NCBI GenBank assembly: GCA_964426725.1
Contig: CAYRRV010000009.1
Coordinates: 15,255 to 79,254 of the forward strand
Length of the DNA: 64,000 nucleotides
Direction of reading: 5' to 3'
From: an uncultured Bacteroidales bacterium
GTDB lineage: Bacteria > Bacteroidota > Bacteroidia > Bacteroidales > CAYRRV01
The position numbers and the translations under genes are program-made. Of this stretch, positions 1-64,000 are shown in pieces. Under the pieces are notes generated by a model, which did not search any database, was not told the DNA's origin, and saw only the letters and a program-made list of their open reading frames with translations. Each line of letters starts with the position of its first letter. Position 1 is the first letter of the stretch.

Positions 1-417
1 TTTTATCTTTTTTAATCCGTGGGCCCCGTCCCTGTTGGCCCCGGAAAGTATAATCCCGACAACTTTTTCCCTGTAATTAACCGAGGCACTCATGAAAGAG
101 AGATCGATCGATGGTCGGGAATGGTTAACTACTTCTTCAGTTGAAAGGGCGATTTTATTACCCAGTTCAATATACATATGATAATTGGCAGGGGCAAGGT
201 AGGCTTTACCAGGCTTAATCGTTTCTTTGTCAAATGGTTCTATCACGGGGATGTTTGATTTAATTGAAAGTGCTTCAACAAAACCCGATCGCACGTGTTT
301 TAAGCGATGCAAGCACAGGAAAACAGGTAAAGGAAATGGATTGGGTAATGAACTCAGTATTTTAGTCACTACCTGAAAACTACCTGCTGAACCTCCTATA
401 ATCACTGCTTTAAACAC
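1..417 (-). CDS. cheB: CheB-type methylesterase, catalytic domain only (no receiver domain); 3' end runs off the window
   Basis: Not in the ORF track. Hand translation from GTG at 417: VFKAVIIGGSAGSFQVV...LCLHR...YLAPANYHM...HSRPSIDLSF...GIILSGANRDGAHG, which contains the Ser-His-Asp triad of CheB. Confidence 0.9.
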   Translation of the reverse strand, partial: MFKAVIIGGSAGSFQVVTKILSSLPNPFPLPVFLCLHRLKHVRSGFVEALSIKSNIPVIEPFDKETIKPGKAYLAPANYHMYIELGNKIALSTEEVVNHSRPSIDLSFMSASVNYREKVVGIILSGANRDGAHGLKKIK

Positions 418-423
418 TTCTAA

Positions 424-1248
424 TTACCTTTTTTGATATATACTTTCGTTGTCTTCTATCAGGTTAAACATTCTTCCTTCCTGACCGGGCGGGAGCTTCT
501 CCATGATTCCTGTTGCCAGGAGCCCCCCTGGCACCATGCTCCCGTGAATAATTTTCAATACATTGTCAGACAAGGTCTGATTATAATAAATCATCTGATT
601 CCTGAACAAAACCATGTGTATGTTGTCAGGAGAATTATCAAAAATAATATTTTGTTTTCTAAAAATTACATTTTTAATAAGAGAGTCATCCCTGTAGAGA
701 TAATCATTTTTTTGAGTGAAGTAAGATGATAAATAGTTATCACCCTGGTAGCGGGTATAATTTTCCTCGCTGATTTCTAATTTAGCGGATTTAAAAATGC
801 CTTTTTTTACTTCTTCAACAGACATTTCACTAAAAAAAGAAGCATGAATCTCGGTATTATTGGTAATTCCCAGTTCTTTAACTGTAATTGCAAGGGTGTA
901 TAATTCCTCCCCGGTCACGCAAACAGGGATCCAAATCTTGATTTTACCGTATTTCTTCAAGTAAGCCGGCAGGTACTTATCCCTTAATAATCGCCAAAGA
1001 GAAGGATCCCTGAACATCTCGGTTGAATCAACGTAAAGATCATAGAGGAATTTATCGAAGAATCCCGAATCATTTTTAAGTTTTAGTATCAGACCGTCCG
1101 GGTGAGAAACATTATTGATATGCATCAGTCGTTCCAGTCTTCTTCTGAAGCTGGTCAGGGCATAATTTGAAAAATCATATCCATACAGTTCTTTTACCGC
1201 GTTTACAATATTCCGGGTGTCTGTTATGCCTAATTCAGGAGTTCCCAT
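424..1248 (-). CDS. cheR: CheR-family protein-glutamate O-methyltransferase, degenerate SAM-binding motifs
   Basis: YGYDFSNYA..SFRRR, STEMFRDP, KIWIPVCVTGEELYTLA, LFRNQMIYY, PGGLLATG. Confidence 0.85.
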   Translation of the reverse strand: MGTPELGITDTRNIVNAVKELYGYDFSNYALTSFRRRLERLMHINNVSHPDGLILKLKNDSGFFDKFLYDLYVDSTEMFRDPSLWRLLRDKYLPAYLKKYGKIKIWIPVCVTGEELYTLAITVKELGITNNTEIHASFFSEMSVEEVKKGIFKSAKLEISEENYTRYQGDNYLSSYFTQKNDYLYRDDSLIKNVIFRKQNIIFDNSPDNIHMVLFRNQMIYYNQTLSDNVLKIIHGSMVPGGLLATGIMEKLPPGQEGRMFNLIEDNESIYQKR

Positions 1249-1254
1249 CTTGCA

Positions 1255-3960
1255 CTATTTTCCCTTTTTGTCACTTAGTTTTTTCTTCAGGTTTTCAATT
1301 TCCAGGTTTGCTTCTTCCAACATTTTATATCGTTGTTTCTTTTCTGTAATGTCCTGTGCCAGGTAATATACTTTATAAAGGTTTCCATCTTCGTCAATTA
1401 CCGGATTGAAATTTGACATGAGCCAGATTTCCCTGCCATCTTTCCGTGTTCTTTTCACGACCCCCTTGAAAGATTTTCCTTCATGGAGTTTTTTCCAAAT
1501 ATTTTCAAATTCTTCTCTTTCATCATCAGCCAGCAGGGTGATGTATTTGATCCCGGGTAAGTCAGCAGGTTTTAAACCAGTAGCATGCACGAAATTGTCG
1601 TTCACAACTGTAATCACGCCTTCTTGGTCTAACTCACACTTAATAAGGGAGTTGTCTACTGCTTCCATGATGGAATTCAATTCTATATTTTTTCTGGCCA
1701 GTTCGATTGCCTGGTTTTTCATGGATTCCTCACTTTGCTTGGTTTCTGTAATATCTGAAGCCATGGTGAGTATCTTGTAAGGAATACCCGAGGTATCAAA
1801 AATAGGTGAAAAATGTTCTTTCAGCCAAATGTTTGTACCCGATGCAAGCCTGATCTTATCAGTTTTTATGATTGATTTGCCGGCGGCCAAATCTTCCCAC
1901 ATTTTTCGGTATGATGCATCGCTGCTTTCAATTCCCGCGAAGTACGCGTAATCCTTTCCAATCAGCGTGTTTTCTGTTGTATCCAGCAACTCGAGAAGCT
2001 TGCTGTTTACTTTTATGATTTTACCTTTCATATCGAACTCGATGAATAGTGAGGCAGTATCAATGGCATTCAATATTCCTGATATTTCATTTTCCCGCCG
2101 GGCAGATTCCTCCTGCGTGGCTTGCAGTTCCTCCATGTTTTGCCTCATTTCTTCTTCCTGCTCAGTCATTTCCTGCGCTTGTTTCTGTGATTGCTCAAGC
2201 AATTTAGCTGTTTGTTCATTTATTTTCACGGCGTTAATTGTAGAAGCAATACTTGAGGCGATTTTTTCAGCAAATTCGATCTCATGGGGTTGGAATTTAT
2301 TAAACGAAGCCATTTCAATAACGCCAAGTACTTCATCCTCCAGTTTAAGAGGAAGAATGAGTATACAGTTGGGGGTTGCTTCTCCTAAACCAGATGTGAT
2401 GGTTATATAATCTTCCGGGATCTCGGTTAACATGAGGGTGTCTTTTTCAATCATGCAGGTACCAATAAGCCCTTCCCCGGGCAGGATTCTTTTCTCCGTG
2501 TATTTTTTCTTGTTATAGGCAAAAGCTGAAACAAGATCCAAAACTTTTTCTGCATCATCATTTTCATTGACAATGAAAATACCTCCCTGGTTAGCATCGA
2601 GATAGTTGATCATGTTTTGGATAATATTATCGCAAAGCAGGGTGATATTATCATTGTTTTGTCTCAGTATTTCACCAAATTTTGCCAGTCCCTCGTTGGA
2701 CCATCTACGCTTACGATCTTCAGCCTGGTACTTTTCTTCTTCTTCCTTGGCTAGTTGAAGGCTTTTTTCCATTTCGATAAGTGAATTTCCCAGCAAATCT
2801 TCGTCACCCAATGGCTTGTATGAAGCGGAAAGATTTCCCTTCCCGATATTTTTGGCAAATTCGGCTTTCTTCCTGAGATCTTCAACGAAATTCATTAATA
2901 GCTGATTAATAGTTGAAATTTCATCGTTGCCCCTGAGTTCAATTTTCTCTGGCAGGTAGCCCTTGATGAGTTTCCGGATATATTCAGTAACACTTTTTAT
3001 GGATGATTCAAAGTTATACAACAAGTAAAACAAGTAAGCAATTATAATGATCGATGCAATGACCAGTAAAATAATGAGGTTATTGACTGATTTACTAATA
3101 TTATCGTCTATTATCGCGTTTAGTTTTACATTAATTTGGTTTAGTTTTTTTTCCAGTTGCCCGCTTGAATTTTCCAACCTTGTTGCCAGTCGGGTTTGAT
3201 CGCCCGTTTGTCCCGTGTTTTCTTCAGCGGAAATAAGGTTGGAAACAGCAACCTTGTAATCATTCAGGTAACCGGTTAATTCAGAAATTTGAACATCGTC
3301 AAATTCCTGCAGTGATTCGGCCATTCCCATGCCAATGAATTCTATAGCTTCATCAATTCGCCTGGTTATTGCCTGCAGGTGTTCTGGTTCTTCTGTAGAA
3401 AAATAAATGGATTCAAGGGATTTAATATTAGCAACCAGATTCAATGCATAATTATTATTCAGAAGACTAATGAAGTTTTTAAGCGTGTTTGAGGATTCGA
3501 GCATATCTTCAATCGCACCGGTTTTTTTGTTTCCTTTGATGGCGATTTTTTTGCTAAAATCAAGCACCATCGTGCTGTATTCTTCCTGGAGGTCGGCTAT
3601 TTCCTGAAGACCGGCAGCTATTTCTTCCTGTTGGATTGTTTTAATATTCTTAAGATATGCTATGTTTTTATTGTTCTCCAGGAGGATGGTATCAATTTGT
3701 TCTTCAATGAAATTATCCTTTTTGTTGAAGAAGTCCGGGCGATTATAATTAGCCAGGATTTCATTTGACAGGGACTTCAACCTGAATGAATTGGATATCA
3801 ATTCCTTATTTGTGGTTTGCAATTGGTGATAATGATTAATTCGTTTTAGTGAATTCACCGTGATTATCCCTATGAGAAAACAGAACAAAATAATAATCCC
3901 GGTAAGCAGGGAAATCTTGTCCTTAATTGTTAAGTTTAATTTTCTCATTTTTACATTCAT
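1255..3960 (-). CDS. Membrane sensor: TM-periplasmic helical domain-TM-HAMP-GAF-coiled coil-2x PAS/PAC, no output domain
   Basis: Two hydrophobic segments, HAMP-like GNDEIS, GAF motif GEGLIG...LPLK...GVIEMAS, QEEEMRQNMEELQATQEE coil, two PAS/PAC repeats ending in DITE. Confidence 0.85.
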   Translation of the reverse strand: MNVKMRKLNLTIKDKISLLTGIIILFCFLIGIITVNSLKRINHYHQLQTTNKELISNSFRLKSLSNEILANYNRPDFFNKKDNFIEEQIDTILLENNKNIAYLKNIKTIQQEEIAAGLQEIADLQEEYSTMVLDFSKKIAIKGNKKTGAIEDMLESSNTLKNFISLLNNNYALNLVANIKSLESIYFSTEEPEHLQAITRRIDEAIEFIGMGMAESLQEFDDVQISELTGYLNDYKVAVSNLISAEENTGQTGDQTRLATRLENSSGQLEKKLNQINVKLNAIIDDNISKSVNNLIILLVIASIIIIAYLFYLLYNFESSIKSVTEYIRKLIKGYLPEKIELRGNDEISTINQLLMNFVEDLRKKAEFAKNIGKGNLSASYKPLGDEDLLGNSLIEMEKSLQLAKEEEEKYQAEDRKRRWSNEGLAKFGEILRQNNDNITLLCDNIIQNMINYLDANQGGIFIVNENDDAEKVLDLVSAFAYNKKKYTEKRILPGEGLIGTCMIEKDTLMLTEIPEDYITITSGLGEATPNCILILPLKLEDEVLGVIEMASFNKFQPHEIEFAEKIASSIASTINAVKINEQTAKLLEQSQKQAQEMTEQEEEMRQNMEELQATQEESARRENEISGILNAIDTASLFIEFDMKGKIIKVNSKLLELLDTTENTLIGKDYAYFAGIESSDASYRKMWEDLAAGKSIIKTDKIRLASGTNIWLKEHFSPIFDTSGIPYKILTMASDITETKQSEESMKNQAIELARKNIELNSIMEAVDNSLIKCELDQEGVITVVNDNFVHATGLKPADLPGIKYITLLADDEREEFENIWKKLHEGKSFKGVVKRTRKDGREIWLMSNFNPVIDEDGNLYKVYYLAQDITEKKQRYKMLEEANLEIENLKKKLSDKKGK

Positions 3961-3967
3961 AACCTCG

Positions 3968-4810
3968 TTATTGTTTTTTAATATATGCTTGCTCTTTTTT
4001 AGTAAAATTAGCCGTGTAAGGTCCGAGAATGGTCTCGTGTAATCCTAAAATAAGTGATCCTCCCGGGTATAGATTTTTATTAAATAAATCAAATACATTA
4101 TTCTGGAGGTCGTAATTAAAATAAATAATTACATTTCTGCAAAGAATAATATCAAATTTAATATAAAAGATGTTATCATCCTTTACAAGATCATGTTTTC
4201 TGAACACTGGTTTTTCAATGAGAAACTGGTTCATCCTGATAATGTCCCGGGTTTTGTCAATAGAAAAATATTTCTCGTACGAAATATCATTATAATCATC
4301 ATAATTATAGGGATTTTCCTTGATTACCTTGTCAAAATTATCAAGATATCCTATGTTAAACCTGTATTTGTATTCTCCCCTGGCAGCTGCTAAAAGCACG
4401 TCTGTATTGATATCCGTTCCAAAAACCTTGGTCTTGTGAAGTAAATTGAGCTCGTTAAGCAGGATGAGCATGCTGTAGACTTCCTGACCCGTGGAGCAGC
4501 CCGCGTGCCAGATGTTGATTACAGGATTGTCTTTATACAGCGGGAGAATTTTGTAGCGAAGTGTGTGCCATACCTGCGGATCACGAAATAATTCGGTGGT
4601 ATTTACAGTAATGTCCTTAACAATTTTCTCGACGAAATCCGAATCTTTTTTAATTTTAAGACAAAGGCCCTTAATGTCCATTTTGTTATCAGCCAACACT
4701 TTAGCCAGCCTTCTCCTGAGGGATTTTTCTGAATACTGACTGAAATCATATTCAGAAGCAGTCTTTATCGTTGAAATAAAAAAATCTATATCCTGTTCCG
4801 TGACATTCAT
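3968..4810 (-). CDS. cheR: CheR-family protein-glutamate O-methyltransferase (canonical motifs)
   Basis: YDFSQYS..SLRRR, TVNTTELFRDP, IWHAGCSTGQEVYSM, GTDIN, ILCRNVIIYF, LGLHE. Confidence 0.92.
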   Translation of the reverse strand: MNVTEQDIDFFISTIKTASEYDFSQYSEKSLRRRLAKVLADNKMDIKGLCLKIKKDSDFVEKIVKDITVNTTELFRDPQVWHTLRYKILPLYKDNPVINIWHAGCSTGQEVYSMLILLNELNLLHKTKVFGTDINTDVLLAAARGEYKYRFNIGYLDNFDKVIKENPYNYDDYNDISYEKYFSIDKTRDIIRMNQFLIEKPVFRKHDLVKDDNIFYIKFDIILCRNVIIYFNYDLQNNVFDLFNKNLYPGGSLILGLHETILGPYTANFTKKEQAYIKKQ

Positions 4811-4861
4811 ATCCTTCTACTGTGGTAAAAAAGTCCCCTTTAGCCGGTTTAGAATAACTGC

Positions 4862-4869
4862 CAAATTTA
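4862..4869 (-). promoter_or_regulatory. Bacteroidota primary-sigma -7 element (TAAATTTG) upstream of the cheR-sensor-cheR-cheB block
   Basis: Exact TAnnTTTG match about 50 nt upstream of the cheR start. Confidence 0.5.
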
Positions 4870-5005
4870 AATAAAACCTTTCAATAAAAATCAAGGATTA
4901 AATATATTCAATATTTGAGTGATTTCCAATCCGGCAAAATGAATTACTGACCTCTTTTAGGTGATTTTCCTCACCTTATTGATATTTGATGTTTATTTAT
5001 TTAGC

Positions 5006-6091
5006 TTATTTATGTTGATTTTGCTTGTTTTTCTGGCCAAAATGAAATTGTAACCATCTTGGTAAAATGATAACACCCATCAGCAGGTAGGGGTAATAAC
5101 TAATAATTCTCCACATGAAAGCCATGGCCACGATAATCGCTCCTGATGTTACGGGAGATGCAGGTATAAATTCCCCGAGATACCGTGAAAAAACAAATTC
5201 AGCGAATCCGCTGCCTCCTGGTGTGGGGCTAACCAGCATTATGATCCACATGACCAGTTGCCGGGCAAAAATAAGGAAATGATCCGACACTACGAAGAAA
5301 GCAGCCAACATGGCATTGGCCACCCAATATCTTGATGTCCAGGAAAAAACGGTAGCCATGAATGCTTTAAACCAAAACAGGAAAGGCTTTCTCCTTAATT
5401 CTCTGGAACTGGTTATAATTTCGGTTCCTGCATCATTGGCTCCATGACGCCATCTTCGTAAAACGGGCAACTTGAATAACCAGAGCAACAAGAATTTTAA
5501 ACCTCTTGGATTGATAAACAGGCCGTAGCTTACAAAAAGGGTATAGATGAATTTAACAAGATACCCGATGGCGGCAAAAAGAAAAAACTCGCTGGTAAAG
5601 AATGGAGAATCGGAACCTTCCACGATAAACAGGTCTGAAGGATTCAGAAAAAGCACCAGTAAAGGGAAAAGGAGGATAAAATATAATTCATCAAGAAAGG
5701 ATGTGGCCATAACTACGGCACTGCTTTTACCCAGGCTGAGTCCTTCCTTGTTAACGTAAAGAATGGCTAAACTGGTCCCCCCGATAGCAGATGGTGTAAT
5801 GGCAGAAGTGAATTCCCAAAGCATGATAACCCGGAAAGATTTGTACCATGTTAAATCTTCACCGCTGAGTATTTTTAGGCGGATGATATAGCCTATATCC
5901 CGGCAAATCATCAAAAGAAAAGCAATGAAGAGAAAAAAAATGGAAGTCCAGGAAAAATCAATAATACTAAATGCCCCGGGTTCGTACTCGCGATAGAACA
6001 TGTAAAAAATAACAGCTATCCCGATCACGATCGGTAACGCGACGCGGTTAAATTTAATTTTCCTAAAAGGCACTGGACTATCCTTCACCAT
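5006..6091 (-). CDS. Lysylphosphatidylglycerol synthase TM-domain / flippase-like (UPF0104) membrane protein
   Basis: Multi-TM protein with ITPSAIGG, SPTPGGSGFAE and WRIISYY motifs. Confidence 0.8.
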   Translation of the reverse strand: MVKDSPVPFRKIKFNRVALPIVIGIAVIFYMFYREYEPGAFSIIDFSWTSIFFLFIAFLLMICRDIGYIIRLKILSGEDLTWYKSFRVIMLWEFTSAITPSAIGGTSLAILYVNKEGLSLGKSSAVVMATSFLDELYFILLFPLLVLFLNPSDLFIVEGSDSPFFTSEFFLFAAIGYLVKFIYTLFVSYGLFINPRGLKFLLLWLFKLPVLRRWRHGANDAGTEIITSSRELRRKPFLFWFKAFMATVFSWTSRYWVANAMLAAFFVVSDHFLIFARQLVMWIIMLVSPTPGGSGFAEFVFSRYLGEFIPASPVTSGAIIVAMAFMWRIISYYPYLLMGVIILPRWLQFHFGQKNKQNQHK

Positions 6092-6268
6092 CCCTCAAAA
6101 TTATTAAATATTCACTTTTTAAAGCAAACAGATTGTTAATTTTGAATCATTCTATCTTAAGTTTTAATCTTATTGTATATGTTGAATCAAAATTAATACT
6201 TTGTTTTTCACGGGCCAATTCATTATTTTTACTTTTATTGATCATTATTTCATGTAATAATAATTGTT

Positions 6269-6886
6269 ATGGAGTTCAGAAAAGTTGTTGAAAGCAGAAC
6301 AAGCATAAGAAATTTTAAAAGTGATAAAGTACCCGTGGAAGATATAAAGGAGTTGGTAAGAATTGCTTCCATGGCGCCGAGTATAAATAATTTTCAACCA
6401 TGGAAATTTATAGCCATCACAAATAGGGATATTCTCAAGAACATGTCTGAAGCTGTTTCCCGGAAAATTCAGTCGTTACCATCCTCAAAATCCCGGGCAT
6501 CGAAAAACGTGAAGTCTCAGGTTGAATGGTTTTCTACCTTTTTTAGTGAAGCTCCTCTTGTTATTGCTGTTATCATGGAAGATTACGAGTCGATTCTGGA
6601 GAAAGGGGTCGGGCTTTCACATGATGATATCAATAAAGCACGAAACTATCCTGATATTCAAAGCGCGGGAGCATGTATTGAGAATATGTTGCTGGGAGCG
6701 GTCGACATGGGATACGGGGGTTGTTGGCTTAGTGCCCCCATGGTGGCATCTGAAGAAATATCAGAGATGCTTAAAATTGAAAAGCCATACCGTGTAATCG
6801 CTTTTGTTGCCATTGGTAAACCTGCCGGGGACCCGCGACCGAGAGAGAAAAAGGAAGTTTCAGACCTGCTTGGTTTTATTGATTGA
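6269..6886 (+). CDS. Nitroreductase family protein
   Basis: RTSIRNF, APSINNFQPWKF, ENMLLGAVDMGYGGCW, VAIGKP. Confidence 0.9.
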   Translation: MEFRKVVESRTSIRNFKSDKVPVEDIKELVRIASMAPSINNFQPWKFIAITNRDILKNMSEAVSRKIQSLPSSKSRASKNVKSQVEWFSTFFSEAPLVIAVIMEDYESILEKGVGLSHDDINKARNYPDIQSAGACIENMLLGAVDMGYGGCWLSAPMVASEEISEMLKIEKPYRVIAFVAIGKPAGDPRPREKKEVSDLLGFID

Positions 6887-6892
6887 CATTAT

Positions 6893-7369
6893 TTAGCTAA
6901 AACAGGAAACAACCGTGAATTTATTCATGCCTTTTTTCCCGGTTACGATAGTATTACCACACCTTAACCAGGCATGAGCCTTGAGTTTTTTTGTATCATC
7001 TTTGGCCACGCCAAAATAGATGGTTGTGTCATGACCTAAAGTTTTTAACATTTTTTGGGCGATAATAGCCTCAACCATACACTTATTTTTCCAGGGAAGG
7101 TACCTGCCCGATCTTTTGATTGCTTTTGATACCTGACGCAGAGTGTTGTCCAGGCTACGGCAGTTCGCTCTTTCGGGAGTTTGCCGGTTGACTTTTCCCA
7201 ACCAACGTGCATACCATCGCATCGGCAAGAAACTAACCATGGGCTTTATGAGAATAGCGTAGCCCAGGGCCCTGAAAAAAAGTTTTTTTTCAATTCCCGA
7301 TAATGATTTCCAGGATGTGAATTTCCCCGGGATTCGTGTAAAATTATATGCAGAAAGATTATGTTCCAT
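6893..7369 (-). CDS. Lasso peptide biosynthesis B2 protein (transglutaminase-like leader peptidase)
   Basis: PWKNKCMVEA (catalytic Cys), IYFGV, KAHAWL (catalytic His); adjacent to a PqqD-like RRE. Confidence 0.88.
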   Translation of the reverse strand: MEHNLSAYNFTRIPGKFTSWKSLSGIEKKLFFRALGYAILIKPMVSFLPMRWYARWLGKVNRQTPERANCRSLDNTLRQVSKAIKRSGRYLPWKNKCMVEAIIAQKMLKTLGHDTTIYFGVAKDDTKKLKAHAWLRCGNTIVTGKKGMNKFTVVSCFS

Positions 7370-7386
7370 AATATGGAGTCGAAAAC

Positions 7387-7677
7387 TCAGTTATTGACAA
7401 CGATAAGGTCTTTTTCATGCAACTCTTTCAGGAAAGCAGTAACATCATCCCTGCAAGTAGTTTCCTCTACATCATATTCATCGGTCAGGGTCTGAATTAT
7501 ATCATTGAAATGAACCGGCTTTTCGAGGATTTGCCAAATTCTGCTGCCAATTTCATCCAGGCCATAATATTCTCCTTTATCAATATTCATCATTACCACT
7601 TCTTCATCCATTTTGCTGAAGAGCAATTCGGTTTTTCTTTGAATGATTGAATTTTTTGTCAGTTTTAGTTTTCCCAT
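7387..7677 (-). CDS. PqqD-family RiPP recognition element (lasso B1)
   Basis: 96 aa, MDEEVVMM..DKGEYYGLDEIGSRIW...EYDV....CRDDV..FL..L...LI pattern. Confidence 0.9.
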   Translation of the reverse strand: MGKLKLTKNSIIQRKTELLFSKMDEEVVMMNIDKGEYYGLDEIGSRIWQILEKPVHFNDIIQTLTDEYDVEETTCRDDVTAFLKELHEKDLIVVNN

Positions 7678-7707
7678 TAATTTTTCATTTTGATTACATC
7701 CAAGATC

Positions 7708-8577
7708 TCAGGTGCATATTTCTCCCTGATCATCGAGGTACCCATAACGTATCATGATTTCCCGGTTCGCGTCAACAATTTCCTTCACTACCTTGGGAGG
7801 GAGCAATTTTTTCCAGGTTCCTGTTTTTCCTTCCCTGAAAAAAGAGCTGGCCCCGGGTGCTTTTTCAAGGAAACCTGATTTATTTTCCTGTTTTTTTAAT
7901 TCTTCAAAACTACTGAATTCCAATGCTTTTTTTATCTTTTTCTTATCGTTTTCTAAACCAGCAAAACGAACCGCCTTGGTAAATGTTTCAACAGGGTTTT
8001 CTAACATATCCTCGAAGCGGACTACCTGGACAGGGAATTTATCCTGATCTGTCCAGCTTTTCACGTGATCACTCCAAGTTAAAAGCCTTTGCTCGAGTTG
8101 ATTGTGTAATTTTTCAGGTTTGTTGCAAAAGCTGTGTTCGGGATTGTTCATTCTCCTGCTCATGGTCTGAAAATCTGTCGCGGCATGATGAGCAAAGGAA
8201 ACACACACATCAAGAGGATTTCTTATGAAATACAGTGCCCCGAAGGTAACATCAGGTGGTACCAGTTCCTTGCCGGTTCCTGTTAGAATGTTGGCATCAT
8301 GTATCTTGTGATAAATCGTGTTTTCCGATGTTTCTGCAATATACCTGTATACCTCCGGACGAAGTGTTTCAATTTCGGAAGGGGATAGATCGGAGGATGA
8401 TAAACCGGTAGCCTCATCGAACATTTGTCGGCTGCTGGCGATGGTTGTCGGGTATAAATTATTGATATTGGCAGGTTTTTCATTTTTATCCAGTAAATTG
8501 GTAAGGAAAACCCTGAACCAGGTGTTGCCTGACTTGGGATAGGAGGCCAGCCATATGATTTTCCTGTTCTCAGCCAT
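7708..8577 (-). CDS. PAPS-dependent sulfotransferase
   Basis: 5'-PSB WLASYPKSGNTW, 3'-PB IRNPLDVCVS, C-terminal FFREGKTGTWK. Confidence 0.9.
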   Translation of the reverse strand: MAENRKIIWLASYPKSGNTWFRVFLTNLLDKNEKPANINNLYPTTIASSRQMFDEATGLSSSDLSPSEIETLRPEVYRYIAETSENTIYHKIHDANILTGTGKELVPPDVTFGALYFIRNPLDVCVSFAHHAATDFQTMSRRMNNPEHSFCNKPEKLHNQLEQRLLTWSDHVKSWTDQDKFPVQVVRFEDMLENPVETFTKAVRFAGLENDKKKIKKALEFSSFEELKKQENKSGFLEKAPGASSFFREGKTGTWKKLLPPKVVKEIVDANREIMIRYGYLDDQGEICT

Positions 8578-9508
8578 TATTTTTAATGTCCTTGAGAATT
8601 AAATCCCGCAACTCGTCGATCATGAAAGAACGATTTGTCCGGGTAATTTTCTTAACCTGCAATTTTCCTGCAATATCCGAGAGGTACATGAAGTGAAGTT
8701 TTTCTTGTTGTAAACCCCTAATGAAATTGTAACGATAGGTATTGTTTTTTAGCGCGTTAAATTTTTCTATTCCTCTCAGCCTTTTCAGTTCAATACCTTC
8801 TTTATTTGATGCGTTGAGTATATATATGGTTGTGAGTGGCACTTTTTCGTTGACGAATTTCGAGGTCACGTCAATCCGGTATTTTTCCAGCATTTTTCGC
8901 ACCCTGGGTAAGTTTTCGTCGTATTGTTCAAGTTTTTTTAAAGAATCTCTCCAGAGTTTCATCCTGGGATAACCGGGATGAATAAAGGGAGTCTTTTCGC
9001 GGATTTCAATTACTGAAACATCATCTGTAATGAGTGAATAACCTTTTTGAAGGAAGGCACCTGCCAATGTGCTTTTTCCGCTACCGGAAACACCAGAGAA
9101 AATAATACCATTATTATCAATGACAATCCCGCTGCCATGGAATGGTAGCAGTCCTCTTTGCATTATCAGCGCACCGAAGGCCGATCCAAGCATAAACAAA
9201 CGTATGTCTTCGTCATTGCTGTTGGGAAAAGGTTGTATGGTTATGGAATCTCCATTTTTTACATGATAACGGGCCACCAAATCTACTTTCAAAAGAAATT
9301 CTCCCGGGGCAGCCTGGAACCTCACTCCTTTCGACAAAGGACTTTCGAGAGAATCCGGAACTTTACCAAAAGAAATGCGGACATCAGGGATGCCCGATGA
9401 GAGTGGCAAATCAGGACACTCGAGTTCCGATTCAACGACCAATCCAAAAACCTTATAAATATACGTAGTCTTTCGATTCAACTTCAAGAGTTTCGTGATG
9501 CTCACCAA
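8570..9508 (-). CDS. HPr-kinase-like lasso peptide kinase (PadeK/PsmK-like)
   Basis: PFHGS, Walker A GVSGSGKST, ITDD, PGYPRMKLW; N-terminal YKVFGLVVES. Confidence 0.85.
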   Translation of the reverse strand: MVSITKLLKLNRKTTYIYKVFGLVVESELECPDLPLSSGIPDVRISFGKVPDSLESPLSKGVRFQAAPGEFLLKVDLVARYHVKNGDSITIQPFPNSNDEDIRLFMLGSAFGALIMQRGLLPFHGSGIVIDNNGIIFSGVSGSGKSTLAGAFLQKGYSLITDDVSVIEIREKTPFIHPGYPRMKLWRDSLKKLEQYDENLPRVRKMLEKYRIDVTSKFVNEKVPLTTIYILNASNKEGIELKRLRGIEKFNALKNNTYRYNFIRGLQQEKLHFMYLSDIAGKLQVKKITRTNRSFMIDELRDLILKDIKNNG

Positions 9509-9554
9509 AAATACTTATTTTTGAATTAGTATAAAATGTTTTTTCGAATGCAAG

Positions 9555-10766
9555 GTGAGAGAGATATTTGACAATGATCATTTAAACCTTCCTGATTGGG
9601 CAGCATGGCTTATCCTGCTGACGAGGGATGATTACAGGAATCACACTAATCTGATACAAGAGTTGTTTTTTTCCATAGAGGATTATAACAGGCTTTTTTA
9701 TTTGATTCGCGCTCACCGGTTGGTTGTTCCGGTTTATTCTCACTTGAAAAAAATAAGTTGGGAAATGCCTGGGTTGTTTTTCAGAAAACTGGAAGCGGCC
9801 TACCGGAAGCAAAAGTTCACCAGTTTATCCAAAACATCTGATTTAATTCATCTTACCCGGTTATTCAGGGAAGCATCAATTCCCCTGATCGTGTTAAAGG
9901 GCCCTGCTTTATCAATGATCTTGTATGAGGAGGTTACTCACAGGGAATTCAGGGATTTGGATTTGTTGATCGGGCCAAATCACCTGAATAGGGCTTTGGA
10001 GTTATTATATAACCGGGGTTATGTTTCGGAGCTTCAGGATGTTTCAGATTTTCAATGGAAATATTACATGAGAAATTTCCAGGAAATCCTGTTAACACAC
10101 CCTGGCAGCAAAAGCCAGGTAGAATTGCACTGGCGACTATTTGGTAATTATTTATTATTCAAGGAAGATCTACCCGGGTTGATTAACAGACCTTCTTTTG
10201 TTAAAATAGGAGAGGATGCTATACCCACCCTGAATGGTACCGAACTTGCAATTTATCTTTTAGTCCATGGTTCGCTCCACATGTGGTACAGGTTATTTTG
10301 GCTAAAAGATGTATCGGTTCTTTTATCGGGATTTAAACCCGAGGAATGGGAAGAGCTTTACGCGCGGGCCAGGGAAAAGAAAATAGTTCGGCTTGTACTA
10401 TCCGGGATTCGGCTATCCGCTGAATATTATGGAGTGGATGTCCCGGGTAATATCTTTCAGTTGAGTAATGACAGTAAAACCAGGTTGTTGTGTAAAATGG
10501 TGAGAACAACTATTCACGCGGGACCTGAATGGATGCAATCCCGGGGCTGGCAAAGATTCAGAAGGTTATGGTACATGATAAACCTCAAGGATGATTTAAA
10601 TTACAAGATCCGGTGTATAAGAAGAACAGGTACTAACCCGGGCGATTGGAAAATTTTACAGCTTCCCGATAAATTATTTTTCCTGTATTTTATTCTTCGT
10701 CCTTTTACCTGGATCCTTAGCAGGAGAAAGACCATAAGAAAAGACAATAAACGGACTAAGAGATAG
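9555..10766 (+). CDS. Nucleotidyltransferase family protein (NTP_transf_5, PsmN-like)
   Basis: IVLKGPAL, REFRDLDLLI, VELHW, HGSLHMWYRLFWLKD. Confidence 0.82.
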   Translation: MREIFDNDHLNLPDWAAWLILLTRDDYRNHTNLIQELFFSIEDYNRLFYLIRAHRLVVPVYSHLKKISWEMPGLFFRKLEAAYRKQKFTSLSKTSDLIHLTRLFREASIPLIVLKGPALSMILYEEVTHREFRDLDLLIGPNHLNRALELLYNRGYVSELQDVSDFQWKYYMRNFQEILLTHPGSKSQVELHWRLFGNYLLFKEDLPGLINRPSFVKIGEDAIPTLNGTELAIYLLVHGSLHMWYRLFWLKDVSVLLSGFKPEEWEELYARAREKKIVRLVLSGIRLSAEYYGVDVPGNIFQLSNDSKTRLLCKMVRTTIHAGPEWMQSRGWQRFRRLWYMINLKDDLNYKIRCIRRTGTNPGDWKILQLPDKLFFLYFILRPFTWILSRRKTIRKDNKRTKR

Positions 10767-11367
10767 CCTCGAATTTATAATTCAGCCCGGAATAATATTC
10801 CAGTAATTCTTCGAGAACTTGTAATACTTTAGGATGCGCGTGTTTGGCGTCATGGAAAACTACAATGGATCCACCGGTTATGTGTTTTTTTACCCGGGTT
10901 AAAGTCTTTTGAATTGAAATCATTTGATTAAAGTCATATACCATTACATCCCAAAGAATGATAGTATACTGTTTGCTGAGATTTTTATATTGCGCGGGTC
11001 GCATTAACCCGTGAGGTGGGCGAAAGAGATGGCTTTTTATTGTTGATTCTGCTTTTTCGACATCTTTTATATAATGTCTGGAATTGGTCTTTAATCCGTT
11101 GAGATGAACAAAGCCATGATTTCCAATAGCATGACCTTCGCTTCGAATTCTGTCTACAATGCCGGGGTATTGCTCAACCTGAAACCCGAGGCAAAAAAAG
11201 GTAGCTTTCGCCTGGTATCGCTTAAGCACATCCAGAACTTTGGGGGTTACTTCAGGATCGGGCCCGTCATCGAAAGTGAAAAATAAAGACCCCGGTTTAT
11301 TAGGAAAACATATAATGGCTTTATTGTAAATCTTCCTGATGAACCGGGGTGTTTTGAATAAGATCAT
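10756..11367 (-). CDS. Polysaccharide deacetylase (CE4/NodB)
   Basis: TFDDGP, ATFF, GNHGFVH, FRPPHG, IVVFHD. Confidence 0.92.
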   Translation of the reverse strand: MILFKTPRFIRKIYNKAIICFPNKPGSLFFTFDDGPDPEVTPKVLDVLKRYQAKATFFCLGFQVEQYPGIVDRIRSEGHAIGNHGFVHLNGLKTNSRHYIKDVEKAESTIKSHLFRPPHGLMRPAQYKNLSKQYTIILWDVMVYDFNQMISIQKTLTRVKKHITGGSIVVFHDAKHAHPKVLQVLEELLEYYSGLNYKFEAIS

Positions 11368-11368
11368 T

Positions 11369-14300
11369 TTAGTTGTATGGCATAAGAATCATTTCCAGTT
11401 CAGACTGAATGCTGTCACTAAGCTCTTGTTGATCATACTGTTTTGTAATCCTGACAATTTCCTGTATGATGTGAACATTCAATCTTCTCTCGTAATCAGC
11501 CTCATCAGGGAATTGTTTTGCCAGCCTGAAGTAGAAATTTATTTCCTCCAGGGTAATATTTGCCAGTTTTTGGAATATTTCATTTCCTTTTTCAGGCATG
11601 TTCAGTTTATAATAAGTTTCCCCGAGGGGAAGGTTGAAATAATTATAAGGTATTCTCTCGTGGGGCATTAGTTCCATGCACTTGTCAAGAACAATTCTTG
11701 CCGAATCTGTCTTGCCTTCATCAATGAGAGCGTTCGCGAGCCGGGCAAAATTATTCCGGAAATTTGTGAGCATGCGAAGATTATTCTCATCAAGATAGAT
11801 ATCCTTACCGGATTCAATGCCTCCCCACTTAAATACATTGATCATGTTGTTGTACATGATATCCGTGTCGATAGAACCAATTTGTCCGGCCTCGGTATTG
11901 GCTTTCACGGGAACAATTTTGTAAGCGAGACCGTGGATTTGGAAATAATTTTCCAGGTTCAGGTAATTATCCCTGGCTACCGTGATGGCAAAATAAATTG
12001 GACGTTCCCAATTTGCGTGAGCAAGAAGATCGAGCACCATCATGTCGCTTTTGGTAATAAGGTTCCTGTCCAGGGAAAACTCAATTGTATTGACAATATC
12101 GTCAGCAAACTTTTCACTTACCGTGCCGGTTTGCATTATTTTCTGTGAATCAACCGGCAAAAAGAATTTTTTAGACGGCAGGTAATCTATTCTTTCCCTG
12201 TAATTGGGCATTGTTTTGGTTCTGTCATCGTCACTGGCCAGAAAATCAATGGCTTCTTTCAGGTTAACAGGCCGGTTGAAACGCTCAACGATATAGACCA
12301 CGTCGCGTGTCCCTTGCAGGTACTTATCCTTTTCGAGACTGAAGGGTAGGGGATCCGACTCGTATGCTTTTCTTTCCATTTGTTCGATATACCAGTCGGC
12401 ACCGAGATAGCTCAGGTTCACGACCCGCACATCGGTTCTGATTCCTTCCACTTCCTGTGCATACCATAAAGGGAAGGTGTCGTTATCGCCCATGGTAAAC
12501 AAGATGGCATTAGGAGCACATGAATTGAGGTAGTTATATGCAAAATCTCTTGCCGTGTATCTTCCAGACCGGTCATGATCGTCCCAGTTTTCCGCTGCCA
12601 TGATGCCGGGAACAAGGAAGGCCGCGAGCAGTGTTGAGAGAATAGGACTAACGGGTCCGGCGATGATTTTTTTGAACAGCTCGGTCAGCCACAGTACACC
12701 AATACCAATCCAGATCGCGAATGCATAAAATGAACCGGCATAGGCGTAATCACGTTCCCTTGGCTGGTATGGAGTTTGGTTCAGGTAAATAACGATGGCA
12801 ATACCGGTGAGCACGAAGAGCATGGTTACTATCGAGAAGTCTTTCTTATCTTTGGAGTATTGGTAAAAAATTCCGGCAATACCCAGCAGTAAGGGTAACA
12901 GGTAATACTTGTTTCTAGCCTTGTTGTTAGCCAGTGAATCGGGAAGATCCTCCTGTGGTCCAAGCCTGTATTCATCAATAAATTGTATGCCACTTAACCA
13001 GTTTCCATGCAGCTTATTCCCATGGCCCTGGATGTCGTTCTGGCGTCCCGCGAAATTCCACATGAAATATCGCCAGTACATGAAGCCCATCTGGTAGTTC
13101 CAGAAGAAACGCAGGTTTTCACCGAAGGTTGGTTTATTGACGGTTTCTGTTTCCCCTGCCCTGTTTTGAATTTGCATCGGTATACCTTTAACCCGTCCCC
13201 ATTCCTTGTATGCTTCCACGTGCCGGGGATCCTCGCTATACATTCGCGGGAAGATAGTCGTGAAATCCGGGTCATAAATATATTCCGGTTTTCGATTGGT
13301 TACGATGTATTTGCCGTCTTGTTGGGTGTAAGTGGGTTTGGTACGTTTTACATCAATGACCGGCGCGTTGTAATACTGTCCTTTTACAAGTGGGCGATCG
13401 CCATATTGTTCACGGTTCAGGAAGCGAAGCAATGAAAAGATGGTTTCCGGGTCATTCTGATCCATGGGCGGATCAGCCAGTGATCGTATTACAATCATGG
13501 AATATGAGGAATAGCCAATGATCATCACGGCGAAACCCAGTATAATTGTATTAAGAACAACTTTACCATGTTCAAGCGTGTATTTTATGCCGTAAATCAC
13601 GGAACCTATAAAGACGATAGCGAAAATAATTACTCCCGTTTTGTACGGTAGGTTCAGGACATTCACGAAAAACAACTCGAACCAGCTTGTAAACTTTACA
13701 ATGCCCGGGATCACGATATACATTACAGCTCCAAGAATCAGTACAGAAACCAGTAAGGCGTATATAATTCCATTCCGGGTAACTTTGTATTTTTTGAAAT
13801 AATAGACAAAAACAATGGCAGGAATGGCTAAGAGGTTCAGGAGATGCACCCCGATAGAAAGTCCCATGAGATAGGCAATGAGGATGATCCATTGCGTGCT
13901 GTGCTTTTCATCTGCCACGTTTTCCCACTTGAGAATAGCCCAGAAAACTACTGCTGTAAATAACGATGAGGTAGCGTATACTTCAGCTTCAACAGCAGAA
14001 AACCAGAAAGTGTCGGAAAAAGTATAAGCCAGTGCACCTACCAGACCTGCTCCCATGATGGAAAGAATACCGGTAGTAGTGTATTCATTGTTTTTTACAA
14101 TAATTTTACGGGCGAAATGAGTTATTGTCCAGAAAAGGAAAAGAATGGTGAAGGCACTTGCCAGTGCAGATAAGCTGTTCATGAGAGGGGCAACCTTCGT
14201 GACATCTCCCCCGGCAAAAAGGGTGAAGAACCGGCCAAGGATCATGAAAAACGGTGCTCCCGGTGGATGTCCTACTTCCAGCTTGAAGGCCGTTGATATG

Positions 14301-14416
14301 AATTCGCCACAATCCCAGAAACTAGCAGTGGGTTCAATTGTTAATAGATAAACTACAGCGGCAATCAGGAATGTAAACCATCCCGTGATACTATTAATTT
14401 TCCTGTATCTCTCCAT
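11369..14416 (-). CDS. DUF2723 GT-C membrane glycosyltransferase (TMEM260-like)
   Basis: FWDCGEFI, HPPGAP, WFSAVEAEVY, PRERDYAY, GDNDTFPLWY; many TM helices. Confidence 0.88.
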   Translation of the reverse strand: MERYRKINSITGWFTFLIAAVVYLLTIEPTASFWDCGEFISTAFKLEVGHPPGAPFFMILGRFFTLFAGGDVTKVAPLMNSLSALASAFTILFLFWTITHFARKIIVKNNEYTTTGILSIMGAGLVGALAYTFSDTFWFSAVEAEVYATSSLFTAVVFWAILKWENVADEKHSTQWIILIAYLMGLSIGVHLLNLLAIPAIVFVYYFKKYKVTRNGIIYALLVSVLILGAVMYIVIPGIVKFTSWFELFFVNVLNLPYKTGVIIFAIVFIGSVIYGIKYTLEHGKVVLNTIILGFAVMIIGYSSYSMIVIRSLADPPMDQNDPETIFSLLRFLNREQYGDRPLVKGQYYNAPVIDVKRTKPTYTQQDGKYIVTNRKPEYIYDPDFTTIFPRMYSEDPRHVEAYKEWGRVKGIPMQIQNRAGETETVNKPTFGENLRFFWNYQMGFMYWRYFMWNFAGRQNDIQGHGNKLHGNWLSGIQFIDEYRLGPQEDLPDSLANNKARNKYYLLPLLLGIAGIFYQYSKDKKDFSIVTMLFVLTGIAIVIYLNQTPYQPRERDYAYAGSFYAFAIWIGIGVLWLTELFKKIIAGPVSPILSTLLAAFLVPGIMAAENWDDHDRSGRYTARDFAYNYLNSCAPNAILFTMGDNDTFPLWYAQEVEGIRTDVRVVNLSYLGADWYIEQMERKAYESDPLPFSLEKDKYLQGTRDVVYIVERFNRPVNLKEAIDFLASDDDRTKTMPNYRERIDYLPSKKFFLPVDSQKIMQTGTVSEKFADDIVNTIEFSLDRNLITKSDMMVLDLLAHANWERPIYFAITVARDNYLNLENYFQIHGLAYKIVPVKANTEAGQIGSIDTDIMYNNMINVFKWGGIESGKDIYLDENNLRMLTNFRNNFARLANALIDEGKTDSARIVLDKCMELMPHERIPYNYFNLPLGETYYKLNMPEKGNEIFQKLANITLEEINFYFRLAKQFPDEADYERRLNVHIIQEIVRITKQYDQQELSDSIQSELEMILMPYN

Positions 14417-14491
14417 CTTTGAAAAGATTATGTTAATTTGGTACTTTTGTTGTCATCACAAAATAAGGCAAATTTTACCATATAATAAAAC

Positions 14492-15649
14492 ATGGTCAGA
14501 AAATTACCCCTAAATAAATGGTTCCAGGTGTTATTTTTAACATTTTTTAGCATCCTGGCTTTAATTTCGATCAGTAACTCCCTTTATGCCCAGGAAACGG
14601 ATCTTCTTTTTCCATACCCTGGTTCTGCTTATTCAGAAGCAGGTGATCTGTATTTAGATATTAATACAAGCGGATTTTTTCGAAACAATGAGTATTTCAA
14701 CGAAATTGTTGATGGTTACACTCTTGCAGGAACCTTCATGACACCAGCCGTAAGTTATCATCCCACTGGTGAAACAAGAATTGATGCTGGTGTTCATATG
14801 TTGTATCACCCGGGGATGAAAGGGTTTAAAAAAATCATGCCTGTTTTTTCATTTCGTTATCAATTCAGTAAAAGCGGGGAGTTGATTATCGGGAAACTGG
14901 AAGGTGCGGAAAAACACGGGCTTTTACCTCAATTACTAAACCCGGAGAGAACTTACCTGCAGGGATATGAAAATGGACTCCAGGTTCGGTTTAATGCAGG
15001 TTATTTTCATTCTGATGTATGGTTAAACTGGGAAAATTACATTTTTACGGGCGACACTACCCAGGAAGTTTTCACCCAGGGAACTTCTACAGGGGTTAAA
15101 CTTCTTGAAAACAAAAATACCCGGTTAGTGATTCCTGTACAAACCATGGCCGTTCATAGGGGAGGGCAAATTAACGAAACAAATAAAAATATCAGTACAC
15201 TTTTTAATCTTGCCACCGGTGTGGATATCGATTTTCTCACTGGAGGAGAATCCATTGAAAGTATCGGGGTTGATTTTTTATTTTTCGGATATGTGGATTT
15301 ATCCCCGGCAAAACTACAGGCCTTTGAAAATGGAACAGGAATGTATGTTGGTTTAGGTACTACCGGGGAAAGATTGGAACTCGATTTGGGCTACTGGTAT
15401 GGTAATCGATTCATTGCACCAGGAGGAGAAGAAATATACCAATCGGTTTCCTATAAAAATGCAGGACTGGTTGACCCTTATCGCGGTTTAGGCGTGATAA
15501 AGGCCTCTTATGGAATTCCTGTCGGGGAAGGATTGCAATTTGGATTATTCACGGGAGGTTTTTATGATTTATCGGGGAAGTTATTTGATTATTACTATGG
15601 TTTGCATTTGTTTTTTTCAAGACGATTTTTTCTTTTGAATTATAAGTAG
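14492..15649 (+). CDS. Hypothetical secreted / outer-membrane beta-barrel protein
   Basis: Signal peptide ending YAQ, FFRNNEYF..GYTL motif, HRGGQI, alternating aromatic strands. Confidence 0.6.
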   Translation: MVRKLPLNKWFQVLFLTFFSILALISISNSLYAQETDLLFPYPGSAYSEAGDLYLDINTSGFFRNNEYFNEIVDGYTLAGTFMTPAVSYHPTGETRIDAGVHMLYHPGMKGFKKIMPVFSFRYQFSKSGELIIGKLEGAEKHGLLPQLLNPERTYLQGYENGLQVRFNAGYFHSDVWLNWENYIFTGDTTQEVFTQGTSTGVKLLENKNTRLVIPVQTMAVHRGGQINETNKNISTLFNLATGVDIDFLTGGESIESIGVDFLFFGYVDLSPAKLQAFENGTGMYVGLGTTGERLELDLGYWYGNRFIAPGGEEIYQSVSYKNAGLVDPYRGLGVIKASYGIPVGEGLQFGLFTGGFYDLSGKLFDYYYGLHLFFSRRFFLLNYK

Positions 15650-15708
15650 CAAAAAATATTTTGAAAAATAAATTTTTATCCGTGTATTTGTGAAAAATTA
15701 AAAGGAAT

Positions 15709-16524
15709 ATGCAAGAAATTAAGGACAAGATTGAAGCTGCCTGGCAAAACCGGGATATGTTACAGCAAAATGAAACACGAAACACTATTCGCGAGGTAAT
15801 AGAATTACTGGACAAGGGTGAATTGAGAGTTGCCGAACCCGACGGGGGAAAATGGAAAGTGAATGAATGGGTCAAGAAGGCGGTTATCATGTATTTTCCT
15901 ATACAGGAAATGAAGGTAACCGAGGTTGGGCCTTTTGAATTTCATGATAAGATTTCCCTGAAAAAGAATTACAAGGAATTAGGTGTCAGGGTCGTACCTC
16001 ATGCTATTGCCCGTTATGGCGCTTATGTCTCCAAAGGAGTGATAATGATGCCTTCTTATGTAAATATTGGTGCGTACGTGGATGAAGGCACCATGGTAGA
16101 TACATGGGCTACTGTCGGTTCATGCGCTCAAATTGGCAAGAATGTTCACCTGAGCGGTGGTGTTGGAATTGGTGGGGTTTTAGAACCTGTTCAGGCTGCC
16201 CCGGTGATCATTGAAGATAATTGTTTCATTGGTTCAAGGTGTATTGTTGTAGAGGGTGTTAAGATACAAGGAGAGGCCGTTCTTGGCGCTAACGTGGTTT
16301 TAACGGGTTCTACACGGATTATTGACGTGACAGGTAATGAGCCTGTAGAATACCGGGGTGAAGTACCGGCACGTTCGGTAGTTATTCCCGGAACTTTACC
16401 TAAAGAATTTCCAGCAGGTACTTTTCAGGTACCCTGTGCTTTGATTATCGGGAAGAGAAAAGAATCAACCAATAAAAAAACGTCTTTGAATGACGCTTTG
16501 CGCGAGTACAATGTTGCTGTTTAA
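15709..16524 (+). CDS. dapD: 2,3,4,5-tetrahydropyridine-2,6-dicarboxylate N-succinyltransferase
   Basis: WKVNEWVKKAV, MPSYVNIGAYVDEGTMVDTWATVGSCAQIG, GGVLEP. Confidence 0.96.
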   Translation: MQEIKDKIEAAWQNRDMLQQNETRNTIREVIELLDKGELRVAEPDGGKWKVNEWVKKAVIMYFPIQEMKVTEVGPFEFHDKISLKKNYKELGVRVVPHAIARYGAYVSKGVIMMPSYVNIGAYVDEGTMVDTWATVGSCAQIGKNVHLSGGVGIGGVLEPVQAAPVIIEDNCFIGSRCIVVEGVKIQGEAVLGANVVLTGSTRIIDVTGNEPVEYRGEVPARSVVIPGTLPKEFPAGTFQVPCALIIGKRKESTNKKTSLNDALREYNVAV

Positions 16525-16545
16525 TATTGTTGAAGGAACTGTAAT

Positions 16546-17679
16546 ATGAAGATAGGCTTTGATGCCAAACGTGCATTTTCCAACTCGAGCGGGTTGGGGA
16601 ATTACAGTCGGGATACCATTCGGATTTTATCCACCTACTATCCTGATAATGAATACCAGCTTTATACACCCTTGATCTCAGACCGGTTCAAAAGTGACCG
16701 GTTTTTCAACACGGAAGTGATTACGCCGGGTACCTTAATTCATAAATTATTTGCATCGTACTGGCGAAGCAAGGGTATAATTAAAGATATCAGAAAACAT
16801 GGTACCAGCATTTTCCATGGTTTGAGTAACGAGTTACCTTTCGGCATTGAAAAGTCCGGCGTGAAAACTGTAGTTACCATACACGATTTGATTTTTCTCA
16901 GGCATCCCGGGTTTTACAAGCCTATTGACAGGAAAATTTATGAAAAAAAATTCAGTTACAGTACAGAAATTGCCGATAAAATTGTAGCTGTCAGTGAGCA
17001 AACCAAAAATGATATTATTGATTTCCTCGGGGTACCTGCTGAGAAAATCCTGGTTATTTACCAGGGATGTAGTCCTTTATATTATATTCGGTCTTCACCG
17101 GAAAAGCAAGCCATGATAATAAAAAAGTACAACTTGCCTGAGAAATACATACTTTCGGTGGGAACTATCGAGGAGCGAAAGAATCAATTATCAATTGTAA
17201 GAGCCCTGCATGAACATGGGATTGATTTACCACTCCTGCTGGTAGGGAATTATCCTTCAAGATATAGTGAGAAGATTAAGCAATACATCACGGAAAACAG
17301 GATGGAACAGGTATATTTTTTGAAAGATATTCCCCTGGAAGATTTGACGGTGATTTACCAGTTGGCGGATGTTTTTGTTTATCCCTCGCTGTTCGAGGGT
17401 TTTGGAATCCCGATTATCGAGGCCCTTGTATCGGGGATCCCTGTTATTACTTCAAAAGAAGGATGTTTTTCTGAAGCCGGTGGGGAAGCAGCAAGATACA
17501 TTGATCCATTGGATGTCGAGGAGATAGCTGAAACATTGAAAGATATTCTGGATGATCCGGATAAGCGTGAAAAGATGATAGCTGCAGGTATTGAGCATGC
17601 CGCCAAGTTTTCAGATAAGCAAATAGCTGGTAACATTTTCAATTTATATGTTGAACTGCAGGATGGCTGGAAAAAGTAA
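16546..17679 (+). CDS. Glycosyltransferase family 4 (GT-B)
   Basis: MKIGFDAKRAF, TIHDLIF, VGTIEERKN, YPSLFEGFGIPIIEA. Confidence 0.9.
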   Translation: MKIGFDAKRAFSNSSGLGNYSRDTIRILSTYYPDNEYQLYTPLISDRFKSDRFFNTEVITPGTLIHKLFASYWRSKGIIKDIRKHGTSIFHGLSNELPFGIEKSGVKTVVTIHDLIFLRHPGFYKPIDRKIYEKKFSYSTEIADKIVAVSEQTKNDIIDFLGVPAEKILVIYQGCSPLYYIRSSPEKQAMIIKKYNLPEKYILSVGTIEERKNQLSIVRALHEHGIDLPLLLVGNYPSRYSEKIKQYITENRMEQVYFLKDIPLEDLTVIYQLADVFVYPSLFEGFGIPIIEALVSGIPVITSKEGCFSEAGGEAARYIDPLDVEEIAETLKDILDDPDKREKMIAAGIEHAAKFSDKQIAGNIFNLYVELQDGWKK

Positions 17680-17711
17680 GCCCTTGTCCGCTATAAATTT
17701 GAACAAGGGCT
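17679..17711. terminator. Hairpin between convergent genes
   Basis: AGCCCTTGT...ACAAGGGCT inverted repeat right after the GT4 stop codon. Confidence 0.5.
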
Positions 17712-17787
17712 GGTAAATTACATCTTAACCGGTGAGCGAAACCTTTAGCCCGCGACCAAAGGAACCAATCGTTCAATTGGTAATAAA

Positions 17788-18477
17788 TCAGATATGCTGT
17801 ATTTTGCCAGAACCCGAAACCTCGGCATTAACTACTGGTTTTCCTTTATAATAGACATCTCCGCTCCCTGATATTTTTACTCCCAGTTTGCCCGTGGCGT
17901 TCACGTTGCAATCGCCTGAACCGCTGATGACTATATCCACGTTGTTGGCAGCTAATTGTCTTAAATCAATATCACCGGAACCGCTGATCGCGATGCTTAA
18001 TTTTTCAGCATTTCCCGCTTTCTCCATTTCAATGTCGCCAGAGCCGGAGATAGCTGCTTTAACAGCGGCTGCTACTAATTCAGAAATGGTAATATCGCCA
18101 CTACCGCTTATTTTCATGTGAAAATCACCTGTTTTGATTGGAGTTTCAGCAATAATATCACCCGAACCTGATATTTCCAATCCTTCTATTTCGGGAATTG
18201 TTATAAAGATGTCTACTTTACCCATGCTAGTGAAAAAATTGTTTTTTGATTTAACGCGTAATCTTTTTCCATCAACATAGGTTTCAATTTTTTCCAAATC
18301 GCTCGCGCTTCCTTCAAGGACAACTTTCCTGTTATTTCCTTGCTTTAGATACACATTGGCTGAAACGTGGAGGCTGATAATGGTAAAGTCTTCAGTTTCA
18401 CGGGTTTCTCTTTCCTGACCATAAGCTGGTGTGAGTAAGATAATCATTATGAGGACCGGGAATAATCTTGTTTTCAT
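17788..18477 (-). CDS. Head GIN domain / DUF2807 protein
   Basis: Signal peptide and repeated ISGSGDI beta-helix motifs. Confidence 0.88.
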   Translation of the reverse strand: MKTRLFPVLIMIILLTPAYGQERETRETEDFTIISLHVSANVYLKQGNNRKVVLEGSASDLEKIETYVDGKRLRVKSKNNFFTSMGKVDIFITIPEIEGLEISGSGDIIAETPIKTGDFHMKISGSGDITISELVAAAVKAAISGSGDIEMEKAGNAEKLSIAISGSGDIDLRQLAANNVDIVISGSGDCNVNATGKLGVKISGSGDVYYKGKPVVNAEVSGSGKIQHI

Positions 18478-18560
18478 AATCTTTAAAATTTTAAGGTAAA
18501 TATGTTTTATTTATTTTACCCTAAAGACTTGGATGAAAATGAAACGCTGCAGTTGAAAAT

Positions 18561-19085
18561 TTATTTATATAAATTGAGCAAACTTTTGGGGATTTTTACC
18601 AGGATTGTTTTCTCATCGTGGTTAATTTTCCGGATAAACTCATCCTGGTAAGGAATGAGCAGGGAAGTATCTTTACCCGTGATCTCAAGCAAGGGGTTGC
18701 CGGGGGTATCGATGTATTGTTTTACTTTGCCCAGTAAGCCATGTAGTGTATCCGTGACCGTGTACCCGTTTAAACCTGAATGATTTTTTCTGTTTGTTAT
18801 AAATTTTTCAAAACCCGGTTCAGAATAAACATCACATGCTGTAAGTTCGAGCAGATTAACAGGCAGGCCGGTATCTTCCAGTTTAATGATAGCAGTATGA
18901 TCATCGGTGAGTCGAATCTCTTCCATGAAAAAAGGAACTAATCCCCCTTCTATATCAGCAAAGATCAGTTCCTCTTCTAAAAATTCATCCGGTAAAAAAT
19001 AGTCAGATTGAAGGATTATTTCACCTTTTATCCCATGCAATTTTTTTATATTGCCGATCCGGAAAAAATCATTCCTGTTAAGCAT
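18561..19085 (-). CDS. rimM: Ribosome maturation factor RimM
   Basis: IGNIKKLHGIKGE, GGLVPFF, LLIPY..EFI; directly downstream of rpsP. Confidence 0.92.
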   Translation of the reverse strand: MLNRNDFFRIGNIKKLHGIKGEIILQSDYFLPDEFLEEELIFADIEGGLVPFFMEEIRLTDDHTAIIKLEDTGLPVNLLELTACDVYSEPGFEKFITNRKNHSGLNGYTVTDTLHGLLGKVKQYIDTPGNPLLEITGKDTSLLIPYQDEFIRKINHDEKTILVKIPKSLLNLYK

Positions 19086-19113
19086 AAACAGGTGAAATAA
19101 TCGTACTTATTTT

Positions 19114-19785
19114 TTACTCGCTTTTTTCTTCTTTCTCACTGGATTCCTGTTTCTCTTCTTTTGGTTCTTCAGGAGTTTCTTCAGCTTCAGCCTTGGGTTC
19201 TTCTTTTTTCTCTTCTGCAACAGGTGTTTCTTCAGTTGCAGGTTCTGCTGTTACTTCTTCTTTCCCGGCTTTAGCTTCAGTCTCTTCAGTGGCTGGTGCT
19301 TCTTCTTTTTGTTCAGCGGCATTAACCTCGGCATTTCTTTTGGCCAGTTCCTGTGCTCTTGCTTCATTTATCCTGGCTTCTTCTTCAAGACGCTTTTGGC
19401 GTTCAGCTTTTTTCGATTGTTCAATATTTTCAACCTTGGATTGAATTCTGGATTCTTTATCTTTCATCCAGGTTTGAAAACGTGTTTCTGCTTCTTCTTC
19501 AGAGAAAGCACCTTTTTTAATCCCATTTAATAAATGATTTTTCATGAGAACTCCCTTGTAAGAGAGGATAGCCCTACAGGTATCAGTAGGTTGAGCGCCT
19601 TTTTGCAACCAGTCCAATGCACTATCAAAGTTCAATTCAATAGTAGCAGGATTTGTTGTGGGATTGTAAATTCCCAGTTTTTCAATGAATCTACCATCTC
19701 GTGGCGCCCTGCTATCAGCTATCACAATGTGATAGAAAGGATTCTTTTTTCTTCCTTGTCTTTTTAATCTGATTTTTACAGGCAT
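19114..19785 (-). CDS. rpsP: 30S ribosomal protein S16 with long acidic C-terminal extension
   Basis: [38 protein letters not shown]; start set at ATG 19785. Confidence 0.97.
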
Positions 19786-19831
19786 ACTCAATTAAAATTA
19801 ATAAATTAGACCTACTTATTTAAAATGGCTG

Positions 19832-19839
19832 CAAAGATA
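19832..19839 (-). promoter_or_regulatory. Bacteroidota -7 promoter element (TATCTTTG) for rpsP-rimM
   Basis: GTATCTTTGCAGCC on the minus strand about 47 nt upstream of rpsP. Confidence 0.7.
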
Positions 19840-19929
19840 CACTTTTATTTTCAAGATTAAAGAAAAACGCGTGTTTATTTTAAACGGGAATTTCTTCTGG
19901 TTCACCGAGGCATTCAGGATAAAAATAAT

Positions 19930-20823
19930 CTATTGATAAGTAAAGGGGTAGTGTGGTGAATAGGTTATATTACCGTATGCATCTGCTATTTTGAGAACAA
20001 GATAATAATCTCCACGTGTCCAGTTGATTTCATTCCCCTCCATGTATCCTCCCATGTTATCTGCAGGGGCGCCGGCAATGATGAAGGCGTCAAAATCAAA
20101 TTGCACGGGTATGTTTTCATAGATTTCATTGGGACTTTCCGTGGCTTCCGGGTAATACTGGCTCATGAATGAGTTATCGTAAAACAAAACCGCCGAAACA
20201 TTTTCTGTATTAAGAGATGTATCGGGAATGAACAAGTACTCGGACACGATAGCGATAAGTATCTCCCCTAACCTGTAGTTGTCAGTAAAACAGCCTGTTA
20301 CCCGGATGGTGTCTCCTTGTGAGAATGATGTATTATTTGAAGGTCTGGATTTAATTGAAAGCACGGGCGGTACCGTGTCTGACGGAGCATGAATGGAGAA
20401 ATCCGTAGAATAATCTGTTTGATTCTGATGTAAATCAAAGACAGAGATAGTAAACGTGTACAAGCCATCTTCTGCATTGAGAGGAACGAATATTCCCGGG
20501 TTTTTGATCTTGACCCTTTTTTGGCCGTGAACACTATCAATAATTTTTTTAAAGGACCATGCAATTTTCTCTCCTGATAAGTTTTTTAAACTATTTCCTG
20601 AAGTTTTATCAATATTGATAGTTACATAATCTAAGCCGTCATTGTCAGATAACTCGCATTCAAACAAAATTTCCTGTCCTGTATGAAATACCGGGTCAGG
20701 GCCCGTTCCCAGCTCCAGCGTGTCAAGCACCGGTGATAGAAAATCCGGCTCTTCCTTTTCACACGAGGCGAAGAGTAGTAAGCTACATGAGATTAGCCAT
20801 GATATGAGTCTCAAATAAGGCAA
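19930..20823 (-). CDS. Lipoprotein with two Ig-like domains (DUF4625-like)
   Basis: Lipobox LFASC, LSDNDGL, D...P.L repeats, D..GN strands. Confidence 0.6.
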   Translation of the reverse strand: MPYLRLISWLISCSLLLFASCEKEEPDFLSPVLDTLELGTGPDPVFHTGQEILFECELSDNDGLDYVTINIDKTSGNSLKNLSGEKIAWSFKKIIDSVHGQKRVKIKNPGIFVPLNAEDGLYTFTISVFDLHQNQTDYSTDFSIHAPSDTVPPVLSIKSRPSNNTSFSQGDTIRVTGCFTDNYRLGEILIAIVSEYLFIPDTSLNTENVSAVLFYDNSFMSQYYPEATESPNEIYENIPVQFDFDAFIIAGAPADNMGGYMEGNEINWTRGDYYLVLKIADAYGNITYSPHYPFTYQ

Positions 20824-21373
20824 AAGTAAGGGTTTAGTTACTCGTGGTTTTTGAAATAAAGTTAATCAGAACACCACGTTATTTTAACAAGTTTAAAATT
20901 AAACAATTGCATGATTAATGTCAAGTAATAATTTAAAAAAATAACTATTTTTTAATATTTCATTAAAATGAATAAGTGTATAATAATACGTAATAGAGTG
21001 CAAAAAGTTTATTATCTCTCCATAATGTCCGTTTTAATTTTGAAATTGATAATTTTTCTATAAGGTATTCTTGAGATAGCTTCCCTAAATAATTAGTTAT
21101 TCTCGGCGCAAAGTACTCATACCGGCTAATTTCATAGGGATCCCGCTATTGCCGCTTTAGAAATCCTCGAAAATGAATATTCAGAACCGGATACCCGAGT
21201 TTATGCACAGGCAATTATTTAGAATCATTAAAAATTTTGGTTTCTCAATTAAAAATATGAGAATATTCTGTTTAAATTGAACGAATTCACTTAAAAATTT
21301 GGAAATATATTGCAATATTTGCAGGCTAATCCGGAAATGTATTTTTAATTAATTATATTCAAAACCTGATAAA

Positions 21374-22609
21374 ATGAAAGATGCAATTGCGATTTTGTGC
21401 GCGGGGGGTCCGGCACCAGGAATTAACACGGTAATCAGCTCTGTTACCAAAGTATTTTTGAATTACGGTTATTCTGTAATTGGAATAAACGGGGGATACA
21501 AGAGTCTTTTTGATCATGAACCCGATTATGAATTCCTTGATTTTGATTATGCTGATAAGATATACAGCAGGGGCGGGTCGGCCCTGAAAATGAGTCGTCA
21601 TAAGCCCAGGGATGATGAGTTTAAATCAGAATTTTTTGAGAAAAACAATATCAAATTACTGGTTACTATCGGGGGTGATGATACGGCTTCTACTGCCAAC
21701 AGGTTAACCAAGTACCTTGCAAAAAAGAAGTTAAAGATAGCTAACATTCATGTTCCGAAAACCATTGACAATGATTTGCCCCTTGAAGAGGGAACACCCA
21801 CTTTTGGTTATCACTCGGCAAAGGAAGAGGGTGTGAGGATCGCTACGACGATTTATGAAGATGCCCGTACGAGTGGAAACTGGTTTGTTGTATCTGCCAT
21901 GGGGCGCGAAGCCGGTCACTTGGCTTTTGGAATAGGAACTGCATGCCATTACCCGATGATCATAATTCCTGAAATGTTCAATAAGACCAAGATCACCTTT
22001 GAAAAGATTATTAATCTTATTATTTCTTCCATGGTAAAAAGAAGAATCATGGGGATAGATTATGGTGTTGCCATCGTGAGCGAGGGGGTATTCCATTTCA
22101 TGAGTGATGAAGACATTATCAACACGGGTATTAATTTCACTTACGACGATCACGGTCATCCCGAGTTGGGAAATGTGAGTAAATCGCATATTTTTAACAT
22201 GCTTACGCAGCAGAAATTAAAAACACTGAGGATAAAGGTAAAGAGCCGTCCGAATGAACTGGGCTACGAGTTGCGTTGTTGCCGGCCAATAGCTTATGAC
22301 CTGTCTTACGCAACGCATCTGGGAACCGGTGTGTACAAGTTGTTTAAATCGGGAGCCACGGGTTGCGTGATCACCATTTCGCGTAAGGGAGAAGTCTCCC
22401 CGCTATACCTTAAAGATATTGAAGACGAACAAGGTAAAATTAAACCCCGTTTAGTGAATATTGAGTCAGAAAAGGTGAAGATTGTTTATGCAAACAACCT
22501 GCATTATATTTCAAAGGCTGATTACAGGGCCGCCGGTAAATACGTTAAAAATCCGGAAGAATATGACTTCCTCAAGATTCTCGAATGGGATGATTTTCTT
22601 AAAGTATAA
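21374..22609 (+). CDS. pfkA: 6-phosphofructokinase, PPi-type motifs
   Basis: GGPAPGIN, IGGDDT, VPKTIDND, MGREAGHLA, LGYELR. Confidence 0.9.
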   Translation: MKDAIAILCAGGPAPGINTVISSVTKVFLNYGYSVIGINGGYKSLFDHEPDYEFLDFDYADKIYSRGGSALKMSRHKPRDDEFKSEFFEKNNIKLLVTIGGDDTASTANRLTKYLAKKKLKIANIHVPKTIDNDLPLEEGTPTFGYHSAKEEGVRIATTIYEDARTSGNWFVVSAMGREAGHLAFGIGTACHYPMIIIPEMFNKTKITFEKIINLIISSMVKRRIMGIDYGVAIVSEGVFHFMSDEDIINTGINFTYDDHGHPELGNVSKSHIFNMLTQQKLKTLRIKVKSRPNELGYELRCCRPIAYDLSYATHLGTGVYKLFKSGATGCVITISRKGEVSPLYLKDIEDEQGKIKPRLVNIESEKVKIVYANNLHYISKADYRAAGKYVKNPEEYDFLKILEWDDFLKV

Positions 22610-22612
22610 TTC

Positions 22613-22643
22613 AAAGGGAGGTTGATAAACCTCCCTTTTTTTT
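22613..22643 (+). terminator. Rho-independent terminator between the two pfk genes
   Basis: GGGAGGTT-gata-AACCTCCC followed by T8. Confidence 0.85.
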
Positions 22644-22645
22644 AC

Positions 22646-22661
22646 TGGCATTGCATTTGAA
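22646..22661 (+). promoter_or_regulatory. Sigma-54-like -24/-12 box upstream of the second pfk
   Basis: TGGCATTGCATTTGAA: GG and TTG at canonical spacing. Confidence 0.45.
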
Positions 22662-22720
22662 GAAGATTTGACCTAATTTTATAGAAAAAATTTGGTTACT
22701 AACTCTAAAACTAAAATAAC

Positions 22721-23932
22721 ATGAACGCGACCAGGAGAAAAAAGGGTACGATCGCGATTCTCACGGGAGGAGGCGATGTTCCGGGATTAAATCCCGCGAT
22801 ACGTGCTATAACGATAAGGGCATTAAGGGAAGGCTACCAGGTATTGGGTTTACGACGGGGATGGGCAGGCATTACCGAGCTAATCAGAGACAAGAATGTT
22901 GATAACAGTGATAAATATCTTGTTCTTACCGAAGAAATAGTCAATAAAGCAGGACGCACCGGCGGGACATTTTTACACACGAGCAGAACACGACCCAGTC
23001 ATGTTCAAAAAGAACAAGTGCCGGAACACCTGAAAGAAACCTACAACGAAGAAGTCAATGATTTAACCCCCGAGGTTTTAAAAAACCTTGAATACCTGGG
23101 TATCGATTACCTGATACCTATCGGGGGTGATGATACATTAAGTTACGGGGTGAGAATGTACCAGGAAGGTTTCAAGGTGATTGCCATTCCAAAAACAATG
23201 GATAATGATGTGCCTGGTACTGATTATTGTATTGGTTTTAGCACTTGTGTTACACGAACCATATCAATGACCAATGTTTTACGAACCTCGGCCGGCTCTC
23301 ACGAACGGATTCTCGTGATGGAAGTTTTTGGACGTTATGCTGGGTATACAGCCATGTTACCTACCATGGCAGGTGCTGCCAACCGGTGCGTGATTCCCGA
23401 GTATAAATTTGATATTGAGCGACTTACTAAGCTTCTCGTTGAAGACAGAAAACGCAATCCGAGTAAATATTCAGTAGTGCTGGTATCAGAAGGGGCTACT
23501 TTCGAGGGGATGGGTGAAATGATCTTTTCTTCCAAGGAAAAAGACGCTTATGGTCACATGAAGCTCGGCGGTATAGGAGATGCCGTGTCTGTAAAAATAA
23601 AAGAATTGTCTTCCAGGTATAACAATGGAAAACCGCTTAACGTGATCAACCAGCAGTTAGGTTATCTTGTCAGAGGTGGTGATCCGGATGCTATTGATTC
23701 TATCGTACCCATGGCCTACGGGAACCTCGCGCTTGATCTCATCCTGAAAGGAATTCACGGGAGACTCGTGGTTTTGCGTAACGGAAGATATGATAATGCT
23801 CCACTGGACGTGGTAACAAGCATGAAAAAGCTGGTGGACGTGAAAAAACATTACAATACTGATAGACTAAGACCTCATTACAAGAGTTTCGAGTTTCAAC
23901 CCTTGTTTATCATGACCGGGGGCTATACCTGA
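22721..23932 (+). CDS. pfkA: 6-phosphofructokinase, group III (mixed-substrate clade)
   Basis: TGGGDVPGLN, TGGTFLHTSR, IGGDDT, PKTMDND, EVFGRYAG. Confidence 0.9.
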   Translation: MNATRRKKGTIAILTGGGDVPGLNPAIRAITIRALREGYQVLGLRRGWAGITELIRDKNVDNSDKYLVLTEEIVNKAGRTGGTFLHTSRTRPSHVQKEQVPEHLKETYNEEVNDLTPEVLKNLEYLGIDYLIPIGGDDTLSYGVRMYQEGFKVIAIPKTMDNDVPGTDYCIGFSTCVTRTISMTNVLRTSAGSHERILVMEVFGRYAGYTAMLPTMAGAANRCVIPEYKFDIERLTKLLVEDRKRNPSKYSVVLVSEGATFEGMGEMIFSSKEKDAYGHMKLGGIGDAVSVKIKELSSRYNNGKPLNVINQQLGYLVRGGDPDAIDSIVPMAYGNLALDLILKGIHGRLVVLRNGRYDNAPLDVVTSMKKLVDVKKHYNTDRLRPHYKSFEFQPLFIMTGGYT

Positions 23933-23949
23933 GAAATTTTAAGGGATAC

Positions 23950-23987
23950 AAAAAAGCCCGCCACGTTAAGTAGCGGGCTTTTTTTTT
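23950..23987. terminator. Bidirectional Rho-independent terminator
   Basis: A6-GCCCGC...GCGGGC-T9 between convergent pfk and SPOR genes. Confidence 0.88.
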
Positions 23988-23998
23988 ACTTGAATATT

Positions 23999-24469
23999 TT
24001 AATTAACATGAATCCAGGCATTCACGGACACATTGTCTCTCAATAGCTCGAGTTGAGCTTTCGCGTTTTTCAGGTTCATGGCTGATCCGGCTGAAACCAG
24101 TTGGAATTCATTCCGGTAATCTATGATTTGGGTTGAATATCCCAATGATGCAATCTTATCAGCGTATTGCCTTGCGTAAGAAGGTGTTTTAAATGCACCT
24201 ACAATAACATGGTATTTTCCGGTTACTTCATTTTCACATTCTTTGGATAAAGAATCTATTTTTTCCTGGTAAACATGTTTCATTTCTTCAATCTCTCTCG
24301 CGTACTGGTTTTGCAGTACCCTGTTCGCGCTATCCAACTTTTCGGCCAACAAGGTATCTATATCATTCGAGAAAAGACGTTGTTCCCTTTTTAAATCACA
24401 TCTTGTAAGAAACAGGATTGATAAAACCAAAATGAAAGATATCAAGGGTATTTTCTTGTACTTATTCAT
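23999..24469 (-). CDS. SPOR-domain protein, probable lipoprotein
   Basis: N-terminal signal with LTRC; C-terminal YHVIVGAF...NAWIH SPOR pattern. Confidence 0.8.
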   Translation of the reverse strand: MNKYKKIPLISFILVLSILFLTRCDLKREQRLFSNDIDTLLAEKLDSANRVLQNQYAREIEEMKHVYQEKIDSLSKECENEVTGKYHVIVGAFKTPSYARQYADKIASLGYSTQIIDYRNEFQLVSAGSAMNLKNAKAQLELLRDNVSVNAWIHVN

Positions 24470-24500
24470 ATTTAATTTGTTAATTTGTTAAATTTCAGTT

Positions 24501-24508
24501 CAAAGATA
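24501..24508 (-). promoter_or_regulatory. Bacteroidota -7 element (TATCTTTG) for the SPOR gene
   Basis: Exact TAnnTTTG match 32 nt upstream of the start. Confidence 0.55.
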
Positions 24509-24582
24509 ATAATTATTCTTAAAGATAAGATTGGTAAGAAATTAACAAATATTAAAATTTAACAACAGACATGCAGGATATT

Positions 24583-26088
24583 TTACAAGTTATAATCTTT
24601 TAACTCTTCTTCCTGTCTTTCTTTTCCTTCCTTATCCCACCTGGGAACAATAGTTTTCATGAATTTTTCTTTTTCGTCTCGCAGTTTTTCCATGTTAAGG
24701 TTGACGAATTCTTGCGCTTTTTCTTTGGTTGAAATATCGGGATAAGGTATTTCTTTATCGAAACCTTTCGACGTTAGAAGCCTGGCAAGCTGTATTCTGG
24801 CATTTTGCGCTTTTTGAATTCCGGTCGCTATTATCCTTGAAACCTCAATCGTTGAATGGAAGGATGAGCCATGGCCCGCCGCGGCATAATCCCATCGCCA
24901 TTGTGCATGTCTGATCGATTGCAAAACAGGTTCCATTTCTTCTTCTGTTGCCCCAAGTTCCCATGCTTTGCCGGCTTCAACGTGGGCACGTACCAGAATT
25001 TTTTCAAGTTCTGTTCTTATCTGGAGAGCTTTATCCTGTTTGTCGATAGCATTTTGCCACAGTTCTTCTTCACTTTCCCTGTGACAAACCTGACAACTCG
25101 AATTAATATTGTTCAGGGGACTCTGGATATGATGATCGGTAAATTTCTGACCCCCTTCACTGATATACGGCATGTGGCAATCGGCACAACTCACACCTCT
25201 TTGATAGTGGATTCCTGTTTTAAAAATTTCATAATCCGGGTGCTGGGCTTTGAGCATGGGTGTTTTGCTAATGGCATGTGTCCAGTCTGTAAACTGAAGC
25301 GCGTCATAATAATTTTCCATTTCCTCAACATTAGTTCCCGAGTCCCAGGGGAAAGTAAGGTAATCTCCTTCTTTTTTGAAGTAATACTCTACATGGCATT
25401 GCGCGCAAACCAGGGAACGCATTTCCTGGTGGCTTGCCTTGTTTACCTCTATTCCCTGGCGCTGAAAGGCTTCAATTAAAGCCGGACGAGTAATTTGCAG
25501 GTTCATGGTCTCGTGATCATGACAATCTGCGCATCCTATTGGGTTGATGATTTCACTTCCCCGGTAAGCCCATTTTTTGTTGTAGAAGTCCTTGGGGCCG
25601 GTTTTTGCCATTACCCTGGGAACATCAGGGCTTTTACATGCCCAACAGGTAGCGGGCATGGGACCTTCATCAGGTTCCATTGGAGCACCTGTTCTTAAGT
25701 TTTCCCTCATATCTTTGATGGAATAATAATGCCCCCGCGATTGCGTATAGTCTTTTGAAAAACTATAACCCGCCCACAAGACAACCATTTCCGGGTGTCT
25801 TTCCAACATGTCAATCATTCCGCTACCGGCATGTTTCGAGTAGAACGATGTATCGGAAGTATTCATGAAAGACTCGTACTGCCTGGGATAATTTTCCCCC
25901 CAGGTATTACTGCGAGGTTCAAACTCCGCGATATCGATCCCCGGTTGGTAGGCGAAAACTGCTTCTGCTCTTCTTTCAACAATTGATGAGGCAAAAAGTC
26001 CAAGAAGAAAAACAACAACTGCTGTTGAAATAAAAATTACCCATCCCAGCCAGGGTTTCTTTTTAATTTGTTCATTGAGTGGTTTCAT
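24583..26088 (-). CDS. nrfA: Ammonia-forming cytochrome c nitrite reductase catalytic subunit
   Basis: Five heme motifs CWACK (Lys-ligated active site), CADCH, CAQCH, CADCH, CQVCH; KAQHPDYE. Confidence 0.96.
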   Translation of the reverse strand: MKPLNEQIKKKPWLGWVIFISTAVVVFLLGLFASSIVERRAEAVFAYQPGIDIAEFEPRSNTWGENYPRQYESFMNTSDTSFYSKHAGSGMIDMLERHPEMVVLWAGYSFSKDYTQSRGHYYSIKDMRENLRTGAPMEPDEGPMPATCWACKSPDVPRVMAKTGPKDFYNKKWAYRGSEIINPIGCADCHDHETMNLQITRPALIEAFQRQGIEVNKASHQEMRSLVCAQCHVEYYFKKEGDYLTFPWDSGTNVEEMENYYDALQFTDWTHAISKTPMLKAQHPDYEIFKTGIHYQRGVSCADCHMPYISEGGQKFTDHHIQSPLNNINSSCQVCHRESEEELWQNAIDKQDKALQIRTELEKILVRAHVEAGKAWELGATEEEMEPVLQSIRHAQWRWDYAAAGHGSSFHSTIEVSRIIATGIQKAQNARIQLARLLTSKGFDKEIPYPDISTKEKAQEFVNLNMEKLRDEKEKFMKTIVPRWDKEGKERQEEELKDYNL

Positions 26089-26692
26089 TTTCGTCAGTAT
26101 TTGTTAGTTTTTTAATCCATTCAGGCACGGGACTCACTGGTAAAGGTACTCTTGCACCGGGAACGCTTGATAGACTGTTTACCCGGCCATGAGGCACTTC
26201 ACTGTGACAGTCCCAACATAATTTATCAGTTATTGACTGGTAAAAATGATCGGTTGGCATTTTATGGGAAAGACCTTTCAACAGGGGGTCATGACAGCGA
26301 ACACAATTATTCTGAACCACGTTCCTGCCTGCTTCTTTAATAAAAATTACCTGGGGTTCTGCCCTCAGGGTGAAAATTGTCGCGTGACGCAGCCCATCTT
26401 TAGCTTTAAAATAATATTTATTAGCGAAATTATTCTGAGGTACGTGGCAATCGTTGCACACGGCCACTTCACGGTGTGAGCTGTGGTGCCACGTGGCATA
26501 TTGCGGGGCCATGATATGACAATTCACGCAGGTTTCAGGCTTATCTGATATATACGAGGGAGCATTGGATATTTTTAACAAAAAAGCTATCAGTCCAGTG
26601 AAAATACTAAGTATGATAATTACCGGAAATCTCCACCTGCCAGGTGGGAAGAAGAACCGGAAGAACCTTTTTAACGGGGAAATGACTTTCAC
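26072..26692 (-). CDS. nrfH: Cytochrome c nitrite reductase small subunit (tetraheme quinol dehydrogenase)
   Basis: One TM helix; CVNCHIM, CNDCH, CVRCH, CWDCH; overlaps the nrfA start. Confidence 0.95.
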   Translation of the reverse strand: MKVISPLKRFFRFFFPPGRWRFPVIIILSIFTGLIAFLLKISNAPSYISDKPETCVNCHIMAPQYATWHHSSHREVAVCNDCHVPQNNFANKYYFKAKDGLRHATIFTLRAEPQVIFIKEAGRNVVQNNCVRCHDPLLKGLSHKMPTDHFYQSITDKLCWDCHSEVPHGRVNSLSSVPGARVPLPVSPVPEWIKKLTNTDENETTQ

Positions 26693-26745
26693 GATTCAGC
26701 TTGTTTAGTTAAAATTCATTATTTTAAATACCGGTCCATTTCGTT

Positions 26746-27078
26746 TCAACTGGTTTTTTTTCGGATCATGGTCAGTAACATCTTAAATGGCCCTTTTGCT
26801 TTCACGGCATGAGGAATATCTGCTGGCATGATAATGATGTCTCCTTCTTCCAGTTCAAATTCCCGACCGGCTATCGTGATAAGACTTTTGCCATCAATCA
26901 CCTGAACCATGGCGTCAAATGGAGCAGTATGTTCACTCAACTCGGTTCCCTTGTCGAAGGCAAACAAGGTAATTGTACCGCATTTTTCTTCCAGCATGGT
27001 TTTACTCACGACCGATCCCGGGGCATAATCAATATATGTTTTCAGGAATACTTTTTTACCTTTTTCGGTTACTGACAT
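26746..27078 (-). CDS. Cupin-domain protein
   Basis: LFAFDKG..LSEHTAPFDA, MPADIPHAV, FKMLLTMI. Confidence 0.88.
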   Translation of the reverse strand: MSVTEKGKKVFLKTYIDYAPGSVVSKTMLEEKCGTITLFAFDKGTELSEHTAPFDAMVQVIDGKSLITIAGREFELEEGDIIIMPADIPHAVKAKGPFKMLLTMIRKKTS

Positions 27079-27107
27079 ATTTTTCTTTTTAATTTTACTG
27101 CAATATA

Positions 27108-27123
27108 GTGAAATATCATGCCA
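27108..27123 (-). promoter_or_regulatory. Sigma-54-like box upstream of cupin-nrfH-nrfA
   Basis: TGGCATGATATTTCAC on the minus strand; good -24, degenerate -12. Confidence 0.35.
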
Positions 27124-27175
27124 ATTTTATTCGAGGAAATCAATGATATAGAAATTTCTAAATAGACTAAATAAC

Positions 27176-28357
27176 ATGAGTGACTATAATTTCGATGCCG
27201 TCATTGAAAGAAAGAATACGGATTGTGTTAAGCACGATTTATTGAATCCCTTGTTTGGACGGGATGATTTGATTCCCATGTGGGTCGCGGATATGGATTT
27301 TAGCGTGCCTTCATTTGTAGCGATTGCAATACAGAAAAGGGCCGCCCATCCTGTTTACGGGTATTCTTTCAGGAGTGACAGCTACTACGAGGCCATCATA
27401 AACTGGTATCGTGAACGGCAGAACTGGTATCTTGAAAAGGATTGGATCGTTTTCAGTCCGGGCGTTGTCCCAGCTCTCAACATGCTGGTAATGGCATGTA
27501 CGCGGCCAGGTGACAAAATAATTGTTCAGCCCCCGGTTTATTTTCCTTTTTTCGCGGCTGTTGAAAACCATGACCGTAAGTTGGTTTACAATGAGCTTAA
27601 GAGAGAAGGAAACAGGTATTATATTGATTTTGAAGATCTGGAGAAGAAAGCCAGCGAAGGTGCCAGGATGTTATTTTTATGCAGTCCGCACAACCCGGTT
27701 TCGAGAGTCTGGAGCCGTGAAGAATTGATTCAACTCTCCGCTATATGCGTTAAACATGATATACTTATCGTGTCGGATGAGATACATTCCGATTTGATTT
27801 TCCCGGGTCATGTTCACGTTCCTTTAGCAAGCATCAATGAAACTATAGCTTCAAGAACTATTACCTGCGTGGCACCCAGCAAAACTTTTAATTTAGCCGG
27901 GCTTTCTTCTTCCAGTATTATTATTCCAGAAAAGAAGATCAGAAAGAAATTTGAAAGTATTGTGGATAAGGTTCATGTTGGCAGCGGGAATATATTTGGG
28001 AACGTGGCTTCCGAAGCAGCCTATCGTAAGGGTTCGGAATGGCTCAATGCTTTAATGAATTACCTGGATGGAAATTTTCAGTTGATGAAAGATTATATTG
28101 ATGAAAATTTGCCTTTGGTTGAGATGATAATACCAGAAGCCACGTATCTTGTGTGGCTGGATTTTAAAGAAACAGGATTTGATAGTCGTCAGTTGAGGCG
28201 GTTTATCCGGGAAGAAGCCAGGCTTGCCCTTAATGACGGACCAATGTTCGGACCTGGAGGTGATGGGTACCAGCGAATCAATATTGCCTGCCCCAGGTCA
28301 AAATTAATATTGGCCATGGAGCAACTCAAAAGGGCTTTTGACCGTATAAAATCCTAA
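27176..28357 (+). CDS. patB: MalY/PatB family PLP-dependent C-S lyase (cystathionine beta-lyase)
   Basis: PMWVADMDF, LCSPHNP, SDEIHSD, APSKTFNLAGL, RINIACP. Confidence 0.9.
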   Translation: MSDYNFDAVIERKNTDCVKHDLLNPLFGRDDLIPMWVADMDFSVPSFVAIAIQKRAAHPVYGYSFRSDSYYEAIINWYRERQNWYLEKDWIVFSPGVVPALNMLVMACTRPGDKIIVQPPVYFPFFAAVENHDRKLVYNELKREGNRYYIDFEDLEKKASEGARMLFLCSPHNPVSRVWSREELIQLSAICVKHDILIVSDEIHSDLIFPGHVHVPLASINETIASRTITCVAPSKTFNLAGLSSSSIIIPEKKIRKKFESIVDKVHVGSGNIFGNVASEAAYRKGSEWLNALMNYLDGNFQLMKDYIDENLPLVEMIIPEATYLVWLDFKETGFDSRQLRRFIREEARLALNDGPMFGPGGDGYQRINIACPRSKLILAMEQLKRAFDRIKS

Positions 28358-28539
28358 TATTTTCGCGTGATGTTTTAAATAATATTGCTTTTTTCAGGTT
28401 TTTATTATTTTTATATTCTGATTTTAGGATTAAATTTACGAGATAAAAAAAGCAAGCATTGATGCCGGGGAACCAGCACGTGTCAAATGCAAGTAAAAGG
28501 AAGGATGCTTCTTTTATTGAAAATGAAAATAAACAACTT

Positions 28540-30198
28540 ATGAAGAAAGTTAGACTTTCTATTGCGGCCAGGATTGGCCTGGGGTTTGGAATCATTATCC
28601 TTGCCGTGAGTATTAACGGGTATTTAACGAATAAAACCCTTAGTAACAGTGAAGAGAAAAATCAGCTAATAACTTCGGTTTACACGCCGTCAGTTTCATT
28701 GCTTAACAGCATGTACGAGCAGGTGAACAATTCACTAATGTTAATAAGGAGTTGGGTATTTATTGACAAGTTGCCCGACACGGAAGACAAGACAATTCTC
28801 AGGGAACTACATGCTGAAACAGTACCTGTTCTTGATGAAGAAATCAGGGAGATTTACTCTGCCTGGGATACTACTGATCAAAAAACCTATGATCGGATTT
28901 ACGCGGCCATCGCGGATACACTTTTCCCGATGCACAAGTATATAATGGAACAACTTTCGAGCTTTGAAAGCTATGATAATCCCATGGTTGTTTTCGAGAT
29001 TATTCCAATGGTCGAAGAGGGGGGTGAAATCATTCTCCTTACCCAGAAAATTTTGAAAGACCTTGAAGCAATTACCAACAAGCATGAGCAGGTTGTGAAC
29101 GAAGCGCGGGTGGAAATGGACCAGTCTTTCGCCAATTTCAGGCAATTCATTTTTCTTATGACCCTCGCGTTGTTTATTTCTTCGATTATTATTGCCCTTG
29201 TTGTTACGCGTTCACTCGCCAGACCCATTAATTCAATCAAACGAATATTACTCAACATGGCCAAGGGTATTTTACCAAAAGATAAAATGCCGGAAGGAAA
29301 AGATGAAATTGGTCAGATGTCGCTGGCGCTTAATAATCTTGTAAAAGGACTGAATGATATCAGTAATTTTGCCTCGGAGATAGGGAAGGGCAATTTTAAC
29401 AGCGAGTTTACACCTCTCAGCGATCAGGATATTCTCGGGAATTCTCTGATTAACATGCGTGAAGAACTCAGAAATGCAGCCCTTGAAGAAGAAAAAAGGA
29501 AAAAAGAAGATGAACAGAGAAACTGGGCGACACAGGGATTGGCCAGGTTTGGTGAAATACTTCGGCAAAATAATGATAACCTCGAGGAGTTATCCTATAA
29601 TATCATCAGTAATCTCGTGAAGTACATGGATGCTAATCAAGGTGGATTGTTTATTGTAAACAACAATGATGAGAATAACGTGTTTATCGAGTTAAATGCC
29701 TGTTATGCCTTTAACAGGAAGAAATTCCTCGAGAAGAGAATAGAGATTGGAGAAGGTCTCGTGGGAAGGTGCGTGCAGGAGGGCGAGACGATTTACATGA
29801 CTGATATCCCCAATGATTATATCAGGATTACTTCCGGTTTGGGTGATGAAAACCCGAGAAGTTTGTTGATTGTTCCTTTGAAGTTGAACGAGGAAATATA
29901 CGGGGTGATTGAAGTGGCTTCCTTCAAGGATTTCGAATCTTATCAGGTCGAGTTTGTTGAAAAGATTGGTGAATCCATTGCATCAACAATATCTTCCGTG
30001 AAGATCAATATTCAGACTTCATTGCTTCTGGAACAGACCCAGCAACAGGCTGAAGAAATGTCATCCCAGGAGGAGGAAATGCGGCAGAACATGGAAGAAT
30101 TGAGAGCTACACAGGAGCAAACAGCCCGCAGGGAAGCGGATTTGCAGCGTGAACTGGATGAATGCCGGAAGAAAGTGCAACGTTACGAGGAAGATTAG
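28540..30198 (+). CDS. Membrane sensor: TM-four-helix-bundle-like domain-TM-HAMP-GAF-coiled coil, no output domain; paralog of 1255..3960
   Basis: Start moved to ATG 28540 (MKKVRLSI); GKDEIGQM HAMP, GEGLVG GAF, QEEEMRQNMEELRATQEQ coil. Confidence 0.85.
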   Translation: MKKVRLSIAARIGLGFGIIILAVSINGYLTNKTLSNSEEKNQLITSVYTPSVSLLNSMYEQVNNSLMLIRSWVFIDKLPDTEDKTILRELHAETVPVLDEEIREIYSAWDTTDQKTYDRIYAAIADTLFPMHKYIMEQLSSFESYDNPMVVFEIIPMVEEGGEIILLTQKILKDLEAITNKHEQVVNEARVEMDQSFANFRQFIFLMTLALFISSIIIALVVTRSLARPINSIKRILLNMAKGILPKDKMPEGKDEIGQMSLALNNLVKGLNDISNFASEIGKGNFNSEFTPLSDQDILGNSLINMREELRNAALEEEKRKKEDEQRNWATQGLARFGEILRQNNDNLEELSYNIISNLVKYMDANQGGLFIVNNNDENNVFIELNACYAFNRKKFLEKRIEIGEGLVGRCVQEGETIYMTDIPNDYIRITSGLGDENPRSLLIVPLKLNEEIYGVIEVASFKDFESYQVEFVEKIGESIASTISSVKINIQTSLLLEQTQQQAEEMSSQEEEMRQNMEELRATQEQTARREADLQRELDECRKKVQRYEED

Positions 30199-30282
30199 TG
30201 AAACTTCACTATTAGCCTTATCAATTTATATACTTTTACGAGTAAACAGAATAATTTAGTAACTGAATCGGGTGTGCTTTTA

Positions 30283-30651
30283 TTATTTGATCACTTTTCG
30301 AACAGCAGCCAGAAATTTCTCGTGAACAAAAGGTTTAATTATCCACCCTGTTGCCCCGGCTTTTTTTGCTTCAGTTTTCATGTTGTCCGCGTTATCTGTA
30401 GTCAGGAAAAGAATTGGCGTGGATTTGTATGCATCCAATTCCCGGGCATGTTTAATAAAATCGATACCATCCATCACCGGCATGTGCAAATCAGTTATGA
30501 TTAAATCAATTGAACGTCCATTTAGCATTCCCAAGGCATCTTGTCCATTTTCAGCGAATAGCACCTTGTAACCTGCATCTTCCAGTACAAAAATAATCAC
30601 GGCCCTGATTGATTCCGAATCATCAACAATCAGGATAGTTTGCTTATCCAT
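30283..30651 (-). CDS. cheY: Stand-alone CheY-like response regulator
   Basis: ILIVDDSESIR, ITDLHMPVMDG, LTT, GATGWIIKPF; start set at ATG 30651. Confidence 0.8.
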   Translation of the reverse strand: MDKQTILIVDDSESIRAVIIFVLEDAGYKVLFAENGQDALGMLNGRSIDLIITDLHMPVMDGIDFIKHARELDAYKSTPILFLTTDNADNMKTEAKKAGATGWIIKPFVHEKFLAAVRKVIK

Positions 30652-30768
30652 TGAATTTATCTTTTCACATTGGTCGTAGAATGGATTTATCACCACCCCT
30701 GCCTTTATGCAGTTTAATGTCTTTATACAAAAACGCGATAAAAAAGTTTTATTTTTTTAACCTGAAAT

Positions 30769-31947
30769 TTAATTATTTTTCTTGGTTAATTGTTCGAGAT
30801 CGGTTGGAATTCGTTCGTCAATTTCTTTTTCAGTGGTAATTTTTTTCATGGCCGACGGGGGGATGTATCCTTTTGATACCGCGTGCATTGCCGCTTCAAT
30901 GGTGTCTTTTACCAAAACCATGTCGATATCTTGTTCTCTAAGTTGTTGGATGATTGCTTTAACTTTCTTTTCTTTTTTTCTGGAACCAACATCCCTGATG
31001 TATATGCTCAGGATTCGTCCCGGGTTTTGCCTGACTACTTCCGTGTATATTTCTGGGTCGTGCTGCCCGCTATCGCCTATCAGGATGAACTTCAGGTGCG
31101 AATAAATAGCAAGGATGGTAGAAATTTTTTCTATCTTGTGTTCGTGATTCCCTCTTCCCGAGCGAATTAAATTATACAGGCTGGTGTGAAATTCCCGCAA
31201 CAGGAAAGGTCCCTTCGGAATGCCATGAATTTCACTAAAATCTGTAAGCAGGTCGTAGAGGTTCCATTCACTGCTGGAAACATAAAAAAGTGGATTATTG
31301 TTACCCTGATTATTGCCCTCGTGTAGTGCCTGATAGAAACCCGACACACCGGAGAATGGACTCCTGGTTCTCGCGTTTTTTAGAAGCATCAGCCTGAGTT
31401 TACGAACTGTAGTGGTAGAATGGGTAACCAGAAAAGTATCATCTACATCACTGATTATCCCGTACTCCGTGTTTTCACCGGTAAACAAGACCTCACCGAT
31501 ATCTTTAACCCTGGTTTCTGTATGCGTGTGCGCGTCTAATAGGAAACTTGCCCTTTCCCATCGGATATTCCTGTCGGGTGTGTAATTTTTAACAGGAAAG
31601 ATGATATTAAACTGACCATCTTCATCTGTTATCACCTCCTTGTCCTGCCCATTGAAAGATATAATTACCTTTTCATCGGGAAATTCATCTCCAGCATATC
31701 TTTTAATCATGGTAAGGAGATTTTTCCAAACCGATTGGTTAATGTCAGGTTTTTCAAGGCCTTTATCTTCTATCACGATTCCCCGGATATATGCCAGATT
31801 TTCATTCCCGTATCCCCTGTATGCTACTATTTTTGGGACACCAAGCCATCCCAGTTGTTTTTTGATTTTCAGTTTCAGGTATAAATAAGGCTTTTTAACA
31901 GACTTCGCGATTTTTATCAGCAAGTGTTTAATTCGAGTAATATGCAT
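30769..31947 (-). CDS. App1-family phosphatidate phosphatase (DUF2183)
   Basis: IISDVDDT, FYVSSSEWNLYD, LIGDSGQHDPEIY, IYIRDV. Confidence 0.88.
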   Translation of the reverse strand: MHITRIKHLLIKIAKSVKKPYLYLKLKIKKQLGWLGVPKIVAYRGYGNENLAYIRGIVIEDKGLEKPDINQSVWKNLLTMIKRYAGDEFPDEKVIISFNGQDKEVITDEDGQFNIIFPVKNYTPDRNIRWERASFLLDAHTHTETRVKDIGEVLFTGENTEYGIISDVDDTFLVTHSTTTVRKLRLMLLKNARTRSPFSGVSGFYQALHEGNNQGNNNPLFYVSSSEWNLYDLLTDFSEIHGIPKGPFLLREFHTSLYNLIRSGRGNHEHKIEKISTILAIYSHLKFILIGDSGQHDPEIYTEVVRQNPGRILSIYIRDVGSRKKEKKVKAIIQQLREQDIDMVLVKDTIEAAMHAVSKGYIPPSAMKKITTEKEIDERIPTDLEQLTKKNN

Positions 31948-32010
31948 TTTATTTTATCATTTCGTTAAACATTTTACTAAATTTATCCTTATTTAAGAAA
32001 TACAAGAAAC

Positions 32011-32973
32011 GTGCAAATGGTATATCATTCATCTACAAGTAACAATAAAACCTGCCTTTTCGTTCTGAATCCCATTTCGGGAAATTTTGATAAAGAAGAT
32101 TTGCGAAAATGGTTGAAGGATTATGCTACCAAAAATTCACTTGAATTCTGGTTTCATGAAACAACAGGATCCGGTGAAGAGGCAGCGTTGTTGACGGGAT
32201 CGATAGAAAAGTACAAACCATCTTGCCTTGTTGCCGTGGGAGGTGATGGTACAGTCAATCTCGTGGCAAAAGTTGCAAAAGAAGTAAAAATTCCTATTGG
32301 GATATTTCCCATGGGTAGTGCAAACGGTCTCGCCACTGAACTTGATATTCCTTTTAACCGGGAAGAAGCATTGGATGTTGTTCTCCATGGGGCAATAATA
32401 CGGATTGACATTTTAAATATTAATAAGCGTGAAATAGTTCTTCATTTATGTGACGTGGGTTTGAATGCCCGGGTAATTAAGCGGTTTGAGAAAGCTGTAA
32501 TCCGTGGATTCATTGGTTACATGGGGCAGTATTTCAAGGAATTATTTGATGTTAAGACCACGCGGTTCATGTTAATTGTTAATGGGCAAAAATTCAAGAC
32601 CAAAGCTATTATGGTCGTTATTGCCAATGCTTCGAAATATGGTACGGGAGCGATTATCAACCCTCCTGGAAAAATCAATGACGGTTCTTTTGAGGTTATA
32701 TTTATTAAACCTTATCCATTTTGGTATATATTTAAATTAATCGTGGTGTTTTTCACGGGCACGCTTCATAAAAACCGGTACGTGAAACTCTTTAGTTGTA
32801 AAAAAGCAACCCTGATCAATTACGGGCGACAACCCATGCAGGTAGATGGGGAGCCGGTGAAGACAAAACGCGAGATTGAAATCTCGATTGAACCTGCTGC
32901 CTTGCAGGTAAAAGTTCCCAGTCAGAATTTATTGTTAAACCAAAAAAGTACCAACAAGAATAATTCCCAGTAA
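32011..32973 (+). CDS. Diacylglycerol/lipid kinase family (YegS/DAGK-like)
   Basis: NPISG, VGGDGTVN, PMGSANGLA, QVDGE. Confidence 0.9.
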   Translation: MQMVYHSSTSNNKTCLFVLNPISGNFDKEDLRKWLKDYATKNSLEFWFHETTGSGEEAALLTGSIEKYKPSCLVAVGGDGTVNLVAKVAKEVKIPIGIFPMGSANGLATELDIPFNREEALDVVLHGAIIRIDILNINKREIVLHLCDVGLNARVIKRFEKAVIRGFIGYMGQYFKELFDVKTTRFMLIVNGQKFKTKAIMVVIANASKYGTGAIINPPGKINDGSFEVIFIKPYPFWYIFKLIVVFFTGTLHKNRYVKLFSCKKATLINYGRQPMQVDGEPVKTKREIEISIEPAALQVKVPSQNLLLNQKSTNKNNSQ

Positions 32974-33327
32974 AATAATCAAGAGCATCCAGAAATAGGC
33001 CCCCGTTTTCCCTATTTTCTTGCTTTCTTTCAGTTCTTCCGGCTTATCCTTGTTTTCTTCATTCTCTTCCCTGGAAGGAACTCTTTCTGCAGCAACGAGT
33101 AGGAATCCAAATAACAACCCGATTACCAGTAACGAAATATAGCGATAATCCTTCCATTCAGGTCCGGAGGGCAAGATCCATAGTTCAGAAGCCCAAACTG
33201 CCAGAAAAATCACCAGGAAAAATGTCCAGATATTTCCCCAGGGTCCTTTTCTTTTAAATCCAAATCTGAAAATAACAGTTAACAATACAGAAATAAGAAA
33301 TGCAATAATTATGTTTTCTAAAGTCAT
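32935..33327 (-). CDS. Uncharacterised 4-TM membrane protein (GPWG / W..P.GP motifs); paralog of 45982..46359
   Basis: Four hydrophobic segments; motifs shared with 45982..46359. Confidence 0.7.
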   Translation of the reverse strand: MTLENIIIAFLISVLLTVIFRFGFKRKGPWGNIWTFFLVIFLAVWASELWILPSGPEWKDYRYISLLVIGLLFGFLLVAAERVPSREENEENKDKPEELKESKKIGKTGAYFWMLLIILLGIILVGTFLV

Positions 33328-33345
33328 AAAGGGTGTATTTCAAAA

Positions 33346-33519
33346 TTATTTTCTTTTAGCTTTCCATTCCCTGGCCCTGCTAATAGCCGTGGGTATCGCG
33401 ATGGACTCTTCCAGGTTTTTTTTCCTGATTAGTTGATTGGCTATCTCAATTGCTTTTTCCCGGATTTCAGGTGCGAGATTTTTCATAGAATCAGGGTAAT
33501 TATTTTTATCCCAAACCAT
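33346..33519 (-). CDS. 57-aa ChaB/YdaT(DUF2188 N-terminal)-like small protein
   Basis: Not in the ORF track. MVWDKNNYPDSMKNLAPEIREKAIEIANQLIRKKNLEESIAIPTAISRAREWKAKRK matches the W...YP.SMKNL....R.KAI.IAN...A.EW pattern as I recall it. Confidence 0.75.
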   Translation of the reverse strand: MVWDKNNYPDSMKNLAPEIREKAIEIANQLIRKKNLEESIAIPTAISRAREWKAKRK

Positions 33520-33544
33520 AATAAAAACTTTTTACGGTTTATTC

Positions 33545-33560
33545 TTCAAGAATTATTCCA
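33545..33560 (-). promoter_or_regulatory. Sigma-54-like box upstream of the 57-aa gene
   Basis: TGGAATAATTCTTGAA on the minus strand, canonical spacing, 26 nt from the ATG. Confidence 0.5.
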
Positions 33561-33583
33561 AGTGTCCGGTTGAATATTGCATG

Positions 33584-33617
33584 AAAAAGCAATGGGCAGA
33601 TTCGCGAGATTTGCCCC
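33584..33617 (-). terminator. Probable terminator of the encapsulin operon
   Basis: Imperfect GGGCAGAT..ATTTGCCC inverted repeat with a nearby T-run on the minus strand. Confidence 0.4.
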
Positions 33618-33640
33618 GTAGTTTAATACAACTGGTCAGA

Positions 33641-34441
33641 TTATTTTTTAAACATCATAATAGCATTTGGATCCATTATCATGAAGGTAAATGATTCCAT
33701 GAAATACAGGTTTACATCGTTATTTTGGACCGAGTTAAATCCAATGGATAGGTCCTGTCCAAGGACGAGCCGGAAATCCCCACCTCTTTTGGAGACCAGG
33801 AAGGTATCATGGATAAAAGGACTGATAATAACAGGTCCGCCAAGTAATTGTTGTTCAATCTGTTTTAGTAATGGATAACCTTTAATATAGCTGGCTACTT
33901 TTTCCCATTTACCTGTATTCATGATCAACGCGTAAGGACCTTCAATGTAGCTGTTTTTGAACCGGACAATACCCTCGGACACAGCTTCCGTAATTTTCTC
34001 CGGGTCATCAGGAAATTCCTGGATCTCATGTTCAGTTTTTTCTCTCAGCCCCTTGATGTTTGCCTCGCTGAGGCCATAATAAATTGCTTTCTCTTCGAAG
34101 AGAGCTATTTCCCGGGCGGCTTTTTCAAGAGGTTCCAGTTCAATATCTTCTGCACCTCTGACGGAATTATCCAGTTCCCAAATATCAAGGGTGAAAGGAA
34201 TTCGGCACTCGATCAATGGGTGGACCTGGTGAATGCCGAATTTAACCGGGTTTTTTTCCTGTCCCTCGGGGACATGTAGTCTTCCCCTTGCAACAGCACC
34301 GAAATCGAGACCATGGGGGCCTTCAACATCGACAAATTTTCTTGCTGATAATACATTTTTAAATACGCTTGTGGCTTGTTCATTGATTTCTTTCCACGCT
34401 TCATCGGTAATGGGAGCGAGTGTTTTTTTAAAAATATCCAT
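33641..34441 (-). CDS. Family 1 encapsulin shell protein (linocin M18-like)
   Basis: MDIFKKTLAPITDEAWKEINEQA, ARKFVDVEGPHG, EEKAIYYG, RGGDFRLVLGQDLSIG, ESFTF; start set at ATG 34441. Confidence 0.93.
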   Translation of the reverse strand: MDIFKKTLAPITDEAWKEINEQATSVFKNVLSARKFVDVEGPHGLDFGAVARGRLHVPEGQEKNPVKFGIHQVHPLIECRIPFTLDIWELDNSVRGAEDIELEPLEKAAREIALFEEKAIYYGLSEANIKGLREKTEHEIQEFPDDPEKITEAVSEGIVRFKNSYIEGPYALIMNTGKWEKVASYIKGYPLLKQIEQQLLGGPVIISPFIHDTFLVSKRGGDFRLVLGQDLSIGFNSVQNNDVNLYFMESFTFMIMDPNAIMMFKK

Positions 34442-34451
34442 ATTTATTTTT

Positions 34452-34790
34452 TTAAAGTTTTCCAATTTTCAGGTTATTAACATTTTTATTTTCTTCTTTC
34501 TCTTCATCCTCGAGTTCAGTAATTTCACCCTCCGTGAAGAGATAGGTGCGAAGTTCTTCATCCCATTGATCCATGTTTCGCCTGAGCCATTCCAGTGTCA
34601 TGCAGGCATGTTCGATTTCCTCGTCCCTGTTATGGGCCAGGATTTTTTTAAGACCTTCATCCGTGGCCGTATCAACTCTTTGCTGGTACCAGTCAATGGC
34701 TTCAATTTCTTCTTTGAGGCTATTCAAAGCCCTCGTGAAATCACGGGTTTTATTATTCAATTCTCCCGCTGGTTCATGATAATTTGACAT
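34452..34790 (-). CDS. Encapsulin-associated ferritin-like protein (EncFtn/Flp) with C-terminal targeting peptide
   Basis: EEIEAIDWYQQR, HNRDEEIEHACMTLEWLRR ferroxidase motifs; acidic linker then LKIGKL, similar to the LxIGSL cargo-loading motif. Confidence 0.93.
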   Translation of the reverse strand: MSNYHEPAGELNNKTRDFTRALNSLKEEIEAIDWYQQRVDTATDEGLKKILAHNRDEEIEHACMTLEWLRRNMDQWDEELRTYLFTEGEITELEDEEKEENKNVNNLKIGKL

Positions 34791-34815
34791 AATTTATTTT
34801 TTTGTTTAACAATGT

Positions 34816-35025
34816 TTATTTTCGTTTTATCAGCATTAATATTAGTCCCAGAATAAAGACAACACCACTCAGAATTACCGGAATAATATTACCCCTGGAG
34901 ATAATAACATCAGTGTTAAAAATCTGAAATGCTTCAACTTGTTCCTTGAATCTAACGTAGAAATAAATAACACCAATTAATCCAATCAGGAGAAGAATTA
35001 TTCCAATAACTTTCGTGTTTTTCAT
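34816..35025 (-). CDS. Small two-TM membrane protein, first gene of the encapsulin operon
   Basis: MKNTKVIGIILLLIG...PVILSGVVFILGLILMLIKRK; start set at ATG 35025. Confidence 0.65.
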   Translation of the reverse strand: MKNTKVIGIILLLIGLIGVIYFYVRFKEQVEAFQIFNTDVIISRGNIIPVILSGVVFILGLILMLIKRK

Positions 35026-35098
35026 TCGTTTTATATTATGAATTATTTCCTCTAAACACAATTTATCTATTCGGCGATACAGAAGATGTATTGATCAA

Positions 35099-35114
35099 TA
35101 CAATATTGCTGCCA
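35099..35114 (-). promoter_or_regulatory. Sigma-54-like box driving membrane protein-Flp-encapsulin
   Basis: TGGCAGCAATATTGTA on the minus strand, canonical GG..TTG spacing. Confidence 0.55.
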
Positions 35115-35165
35115 TCCTGTTTTATGCTAAATTTCCTTCTAAACTTTTATTTAAATCGTTTTTAA

Positions 35166-35191
35166 TGTGGAATAAATGCCCCAATTCCACA
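35166..35191. promoter_or_regulatory. Palindromic candidate enhancer (bEBP site) between divergent encapsulin and otsAB promoters
   Basis: TGTGGAAT-N10-ATTCCACA containing GTGG-N8-CCCC; related motifs at 41186 and 46606-46641. Confidence 0.5.
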
Positions 35192-35312
35192 AAAAGAGTC
35201 ATATTATAAACATTTCAGGCAAAATGGAAATTATTTCGTGGTAAGAAAAATAGTGAGTAATCCTTTTCTAACCCGTAATTTATCGTTATTTTAAGACCAA
35301 ATATGTTTTAGC

Positions 35313-35328
35313 GGGAATGAATTTTGAA
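35313..35328 (+). promoter_or_regulatory. Sigma-54-like box upstream of otsAB
   Basis: GGGAATGAATTTTGAA, canonical spacing, 24 nt before the ATG. Confidence 0.5.
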
Positions 35329-35352
35329 AAAACACAGGTATAATCTAAATAA

Positions 35353-37560
35353 ATGGGAAAAGTAATCATCGTATCTAACAGGTTGCCGGTAAGTATTAGC
35401 AAAAAAGGCACGGAAATTATCGTTCAACCCAGCATGGGGGGATTGGCAACCGGCATGAAGTCTTTTTATAAATCGTACGAGAGTATATGGATTGGTTGGC
35501 CAGGTTTGGTTTTAAACAGGACAAATAAAAAAGAAAGAGACGAAATAACCGGGAAGTTGAAAGAAGAAAAGTGCGCGCCGGTATTTCTTTCACAAAAGCA
35601 GATCAATCAATATTACCTTGGATTTTCTAACAAAACAGTGTGGCCTTTATTTCATTATTTCCCGCAATACACGGTTTATCAGGAAAATTTATGGGATACT
35701 TACAGGAAAGTTAATCAAATTTTTGCTGATGAGATAATGAAATTCGCCAGTGAAGATGATATCATTTGGATACATGATTATCATTTGCTTTTGTTACCCG
35801 AGATGGTCAGGAAAAAAATGCCCGGGGTTACCATTGGATTTTTCCTGCATATTCCGTTTCCCAGTTTTGAAATATTCAGGCTCTTGCCCTGGCGTAAAGA
35901 AATTTTAAAAGGCATCCTGGGCGCTGACCTTGTAGGTTACCATACTTATGATTACCAGCGACACTTTATTAGTAGCGTGAGGAGGATATTTGGCAAAGAA
36001 GTCGTGTTCAATCAGATCATGCATGGCAGGCGAAAAGTTAAAGTTGATGCCTTTCCAATGGGAATTGATTACAATAAATTTCAAGCTGAAGCGAAAAGCC
36101 GGGCAGAATTGCCTTTTAGCAAAATGTCGAAGTTCCAGCAGGCCATGAAAAGATTTCGAAATCAGGATAAAGAAAAGCGGGTGATTCTTTCTATTGATCG
36201 ATTGGATTACTCGAAAGGGATTCCAAACAGGCTGGAAGCATACGAGCATTTCCTTGAAAAAAATCCGAAATACAGGGAAAAAGTTATTTTGATTATCGTG
36301 GCGGTACCATCGCGTACAAACGTGGAGCATTACCAGTTATTGAAAAAAAACGTGGATGAACTCGTGGGCCGGATTAATGGCCGTTTTGGTACTATTAACT
36401 GGGTGCCCATCTGGTATCATTACCGCGGGTTCCAGTTCGAAAGACTTACCGAGTTATATAATCAGGCAGATATAGGTTTATTAACACCCATCAGAGACGG
36501 GATGAATCTTATCGCGAAAGAATATATCGCTTGTAAAACAGATAACGAAGGTGTACTTATTCTTTCTGAGATGGCTGGTGCATCAAAGGAACTTGGGGAA
36601 GCACTCATTGTCAACCCGAACGACAATAAGGAGATTGCCAACGCGATACTGGAAGCAATAAAAATGCCCCGGAAAGAACAAATCCGGAGAAACCAGGTTA
36701 TGCAAAAACGCCTGGAACGTTACAATGTTGAGAGTTGGGCACAGGATTTCATGCATAATTTGAACAAAATGCATTCCCAAAAAAAGGCAACAGTAGATAA
36801 AAAGCTTTGTAATGAAGATAATCATAGTATTCTGAACGATTATAAAAAAGCATCCACGCGATTAATCCTACTCAATTATGACGGGACACTGATTGACCCG
36901 GGTAAAAGAAAATCGGACGTTCCTGACAGGCAACTGCGGGATCTTATTGCAAGACTTACAAGGTCTGAGAAAAATAAGATAATACTGGTAAGCAGCAGGG
37001 AAAAAGAATTTCTTGAAAAATACTTTGACGAGTATAATATTACCTTAATCGCTGATAACGGGGTATACATTAAAGATGAATTTGATGATTGGGAAATCAT
37101 CGAGAGTTTATCAAACGAGTGGAAAGATGATATCAGACCGGTACTGCAAATATACATGGACCGCACACCAGGAACCACTATTATTGAAAAGGATTATTGT
37201 TTATCATGGGATTACTCCGGCGCTGAGCATGAATTCGGTAATATCCGGGCCTGGGAGTTAAAAGATGAGTTGCTCGGCTTGATCGCTAATTACAACCTGC
37301 AAATCATTGACGAGGGGAAAGTGGTGGAAGTAAAGCCTTTTAATATCAACAAGGGCCGGATTATCGTTGACAAGATTTTACATTATGGATGGGATTTTAT
37401 TATTGGTTTCGGGGATGACTGGACCGATGAATATATCTTCGAAGTACTTCCTGATTATGCCTATTCCGTGAAAGTAGGCTGGCAGACATCCAGGGCCAAA
37501 TGTCATGTGGATTCAGTTAAAGAAGTGAGGACTTTATTGGACGAAATGAGCAGGATTTGA
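35353..37560 (+). CDS. otsA: Trehalose-6-phosphate synthase / phosphatase fusion (HAD motif I altered to NYDGT)
   Basis: VSNRLP, GGLATG, IWIHDYHL, HIPFP, IDRLDYSKG, RDGMNLIAKE; C-terminal HAD-IIB LLNYDGTL...GDDWTDE. Confidence 0.93.
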   Translation: MGKVIIVSNRLPVSISKKGTEIIVQPSMGGLATGMKSFYKSYESIWIGWPGLVLNRTNKKERDEITGKLKEEKCAPVFLSQKQINQYYLGFSNKTVWPLFHYFPQYTVYQENLWDTYRKVNQIFADEIMKFASEDDIIWIHDYHLLLLPEMVRKKMPGVTIGFFLHIPFPSFEIFRLLPWRKEILKGILGADLVGYHTYDYQRHFISSVRRIFGKEVVFNQIMHGRRKVKVDAFPMGIDYNKFQAEAKSRAELPFSKMSKFQQAMKRFRNQDKEKRVILSIDRLDYSKGIPNRLEAYEHFLEKNPKYREKVILIIVAVPSRTNVEHYQLLKKNVDELVGRINGRFGTINWVPIWYHYRGFQFERLTELYNQADIGLLTPIRDGMNLIAKEYIACKTDNEGVLILSEMAGASKELGEALIVNPNDNKEIANAILEAIKMPRKEQIRRNQVMQKRLERYNVESWAQDFMHNLNKMHSQKKATVDKKLCNEDNHSILNDYKKASTRLILLNYDGTLIDPGKRKSDVPDRQLRDLIARLTRSEKNKIILVSSREKEFLEKYFDEYNITLIADNGVYIKDEFDDWEIIESLSNEWKDDIRPVLQIYMDRTPGTTIIEKDYCLSWDYSGAEHEFGNIRAWELKDELLGLIANYNLQIIDEGKVVEVKPFNINKGRIIVDKILHYGWDFIIGFGDDWTDEYIFEVLPDYAYSVKVGWQTSRAKCHVDSVKEVRTLLDEMSRI

Positions 37561-37571
37561 AAAAAGAAGCC

Positions 37572-38651
37572 TTATTTGTTTTGTTTTTCCTTCTTTTTTT
37601 TATCCTTATTTTTTGAAAATATTCTGAATATCCAACTCCTGTCCAGGGTTTCTGTCAATTCTGAAACATTTTGGGCTCCACTGCTTATGTTTTGAATAGC
37701 GATGGCGAAAGAATCAGCAAAAGCACTGTCGATCAGTAGTTTATTAATTAATCCCTCGCCGCTTGTAATTTTGGTGGTGATTTTATCCAGGTTTTCCGTT
37801 GTGTTTCTTGTATTGGTGCTGGTTTTTTGGAGGTTTTGACTAATTATTTTCAGGTTGGCTGAAAGAGCGGTATCCGTGAATAATTTACCAAAGATACCTT
37901 CTCCCTGGTTTATTTTTTTAGTAATTGTTGAGAAATCTTCTGAAATCGCGGCAAGATTTTTCCCGCTCTGTTCCAGTTGGCTTCCTAAGGATGTATCATT
38001 CAACAATTTGCCCAAAACGCCTTTTTCGTTTTCAATGGTAGCTGACATTTTCCTGATATCCTCGGTAATCCGGAAAACGTTTTCTCCAGCGTTATCAAGG
38101 TTCATGAGCATGGTAGTGTCGCCAAATATTTTCCCGAAGATACCTTCCCCGCGGTTTATTTTTCCGGTGATGCCTACCAGGTTTTCAGAAATCCTGGCAA
38201 CGTTGGTGCTTGATTCTTTAACATCTCGGAGTATGTCATCCATTTCCACGGGTTCGAGTGAGGCAATACGATCTTCATCTTTTATAATCTCGGTTTCCAT
38301 GTTGCCAGGAATAATACTGACAGTTCTGCTTCCCATTAGTCCTTCTGTTTCAATGGAAGCCTTTGAATTTTCCCGTATGAATTTTCTGACATTTTCTCTT
38401 ACCAGCATTTCGACTTGTACGGTTGAGTCGTTCAAAATAATAATATCATTTACAGTTCCGACATTAATTCCCGAGAACCGGACATTATTTCCAACCTTAA
38501 GGCCTTTCACGTTCTCGAAATTGGAGTAGATTTTAAAGTAATTGCCAAACAGGCTTTGTTCCCGGCCTATAAAGTAGATAATAACCACCAGAAGCCCCAG
38601 GCCAACAAGTACAAACAGGCCTAATTTTATACTATCTTTTACTTTTACCAT
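37572..38651 (-). CDS. mlaD: MlaD/MCE family protein
   Basis: N-terminal TM, GLKVGNNVRFSGINVGTV, TEGLMG, repeated GEG..GKL helical units. Confidence 0.88.
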   Translation of the reverse strand: MVKVKDSIKLGLFVLVGLGLLVVIIYFIGREQSLFGNYFKIYSNFENVKGLKVGNNVRFSGINVGTVNDIIILNDSTVQVEMLVRENVRKFIRENSKASIETEGLMGSRTVSIIPGNMETEIIKDEDRIASLEPVEMDDILRDVKESSTNVARISENLVGITGKINRGEGIFGKIFGDTTMLMNLDNAGENVFRITEDIRKMSATIENEKGVLGKLLNDTSLGSQLEQSGKNLAAISEDFSTITKKINQGEGIFGKLFTDTALSANLKIISQNLQKTSTNTRNTTENLDKITTKITSGEGLINKLLIDSAFADSFAIAIQNISSGAQNVSELTETLDRSWIFRIFSKNKDKKKKEKQNK

Positions 38652-38700
38652 TCTATTTTTTACTTTTTAAAATTCGTTTAAAAAATTATAGGGTATCATT

Positions 38701-39468
38701 TCAGGTATATGAGAAAAAAGATCGTACCAGTTTTTTTTCCGAATTTTCCAATTCCTTGTATTGTCCGCCGGCAATAAATTTCCCATCGTGCAGTATCATG
38801 ATTTTATCTGCTGTTTGTTCCGCGCATTTCATATCGTGGGTTACAATAAGCGATGAAGTCTTGAATTTTTTATTAATTCGTTGCATTAATTCACTGATTT
38901 CTGAAGAAGTAACCGGGTCCAGGCCGGTAGTTGGTTCATCGTAAAATATAATTTCAGGTTTAAGCATCAGGGTCCTGGCTAAGCCTATTCTTTTTTTCAT
39001 TCCGCCCGAGAGTTCCGAGGGCATCTTGTTGATGGCATCTTCCAGGCCTACATTTGAAAGGGCATCGAGGACTTCGTCTTCAATTTTATTTTCATCGATC
39101 ATGATTTTATTTTGCTTTAGCGGGAAAGACAGGTTATCCCGGACAGTCATGCTGTCGTACAGGGCGCCTCCCTGAAATAAATAACCTATTCTTAACCTGA
39201 GTTGATTTAATTCAGGTTCGTCCAGGGTATCAATATCCTTACCAAGCAGGTTAATTTTCCCTTCATCCGGGGGTATCAAGCCCACGATACATTTTAATAA
39301 AACGGATTTTCCTGTTCCCGACCTTCCAAGAATCGCGATATTATTAGTTTTATGCAGTTGTAAATCGATTTTATTCAAAATTGTCAGGTTCCCGAAAGAT
39401 TTTGACATACCCTTCAAGTCAATTACAACTTCATTATCCTGGTTATTTTTTTTCTTTTTTTCCTGCAT
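38701..39468 (-). CDS. mlaF: MlaF-type ABC transporter ATPase
   Basis: GRSGTGKS, FQGGALYDSM, LSGGMKKR, YDEPTTGLDP. Confidence 0.9.
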   Translation of the reverse strand: MQEKKKKNNQDNEVVIDLKGMSKSFGNLTILNKIDLQLHKTNNIAILGRSGTGKSVLLKCIVGLIPPDEGKINLLGKDIDTLDEPELNQLRLRIGYLFQGGALYDSMTVRDNLSFPLKQNKIMIDENKIEDEVLDALSNVGLEDAINKMPSELSGGMKKRIGLARTLMLKPEIIFYDEPTTGLDPVTSSEISELMQRINKKFKTSSLIVTHDMKCAEQTADKIMILHDGKFIAGGQYKELENSEKKLVRSFFSYT

Positions 39469-39474
39469 TTTTCA

Positions 39475-40278
39475 TTAATAAAAGAGTTCAGTGAGCTGCA
39501 CGGCAATGAGATCAATTATAAAAATTGCCATGGATGCAGCTACTACAGCTGAGTTTGCTGCCATTCCCACCTTTTCAGTTCCCCTGCCACTGTAATACCC
39601 CTTGTAGGTTCCAATAATACCGATCGCGAATCCAAAAAAGAATGTTTTAATCGTGGATGGAATAATATCTATATATCCCAATGATTCTATAGACTGGTTA
39701 ATAAAGAGAGTAATTGCTACCTTTCCATGAAGATTAATCCCAATAAACGAACCAATCATGGCTATGGAATCGGCATAAATTACCAGAATGGGTACCATCA
39801 GGGTTGTCGCGAGTACCCGGGTTACAACCAGGTAGCGCATGGGATTGGTTCCTGAGACTTCCATGGCATCTATTTGCTCTGTAACGCGCATGGATCCAAG
39901 TTCTGCACCGAAGCCGGAACCAACTTTCCCGGCTATAATCAAAGCCGTGATAACGGGTCCCATTTCACGGATAATAGATACGGCTACCAGGCCCGGCACC
40001 CATGCTTCCGCGCCAAATTCAGCCAGCATGGGCCGGGTTTGAATCGTTAACACCAGACCAAGAATGAATCCGGTGATACTTACCAATAGCAAGGATTTGT
40101 TGCCCACGCGGTAACACTGCCTGAAAAACTCCAGTACACCGTAGCTATTTAACCTGAGATTGGTAAAGAAGGAACCGCTGAAATAGGTTATTTCTCCAAG
40201 GAAATAAACAAATTCATTGAAGTTTTCAGGGAAATAGTCCGATAAGGAAGAAAAATTTGGCTTCTTCAATTTTTTCAT
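39475..40278 (-). CDS. mlaE: MlaE family ABC permease
   Basis: REMGPVITAL, AELGSMRVTEQIDAMEVSG. Confidence 0.9.
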   Translation of the reverse strand: MKKLKKPNFSSLSDYFPENFNEFVYFLGEITYFSGSFFTNLRLNSYGVLEFFRQCYRVGNKSLLLVSITGFILGLVLTIQTRPMLAEFGAEAWVPGLVAVSIIREMGPVITALIIAGKVGSGFGAELGSMRVTEQIDAMEVSGTNPMRYLVVTRVLATTLMVPILVIYADSIAMIGSFIGINLHGKVAITLFINQSIESLGYIDIIPSTIKTFFFGFAIGIIGTYKGYYSGRGTEKVGMAANSAVVAASMAIFIIDLIAVQLTELFY

Positions 40279-40313
40279 GTTTTACAAGTAACAAAAATCA
40301 CCAGGCTATTGTT

Positions 40314-40853
40314 TTAATCGTTAGCCCTGGCCAGTTTAGCAGAGGATATTACCGCGGTGATGCCATAAATAATGGCGAGGATACCAAGGATTGCCGTAAG
40401 GGCCATGCCTCCTTCAAAAGGGTTGAACAGGACAACAATACCAAATATTATCAGCATAAAAGCACTTATCCTGTATAACCAAATATTTTTAACAAGACCT
40501 TTTAATCCCCTGCTTGAAGCAAGTTGCAGTATTCCGGTTAGAATTGCCCATATAGCGATTATAATTAGGAATACATTGACAAATCCTCTCGGGTATGCAA
40601 CCAGTAAAACTCCTATGATAATATCCAGTATTCCCTCGAAAATCCAAAAATCAGAAAACCGGTTTCTTCTTCTGTATATTAAAGCCATCAAGCTTACTAT
40701 AATGCCGGCGATTATCGCGAAAATTCCAAAATAGGTAACCAGGGTTACCAGTGTTACATCAGGATAAAGCAAGGCGGCTATTCCAAAAATAAGGGCAAGC
40801 AACCCTTTCAGACCTTCAATCCACCAGTTTCCATACATCTTTTTCATATTCAT
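40314..40853 (-). CDS. HdeD/DUF308 family membrane protein
   Basis: WW...KG..ALIFGI...P, six TM, NPFEG. Confidence 0.82.
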   Translation of the reverse strand: MNMKKMYGNWWIEGLKGLLALIFGIAALLYPDVTLVTLVTYFGIFAIIAGIIVSLMALIYRRRNRFSDFWIFEGILDIIIGVLLVAYPRGFVNVFLIIIAIWAILTGILQLASSRGLKGLVKNIWLYRISAFMLIIFGIVVLFNPFEGGMALTAILGILAIIYGITAVISSAKLARAND

Positions 40854-40870
40854 GCTATTTTAATTTATTT

Positions 40871-40946
40871 AAAATGTCACTTGTTCTGTCGCGTTGCTCA
40901 AAATGAACCGACATATTATCTTCAATATTAAATGTGACGCGTCACT
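40871..40946 (-). repeat. Dispersed intergenic element, copy C (diverged)
   Basis: Minus strand AGTGACGCGTCACATTTAATATTGAAG...; matches the first ~27 nt of the copies at 45860 and 54080. Confidence 0.55.
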
Positions 40947-41185
40947 ACCTGTTAATAAGAGAGGAATAATAATCTTTTCGGTTTCATAATCAATCAGTTT
41001 TTAGTATAGAAGTATTTAACATTTGTTGTAATTAGATGCCCATATTCTTTAGATCAAAAGATTATGCCAAGTCACTTTTTAATACTTTTTTCCGGTAGAG
41101 GAAGAACTGGAAAGAATAAACATATTAATACATTTGTAAGAAAATAGCATCTGTTCCTACTTTCTGCATCAATATTTCAGGAATC

Positions 41186-41201
41186 GTGGAAAAATATCCA
41201 C
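41186..41201. promoter_or_regulatory. Candidate enhancer GTGGA-N6-TCCAC upstream of hdeD-mlaEFD
   Basis: GTGGAAAAATATCCAC; a TTGGCAT -24-like box with off-by-one -12 lies near 41054-41070. Confidence 0.45.
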
Positions 41202-41208
41202 AAGATGA

Positions 41209-42570
41209 TTAATCCAGGTTAATGTTAAATTGTTTAATTTTATTATAGAGGGTTTTTCTATCGATATTTAATAACTTAGCAGCTTTGGTTTTATTAAAGT
41301 TCGCGTCTGATAAAGCATTCATTATGATTCTTTTTTCTGCTTCAACCGAGGCCTGTTTCAGATCAAGAGATGTTACCTGTTCCTGATGGTATACAGGTTC
41401 TGGTGTAATATCGGCGAGGTAGGGGTTATTCTTGATTTCACCCGGTAGCGCGTTGATAGTCACGTACTCCCCCGGTGACAGTAGCACGCTTCTTTTCACC
41501 ACGTTGTTTAATTCCCTGAGGTTCCCGTGCCATGGATAATTGGTAAAAGCCCGAATTACCTGTTCATCAAATCCTTTGACATTCCGTTTCAGTGCTTTGT
41601 TGGCTTGTTTAAGAAAATGTTCAGCGAAAACCGGTATGTCCTCTGGTCTTTCTCTCAAGGATGGCAGATAAACTTTAAACTCGTTGATACGATGGAAAAG
41701 GTCTTCCCTGAAGTTTTTTTCTTCTACTTCCTTAGTTAGATCCTCGTTAGTAGCTGCAATTATTCTCACGTCTACTTTTTTAGGTTTTGTATCACCAAGT
41801 TTTGTTACTACTTTTTCCTGGAATACTCGTAATAACTTGGTTTGAACAGCATGTGTGAGGTTGCCTATTTCATCAAGGAATAATGTGCCACCGTTTGCCT
41901 GCTCGAAAACACCCACCTTGTCATTTATAGCGCCTGTAAATGAGCCTTTTATGTGACCGAATAATTCACTGTTGGCTAAATCTTTTGGAATGGCGCCACA
42001 ATCCACGGCCACGAATTTCTTATTTTTCCGCTGGCTGTTTAAATGTATATACCTTGCAATAAACTCTTTACCCGATCCTGTTTCTCCCTGGATGAGTACC
42101 GTCATGTTTGTGGCTGCTACAAGGTTAGACAAGTTCATGATTTCCTGCATTTTCGGACTATCACCCAGGATAAACTCTTCTTCAAAAAATACATTAGCCC
42201 TTGTTTGATCATCAGATTTGAGAATTCTGTCAATTAACTCGAGGATCTCTTCCTGGTATATGGGCTTGGTAACGTAATCCTGTGCACCCAATTTCATGAG
42301 TTTAACAGCCATTCTCACGTCAGCATAGGCAGTAATAATAATAACAGGTAAGGAGGGATTTATTTTCTTGATTTCCCTGAGCATTTCCAATCCATCTGCA
42401 TCTGGCAATCGAAAATCACATAATACCAGATCATATTTTCTTTTTTTTAGTTCTTTTAGCCCGTTTATACCTGAATAAACTGCTTTTGCATTGTATTTAT
42501 TATGGTTCAGGTATTCTTCAAGTAGATTAGAAATATAAGTATCATCATCGATGATTAAAACTTTACTCAT
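41209..42570 (-). CDS. Sigma-54-dependent response regulator (REC-AAA+-HTH, NtrC/AtoC family)
   Basis: IIDDD..CDFRLP, GETGSGKE, SELFGH.KGSFTGA, FLDEIG, WHGNLREL, KAAKLLNIDRKTLYNK. Confidence 0.95.
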   Translation of the reverse strand: MSKVLIIDDDTYISNLLEEYLNHNKYNAKAVYSGINGLKELKKRKYDLVLCDFRLPDADGLEMLREIKKINPSLPVIIITAYADVRMAVKLMKLGAQDYVTKPIYQEEILELIDRILKSDDQTRANVFFEEEFILGDSPKMQEIMNLSNLVAATNMTVLIQGETGSGKEFIARYIHLNSQRKNKKFVAVDCGAIPKDLANSELFGHIKGSFTGAINDKVGVFEQANGGTLFLDEIGNLTHAVQTKLLRVFQEKVVTKLGDTKPKKVDVRIIAATNEDLTKEVEEKNFREDLFHRINEFKVYLPSLRERPEDIPVFAEHFLKQANKALKRNVKGFDEQVIRAFTNYPWHGNLRELNNVVKRSVLLSPGEYVTINALPGEIKNNPYLADITPEPVYHQEQVTSLDLKQASVEAEKRIIMNALSDANFNKTKAAKLLNIDRKTLYNKIKQFNINLD

Positions 42571-42618
42571 AGTTGTCTTTTTAGTTTAGCGATCTTTTGC
42601 CTGTTAAATGTAAATATA

Positions 42619-45456
42619 TTAAATTTTTACTTCTTTTTCCAGTTCATTAATCAACAGCTTGTTGAATTCCATGAATTGAATGATAATTTCCCTGGCCTTG
42701 TCTTCATCGGGTACTGTTTCTCTCATGTTTTCTATAAGGGTGAGGAGTTCGATTCCTCGTGAAACCTTCAGGTGTTTATAGGAGGGCAATATTTTATGAG
42801 CAGCCTCACCTGCTTTTTTGTAACTGCCACCATTAAGAGAATCTAATATTGTTTTTTCGGCTTTTCTCGAATTATCGATAAACATTTTAAGCATTTTATT
42901 GAAAAAATTATTATTGATACCACTTGTTTTTTTCAAATCCTGCAGATCATAAATCGTACCTTTGTTAGGTACCCTTTCTTGTTCGCGGACATTTATAAGT
43001 TCATTTTCAATTTTTAAATTTTTGCAAATAACCTGGGCAAGGTCCTTTTCCATGTATGGTTTCACCACGTAATCATTCATTCCGGCGCGAAGAAACTCCT
43101 GTAAATCTTTGCGGAGTATATTAGCGGTTACAGCAATCACTGGTGTTTTGTTGTTTGGATTTTCTTTATTTTGACGTATTTCGAGGGTTACATCGGTTCC
43201 GCTTTTTTTGGGCATGTGAATATCCATTAAAACAAGGTCAAATATCTTTTTATTGAGAATTTCAAGAGCTTGTTCACCATCGTTGGCTGTTTTTACGTTA
43301 ACATTCCAGTTTAAAAGAATCGTTTCACCCAGGAAGCGATTTACCTCATCATCATCTACCAGAAGTATTTTTTTGCCTTCCAGTTGATTTAGCGCGACGG
43401 GGGAAATATTATTCGATCGAGATAATGTTTTTTTACTGCCTTGTTCGAGAGGTAAGGTCACGGTAAAAACCGAACCTTTGTTTGGTTTACTGGTAACCGT
43501 AAGTTCCCCGTTAAGTAAATCAATAATTTTCTTGCTGATGGTAAGGCCTAACCCGGAACCCCCGTGTTGGCGGGTAATTGAGGTGTCTCCCTGGGAAAAT
43601 TCATCAAAAATATTCTTGATTTTATTTTTTTGGATACCAATGCCGGAATCCTCGATTGTAAAGGTAATTTCTGTTATCCGGTTATTGACTGGTAAGGCAC
43701 TCATTCCAAATTTAACATATCCTCCCGGGGTGAATTTTATGGCATTACCGATCAGGTTAAGAAGCACTTGTTTGATCCTGTATTTATCGGATATCAAAGT
43801 TATGTCAATGTTATCGGGAATTGAAAGAATGAATTCAAGGTTTTTTTCCCGGGCTTTTATATTAATAGAATTATAAACTTCACCGATAAGTTCCTGCAGG
43901 TTAAATTCTTCTTTTTCGATAATAAACTTGTTCACACCTAATTTTGTGAGGGTAAGAACATCATTCACGATGGAGAGGAGTTGCTCACTTGAGCTATGTA
44001 CTAATTTGTTATATTTTTCTTGGGTTTCCGTGAGAGGTGTTTTTGCTAATTGTTCAGTAAACCCGATAATGGCAGTGAGCGGGGTACGGATCTCGTGACT
44101 CATGTTAGCAAGAAACATACTTTTAGCTTTACTGGCCTCCTCTGCCTCTTCTTTTGCCTTGTTTAATAACTCTTCTTTTTTCTTGTCATCGGTTATATTC
44201 ATGATGATTGCCAATCCAGCGTATACTCTTCCATTATCATCATAAACAGGGACGGTTTCAATATAATAAAAATTATCATTGTATTCGAATTCCTTTTGAG
44301 AATGAATACCGGTAAGGGCATTCAAGTACAAAGGTTTGATAAAGGGTTGTAGCTTTTTATCTACAGTATCGTAAAATGACTTTCCCTCGAAGTAATCTTT
44401 TGATTGTCCCTGTTTATGCATTTCTTTTCCTTCGGCAATCAGAAAAGTCAGGTTTGTATCAAACAGGAACAAGTCGAGCCCGGGCATGTTCCTTACCAGG
44501 GTACGATAAAGGTGTTCGCTGCGTTTGAGTCTTTCCTGGGATCTAAGCTGGTCGGTAATATCATCGGAGATTAGTATAATGGACTTTTCCCCGATATAAT
44601 TCGTGTTGACATTGCTGGTACAACTAAATATTCTATATTCACCTTTCTTTTGTTTAAACTTCCAGTTTTTTAAGGATGAGGATTCATTTTTATAAATATA
44701 CTCGAGTTCTGATAAAAGATCCGGTGTTTCGTCCGGGTGAGATATTTCACTTATTTTTTTTCCTCTAAGATCATGAGGGGAATATCCCAGGAGGTTATTG
44801 TATGCAGCATTGATATACTTGAACCGCAAGTTGTAATCAAGTTCGCAAATTAGAGAGTTCGCGTTTTCTGTTATCAAACGAAATCTTTCTTCATTATCGC
44901 GCAAGTTGCTTTCAATGTTAACCCTGTCTGTAATATCAATTAAAGCAGATCTTATGGAACGTTTACCATCCACCAACCGCATGGTGGTTTCCATGTGTAC
45001 GAAAAATACCTGGCCGGCAGCGTTAATCATTTTTAATTCACACACCTGCTTTTCTCCGGTTCTGAATAAGTTGCGGGTGTGAAAGTGAAATATGTCCTGG
45101 AAATCAGGATCAATATAACTGTTGAATCTTTGATTAATCAGCAGGTTTTTTGGTGCTCCCAGCATTTCGGTCCCTAAAAGATTGACATCATCAATGATGT
45201 TTTCATCATTATAGGAGAAATAGCCAACAGGCGCCAGGTCAAATAGCTCAAAATATTTGTTTTTGCTGTTAAATAAATCATCTTTTGCATTATTCAGTTC
45301 TTCGTTCTGATTTCCAAGTTCAATCTGATGTATCTGCAACTCTTCAAGCAATTTATCAATGTCGACATCCTTGAGCTTGTCTAAAACATCCCTGTTTTTT
45401 AAAATCTTTTTTGCTTTTTCTCTCAGTTGGTTGTAAACACTTTTGGGGTTTGTCAT
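42619..45456 (-). CDS. Soluble hybrid histidine kinase (coiled coil-3x PAS-HisKA-HATPase-REC-Hpt)
   Basis: LEELQIHQIEL..QNEEL, FLANMSHEIRTPL, NLIGNAIKFT, GGSGLGL, MDIHMP, AAHKILPS. Confidence 0.93.
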   Translation of the reverse strand: MTNPKSVYNQLREKAKKILKNRDVLDKLKDVDIDKLLEELQIHQIELGNQNEELNNAKDDLFNSKNKYFELFDLAPVGYFSYNDENIIDDVNLLGTEMLGAPKNLLINQRFNSYIDPDFQDIFHFHTRNLFRTGEKQVCELKMINAAGQVFFVHMETTMRLVDGKRSIRSALIDITDRVNIESNLRDNEERFRLITENANSLICELDYNLRFKYINAAYNNLLGYSPHDLRGKKISEISHPDETPDLLSELEYIYKNESSSLKNWKFKQKKGEYRIFSCTSNVNTNYIGEKSIILISDDITDQLRSQERLKRSEHLYRTLVRNMPGLDLFLFDTNLTFLIAEGKEMHKQGQSKDYFEGKSFYDTVDKKLQPFIKPLYLNALTGIHSQKEFEYNDNFYYIETVPVYDDNGRVYAGLAIIMNITDDKKKEELLNKAKEEAEEASKAKSMFLANMSHEIRTPLTAIIGFTEQLAKTPLTETQEKYNKLVHSSSEQLLSIVNDVLTLTKLGVNKFIIEKEEFNLQELIGEVYNSINIKAREKNLEFILSIPDNIDITLISDKYRIKQVLLNLIGNAIKFTPGGYVKFGMSALPVNNRITEITFTIEDSGIGIQKNKIKNIFDEFSQGDTSITRQHGGSGLGLTISKKIIDLLNGELTVTSKPNKGSVFTVTLPLEQGSKKTLSRSNNISPVALNQLEGKKILLVDDDEVNRFLGETILLNWNVNVKTANDGEQALEILNKKIFDLVLMDIHMPKKSGTDVTLEIRQNKENPNNKTPVIAVTANILRKDLQEFLRAGMNDYVVKPYMEKDLAQVICKNLKIENELINVREQERVPNKGTIYDLQDLKKTSGINNNFFNKMLKMFIDNSRKAEKTILDSLNGGSYKKAGEAAHKILPSYKHLKVSRGIELLTLIENMRETVPDEDKAREIIIQFMEFNKLLINELEKEVKI

Positions 45457-45485
45457 TATTCTATGTGGATTATTAAATTATTATA

Positions 45486-45668
45486 TCACCTAAGTTGAGC
45501 GGTACGAACGAATTGAAATAACGCTTTACTTACCCTTACCGCGACATGGAAAATGTAGTATCTCACCGAATGAGTGAGGGGAATGCTTACATTTTCTTCG
45601 TTGATTGAGCCTAATCGCTCAATTAGGGTATTAATTAATGCATTTGTACCTGTATTTTCATTAGCCAT
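45486..45668 (-). CDS. Possible 60-aa protein upstream of the kinase
   Basis: ATG-started ORF between a sigma-54-like box and the kinase; no recognisable motif. Confidence 0.25.
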   Translation of the reverse strand: MANENTGTNALINTLIERLGSINEENVSIPLTHSVRYYIFHVAVRVSKALFQFVRTAQLR

Positions 45669-45786
45669 ATCCCCATCAGGCGATTATTATAATATTATCT
45701 GGAATATCAATTATTTCAAGTTTTTTATAACATGTAGTTAACTCAATCTCAGTTTTTGTTTTATTGATACCCCTTGTTGGAATCTT

Positions 45787-45802
45787 TACAATTGCCGTGC
45801 CT
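45787..45802 (-). promoter_or_regulatory. Sigma-54-like box facing the kinase/regulator operon
   Basis: AGGCACGGCAATTGTA on the minus strand: GGCACG-N4-TTG. Confidence 0.55.
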
Positions 45803-45831
45803 AAATTCTGAAAGATAATTCAATTTTATTT

Positions 45832-45847
45832 TGGCATATTTTTTTCA
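45832..45847 (+). promoter_or_regulatory. Divergent sigma-54-like box
   Basis: TGGCATATTTTTTTCA; good -24, degenerate -12. Confidence 0.4.
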
Positions 45848-45859
45848 CATCAAGAGACA

Positions 45860-45947
45860 AGTGATGCGTCACACTTGATATTGCAGAAAAGATGTTCTTT
45901 ATTTTCGTGGCACAGATCAACCGACATTTTTTCATTGACAGGATACT
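45860..45947 (+). repeat. Dispersed intergenic element, copy A (MITE-like or ncRNA)
   Basis: AGTGATGCGTCACACTTGATATTGCAG...GTGGCACAGATCAACCGACATT..TTCATTGACAGGATACT; aligns along its length with 54080..54173. Confidence 0.75.
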
Positions 45948-45981
45948 AGCAGGAAAAATAATAATTAAAAATCAATTTATT

Positions 45982-46359
45982 ATGACTTTAGTAGGAGTTT
46001 TATTTGCCATTGTAATTGCTCTTCTCGTGGGGGCTTTATTTTATTATGTTTTCAGAACCGCCGGCCCGTGGGGAAGTTTTTGGACTATCTTATTGATACT
46101 GTTATTGGCAGGACTTGCAGCGGCTATATGGGTTGAACCAACAGGGCCCCAGATGTATGATGTCGCCTGGATTCCCATTTTATTTGTTATTCTCTTGTTT
46201 GCTATTCTTCTGGCAGCGGCTACACCTGCCAGATCGACCCGTAATCTGCCACCCGAGACGGAAGCCGAGTTGCAGTCGGACGTGGCGGCAATAGGTGGTT
46301 TTTTCTGGTTGTTGTTGATAGTTCTAGCAATTGCCGTGATTATTGGAATAGTTGTATAG
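45982..46359 (+). CDS. Uncharacterised 4-TM membrane protein; paralog of 32935..33327
   Basis: Start moved to ATG 45982 (MTLVGVLF), matching the paralog's MTL start; GPWG and WVEPTGP motifs. Confidence 0.7.
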   Translation: MTLVGVLFAIVIALLVGALFYYVFRTAGPWGSFWTILLILLLAGLAAAIWVEPTGPQMYDVAWIPILFVILLFAILLAAATPARSTRNLPPETEAELQSDVAAIGGFFWLLLIVLAIAVIIGIVV

Positions 46360-46374
46360 TTGCATGAAAAAAAA

Positions 46375-46390
46375 AGGAACAGATTTTGAT
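46375..46390 (+). promoter_or_regulatory. Sigma-54-like box with no downstream CDS on this strand
   Basis: AGGAACAGATTTTGAT, canonical spacing. Confidence 0.4.
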
Positions 46391-46400
46391 ATTATAGTCT

Positions 46401-46533
46401 ACACGTTCTTAAATAAGATGCTTGCTTTTTTGTAAGCAAGGCACAAAAAAATCTTTTGTTACCCCAAGGGCTGTCTGATTTACCACCTCACATCCTTCCC
46501 CAATCCCCTGATCTGAAGACAGCCCTTTTTTTT
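46401..46533 (+). ncRNA. Candidate small RNA (two hairpins, C-rich loop, U-tail)
   Basis: CTTGCTT..AAGCAAG hairpin, then AAGGGCTGTCT..(40-nt C-rich loop)..AGACAGCCCTT plus T-run; sits between convergent genes behind a sigma-54-like box. Confidence 0.4.
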
Positions 46534-46648
46534 ATTTTTAATTTCCTAATTTTTTTTTGATAAATATTCTTTCCCCCTGGTCAGCAGGAAAACATGTTGA
46601 AAAAATGTGGAATTGAGGAAAAAGCGGGGAATTTCTGCCCTTGTTTTA

Positions 46649-47347
46649 TTAATTTACAGAACCATACATTTTAAAAACACGTGTTTTGAGATTTTTTGAA
46701 TTTTCTTTCAGGAGATATAGGATTAATTCTCCGATCTCTTCCGGCTGTATCCATTTTGAGTGATCTTCACCGGGCATTGATTGAATATTACCCGGGGTTG
46801 CAATTGTATCCGGGGCTATTACTGCAATTTTAACATGAGTGCCTTTCAGTTCTTCCTGCAGGATATCGGCCAGGTTCAGGATCATTTTTTTGGCGAGAGT
46901 GTAGGCAAATATTCCCTTTCCTTTATTTTCAACCGCGGGCATTGAAGAAATTAATACAAGCAATCCTTCATTTCTTTTTTTGAATTCGGGAATCAGGTAT
47001 TTCGACATGAAAAATGCAGATTTAAAATTCAGGTTGATGAGATAATCAATCTGTTCACCAGTAGTGTGGGAAAAATCGCCCTCCTTAAACCCGCCAACCA
47101 GTAAAAGACCTGCCCTGATATTTTTTTCCTGTTTCATGTATTTTGCCACCTCTTTATCGTTTAAAACATCAAGAAAGCTCTTTGTGAAATTCTTCGATTT
47201 TTCCAGGTCATCAGGAAATAAATCTTTTTTATTTTTATGGATGGGATTTACAATGGCTTTTACATTGTGTTTTTGTTTTACCAAAAGTGATGTGACAGTT
47301 TTTCCCAGGCCACCCGATGCTCCCGTGATAATAATTGTTGAATCCAT
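46649..47347 (-). CDS. SDR family oxidoreductase
   Basis: ITGASGGLG, ISS, YTLAK (YxxxK), PDTIATPGN. Confidence 0.88.
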   Translation of the reverse strand: MDSTIIITGASGGLGKTVTSLLVKQKHNVKAIVNPIHKNKKDLFPDDLEKSKNFTKSFLDVLNDKEVAKYMKQEKNIRAGLLLVGGFKEGDFSHTTGEQIDYLINLNFKSAFFMSKYLIPEFKKRNEGLLVLISSMPAVENKGKGIFAYTLAKKMILNLADILQEELKGTHVKIAVIAPDTIATPGNIQSMPGEDHSKWIQPEEIGELILYLLKENSKNLKTRVFKMYGSVN

Positions 47348-47426
47348 CTTTTTCGTTGTTTAACACGGTTAAGTTAATAAATGTTGAACAGTTAAACAAT
47401 AACTGATTTATCTCGGGTTCATTTCT

Positions 47427-47906
47427 TTAAACCACGGGAGTTATACAAATTTTTTTCAGAGCGTACATGGTAATATAGTAAGAAGCGAATGCCATGGGAA
47501 TACCGATGATAAAGCCGCCTAAAGTAAGTGCAAGTAAAATGTGCGGACCACTGGATACCAGATCCATAATAAAAGAAAGATTCATTCCTGTAATATCAAT
47601 TTTATCGGTGAGTCCCATCACCCGTGCACCAATAATATAAGCACCGGCGAACATGAAGGGGCCGGTAAAAAAATTGGTATTGAATACGCCTATTCCTGCC
47701 GCGATTTTATTCAGTTTAAAAAATGAAGCCAATACCAGGGCCAGAATAAACTGCAATCCAATTAGCGGCGTCATGCTAATAAATATACCCAGTGCGAAAC
47801 CCCCGGCTTTTGTTTCTGGCGATCCTTTGACTGTAACTAGTTTCTTCCATGTACTTTTAACTGGAACAAGCTGCTCCAAGCATTTAACTATCCTATCCCT
47901 CTTCAT
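47427..47906 (-). CDS. DUF2062-domain membrane protein
   Basis: SPETKAGGFALGIFISMTPLIGLQ, TNFFTGP. Confidence 0.8.
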   Translation of the reverse strand: MKRDRIVKCLEQLVPVKSTWKKLVTVKGSPETKAGGFALGIFISMTPLIGLQFILALVLASFFKLNKIAAGIGVFNTNFFTGPFMFAGAYIIGARVMGLTDKIDITGMNLSFIMDLVSSGPHILLALTLGGFIIGIPMAFASYYITMYALKKICITPVV

Positions 47907-48109
47907 CGTTCTCCTGTTTTCTCGTACATAATGTTTATATTAACGTGTAAAGTTAATCCAGTAGTATCTGTATTTTGTCATCATGCCGGTGATTTATATC
48001 ACCCTGGTTTGATGTGATTCAACAGCATATAACATATTGACTATTAACGATAAATAGAGGGGAAGGGTTTCTTTATTTTGATAAAAGAAACGAAAGGATT
48101 GATAAAAGG

Positions 48110-48157
48110 AAAAAGTATTGTTGTCCAAAAAGAAACAGGGCTTCTTGGACAACAATA
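48110..48157 (-). terminator. Rho-independent terminator after the thioredoxin genes
   Basis: TATTGTTGTCCAA...TTGGACAACAATA inverted repeat with a T-run on the minus strand. Confidence 0.7.
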
Positions 48158-48162
48158 TTTAT

Positions 48163-48678
48163 TTATTCGAGTAGTAATTGATTGATTTGCTCCCTGAACA
48201 TTTCCTTCGTGGCCTCGGGTGTTTTGGCTATTCCGGAGTGCATGGATGGTTTTCCTTCCATCGGGCAATACAGGAAAGAAGGAATAGATTGAATACCGAA
48301 CATCGCGGCTAATTCTCTTTGCTTTTCTGTGTCCACTTTATACACATTAATTTTGCCAGCATATTCAACAGCAATTTCTTCGAGGATGGGCGATGTGATC
48401 CGGCAAGGCGCGCACCAGTCAGCATAAAAATCAATGACACAAGGTTTATCTCCTTTAAATACCCATTCATTTGGATTTGATTCATAATCCATTATTTCCT
48501 CGATAAACATTTCTTTGGTTAACTGAATGGTTCCTTTTACCGGTTTTTCATTATTCGGGGTTACTGATTCGCTTTTTTTCTCTTTACCAGTTTTCCCATT
48601 ATCTGCAGATGTATTGCACCCGACAAATATGGTAAGAAAAACCATTGCTAGCGTGAAAAAATTTTTTCTCATAATCAT
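48163..48678 (-). CDS. Lipoprotein thioredoxin
   Basis: Lipobox FVGC; DFYADWCAPC; GIQSIP. Confidence 0.9.
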   Translation of the reverse strand: MIMRKNFFTLAMVFLTIFVGCNTSADNGKTGKEKKSESVTPNNEKPVKGTIQLTKEMFIEEIMDYESNPNEWVFKGDKPCVIDFYADWCAPCRITSPILEEIAVEYAGKINVYKVDTEKQRELAAMFGIQSIPSFLYCPMEGKPSMHSGIAKTPEATKEMFREQINQLLLE

Positions 48679-48986
48679 GAATTTTGAAACTGAATAAATT
48701 TACTAATTTCTTTATTAATATCATCAAAGGACCGGGAACCCATACCTGTCCAAATTGTCTTGCCTTCTTTAAAAAATAATATGGCAGGGATGGATCTTAT
48801 ATTATAATACCCAGCAATCCGGGGATTGGAATCCAGTTCAATCTTAATAATCCTCAGGTTATTTCCCCATTCTTTTTTCAGTTGTTCGAATAGAGGCGCC
48901 ATCATACGGCAGGGCGCGCACCAGTTTGCATAAAAATCGACCAGGGTTGGTATAGTGCTGTTAATTATTTTCCTGAATTTTTTCAT
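48675..48986 (-). CDS. trxA: Thioredoxin
   Basis: DFYANWCAPC, IRSIP; start set at ATG 48986 (MKKFRKII). Confidence 0.85.
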   Translation of the reverse strand: MKKFRKIINSTIPTLVDFYANWCAPCRMMAPLFEQLKKEWGNNLRIIKIELDSNPRIAGYYNIRSIPAILFFKEGKTIWTGMGSRSFDDINKEISKFIQFQNS

Positions 48987-49200
48987 TTTTTTCTTTTTTC
49001 TTTTTGTAAAAGTCCACAGCCAGATCACCCGAGAGATATCCCATGATAGCCCCTGCAATACTGGAGTTATACCAGACCGAAGTTATAGGACAGCCTCCCG
49101 AGTTGCAACCCACGTGAAACCAGTACAGGTAACCGAGAAAAGCCCCTAAAGCGATAAATCCAGCGTGAAATCCATATTTTTTAATAATCTTCATCATCAT
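48961..49200 (-). CDS. DUF6132-like small membrane protein with CxxGxCP motif
   Basis: GYLYWFHVGCNSGGCPITS. Confidence 0.8.
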   Translation of the reverse strand: MMMKIIKKYGFHAGFIALGAFLGYLYWFHVGCNSGGCPITSVWYNSSIAGAIMGYLSGDLAVDFYKKKKEKNEKIQENN

Positions 49201-49208
49201 TTTTCAGG

Positions 49209-49230
49209 CAAATATACAACACTTATGCCA
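49209..49230 (-). promoter_or_regulatory. Overlapping -7 element (TATATTTG) and sigma-54-like box (TGGCATAAGTGTTGTA) for the thioredoxin operon
   Basis: Both motifs read directly on the minus strand just upstream of 49200. Confidence 0.45.
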
Positions 49231-49418
49231 ATATATATACATATATTAATATGTATTTTGATTTAACGGGGAATCCTTGTCATTATTGTATTTTTTAATT
49301 TTTGATCTTGAAAAATCAATGTGCCAATTTGACATATCACGAAATATTTTGTTCATTGAGGGTTAACCTCGTGTTTATTATTATTGATACTTTTATTTTC
49401 GCGAATATTTTTTTTGAA

Positions 49419-50624
49419 ATGATCAAGAGTTTTAATTCATTCACTGGTCAGGGATTTGTAGTAAGATTGATATTCTTTCTTGCCTATAGTGGACAGTCCG
49501 TATTCTTGACCTTTTATAATCTTTACCTGAAGGATAATGGTTTTAGTACCAGGCAAATTGGTATTATTGCTTCGATGTTGAATATTATCATGGTAATAAT
49601 ATTGCCATTGTGGGGAATGATCGCGGATAGATTTGGCCGGAAGCGGATGCTTATGTTCGTGTTGTTTACCTCCGGTTTATTGTTATGGCTTTTCAGGATA
49701 AATGGAGGTATGGCCTGGTTCATTTCGGTTACATTATTATTTGCTCTTTTCAATAACCCTTTAGCCTCATTCGTGGATAATTTGGCACTTGATTACTCGG
49801 AATACTCGGGTATTCCTCTTTATGGACAGATCAGGGTTTGGGCGTCCATTGGGTGGGCGGTTGCGGTTGTTTTAGCCGGGTTGTTTATTTCCACGTATGG
49901 AATTAAATATATAATTCACCTTGGTTGTTTTATTCTCTTGTTGACATTTTTAGTTACAGTAACAGGGTATAAAGTGCCTGAACGAAGAGATACCAGTGGT
50001 GTTAGATTTTTAGATTTTCGAAAATTAATTAGTCAGGCAGGCATGCCCTTTTTTCTCATCGTGATTTTTATCCAGGGGATCTTTTCTGCTCCACTTTACC
50101 TGTTTATCAATCTTTATTATGATGAAATAGGAGCCGATTATGATATGCTTGGAATAGCCATAGCCGTTCAATCCATGAGTGAATTACCTTTTTTCTTTTT
50201 CGGTGACCGCATCGTGAAAAGATTTGGTCCAAAGAAAGTTTTAATTGTTGCCATGTTAGCAGCGGTTATCAGAATGTTTCTCTATGGAATAACGGGTTCA
50301 CCAGTGTTGGCCATTATTGTTGGGGTATTACACGGGCTTTGTTTAGGATTGTTCATTATTGCCACGATATCTTATATACAGGCTTTAACACCCTCCCGGT
50401 TAAGAGCAACCGGACAATCACTGATGTATGCTACCTATTTTGGTGCCGGATTTACCCTGGGTAATCTTTTTATAGGGTTCATTTCAGAGCTGATCATGAT
50501 GAAAGGAGTAATGTTGGTCAACAGTGCCGCGATCCTCATATTATCCATGATTGTTTTGCTGAAATTACCCCCAGTGAAGCGTTTAAATAAATATACGCCA
50601 ACAGTTTCACAGGGATCATTTTGA
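49419..50624 (+). CDS. MFS transporter (LacY/MFS_1_like type)
   Basis: WGMIADRFGRKR, YGQIRVWASIGW, ELPFFF, RATGQSL; start set at ATG 49419. Confidence 0.88.
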   Translation: MIKSFNSFTGQGFVVRLIFFLAYSGQSVFLTFYNLYLKDNGFSTRQIGIIASMLNIIMVIILPLWGMIADRFGRKRMLMFVLFTSGLLLWLFRINGGMAWFISVTLLFALFNNPLASFVDNLALDYSEYSGIPLYGQIRVWASIGWAVAVVLAGLFISTYGIKYIIHLGCFILLLTFLVTVTGYKVPERRDTSGVRFLDFRKLISQAGMPFFLIVIFIQGIFSAPLYLFINLYYDEIGADYDMLGIAIAVQSMSELPFFFFGDRIVKRFGPKKVLIVAMLAAVIRMFLYGITGSPVLAIIVGVLHGLCLGLFIIATISYIQALTPSRLRATGQSLMYATYFGAGFTLGNLFIGFISELIMMKGVMLVNSAAILILSMIVLLKLPPVKRLNKYTPTVSQGSF

Positions 50625-50636
50625 TTGGTTTTTTAT

Positions 50637-50652
50637 CGGAATAGATTTTGCT
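50637..50652 (+). promoter_or_regulatory. Sigma-54-like box upstream of the site-2 protease
   Basis: CGGAATAGATTTTGCT: GG and TTGC at canonical spacing. Confidence 0.45.
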
Positions 50653-50833
50653 TCATTAACGGTAAGTCAAAATAAATTTTTATGACTTATAAAACAAATA
50701 ATGTTTAAACAGACCATCTGCCAGTTGATGGACAAGTAACCTGAGATAATTATCGAGGCACATGATATCATGATTGCCCCTTGTAGCTATCGAGGGAGTG
50801 CCATATTTCAGTTTGGTCATAATTTTTAAAAAC

Positions 50834-51925
50834 ATGAAATATTCAATGAACCTGGGAAGACCATTTGGAATTAAAGTATCGATTCACTGGACATTTTTGT
50901 TACTGATAGCATGGGTTGTGATTGTAGCACTTCAACAAGGAGGAGATTTTCAACAAGTAGTAATGTATGTAATTTTTATACTTGCCTTGTTTGTTTGTGT
51001 TACCTTGCATGAATTCGGGCACTCGTTGGCAGCCCGGAGATACGGTATTGAAACAAAATCGATCACTCTTCTTCCTATTGGTGGAATGGCTAATATAAAA
51101 GGTATGCCCGAGAAACCCAGGGAAGAGATTATTGTAACCTTGTCGGGTTTAATCGTGAACGTGGTGATTGCTGGATTGATCTGGGGAATAATTGCTACAA
51201 CAGGGAGTATAGACATGGATATGCAATTTGAGAAAATCACCGCCAAGAATTTCTTTTTATTATTGATGGTCACTAACCTGTTTATCGTGGCATTCAATTT
51301 AATTCCTGCATTTCCAATGGATGGAGGCCGGATACTCAGGGCAGCTTTATCATTGAAGATGAACAGGAGAAAAGCGACCAGGGCAGCCAGTATAACGGGA
51401 CAGTTTTTCGGTATTGTTTTTACTATAGGCGGATTATTCATTAATCCATTCCTGGTAATAATAGGTATTTTCGTTTTCCTCGGCGCCAGGGCGGAATATG
51501 AACAAGAAAAGTATAAGTATATTTTGGGAGGTTATAAGGTTACTGACGTGATGATGCATGATTTTTCGAAGTTCAACAAGAATGACCAACTGAAGGATGT
51601 TGTAAAAACGCTGCTCGATTCCCAGGAAGAAGGATTCGTTGTGGTGGAAAATGGTGAAGAAGTAGCTGGGTTGCTCACCAAGGATGATATTATCAGCGGG
51701 TTGTCAAAATACGGTGAGGAAGGAAAAGTAGAAGACGCGATGAATGCAACCTTCGAGAGTCTTGATCCCGGAATGGATTTGCAAAAAGCCCTTGGAAAAA
51801 TGCAATTCAATAAATACAAGTTCTTACCTGTCACGGATTCCGGGAAATTAAAGGGTGTGGTAGATTTAAATAATATTCAGGAATTTGTTATGGTAAAGAG
51901 CGCTTTAAAAGGCAGTGAAGAATAA
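50834..51925 (+). CDS. Site-2 protease (M50) with tandem CBS domains
   Basis: HEFGH, FNLIPAFPMDGGR, C-terminal CBS pair; start set at ATG 50834. Confidence 0.93.
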   Translation: MKYSMNLGRPFGIKVSIHWTFLLLIAWVVIVALQQGGDFQQVVMYVIFILALFVCVTLHEFGHSLAARRYGIETKSITLLPIGGMANIKGMPEKPREEIIVTLSGLIVNVVIAGLIWGIIATTGSIDMDMQFEKITAKNFFLLLMVTNLFIVAFNLIPAFPMDGGRILRAALSLKMNRRKATRAASITGQFFGIVFTIGGLFINPFLVIIGIFVFLGARAEYEQEKYKYILGGYKVTDVMMHDFSKFNKNDQLKDVVKTLLDSQEEGFVVVENGEEVAGLLTKDDIISGLSKYGEEGKVEDAMNATFESLDPGMDLQKALGKMQFNKYKFLPVTDSGKLKGVVDLNNIQEFVMVKSALKGSEE

Positions 51926-52175
51926 TTTACAAAAGAATTCTTTTACCCTAAATTGAGCGATTTTCTCAATCGATGAAGATATTGTAAGCATTTCACAACA
52001 CTTTATTTGTGAAATTCAACAATCTCAATACCTGGGTTACCGGTCAACTGACGAAAAGCGCTTGTTCACTTCTTTCCAATCGTTTAACTCAGGTAACAGT
52101 TATTGATATGCTCAATGACGGTGAAAAGTCATTTCCTTTTCTTATTTTAGCAATGAATAAGGTAGCTCACACTGC

Positions 52176-53279
52176 ATGCAGGCATGGAAATGTATATTCG
52201 GTCTATTCGTGCTGCTAAATATCATGGGGTTTATCCCGGTAGCAGCCCAGCAATACCTGCAGAATCCTTCCCTGGAAGGAATCCCGGGTTTTGAAATGAT
52301 ACCACCCGGGTGGCAAAAATGTGATCCGGAAAGTACTCCTGATACAGGGCCCGTGGAAATTTTAAATGTGAACAATCCTCCTTCAGAGGGAAGCAGTTAC
52401 GTGCACATGGTAACACGCGATACGATTGCACCTTATAGCAGAAAATATGAAGAGATTCATACATCATTGCTACAATCTCTGGAAAAGGGATCATGTTATA
52501 GGTTTAAGGCAGATTTAGCCATGTGCCCATCCGATTCGTCTTTCACATTCAATCACGGGATGATAAAATATAATAATCCCGTGGTACTTAATATTTACGG
52601 TGGCGTTAATTATTGCGAGAGAACAGAGCTTCTTGCAGTTGTCGGGCCTGTTACCAATACTTCGTGGCAAACTTACGAGATCACAATACAGCCAACACTT
52701 GGTAATTACCCGTTCCTTATTCTCGAAGTTTATTTCGCTGGAGATGAGCATTATTTCGGGAACATGTTAATCGATAACCTGTTTTTGGATGATGTACCGC
52801 TGGATGAAATTGTCGTGATGGATACAACCGTGCAAGCAGGAGATTTAGTGTATTTAAGTGCTTCTGCCGGTTCATATTACGAGTGGATGCCCTTGGAAGG
52901 ACTGAACTGTTATGATTGTCAAACCCCGGTTTTTACTGGTTCTCAAAATGAATTTTATTCCTGTTATGTAGAACAGGAGGGAAGCTGCCCCTGGATTGAA
53001 AAATTCAATATTGATATTCGTTATTTTATTCCTAACGTGATTACCCCGAATGATGATGGAAGAAATGACAGATTCTATATCCCGGGTTTGCCAAAGGGTT
53101 CCCTCCTCACTATATCGGATCGCGATGGGCAGGTTATTTTTATTTCTGAGGATTATGAAAACAACTGGGCTGGATACTCTGGTTCGAATCAGCGTGTTGA
53201 GTCGGGTACATACTGGTATGTTTTAAAAATACCTGGTTTGAATAAGCCTGTCAGTGGATTTATTTACGTGATGCACTAA
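52176..53279 (+). CDS. T9SS cargo with type-B (gliding motility-associated) C-terminal domain
   Basis: Signal peptide; FIPNVITPNDDGRND...GTYWYVL...GFIYV. Confidence 0.85.
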   Translation: MQAWKCIFGLFVLLNIMGFIPVAAQQYLQNPSLEGIPGFEMIPPGWQKCDPESTPDTGPVEILNVNNPPSEGSSYVHMVTRDTIAPYSRKYEEIHTSLLQSLEKGSCYRFKADLAMCPSDSSFTFNHGMIKYNNPVVLNIYGGVNYCERTELLAVVGPVTNTSWQTYEITIQPTLGNYPFLILEVYFAGDEHYFGNMLIDNLFLDDVPLDEIVVMDTTVQAGDLVYLSASAGSYYEWMPLEGLNCYDCQTPVFTGSQNEFYSCYVEQEGSCPWIEKFNIDIRYFIPNVITPNDDGRNDRFYIPGLPKGSLLTISDRDGQVIFISEDYENNWAGYSGSNQRVESGTYWYVLKIPGLNKPVSGFIYVMH

Positions 53280-54058
53280 TCCTGCCATTCAATCATTTGA
53301 GCCTTGAATCGTTCCTGAACCATATTCCAGTTAACCAGGTTCCAGAAATTTTCCGCGAATTCACTCCTTCTATTCTGGTATTTCAGGTAGTAGGCATGTT
53401 CCCAAACATCAATTACCAGTAAAGGCATGCCTCTTTTTTCTGCCACGTCCATTAAGGGGTTATCATGCCCGGGAGTGGAGGTAACAAACAGGTTGTTATT
53501 TTCATCGATGACCAACCAGGTCCAGCCACTGGCAAAATGAGTTTTTGCTTCTTTTTCGAAAGCGGCCTTGAATAAATCAAAACTTCCAAAGTCCCGGGTG
53601 ATTGCTTCAGCCAGTTGACCGGTTGGCTCTCCACCTCCATCAGGGCTCATTATTGACCAGTAAAGTGTATGGTTATAATGCCCGCCTCCATTATTTCTCA
53701 CCTCGACAGGATATTTGCTAATGTCAATCATCAGGTCCATGAGGGTTAGCTTTTCCATTTCAGTATCCTTCACAGTATTGTTAAGATTATTCACGTATCC
53801 CTTGTGATGTTTGCCATGATGAATTTCAACGGTTTGTTTATCCATCCAGGGAAGGAGAGCGTTTGTCTTGTAATTCAGTGCTGGTAGTGTAAACGGGTAG
53901 GTAAATTCTCCCTCTTTGAAAGAAACCAGGAATGAATCATCGACAGCCTCAGCCTGCTTGAGTTTTTGCTCAGGCTTTTTATCTGAGGTTCGGGTTGTGC
54001 AAGAATGTTTTATCAACAGGAAAAAAAATAAAACGAGAAGGAATGTTAGTTTTTTCAT
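53276..54058 (-). CDS. sodA: Fe/Mn superoxide dismutase with lipoprotein-like signal peptide
   Basis: HHGKHHKGYV, NNGGGHYNH, DVWEHAYY; N-terminal MKK-hydrophobic-HSC. Confidence 0.92.
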   Translation of the reverse strand: MKKLTFLLVLFFFLLIKHSCTTRTSDKKPEQKLKQAEAVDDSFLVSFKEGEFTYPFTLPALNYKTNALLPWMDKQTVEIHHGKHHKGYVNNLNNTVKDTEMEKLTLMDLMIDISKYPVEVRNNGGGHYNHTLYWSIMSPDGGGEPTGQLAEAITRDFGSFDLFKAAFEKEAKTHFASGWTWLVIDENNNLFVTSTPGHDNPLMDVAEKRGMPLLVIDVWEHAYYLKYQNRRSEFAENFWNLVNWNMVQERFKAQMIEWQD

Positions 54059-54079
54059 AAGCGTTGTATTTCTACTATG

Positions 54080-54173
54080 AGTGATGCGTCACATTTGATA
54101 TTGCAGGAGGAATGTTCCTTTATTTATGGTATGTGGCATAAATCAACCGTCATTATTTCATTGACAAGATATT
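54080..54173 (+). repeat. Dispersed intergenic element, copy B
   Basis: AGTGATGCGTCACATTTGATATTGCAG...GTGGCATAAATCAACCGTCATTATTTCATTGACAAGATATT; aligns with 45860..45947. Confidence 0.75.
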
Positions 54174-54393
54174 ATTTGTTTAATTATTATATTAACAAAG
54201 TTCCTGAAAGATAGTTTATTCATTCTTTTGATCAGATTCGTTAAAGTCAGGACATGGTTCATCGGGATGGTTTCCAAAACCCTGCATGAAAGAAGGCTGT
54301 AAGGGTCAGTGTCAGGGTTATGCATGAGTAGTATAATTATTTTTTAAAAAAGTATTTTGCATTTAAAAATAGATTACATTCGCGGAAAAATCA

Positions 54394-56379
54394 ATGAAGA
54401 AAACCCAAACCTGCAATGGTGGCCGTAAGAGGCAGACCATGCAAAATCACAGGAATCTTGGTCCTGTTCCCGACCTTGAAAAACATCTCCAACCAGACTG
54501 GTGGAAAAGGATATTCAACTCGATGTACCTGAAAACTGATGCTGATGTGGTGGAAGATCGTTCTATCACGGAGAAAGAAGTAACTTTATTTGCTGACGTG
54601 TTGGCATTAGATAAAGATGATATGATACTTGATGTTGCTTGCGGCCAGGGACGCCATTCTTTGGAGCTCGCGCGAAGAGGATACAAGAACGTGCATGGTA
54701 TTGACCGTTCGCATTTTTTAATCCGCAAAGCCAAGACAATCAATCAAACAGAAGGATTAACCGTGAGTTTCAAGGAGGGAGATGCACGAAAATTACCTTA
54801 TTCAACAGACACTTTTCATAAAATTATGATCTTGGGTAACAGTTTCGGTTATTTTGAGAGCAAGGAAGATGATACAAAAATTTTAAAAGAAGTTTTCAGG
54901 ATCATGAGACCTGGCGGTACTTTTTTAATTGATGTAGCAGATGGAAATTATCTCAGCGAGAATTTTAATCCCAGAAGCTGGGAATGGCTTGATGAAAAAC
55001 ATTTTGTTTGCCGTGAAAGATCGCTTGCAAGCGATAATGAAAGACTCATTTCAAGAGAAGTAATTACGCATACACAGAAAGGAATTATTGTTGATCAGTT
55101 TTACGCGGAGCGTTTATACTCAAGAAATAGCCTGTCTGAAATACTGAAAACGGCGGGGTTTACCAATGTTCAGTTCCATGCTGAAATATCCCCGGACTCG
55201 AAGCGTAATCAGGATTTGGGAATGATGGAGAGGAGAATCATTGTTACGGCCAAAGTCGTTAAAGAATGGACTCCCGTGAGAACGAAAAATGCGGATCTGA
55301 AATCGATTGTTGTTGTCATGGGTGATCCTGGCAAACCTGACGTGATTAAGCCAGATAATATTTTCGATGAAGATGATATAAACACGATAAATCAATTGAA
55401 AATTGCTTTGAGTGAATTGAAGGGATACAAGTTCACCTACCTGAACAATCATAATTCATTGATAAATGATCTGGTAAAAATAAAACCGAAAACGGATTTT
55501 GTCCTGAACCTGTGCGACGAGGGATTTAATAATGACGCTAAGATGGAATTGCATGTCCCTGCTATATTGGAAATTCTCGGGATTCCCTATACAGGATCCA
55601 ATCCTCAATGTTTGGCTTATTGTTACGATAAATCTCTCGTGAGAGGTATTGCCAAAGAAATGGAGATCCCTGTACCTGAAGCTTTTTTTATCAGACCGGA
55701 TGATAACGTCTTTGAATTAAACATTGATTTCCCTGTTATAGTCAAGCCTAATTTTGGCGATTCCAGCTTTGGTATCACGAAAGACAGTGTTGCCTATTCA
55801 GTGGAGCAACTCAATGACGCCATAGTCCGGGTAAGAAATCAGTTTGGATACGATAAACCAGTTCTCATCGAGGAGTTTCTAACGGGTCGTGAGGTAACTA
55901 TTGGGATTATTGGAAACACTCCTGACAGCTACATGGTATTACCGGTGGTAGAAGAAGATTATTCAGGATTGCCGGGTGATTTGCCTAAAATCTGTGGGTA
56001 CGAGGCAAAATGGTTAACAGATTCACCCTATTTCAGGCTTTTGCGATCTATTCCTGCCGATTTACCATCTGACACGGAAAAGGTTATGGTCGAACATTGT
56101 CTCAGGTTGTTTGAAAGACTCGAATGCCGTGATTATTGTCGTTTCGACTGGCGACTGGATAGTAAAGGACATCCCCGGTTACTGGAGGTCAATCCTAACC
56201 CGGGTTGGTGTTGGGACGGGCATCTCGCGAAGATGTCGTCTATTGCAGGTCTTGGTTATTCAAAAATGCTGGAATCTATTTTACAGGCAGCAGAAACCAG
56301 GTTGTCTGTTTCAATGGTGAATAACCTGAAAACAGGTACTACGGTAAAACCAAACATGGTAGAATTTTCTAATATTTAA
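54394..56379 (+). CDS. Class I SAM methyltransferase fused to a D-Ala-D-Ala-ligase-like ATP-grasp domain
   Basis: LDVACGQGRH, GNSFGYF; NLCDEG, YTGS, DKSL, IVKPNFGDSSFGI, EEFLTGREV, RFDWR, LEVNPNPG. Confidence 0.88.
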   Translation: MKKTQTCNGGRKRQTMQNHRNLGPVPDLEKHLQPDWWKRIFNSMYLKTDADVVEDRSITEKEVTLFADVLALDKDDMILDVACGQGRHSLELARRGYKNVHGIDRSHFLIRKAKTINQTEGLTVSFKEGDARKLPYSTDTFHKIMILGNSFGYFESKEDDTKILKEVFRIMRPGGTFLIDVADGNYLSENFNPRSWEWLDEKHFVCRERSLASDNERLISREVITHTQKGIIVDQFYAERLYSRNSLSEILKTAGFTNVQFHAEISPDSKRNQDLGMMERRIIVTAKVVKEWTPVRTKNADLKSIVVVMGDPGKPDVIKPDNIFDEDDINTINQLKIALSELKGYKFTYLNNHNSLINDLVKIKPKTDFVLNLCDEGFNNDAKMELHVPAILEILGIPYTGSNPQCLAYCYDKSLVRGIAKEMEIPVPEAFFIRPDDNVFELNIDFPVIVKPNFGDSSFGITKDSVAYSVEQLNDAIVRVRNQFGYDKPVLIEEFLTGREVTIGIIGNTPDSYMVLPVVEEDYSGLPGDLPKICGYEAKWLTDSPYFRLLRSIPADLPSDTEKVMVEHCLRLFERLECRDYCRFDWRLDSKGHPRLLEVNPNPGWCWDGHLAKMSSIAGLGYSKMLESILQAAETRLSVSMVNNLKTGTTVKPNMVEFSNI

Positions 56380-56393
56380 AAATTAAAATAACA

Positions 56394-57356
56394 TTACCAG
56401 GCAAATCTGTTTTGATTGTGCCTCTTCAGGTATTTGTACGCGCTCCTGTTGGGATTGGAGAGATTAAAGCGCAATATAATTTCATGACTTCCATGGTTAT
56501 AGTTTCTGATCTCTCCAAATGTTATGTCAAACGCGTAAACAAATTCAAAGATGCTGTAGCGGAAACCTGCCATAATAATACCATCGAGATTGGTGCGGAA
56601 AGAGGCCCCGGCCCATAGGAAATCCCGGTAATATAACTGGTTACAAGCATCGAGCTGCAAGGGCAACCCGATAGATTTTTTGACCAAAACAGAGGGTTGG
56701 TACCTGAATAACTCGTTCAATGTGAATACATATCCGCCTGTAAGATAGAAGGTGCGGGCAACAGGATTGTTAAAATCCAGGCTGGTTTCAAATAAATCCC
56801 ATTTTGATTCCATGAGATTGATAACAGAAAAACCTGCAAAATAATTTTCAGAGTAAAAAAATAATCCTGTTGAAGCATCTGGCGCCAGTCTTTGTTGCAA
56901 TTCCCCGGTAATTGCCGGATCCCCGGGAATGTTGGTTTCCAACCTCCCTGTTTCAAAAAGGTTTTGGAAAACTTCTGCAGATAAACCCAGTGAAAACCAA
57001 TGTTCCTCATTTAACCTGAAATGTTTTGAAAAAGCCAGTTTCATACCGGTTTGCCGGGTCGGGCCCGTGATGTTATTGAAAATTACACTACCTAATCCGA
57101 TTTTTAATGGCAGGAAGGCATGTGTTGACATGTACTGGGAGCGGGGAGCATCATCGAAACCCATCCATTGCTGACGTACATGCAGCGATATAGGAATTTT
57201 ATCTGAAGCACCCGCGAAGGCAGGATTATAGTTTAACCGGTTAAGATTAAACAAGCTGTTGGATGTTACCTGCTGTCCTTTAGCTACCGTTCCTGAAAGC
57301 AAAAGAATAATGAGGAATGTATTTCTTACATGTTTATTAAACAAGAACATATTCAT
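56394..57356 (-). CDS. T9SS PorP/SprF family outer-membrane protein
   Basis: YNPAFAG, RQQWMGFDDAP, HGSHEI. Confidence 0.92.
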   Translation of the reverse strand: MNMFLFNKHVRNTFLIILLLSGTVAKGQQVTSNSLFNLNRLNYNPAFAGASDKIPISLHVRQQWMGFDDAPRSQYMSTHAFLPLKIGLGSVIFNNITGPTRQTGMKLAFSKHFRLNEEHWFSLGLSAEVFQNLFETGRLETNIPGDPAITGELQQRLAPDASTGLFFYSENYFAGFSVINLMESKWDLFETSLDFNNPVARTFYLTGGYVFTLNELFRYQPSVLVKKSIGLPLQLDACNQLYYRDFLWAGASFRTNLDGIIMAGFRYSIFEFVYAFDITFGEIRNYNHGSHEIILRFNLSNPNRSAYKYLKRHNQNRFAW

Positions 57357-57363
57357 AATTGTA

Positions 57364-59088
57364 TTATTTTACAATGGTTACGGTACCGGTAAAAGGTTTA
57401 TCACCATTTTGCAGGTTCACGATATAATAGTAAGTTCCATTGGGCATGGGAGAACCTTTATAATAACCTTCCCATGCTTCATTGTATCCAGCGCTTGAAA
57501 AAACCTCGTAACCTTCTTTATTGAAAACAGTAACGGAAATATTCTCGTAGAGATGATGGTTTTTAATTTCCCATGTGTCATTATAACCATCTCCATTTGG
57601 AGTGAATGCATTGGGAATCCAGATACAACCAATGTCGGGCACGATAATAGTGTATTCTTCTTCCATCTTGCAATCATGCTGGTCAGTAATCGTGATTCGA
57701 TAAGTGCCACCTATCAGGTTAGCAATATCAGGGGTTGTTTTCCCATTGCTCCAATAATATTCATATCCTGGAATACCGCCATGCACGTTCAGTTCAATAA
57801 GACCATCATGATGGTCTTTACAAGTTACGTGATAGATGGATTCATCAATGATGATTTCATCCGGTTGCCCGATTCTCTCTTCGGCCAATAATGAGCATCC
57901 GTTGTTATCCACGATTAAAACCGTGTATTTTCCGGCGGTCACGTTCGTTAGGTTTTGGGTGGTGTCTTCATTAGACCATTTAAAACGGTAGGGCGGTGAA
58001 CCCCCGGATACGGTAAGGTCAATCCAGCCATCAGATGAAGCGTAACAATTGGCGTCTGTTGGATCAAGGTTGGCAAGGATTGGAGATGGTTCATTCACGA
58101 AAACACTGTCTTCTAAGATAATGTCATTGAAATCAGTTATTTTAACCGTGTACCAGTCTGTTTTCAGGCCCTTGATATCTTCCGCGTGTTCATTTAGCAC
58201 GATATCCGGATTTGACCATTCAAAGGTGTATGGAGGAACTCCACCGGTTACCGTCATGTCAATAGCACCATCACTGCCATGTTTACAGTTTACATCTGTC
58301 ACTTTAAATATGGCTTCCAGCGGTGGTGGCTGGGGTACAAAAATTTCGCTTTCAAGCAAACAATCATTGAAATCTTTAACCCTGGATTTATATGTTGCTG
58401 AACGGAGTTTATAAATATCCTCGAGAGTATCCGAATATTCACCTGCTGCAGTCCACTGATAATGATATGGTTTTACACCACCATTCACGGTAATGTCAAT
58501 GGCGCCATCGGCTAACCCGTAACCTGAAACCTCTGTTATCACGTGTGTTTCTTTTAATTTCGCGGGTTCTGTCACGGTAAAAGTATCAACTAACTCACAG
58601 TAGTTACCATCCAGTACCGTGGCAATATAATCACCGGCATAAAGAGGGGAGTTAATCTTGGTCATATTTCCGTTCGACCAGGAATAACTGTAATCTCCTT
58701 TACCCCCTGATACTTTTAACCTGATTTCTCCCGTGTTATCTCCATTACATAAAACATGGTCAATTTCTTCTTTCATGATTAATTTTGGAGGTTCTGCAAT
58801 TTCGATAAACTCGATAATTTCGCAACCTTTTTGATCAGTAACTTTCACGAAATAGGTTTCGGCGGTAAGATTGTTTATGGTTGCTGTAGTTGCACCATTC
58901 GACCAGAGAAAGCGGTATGGTCCGGTAGTTCCTGTTGCCACGGCTGTGGCTGACCCGGTGGCGTTACCGTAACAATCTACATCTGTTTTTGAAGTAACTA
59001 CCTGAAATTTACAAGGTGCGGCGAGGAGATTCCCCGTTGTCAGGCAGAGCATCAAGATCAATAATATTTTTAATTTATTTCGCATCAT
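57364..59088 (-). CDS. SprB-repeat protein with T9SS type-B CTD
   Basis: About six repeats C.G...G.I...V.GG..PY.Y.WSNG...L.AG.Y.V...D..GC; IPNAFTPNGDGYND CTD. Confidence 0.9.
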   Translation of the reverse strand: MMRNKLKILLILMLCLTTGNLLAAPCKFQVVTSKTDVDCYGNATGSATAVATGTTGPYRFLWSNGATTATINNLTAETYFVKVTDQKGCEIIEFIEIAEPPKLIMKEEIDHVLCNGDNTGEIRLKVSGGKGDYSYSWSNGNMTKINSPLYAGDYIATVLDGNYCELVDTFTVTEPAKLKETHVITEVSGYGLADGAIDITVNGGVKPYHYQWTAAGEYSDTLEDIYKLRSATYKSRVKDFNDCLLESEIFVPQPPPLEAIFKVTDVNCKHGSDGAIDMTVTGGVPPYTFEWSNPDIVLNEHAEDIKGLKTDWYTVKITDFNDIILEDSVFVNEPSPILANLDPTDANCYASSDGWIDLTVSGGSPPYRFKWSNEDTTQNLTNVTAGKYTVLIVDNNGCSLLAEERIGQPDEIIIDESIYHVTCKDHHDGLIELNVHGGIPGYEYYWSNGKTTPDIANLIGGTYRITITDQHDCKMEEEYTIIVPDIGCIWIPNAFTPNGDGYNDTWEIKNHHLYENISVTVFNKEGYEVFSSAGYNEAWEGYYKGSPMPNGTYYYIVNLQNGDKPFTGTVTIVK

Positions 59089-62000
59089 CTTACAATTGTT
59101 ACCAGTCCTTTTCGTAATGGGTCTCCATTGCCAATATCTACCACGTAATAATAGGTGGCTGAAGGTAAAGCTTGTCCGTTACGTGTACCATCCCAGGGTT
59201 CGGCGTTTCCTGCTGCCGAGTATATTAATTCACCCCACTTGGTGAAGACCTGTATTTTATTATCAGGGTATAAATTCAAATTTCTGATTATCCATTGATC
59301 ATTGTAACCATCTCCATTTGGTGTGAAGGCGCTGGGTATATAGATACAACCAACGTTTCTCACTGTCATTTCAAAATCAAAATATTCAACACATTCATTA
59401 TTATCCACGATAGTTGCAGAGTACATTCCCCCTGGCAGTGAACCAATAGAATCTCCTGACTCACCGGTATCCCAGTTTATCGCGTAAGGAGGATATCCTC
59501 CTCCTGGTGCAAGGGTGATTACCCCGTCTGATTCATCAATACAACTTACAGGTTCGATATCAGCAATGACATATATTTCCCTGGGTTCAAGGAGTATCGT
59601 GTTAACATGTGTTTTACATCCCAGGTTATCAGTTATGTATGCTTCATATTTTCCGGCGGGCACATCTGAAACATCTTTGGTGGTATTTCCGTTTGACCAC
59701 GCGTAACTATATGGAGGTGTGCCATTATGAACTGTTAGTATGATTTGTCCATCGTTTCCATTCGCGCACGAAAGATGTTTTTCATCAAGTGTGGCATAGA
59801 AAGGTTCCCGTGGCGCGGGTAAGACAATAGTATCGCGGAAAAAGCAAAAGTTGGAATCGTAAATTTCTATTTGGTATAACCCTTCTTTCAGGTTGGTTAA
59901 ACGTGTTGATGTATCCTCGAAAGTATATTCAGGGCCAAACCATGTAATCTCGTATGGTTTCGTTCCACCGGTCAGGTCAAGTTGCAGGATCCCGTCATCA
60001 CCCTTGTAACAACTTACTTCTTGTTCGATATTGATATTCCCGGTTAACAGGGGAGGTTCCGGCAGGTACATGGATATTTCCACGGAACAGTCATTGTCAT
60101 CAGTTATTTCAACAGAATAGTTATCGGCCACGAGGCTGTCTATATTTTGCGTTACCTCGAATGTTGACCAATGATATCGGTAGGGTGGAGTACCCCCCTT
60201 GGAGTTTATTTTTATATAACCATTGTTGTCACCATTACAGAGAGGCATCCCGTGATCATTGAAATAACTTAATAAAGGAGTTGGTTGTTCAATCAGGAAT
60301 GTATCCGAGATCGTGCACCCGTTTTGATCCCTGACAGTAATCATGTATTCACCTGCAGGGATATTGGACAAATCTTTTGTCGTTGCCCCGTTCGACCAGT
60401 TAAAGATATAGGGAGGAATCCCACCTTCTACTTCAAGAGTGATACCCCCGGTAGCATCTCCATGGCAAAGACAGTTTGTTTTTTGTCCTGTTAAGAACAT
60501 TTCCGGTGGTTCCAGAATTCTTGCTCCTCCAAGTGCCTCGCAGCCATTCACATCAGTTACTTTCACGTAATACTCGCCTGCCTTAACATTTTCCAGGTTT
60601 CTTGCAGAAGAACCGTTTGACCAGTTGTATTTGAGCGGCGCTGATGCACCCGTGTCACTCAGAAGGATATTGCCCGTGGCAGCCCCATGACATAAAATCG
60701 TGTTTGGTTCAAGATCTATCGTGAAGCGTTTGGGTTCAATCCTAAAGGTAGGTGATGAAATCGTGTTAAAATGATCAAGCTCCCATGATTCCTTGTACCA
60801 GTCGAGGTTAACAGAACCAATCGGGTATGAATCTTCCCAGAGTGGTCCCAATTGAACATCCGGTGGGTCGAAGGCCACCTCGGGAGTGGAATCACAACCG
60901 AAGATGGGAAGACAAATTTTCATCGCGGGTACCAGTACATATTTCTCAAATGTTATTGAGAATTCGAGAGCCGACAAATCTACTCTTACACCATAATTGT
61001 CGTAGGTATGATTTGTAAATTTATTACGAAGGGAAAATAATGGTTTTAGATCGAGATACTCGTATGTACAGGGGAATTTGAATTCAAGGATATCTCCAAT
61101 CCTGTAATAGATAATGCTGTCATTTCCCATGGCAATAATAGTTCCCGGTGGTCTGATAATCTGATATTCGACCCTGGAAGGAAGTTCCAGTTTTGCTTCT
61201 ACTTTTCCTGTAAATTCAAATTCCTGTTTGTTGGTAGCGCTGAACACGATATCTGTACTAAAAATGTTGTAACCTATGGTTGCAAAACAATCAATGCCGG
61301 GTATACTTAATTCATTTTTCAACTTGTATTGCGGGGCATAACTAAACAGTGTTCCTATTACATCGAATGCTGCAGTGATGTATGTATCTTCTCCCGAGGC
61401 CAGCAAGGTATTTCCCGGGGCGGTAGTAGAAATGATATCTTGTACAAGCGGCAGGTCCAGTTCACCGGAGAAGAAGGGGCTTGAATCCACGATGGTATCA
61501 CCATCTTTAACCCTTACTTTTGAAAGTTCCTTTTCTATGGTCAATGGCAGAATATCCCGGTATTTCATGGTAGGAATTACGGCGGGAGGCTCATAGCAGG
61601 CAAACCCAAGATTAGGAGGAGGGGCAAAACCGGGATAAAACGTTTCACCAGGAATCGTACTTACCTGAAAAAGAGGTCTGTCGATATTTGGGATGTTCAA
61701 GTTGAGAGTAGTACCTTTACAGTCGATAAAGCAGGCATCCATTGAGATGTAATTGTTCATGAAAAAATTGAATTTCAGTCCTGCACGGCCCCCGTTGGGA
61801 TATGTAGTAACAAGTTTTACATCATCGCCTACTTCAAAGAAGGAATTGATCCGTATGGTTTGACCTGCATTGAATGATTTGGTTTCGGGAACTACAAAAT
61901 TTACCCCGACCGGGTAAACTACCGTATCAATTCTTCCGCTTGTAAGGTCATTCAGGTAAAAACCCATGCCCATCTTTCCCCTGCTCCCGGCATCGAACCC

Positions 62001-62249
62001 AAGACCGAAATCCTGATTCAGGATGGTTTTTATGCCATCCCAGCCACCGCTTGCATTCCATCCTATATCAAATAATTCTTTTTCAAAGTCGATATGAAAA
62101 CCTGGGTTTTCCCACATACTTTGTGGTTGTAAAGTCTGAAAAGTGATGTTGTACGATACTGTATCGTACTGTCCGAATCCTTTATTTATAAAAGAGGTTA
62201 GAAGTAATACCAGGATCGCGGAACAAAAGAATTGTAACTTATTCCCCAT
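59085..62249 (-). CDS. Large surface protein: ~500-aa unknown N-terminal domain, SprB repeats, T9SS type-B CTD
   Basis: SprB repeats from about residue 510; IPSAFTPNGDGYND...TYYY CTD. Confidence 0.88.
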   Translation of the reverse strand: MGNKLQFFCSAILVLLLTSFINKGFGQYDTVSYNITFQTLQPQSMWENPGFHIDFEKELFDIGWNASGGWDGIKTILNQDFGLGFDAGSRGKMGMGFYLNDLTSGRIDTVVYPVGVNFVVPETKSFNAGQTIRINSFFEVGDDVKLVTTYPNGGRAGLKFNFFMNNYISMDACFIDCKGTTLNLNIPNIDRPLFQVSTIPGETFYPGFAPPPNLGFACYEPPAVIPTMKYRDILPLTIEKELSKVRVKDGDTIVDSSPFFSGELDLPLVQDIISTTAPGNTLLASGEDTYITAAFDVIGTLFSYAPQYKLKNELSIPGIDCFATIGYNIFSTDIVFSATNKQEFEFTGKVEAKLELPSRVEYQIIRPPGTIIAMGNDSIIYYRIGDILEFKFPCTYEYLDLKPLFSLRNKFTNHTYDNYGVRVDLSALEFSITFEKYVLVPAMKICLPIFGCDSTPEVAFDPPDVQLGPLWEDSYPIGSVNLDWYKESWELDHFNTISSPTFRIEPKRFTIDLEPNTILCHGAATGNILLSDTGASAPLKYNWSNGSSARNLENVKAGEYYVKVTDVNGCEALGGARILEPPEMFLTGQKTNCLCHGDATGGITLEVEGGIPPYIFNWSNGATTKDLSNIPAGEYMITVRDQNGCTISDTFLIEQPTPLLSYFNDHGMPLCNGDNNGYIKINSKGGTPPYRYHWSTFEVTQNIDSLVADNYSVEITDDNDCSVEISMYLPEPPLLTGNINIEQEVSCYKGDDGILQLDLTGGTKPYEITWFGPEYTFEDTSTRLTNLKEGLYQIEIYDSNFCFFRDTIVLPAPREPFYATLDEKHLSCANGNDGQIILTVHNGTPPYSYAWSNGNTTKDVSDVPAGKYEAYITDNLGCKTHVNTILLEPREIYVIADIEPVSCIDESDGVITLAPGGGYPPYAINWDTGESGDSIGSLPGGMYSATIVDNNECVEYFDFEMTVRNVGCIYIPSAFTPNGDGYNDQWIIRNLNLYPDNKIQVFTKWGELIYSAAGNAEPWDGTRNGQALPSATYYYVVDIGNGDPLRKGLVTIVR

Positions 62250-62730
62250 CCCTTAATGTTAAAAAGGAGTTATAAATAGTAGGGTATATTTCATCGTAAA
62301 CCTTTGTTAGTAAATTTACTATTACCAAAATCGTCTGATTGATATCCCCGGTAACAAAAAATAATCGGGTGAATGGAACTTCATTAATTACAGTGCTACA
62401 TTCAAAGAGATAACCATCCATTTCTCCTTCCGTGATGAATTCTTTTTGGAGTAGAATCAGGTTCTGTGAATTGAAATATCTCTCGTTTAAACTGTCTTTA
62501 TAAATTTGATAAGCTATTTGGTCAGTTTTATAGACAATCAAGGATGTTCCTGATGCCTGATGAAGAAATCTGCCAGATTTATTGGTTTCTTTGAATTCTG
62601 GTGGTAATACCAGGCTTATGCCCAAATCATCAATGATTCGACGGTTTTCATCAAGCTGTCCATTTAAATCCTGGCTAGGGAGGTTAATCGTAAAAAGTAT
62701 AAAGAAAATAAATAGTATTGCAGGCTTCAT
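62239..62730 (-). CDS. Hypothetical exported protein, first gene of the SprB/PorP cluster
   Basis: Start set at ATG 62730 (MKPAILFIFF signal); stop overlaps the next gene's start region. Confidence 0.6.
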   Translation of the reverse strand: MKPAILFIFFILFTINLPSQDLNGQLDENRRIIDDLGISLVLPPEFKETNKSGRFLHQASGTSLIVYKTDQIAYQIYKDSLNERYFNSQNLILLQKEFITEGEMDGYLFECSTVINEVPFTRLFFVTGDINQTILVIVNLLTKVYDEIYPTIYNSFLTLRDGE

Positions 62731-62833
62731 ACTAAGATTACAAATTAGAAATTTTAAATATATTGGAAAAATTTTCTTTTTGAAAGAAATCATCAATATA
62801 TTTATCAGATATTTATCAGTTATCTGAACTTCC

Positions 62834-64000
62834 ATGTTAAAATATAAATATTGTTTTTTTGTTTCCCTGCTCTATTTTCTATGTCTCCCGACTCACGCGC
62901 AATTCATGTTGACAAGCGAGAGCGTGTATTCGTCAGGAAATTATATCGTGAAAGATAATGATGACAATCTATACGTGGGTGGTGAGTTCATATGCAGGAT
63001 GGCCATGGATACTTTTAATCTTTATTATGAAAATTGCGACTCAACGAGTTTTAATCCACCTTTAAATTATTACCTGCTAAAAACCAACAGCGAGGGAAAG
63101 ATAGAGTGGGGTATCAATTCAAAAATAAGCGATGATGATGATACCTATACAGTTGCAGGACTTGCTACTGCAGCCGCAAACGGTGTATACATTGCGGGGA
63201 CCTATAATGAAAACATGTATTTTGGAGATGATACGCTGGCCACGAATTCAGTAAATGATCTTTTTATATCCCGTGTAACAACCGATGGAAATGTCACGGG
63301 AATAAAAGGTGGAGTTACTGCATCCCCGAATGCTGAAATTGAAATTTCCGGGATTATAAATGATAATCTTGGCAATGCAATGATATATGGTTCTTTTAAG
63401 GATACTTGTATAGTGGGGACAGATACCATATATTCCGCTACTTCCAGGCTGATTCTTATCAAATGCACCCCGGATCTTATCCTTAGTTTACACGGGTATG
63501 GAATTGAAATAGATTCCATATCTTCTGAGTCAAGAGTAACAGCGGCTACATTTAATTCAATTAATTCACTACTGGTAAGTATTTGGGCTTCCGATACCAC
63601 GGGTTTTGTCGTGGATGACACGCTTTCTCTCAATACCAGTGTGAATAAAACTTTTCTGGCTAGTATTTCTGAAATGGGCAATATCAGTATTTTGAGAGAA
63701 GATACAGTTGAAAATGTTTTCGCCATAAAAACAGATAATGCTGACCATATTTTCATAGCCGGGAACTATACCTCACAAGTATCAGTAGCAGGAAACCAGT
63801 TGATACCGACAGGGAGCAATGAAACTTTTATAGCCCGGCTGAATAGTGCCGGTATCCCTTTATGGACTTTAAATTCCACGGGTCAGGATGGTTCTGTTTC
63901 AGTCACCGGGAGTTCAATCGATATCGATGATGAAAATAATATTTTCTTTTGCGGAAACTTTGGTGCTTCAAGTGGTGTTTCAGGATTTCAAATAGGTGGT
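62834..64000 (+). CDS. Secreted beta-propeller-like (SBBP-type) protein, runs off the window
   Basis: Not in the ORF track. Hand translation: MLKYKYCFFVSLLYFLCLPTHAQ...DNDDNLYVGGEF...LLKTNSEGKIEW...GVYIAGTY...DLFISRVTTDGN...FIARLNSAGIPLW...DDENNIFFCGNF. Confidence 0.8.
   Translation, partial: MLKYKYCFFVSLLYFLCLPTHAQFMLTSESVYSSGNYIVKDNDDNLYVGGEFICRMAMDTFNLYYENCDSTSFNPPLNYYLLKTNSEGKIEWGINSKISDDDDTYTVAGLATAAANGVYIAGTYNENMYFGDDTLATNSVNDLFISRVTTDGNVTGIKGGVTASPNAEIEISGIINDNLGNAMIYGSFKDTCIVGTDTIYSATSRLILIKCTPDLILSLHGYGIEIDSISSESRVTAATFNSINSLLVSIWASDTTGFVVDDTLSLNTSVNKTFLASISEMGNISILREDTVENVFAIKTDNADHIFIAGNYTSQVSVAGNQLIPTGSNETFIARLNSAGIPLWTLNSTGQDGSVSVTGSSIDIDDENNIFFCGNFGASSGVSGFQIGG

Follow-up and report, generated by a model that had tools for sequence, protein, structure and literature searches.

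The locus studied here occupies positions 6893 to 10766 of the window, by which we mean the whole analyzed stretch of 64,000 nucleotides of DNA, and comprises five genes. Four of them are encoded on the minus strand in the order K-ST-B1-B2 and form one tight operon: an HprK-like kinase (K; 312 aa, 8570-9508), a PAPS-type sulfotransferase (ST; 289 aa, 7708-8577), a PqqD-type leader-recognition protein, or RRE (B1; 96 aa, 7387-7677), and a transglutaminase-like leader peptidase (B2; 158 aa, 6893-7369). The fifth gene, an NTP_transf_5 nucleotidyltransferase (N; 403 aa, GTG start, 9555-10766), lies divergently on the plus strand, separated from K by an intergenic region of 46 nt (9509-9554). According to the translation of the window, all five ORFs are intact and full length at these coordinates. 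Counted from the preceding nitroreductase gene through B2, B1, ST and K to N, the intergenic spacings are 6, 17, 30, -8 and 46 nt, the negative value reflecting an 8 nt overlap of the ST start with the end of K.

A nitroreductase gene (6269-6886, plus strand; PF00881), which we use as a synteny anchor and place outside the pathway, precedes B2. On the other side, N overlaps a polysaccharide deacetylase gene (10756-11367, minus strand) by 11 nt, followed by a TMEM260-like glycosyltransferase gene (11369-14416, minus strand), named after its homologues in related loci. The original prediction of a single operon with a divergent nucleotidyltransferase gene, framed by nitroreductase and deacetylase, is confirmed by ORFs, profile scores and a domain scan. 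The same holds for the missing components: no cyclase and no precursor gene is present in the window, the spaces between the genes are too small to accommodate a precursor gene, and no exporter is found in the immediate flanks. A domain search did not reveal a single Asn_synthase match anywhere on C9, the contig that carries the window. The ABC/TerB gene at C9:7487-10570 is part of a conserved flank, also present in the related locus L030.

B2 matches the lasso_biosyn_B2 model NF033537 (and PF13471) with 96.6 bits (cut-off 33; 1.4e-27), contains Cys97 and His132, which are invariant in an alignment of ten sequences, and exists in a single copy in the whole assembly. Against lasso_PqqD_Bac (NF033536; also PF05402), B1 reaches 99.5 bits (cut-off 80; 9.1e-29) and is the sole strong PqqD match in the assembly. 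N is assigned to PF14907 with 163.6 bits (cut-off 31.2; 8e-48); compared with solved structures, it gave no match at E <= 0.1. A homologue of N comes after the cyclase in L024, L027, L031 and L106-L108, and after B2 in the clusters of Bacillaceae. The match of K to PF07475 is weak, with 28.8 bits (1.1e-6) below the cut-off of 33.3, and K is also weakly matched by TIGR04355, TIGR04352 and the HPr kinase structure PDB 3tqf (9.5e-4). It has a P-loop at residues 139-147, and its homologues are part of lasso clusters in Bacillaceae, in cyanobacteria and in further phyla.

ST matches PF00685 with 78.7 bits (cut-off 22; 6.1e-22). Its translation shows both PAPS-binding loops, at residues 14-20 and 119-123, and an APS kinase is encoded on contig C91. 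Among solved structures, Teg12, Teg14, StaL and the cytosolic SULT1 enzymes are closest to ST. Homologues of ST with 49-60% identity are located immediately after K in all 12 assessable related loci. Among 62 longer homologues, 27 additionally carry an HPr-kinase domain, one an Asn_synthase domain, and 15 are fused to DUF6065; fusions were verified for P0001 (ST-K) and P0002 (ST-cyclase). This tight coupling to K, by gene overlap at our locus and by at least 27 fusions elsewhere, points to sulfation of a lasso peptide. A review mentions a putative sulfotransferase gene in some Firmicutes lasso clusters and gives no function (PMC8498205), and the literature searched contained no report on the product of such a sulfotransferase.

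A whole-genome search for lasso cyclases, as advised in the original prediction, recovered one lasso-type fragment, on a different contig, such that the lasso genes do not form one contiguous cluster. The fragment, C44:1-1146 (minus strand), encodes the first 382 residues of a cyclase at the very start of its contig. It scores 355 bits over positions 1-372 of the 668 positions of NF033535, where the cut-off for the whole protein is 525, and 165.9 bits, a lower score, against asparagine synthase. Its residue 2 is Ser and the Cys nucleophile is lacking, while an ordinary AsnB, beginning with Met-Cys, is located on the separate contig C56. The C-terminal half was found in the assembly neither with NF033535 nor with the full-length cyclase of genome G045 as query, and a search for the missing DNA among metagenome contigs yielded a best match of just 52% identity. 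Cyclases closest to the fragment are encoded within K/ST/B1/B2 clusters or as part of cyclase-precursor-SprB units. Identities to individual cyclases amount to 66% (G047), 62% (G046), 46% (G045) and 46% (G048).

These relatives allow the cyclase to be placed. In all three related genomes assembled in this region (G045, G047 and G048), cyclase, precursor and SprB genes follow each other on one strand. Contig C9 starts inside a gene of the SprB type: C9:2-3469 (plus strand), cut at the contig start, ranks first among the SprB homologues of the genome. Its product contains nine SprB repeats as well as a Por_Secre_tail and shares 37% identity with residues 368-1468 of the protein in G045. PurD and a gene order like that of L030 come after this gene, and the orientations of both contigs agree with the order in the relatives. 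From this order and the start of C9 inside SprB, we conclude that reverse-C44 most likely joins C9, with roughly 1.9 kb missing between them, as modelled on G047. By synteny and orientation, the cyclase would then most likely lie on the left of B2, about 23 kb away. As the organism's own precursor gene and the C-terminal half of its cyclase are absent from the assembly, this join is one that we infer. Logan contigs from four runs all end no more than 5 nt from position 1 of C44, and in run X1 two more contigs, of 1938 nt and 561 nt, overlap the first 30 nt of C44. The assembly thus broke at a fork, and the DNA continues beyond C44. A look for RNA datasets covering the C44 stretch listed none, a result with no bearing on expression.

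Since the assembly is derived from metagenomes, C44 could be foreign to it, in which case the organism would truly have no cyclase. The GC content of the fragment is indeed atypical, with 0.499 compared to 0.405 for the window genes and a genome mean of 0.397, and may mean that the fragment was imported recently or varies between strains. However, it continues directly into 28.7 kb of DNA with a typical composition: the remainder of C44 has a GC content of 0.385 and ranks 50th of 74 contigs in tetranucleotide distance. Moreover, the nearest cyclases, those of G047 and G046, stem from Bacteroidales MAGs, and C9 begins exactly with the gene expected downstream of cyclase and precursor. We therefore consider a binning error scarcely credible.

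Precursors were found at 11 related Bacteroidota loci. They carry a lasso-type leader, adjoin B2 or the cyclase, and end in Ser in 9 of the 11 cases; the ST-B1 and B1-B2 gaps of the relatives hold repeats or inserted genes and no precursor. The original prediction had proposed to look for short ORFs with a lasso leader throughout the genome, and this search came back empty. The precursor sought would have an aromatic-x-x-Pro-x-Leu motif in its leader, a Thr close to where the leader is cleaved off, and a core whose ring contains an acidic residue. A regular-expression scan of the assembly gave nine matches, none of them resembling the family. A profile HMM built from ten precursors, which recovers the untrained precursors of G047 and G048 at about 1e-8, reached a best E of 2.3 over the whole assembly. 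A 23-aa ORF upstream of the C44 cyclase is unconvincing as a precursor. The assembly contains 34 runs of 100 N. By the gene order of the relatives, the precursor gene is expected in the unassembled gap between C44 and C9.

Dispersal over several loci is the rule in this Bacteroidota lineage. Among eight related genomes with K-ST loci devoid of a cyclase, seven encode a cyclase without N-terminal Cys elsewhere. In G041, G042 and G043, K-ST-B1-B2-precursor-SprB occupies one site and MFS-cyclase-N another, the two being about 44 kb apart on the same contig in G043. K-ST, B1-B2 and cyclase-precursor-SprB lie on three separate contigs in G045, G047 and G048, as do K (without ST), B1-B2 and the cyclase in G046. 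In the eighth genome, G044 (1.6 Mb), K-ST is present, while B2 and a lasso-type cyclase were not found. The surroundings of the cluster are partly conserved as well: a nitroreductase homologue (59% identical) adjoins K in L022, L023 and L025, and the deacetylase and TMEM260-like genes border the cluster as a pair in L022, L027, L029 and L031. In the comparison of homologous loci for cyclase absence, suggested in the original prediction, K-ST loci without a cyclase recur, and most of their genomes carry one at another place.

A pathway that needs no cyclase, the second option of the original prediction, is not supported by these data: cyclases occur elsewhere in seven of the eight related genomes, and precursors with lasso leaders lie next to B2 or the cyclase. 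In its wider form, K-ST, with or without B1 and B2, would modify linear peptides or other proteins, and the genomic cyclase would be unrelated. Such a role could account for K-ST being the only pair that stays together in all 12 assessable loci, for its occurrence without B1, B2 and cyclase within the available flanks of L019, L020, L021 and L030, and for the fusions of ST to DUF6065. On the other hand, the genomes of L019, L020 and L021 encode B1-B2 and cyclase-precursor units at other sites, fusion proteins join ST to K (at least 27 cases) or to a lasso-type cyclase (one case), B1 exceeds the cut-off of a lasso-specific PqqD model, and the sole precursor-like peptides found have a lasso-type leader. 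We regard this explanation as very unlikely.

A further possibility is that the window genes are a relic, left without selection after the loss of a cyclase once located between N and K, and that no lasso peptide is made. In L024, L026, L027 and L031, a cyclase gene lies exactly in this position, which measures 46 nt in our window, and the organism's own cyclase is known as a half gene only. Cyclase decay does occur in the family, because the G047 cyclase, the closest to ours, has an in-frame TGA and the L034 cyclase is split across two frames. The solitary K of G046 and the incomplete set of G044 fit this picture as well. But the five ORFs of the window are full length with their catalytic motifs kept, and the DNA runs on past the end of C44. 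N and K without an intervening cyclase are shared with L021 in genome G047, indicating an old arrangement rather than a fresh deletion. Furthermore, K, B1-B2 and the cyclase co-occur in seven of the eight related genomes although they are dispersed. Decay of the pathway thus appears unlikely to us.

With the cyclase at a second site, about 23 kb away by synteny, the data argue for a split cluster and not for a cyclase-free pathway. The C44 fragment, the context of its relatives, and synteny all support the first option of the original prediction, in which a split cluster acts in trans. In our judgement, the window probably represents the leader-processing and tailoring module (K-ST-B1-B2 and N) of a lasso peptide pathway that is split over two sites. 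The second site would consist of the cyclase gene, very probably a precursor gene, and the gene of a type-IX-secreted SprB-repeat protein, with the assembly gap apparently separating cyclase residues 1-382 on C44 from SprB on C9, which starts at about residue 368. We infer the existence of the organism's own precursor and, from characterized homologues, all chemical steps. B1 would bind the precursor leader, K would phosphorylate the C-terminal Ser, B2 would cut the leader off, and the cyclase, encoded in trans, would close the ring. N may then attach a sugar to the phosphate, like PsmN, and ST may transfer sulfate from PAPS to a hydroxyl on the peptide itself or on the group appended to it.

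The original prediction had likened the enzyme set to those of paeninodin and pseudomycoidin, and this likeness proved sound. In the Bacillaceae loci L065, L069 and L072, homologues of K, B1, B2 and N occur in that order; K is 34% identical to their kinases, and N is 24-28% identical to the gene following B2 in these loci, by which alone PsmN is represented here. The pseudomycoidin cluster psmCAKB1B2ND of Bacillus pseudomycoides (PMC6993621) has several parts in common with our pathway: split B1/B2, a kinase of the HprK type, a cyclase resembling Asn synthetase, represented on our side by the C44 fragment, a nucleotidyltransferase of an uncharacterized family, and a precursor ending in Ser, for which our side of the comparison is the precursors of the Bacteroidota relatives. 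In pseudomycoidin, the C-terminal Ser is phosphorylated by K, and N decorates the phosphate with one or two hexoses. In contrast, a single uninterrupted operon contains the psm genes, including one for an ABC exporter, while the genes studied here are probably split by about 23 kb, by synteny, and have no dedicated exporter adjacent to either module. Our pathway furthermore adds an ST translationally coupled to K and, in the relatives, a precursor beside a SprB-like gene. In the paeninodin pathway of Paenibacillus dendritiformis (reviewed in PMC8498205), PadeK modifies the precursor at its C-terminal Ser ahead of lasso folding; B1/B2 are split as in our locus, but the cluster is contiguous and is not known to contain N or a sulfotransferase.

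The Bacteroidales loci L024, L026, L027 and L031 resemble ours in the TMEM260-like/deacetylase flank and the order K-ST-B1-B2, with identities of 42-43% for K and 55-60% for ST. They differ in that a cyclase gene separates N from K and the precursor gene follows B2, and their cyclases share 27-33% identity with the C44 fragment. Window size combined with an assembly gap can make a lasso locus look as if it had no cyclase. Where a lasso pathway is routinely dispersed, as in this lineage, cluster-based genome mining will miscount or miss such systems.

Teg12, Teg14 and StaL are PAPS-dependent O-sulfotransferases that act on glycopeptide antibiotics, i.e., on peptide natural products. As the nearest solved relatives of ST (PDB 3mg9, 3nib and 2ov8; E = 5.5e-12 to 3.3e-6), they match only its central and C-terminal part, and their substrates are non-ribosomal glycopeptide aglycones, whereas the presumed substrate of ST is a ribosomal lasso peptide. 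It is conceivable, though rather doubtful when taken as a whole, that K-ST adds an undescribed sulfate modification on or next to the phospho-Ser, that the genes constitute a dispersed regulon of two to four loci in this Bacteroidota lineage, and that the precursor always lies directly upstream of a SprB-like gene. Even a phospho-sulfate or a sulfated phospho-sugar would be conceivable as the sulfate modification. The retention of the precursor gene directly upstream of the SprB-like gene would be a hint that the peptide may work together with this type-IX-secreted surface protein.

All five genes of the cluster at 6893-10766 of the window are intact. Encoded on the reverse strand are the leader peptidase B2 (6893-7369; NF033537, 96.6 bits, cut-off 33), the PqqD-type chaperone B1 (7387-7677; NF033536, 99.5 bits, cut-off 80), a PAPS-type sulfotransferase, ST (7708-8577; PF00685, 78.7 bits, cut-off 22), and an HprK-like kinase, K (8570-9508; PF07475, 28.8 bits, under the cut-off of 33.3); the NTP_transf_5 nucleotidyltransferase, N, is located on the forward strand (9555-10766; PF14907, 163.6 bits, cut-off 31.2). 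B2 retains Cys97 and His132, both invariant, the P-loop of K comprises residues 139-147, and ST contains what we take to be both PAPS-binding loops. The spacers of 6, 17, 30, -8 and 46 nt leave no room for a small gene in the cluster. Reading frames, family matches and spacers thus bear out the five-gene set of the original prediction, and the nitroreductase and polysaccharide deacetylase described as its flanks are found on the two sides. K, ST, B1, B2, and N are each present as a single copy in the assembly. Left of the cluster, the stretch 1255-4810 encodes a sensor protein of 901 aa and a methyltransferase of the CheR type (PF01739), neither of them linked to the cluster.

A kinase-based search with one genome per species yielded 13 related loci in Bacteroidota, which were mapped by tblastn and Pfam. 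K is directly followed by ST in all 12 assessable loci, while L029 stops at K. In L024, L026, L027, and L031, a cyclase gene stands between N and K; it shares its strand with N, and K-ST-B1-B2 occupy the opposite one. L029 likewise has a cyclase upstream of K; N gave no match there, and the contig extends no further than K. L027, L029, and L031 share with the window its TMEM260-like/deacetylase flank. In L022, L023, and L025, K-ST-B1-B2 is present and neither a cyclase nor N lies within 10 kb, L021 shows N adjoining K-ST, and L019, L020, and L030 comprise K-ST only; L028 is too short for a layout call. Given this variation, the window is one of several reduced layouts, and its cyclase-free junction of N and K is common to L021. 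A LiaF-like membrane protein follows K-ST in the K-ST-only loci, and K alone in genome G046 (L019 11866-14410, L021 11956-12666, L195 5344-7901). In L019 and L195 it is succeeded by a histidine kinase and a LytTR regulator; the contig of L021 ends shortly past it. The Pfam name LiaF carries a tie to cell-wall-active antibiotic responses.

Two readings had been proposed for the missing cyclase, a split cluster acting in trans or an RRE-dependent pathway that dispenses with a cyclase altogether. We therefore consider the eight genomes behind the cyclase-less loci (G041-G048), seven of which encode a cyclase at another site. The genomes of L022, L023, and L025 (G041, G042, and G043, respectively) harbor MFS, cyclase, N, DUF6272, and SiaC genes at a second site, in G043 approximately 44 kb from K on one contig; these cyclases comprise 628 aa and are devoid of the Cys nucleophile. 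In the genomes of L019, L021, and L020 (G045, G047, and G048, respectively), B1-B2 is located on a second contig and cyclase, precursor, and the gene of an SprB-repeat surface protein on a third, and in G046 K, B1-B2, and cyclase are spread over three contigs. G044 (L030; a 1.6-Mb assembly) yielded no B2 and no lasso-type cyclase. The loci that lack a cyclase belong to split clusters rather than to cyclase-free ones, and the consistent absence of a cyclase that the second reading entails was not found, G044 excepted.

The SiaC/DUF6272 pair directly follows cyclase-N in G041-G043 (L106 11320-12881). In the genome under study it occurs together with a PAS-GAF SpoIIE phosphatase at C9:10634-14279, on the contig of the window, between the end of an SprB gene and the window genes. 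The pair may represent a partner-switch regulator tied to the pathway, or plain synteny.

The assembly under study comprises 92 contigs and contains 34 runs of 100 N; contig C9, of which the window takes up positions 15255-79254, spans 114.5 kb. Profile searches with Asn_synthase and a lasso-cyclase model returned an ordinary AsnB with an N-terminal Met-Cys on contig C56, and a second match at C44:1-1146(-), a gene running off the start of contig C44. This fragment of 382 residues matches positions 1-372 of the 668 in the lasso-cyclase model with 355 bits, a higher score than with any asparagine-synthase model, and has Ser as residue 2. Its C-terminal half was not found anywhere in the assembly. 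The whole-genome search suggested by the original prediction thus points to a cyclase of this genome just outside the window, on another contig, and together with the seven relatives it favors the split cluster acting in trans.

Gene order and orientation suggest where C44 belongs. The best SprB homologue of the genome is the first gene on C9 (C9:2-3469, forward strand). It is truncated by the contig start, its alignment begins at residue 368 of the G045 SprB protein, and its product combines nine SprB repeats with a type-IX sorting domain. PurD comes after it, and then a gene order matching that 3' of K-ST in L030. With reverse-C44 placed before C9, the cyclase, the gap, and SprB come in this order on a single strand, matching G045, G047, and G048, and the cyclase would end about 23 kb from B2. 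With G047 as a model, a gap of ~1.9 kb is expected, holding ~220 cyclase codons, the precursor, and ~367 SprB codons. In four metagenome runs, the public contigs all break off no more than 5 nt from C44 position 1, and in one run the first 30 nt of C44 are overlapped by two more contigs of 1938 and 561 nt. The DNA continues past the C44 end, where a fork broke the assembly; at 1938 nt, the longer contig agrees in size with the expected gap. We consider the join, as part of the split-cluster explanation as a whole, rather probable.

The GC content of the C44 fragment is 0.499, compared to 0.385 in the remainder of C44 and 0.405 in the window genes, and the cyclase fragment of G046 (L032 3382-4173), cut by a contig end as well, shows 0.503 against 0.418 in its flanks. 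Raised GC and truncation in both fragments suggest that the cyclase piece is strain-variable or imported; the stops in four runs and the two continuations in one likewise suggest strain-level variation at this gene. In the closest cyclase, that of G047 (66% identity), residue 495 is followed by an in-frame TGA within a conserved motif (L207 2420-2422, G047:C68), which could mean that the gene is a pseudogene, that strains vary here, or that the assembly is in error. The cyclase of L034 (Latescibacterota) is split over two overlapping frames, and that of L033 (Chloroflexota) is 52% identical to the C44 fragment. In L033, a tandem pair of near-identical precursor-like genes also lies between cyclase and K-ST (10849-11616).

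Precursors were sought with a leader/core regular expression and then an HMM. They comprise 35-52 aa; the N-terminus is basic, the leader bears the motif Trp/Tyr-x-x-Pro-x-Leu, and a Thr is located close to the junction. Nine of 11 Bacteroidota precursors end in Ser. The genes adjoin B2 and the SprB-repeat gene, lying between them, in six loci (L022 12930-13088; L023 13008-13154; L025 12851-13006; L026 6062-6202; L027 13493-13639; L031 13747-13896), and lie between adjoining cyclase and SprB genes in G045, G047, and G048 (L109 7490-7597; L207 1980-2093; L208 6403-6540), these last three on the reverse strand. The HMM recovers the G047 and G048 peptides at ~1e-8, both outside its training set. 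Its best match in the assembly under study has E = 2.3, and the precursor of this genome is therefore not in the assembly. In 9/9 loci the precursor is located directly upstream, on the same strand, of a large SprB-repeat gene that encodes a type-IX secretion tail. This adjacency does not depend on which of B2 and the cyclase comes before the precursor, and outlasts the rearrangements that scatter the enzymes.

The set of K, B1, B2, N, and cyclase is already known. For pseudomycoidin, PMC6993621 describes phosphorylation of the C-terminal Ser by the kinase, possibly ahead of cyclisation, and a subsequent requirement of the nucleotidyltransferase for one or two hexoses on the phosphate; a review agrees on both roles (PMC8498205). 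By analogy, B1, B2, and the cyclase would form the lasso, K would phosphorylate the terminal Ser of the precursor, and N would glycosylate the phosphate. No dedicated exporter adjoins either module. On balance, the locus is probably part of a lasso pathway that is dispersed and includes a sulfotransferase, rather than of a cyclase-free system.

Sulfotransferase genes are mentioned, with role unknown, in some lasso clusters (PMC8498205; Letzel et al. 2014, PMC4289311); a non-exhaustive literature search found no characterisation of ST, the surveys only remarking on the gene. ST belongs to the lasso pathway. Its gene overlaps that of K by 8 nt in the window, and longer homologues are fused to an HPr-kinase domain (27/62) or an Asn-synthase domain (1/62); alignment verified the ST-cyclase fusion and one of the fusions of ST with K. 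Since the nearest solved relatives are Teg12, Teg14, StaL, and SULT1 enzymes, and the genome encodes an APS kinase, we infer that ST would catalyze PAPS-dependent O-sulfation. Tyr is not conserved in the precursor cores, which leaves a Ser/Thr hydroxyl, the sugar, or the phosphate as candidate acceptors. Of the 62 longer homologues, 15 carry a DUF6065 fusion instead of the kinase, and one is fused to TPR/O-GlcNAc-transferase-like repeats (P0034-P0050); the ST clade has partners besides the kinase.
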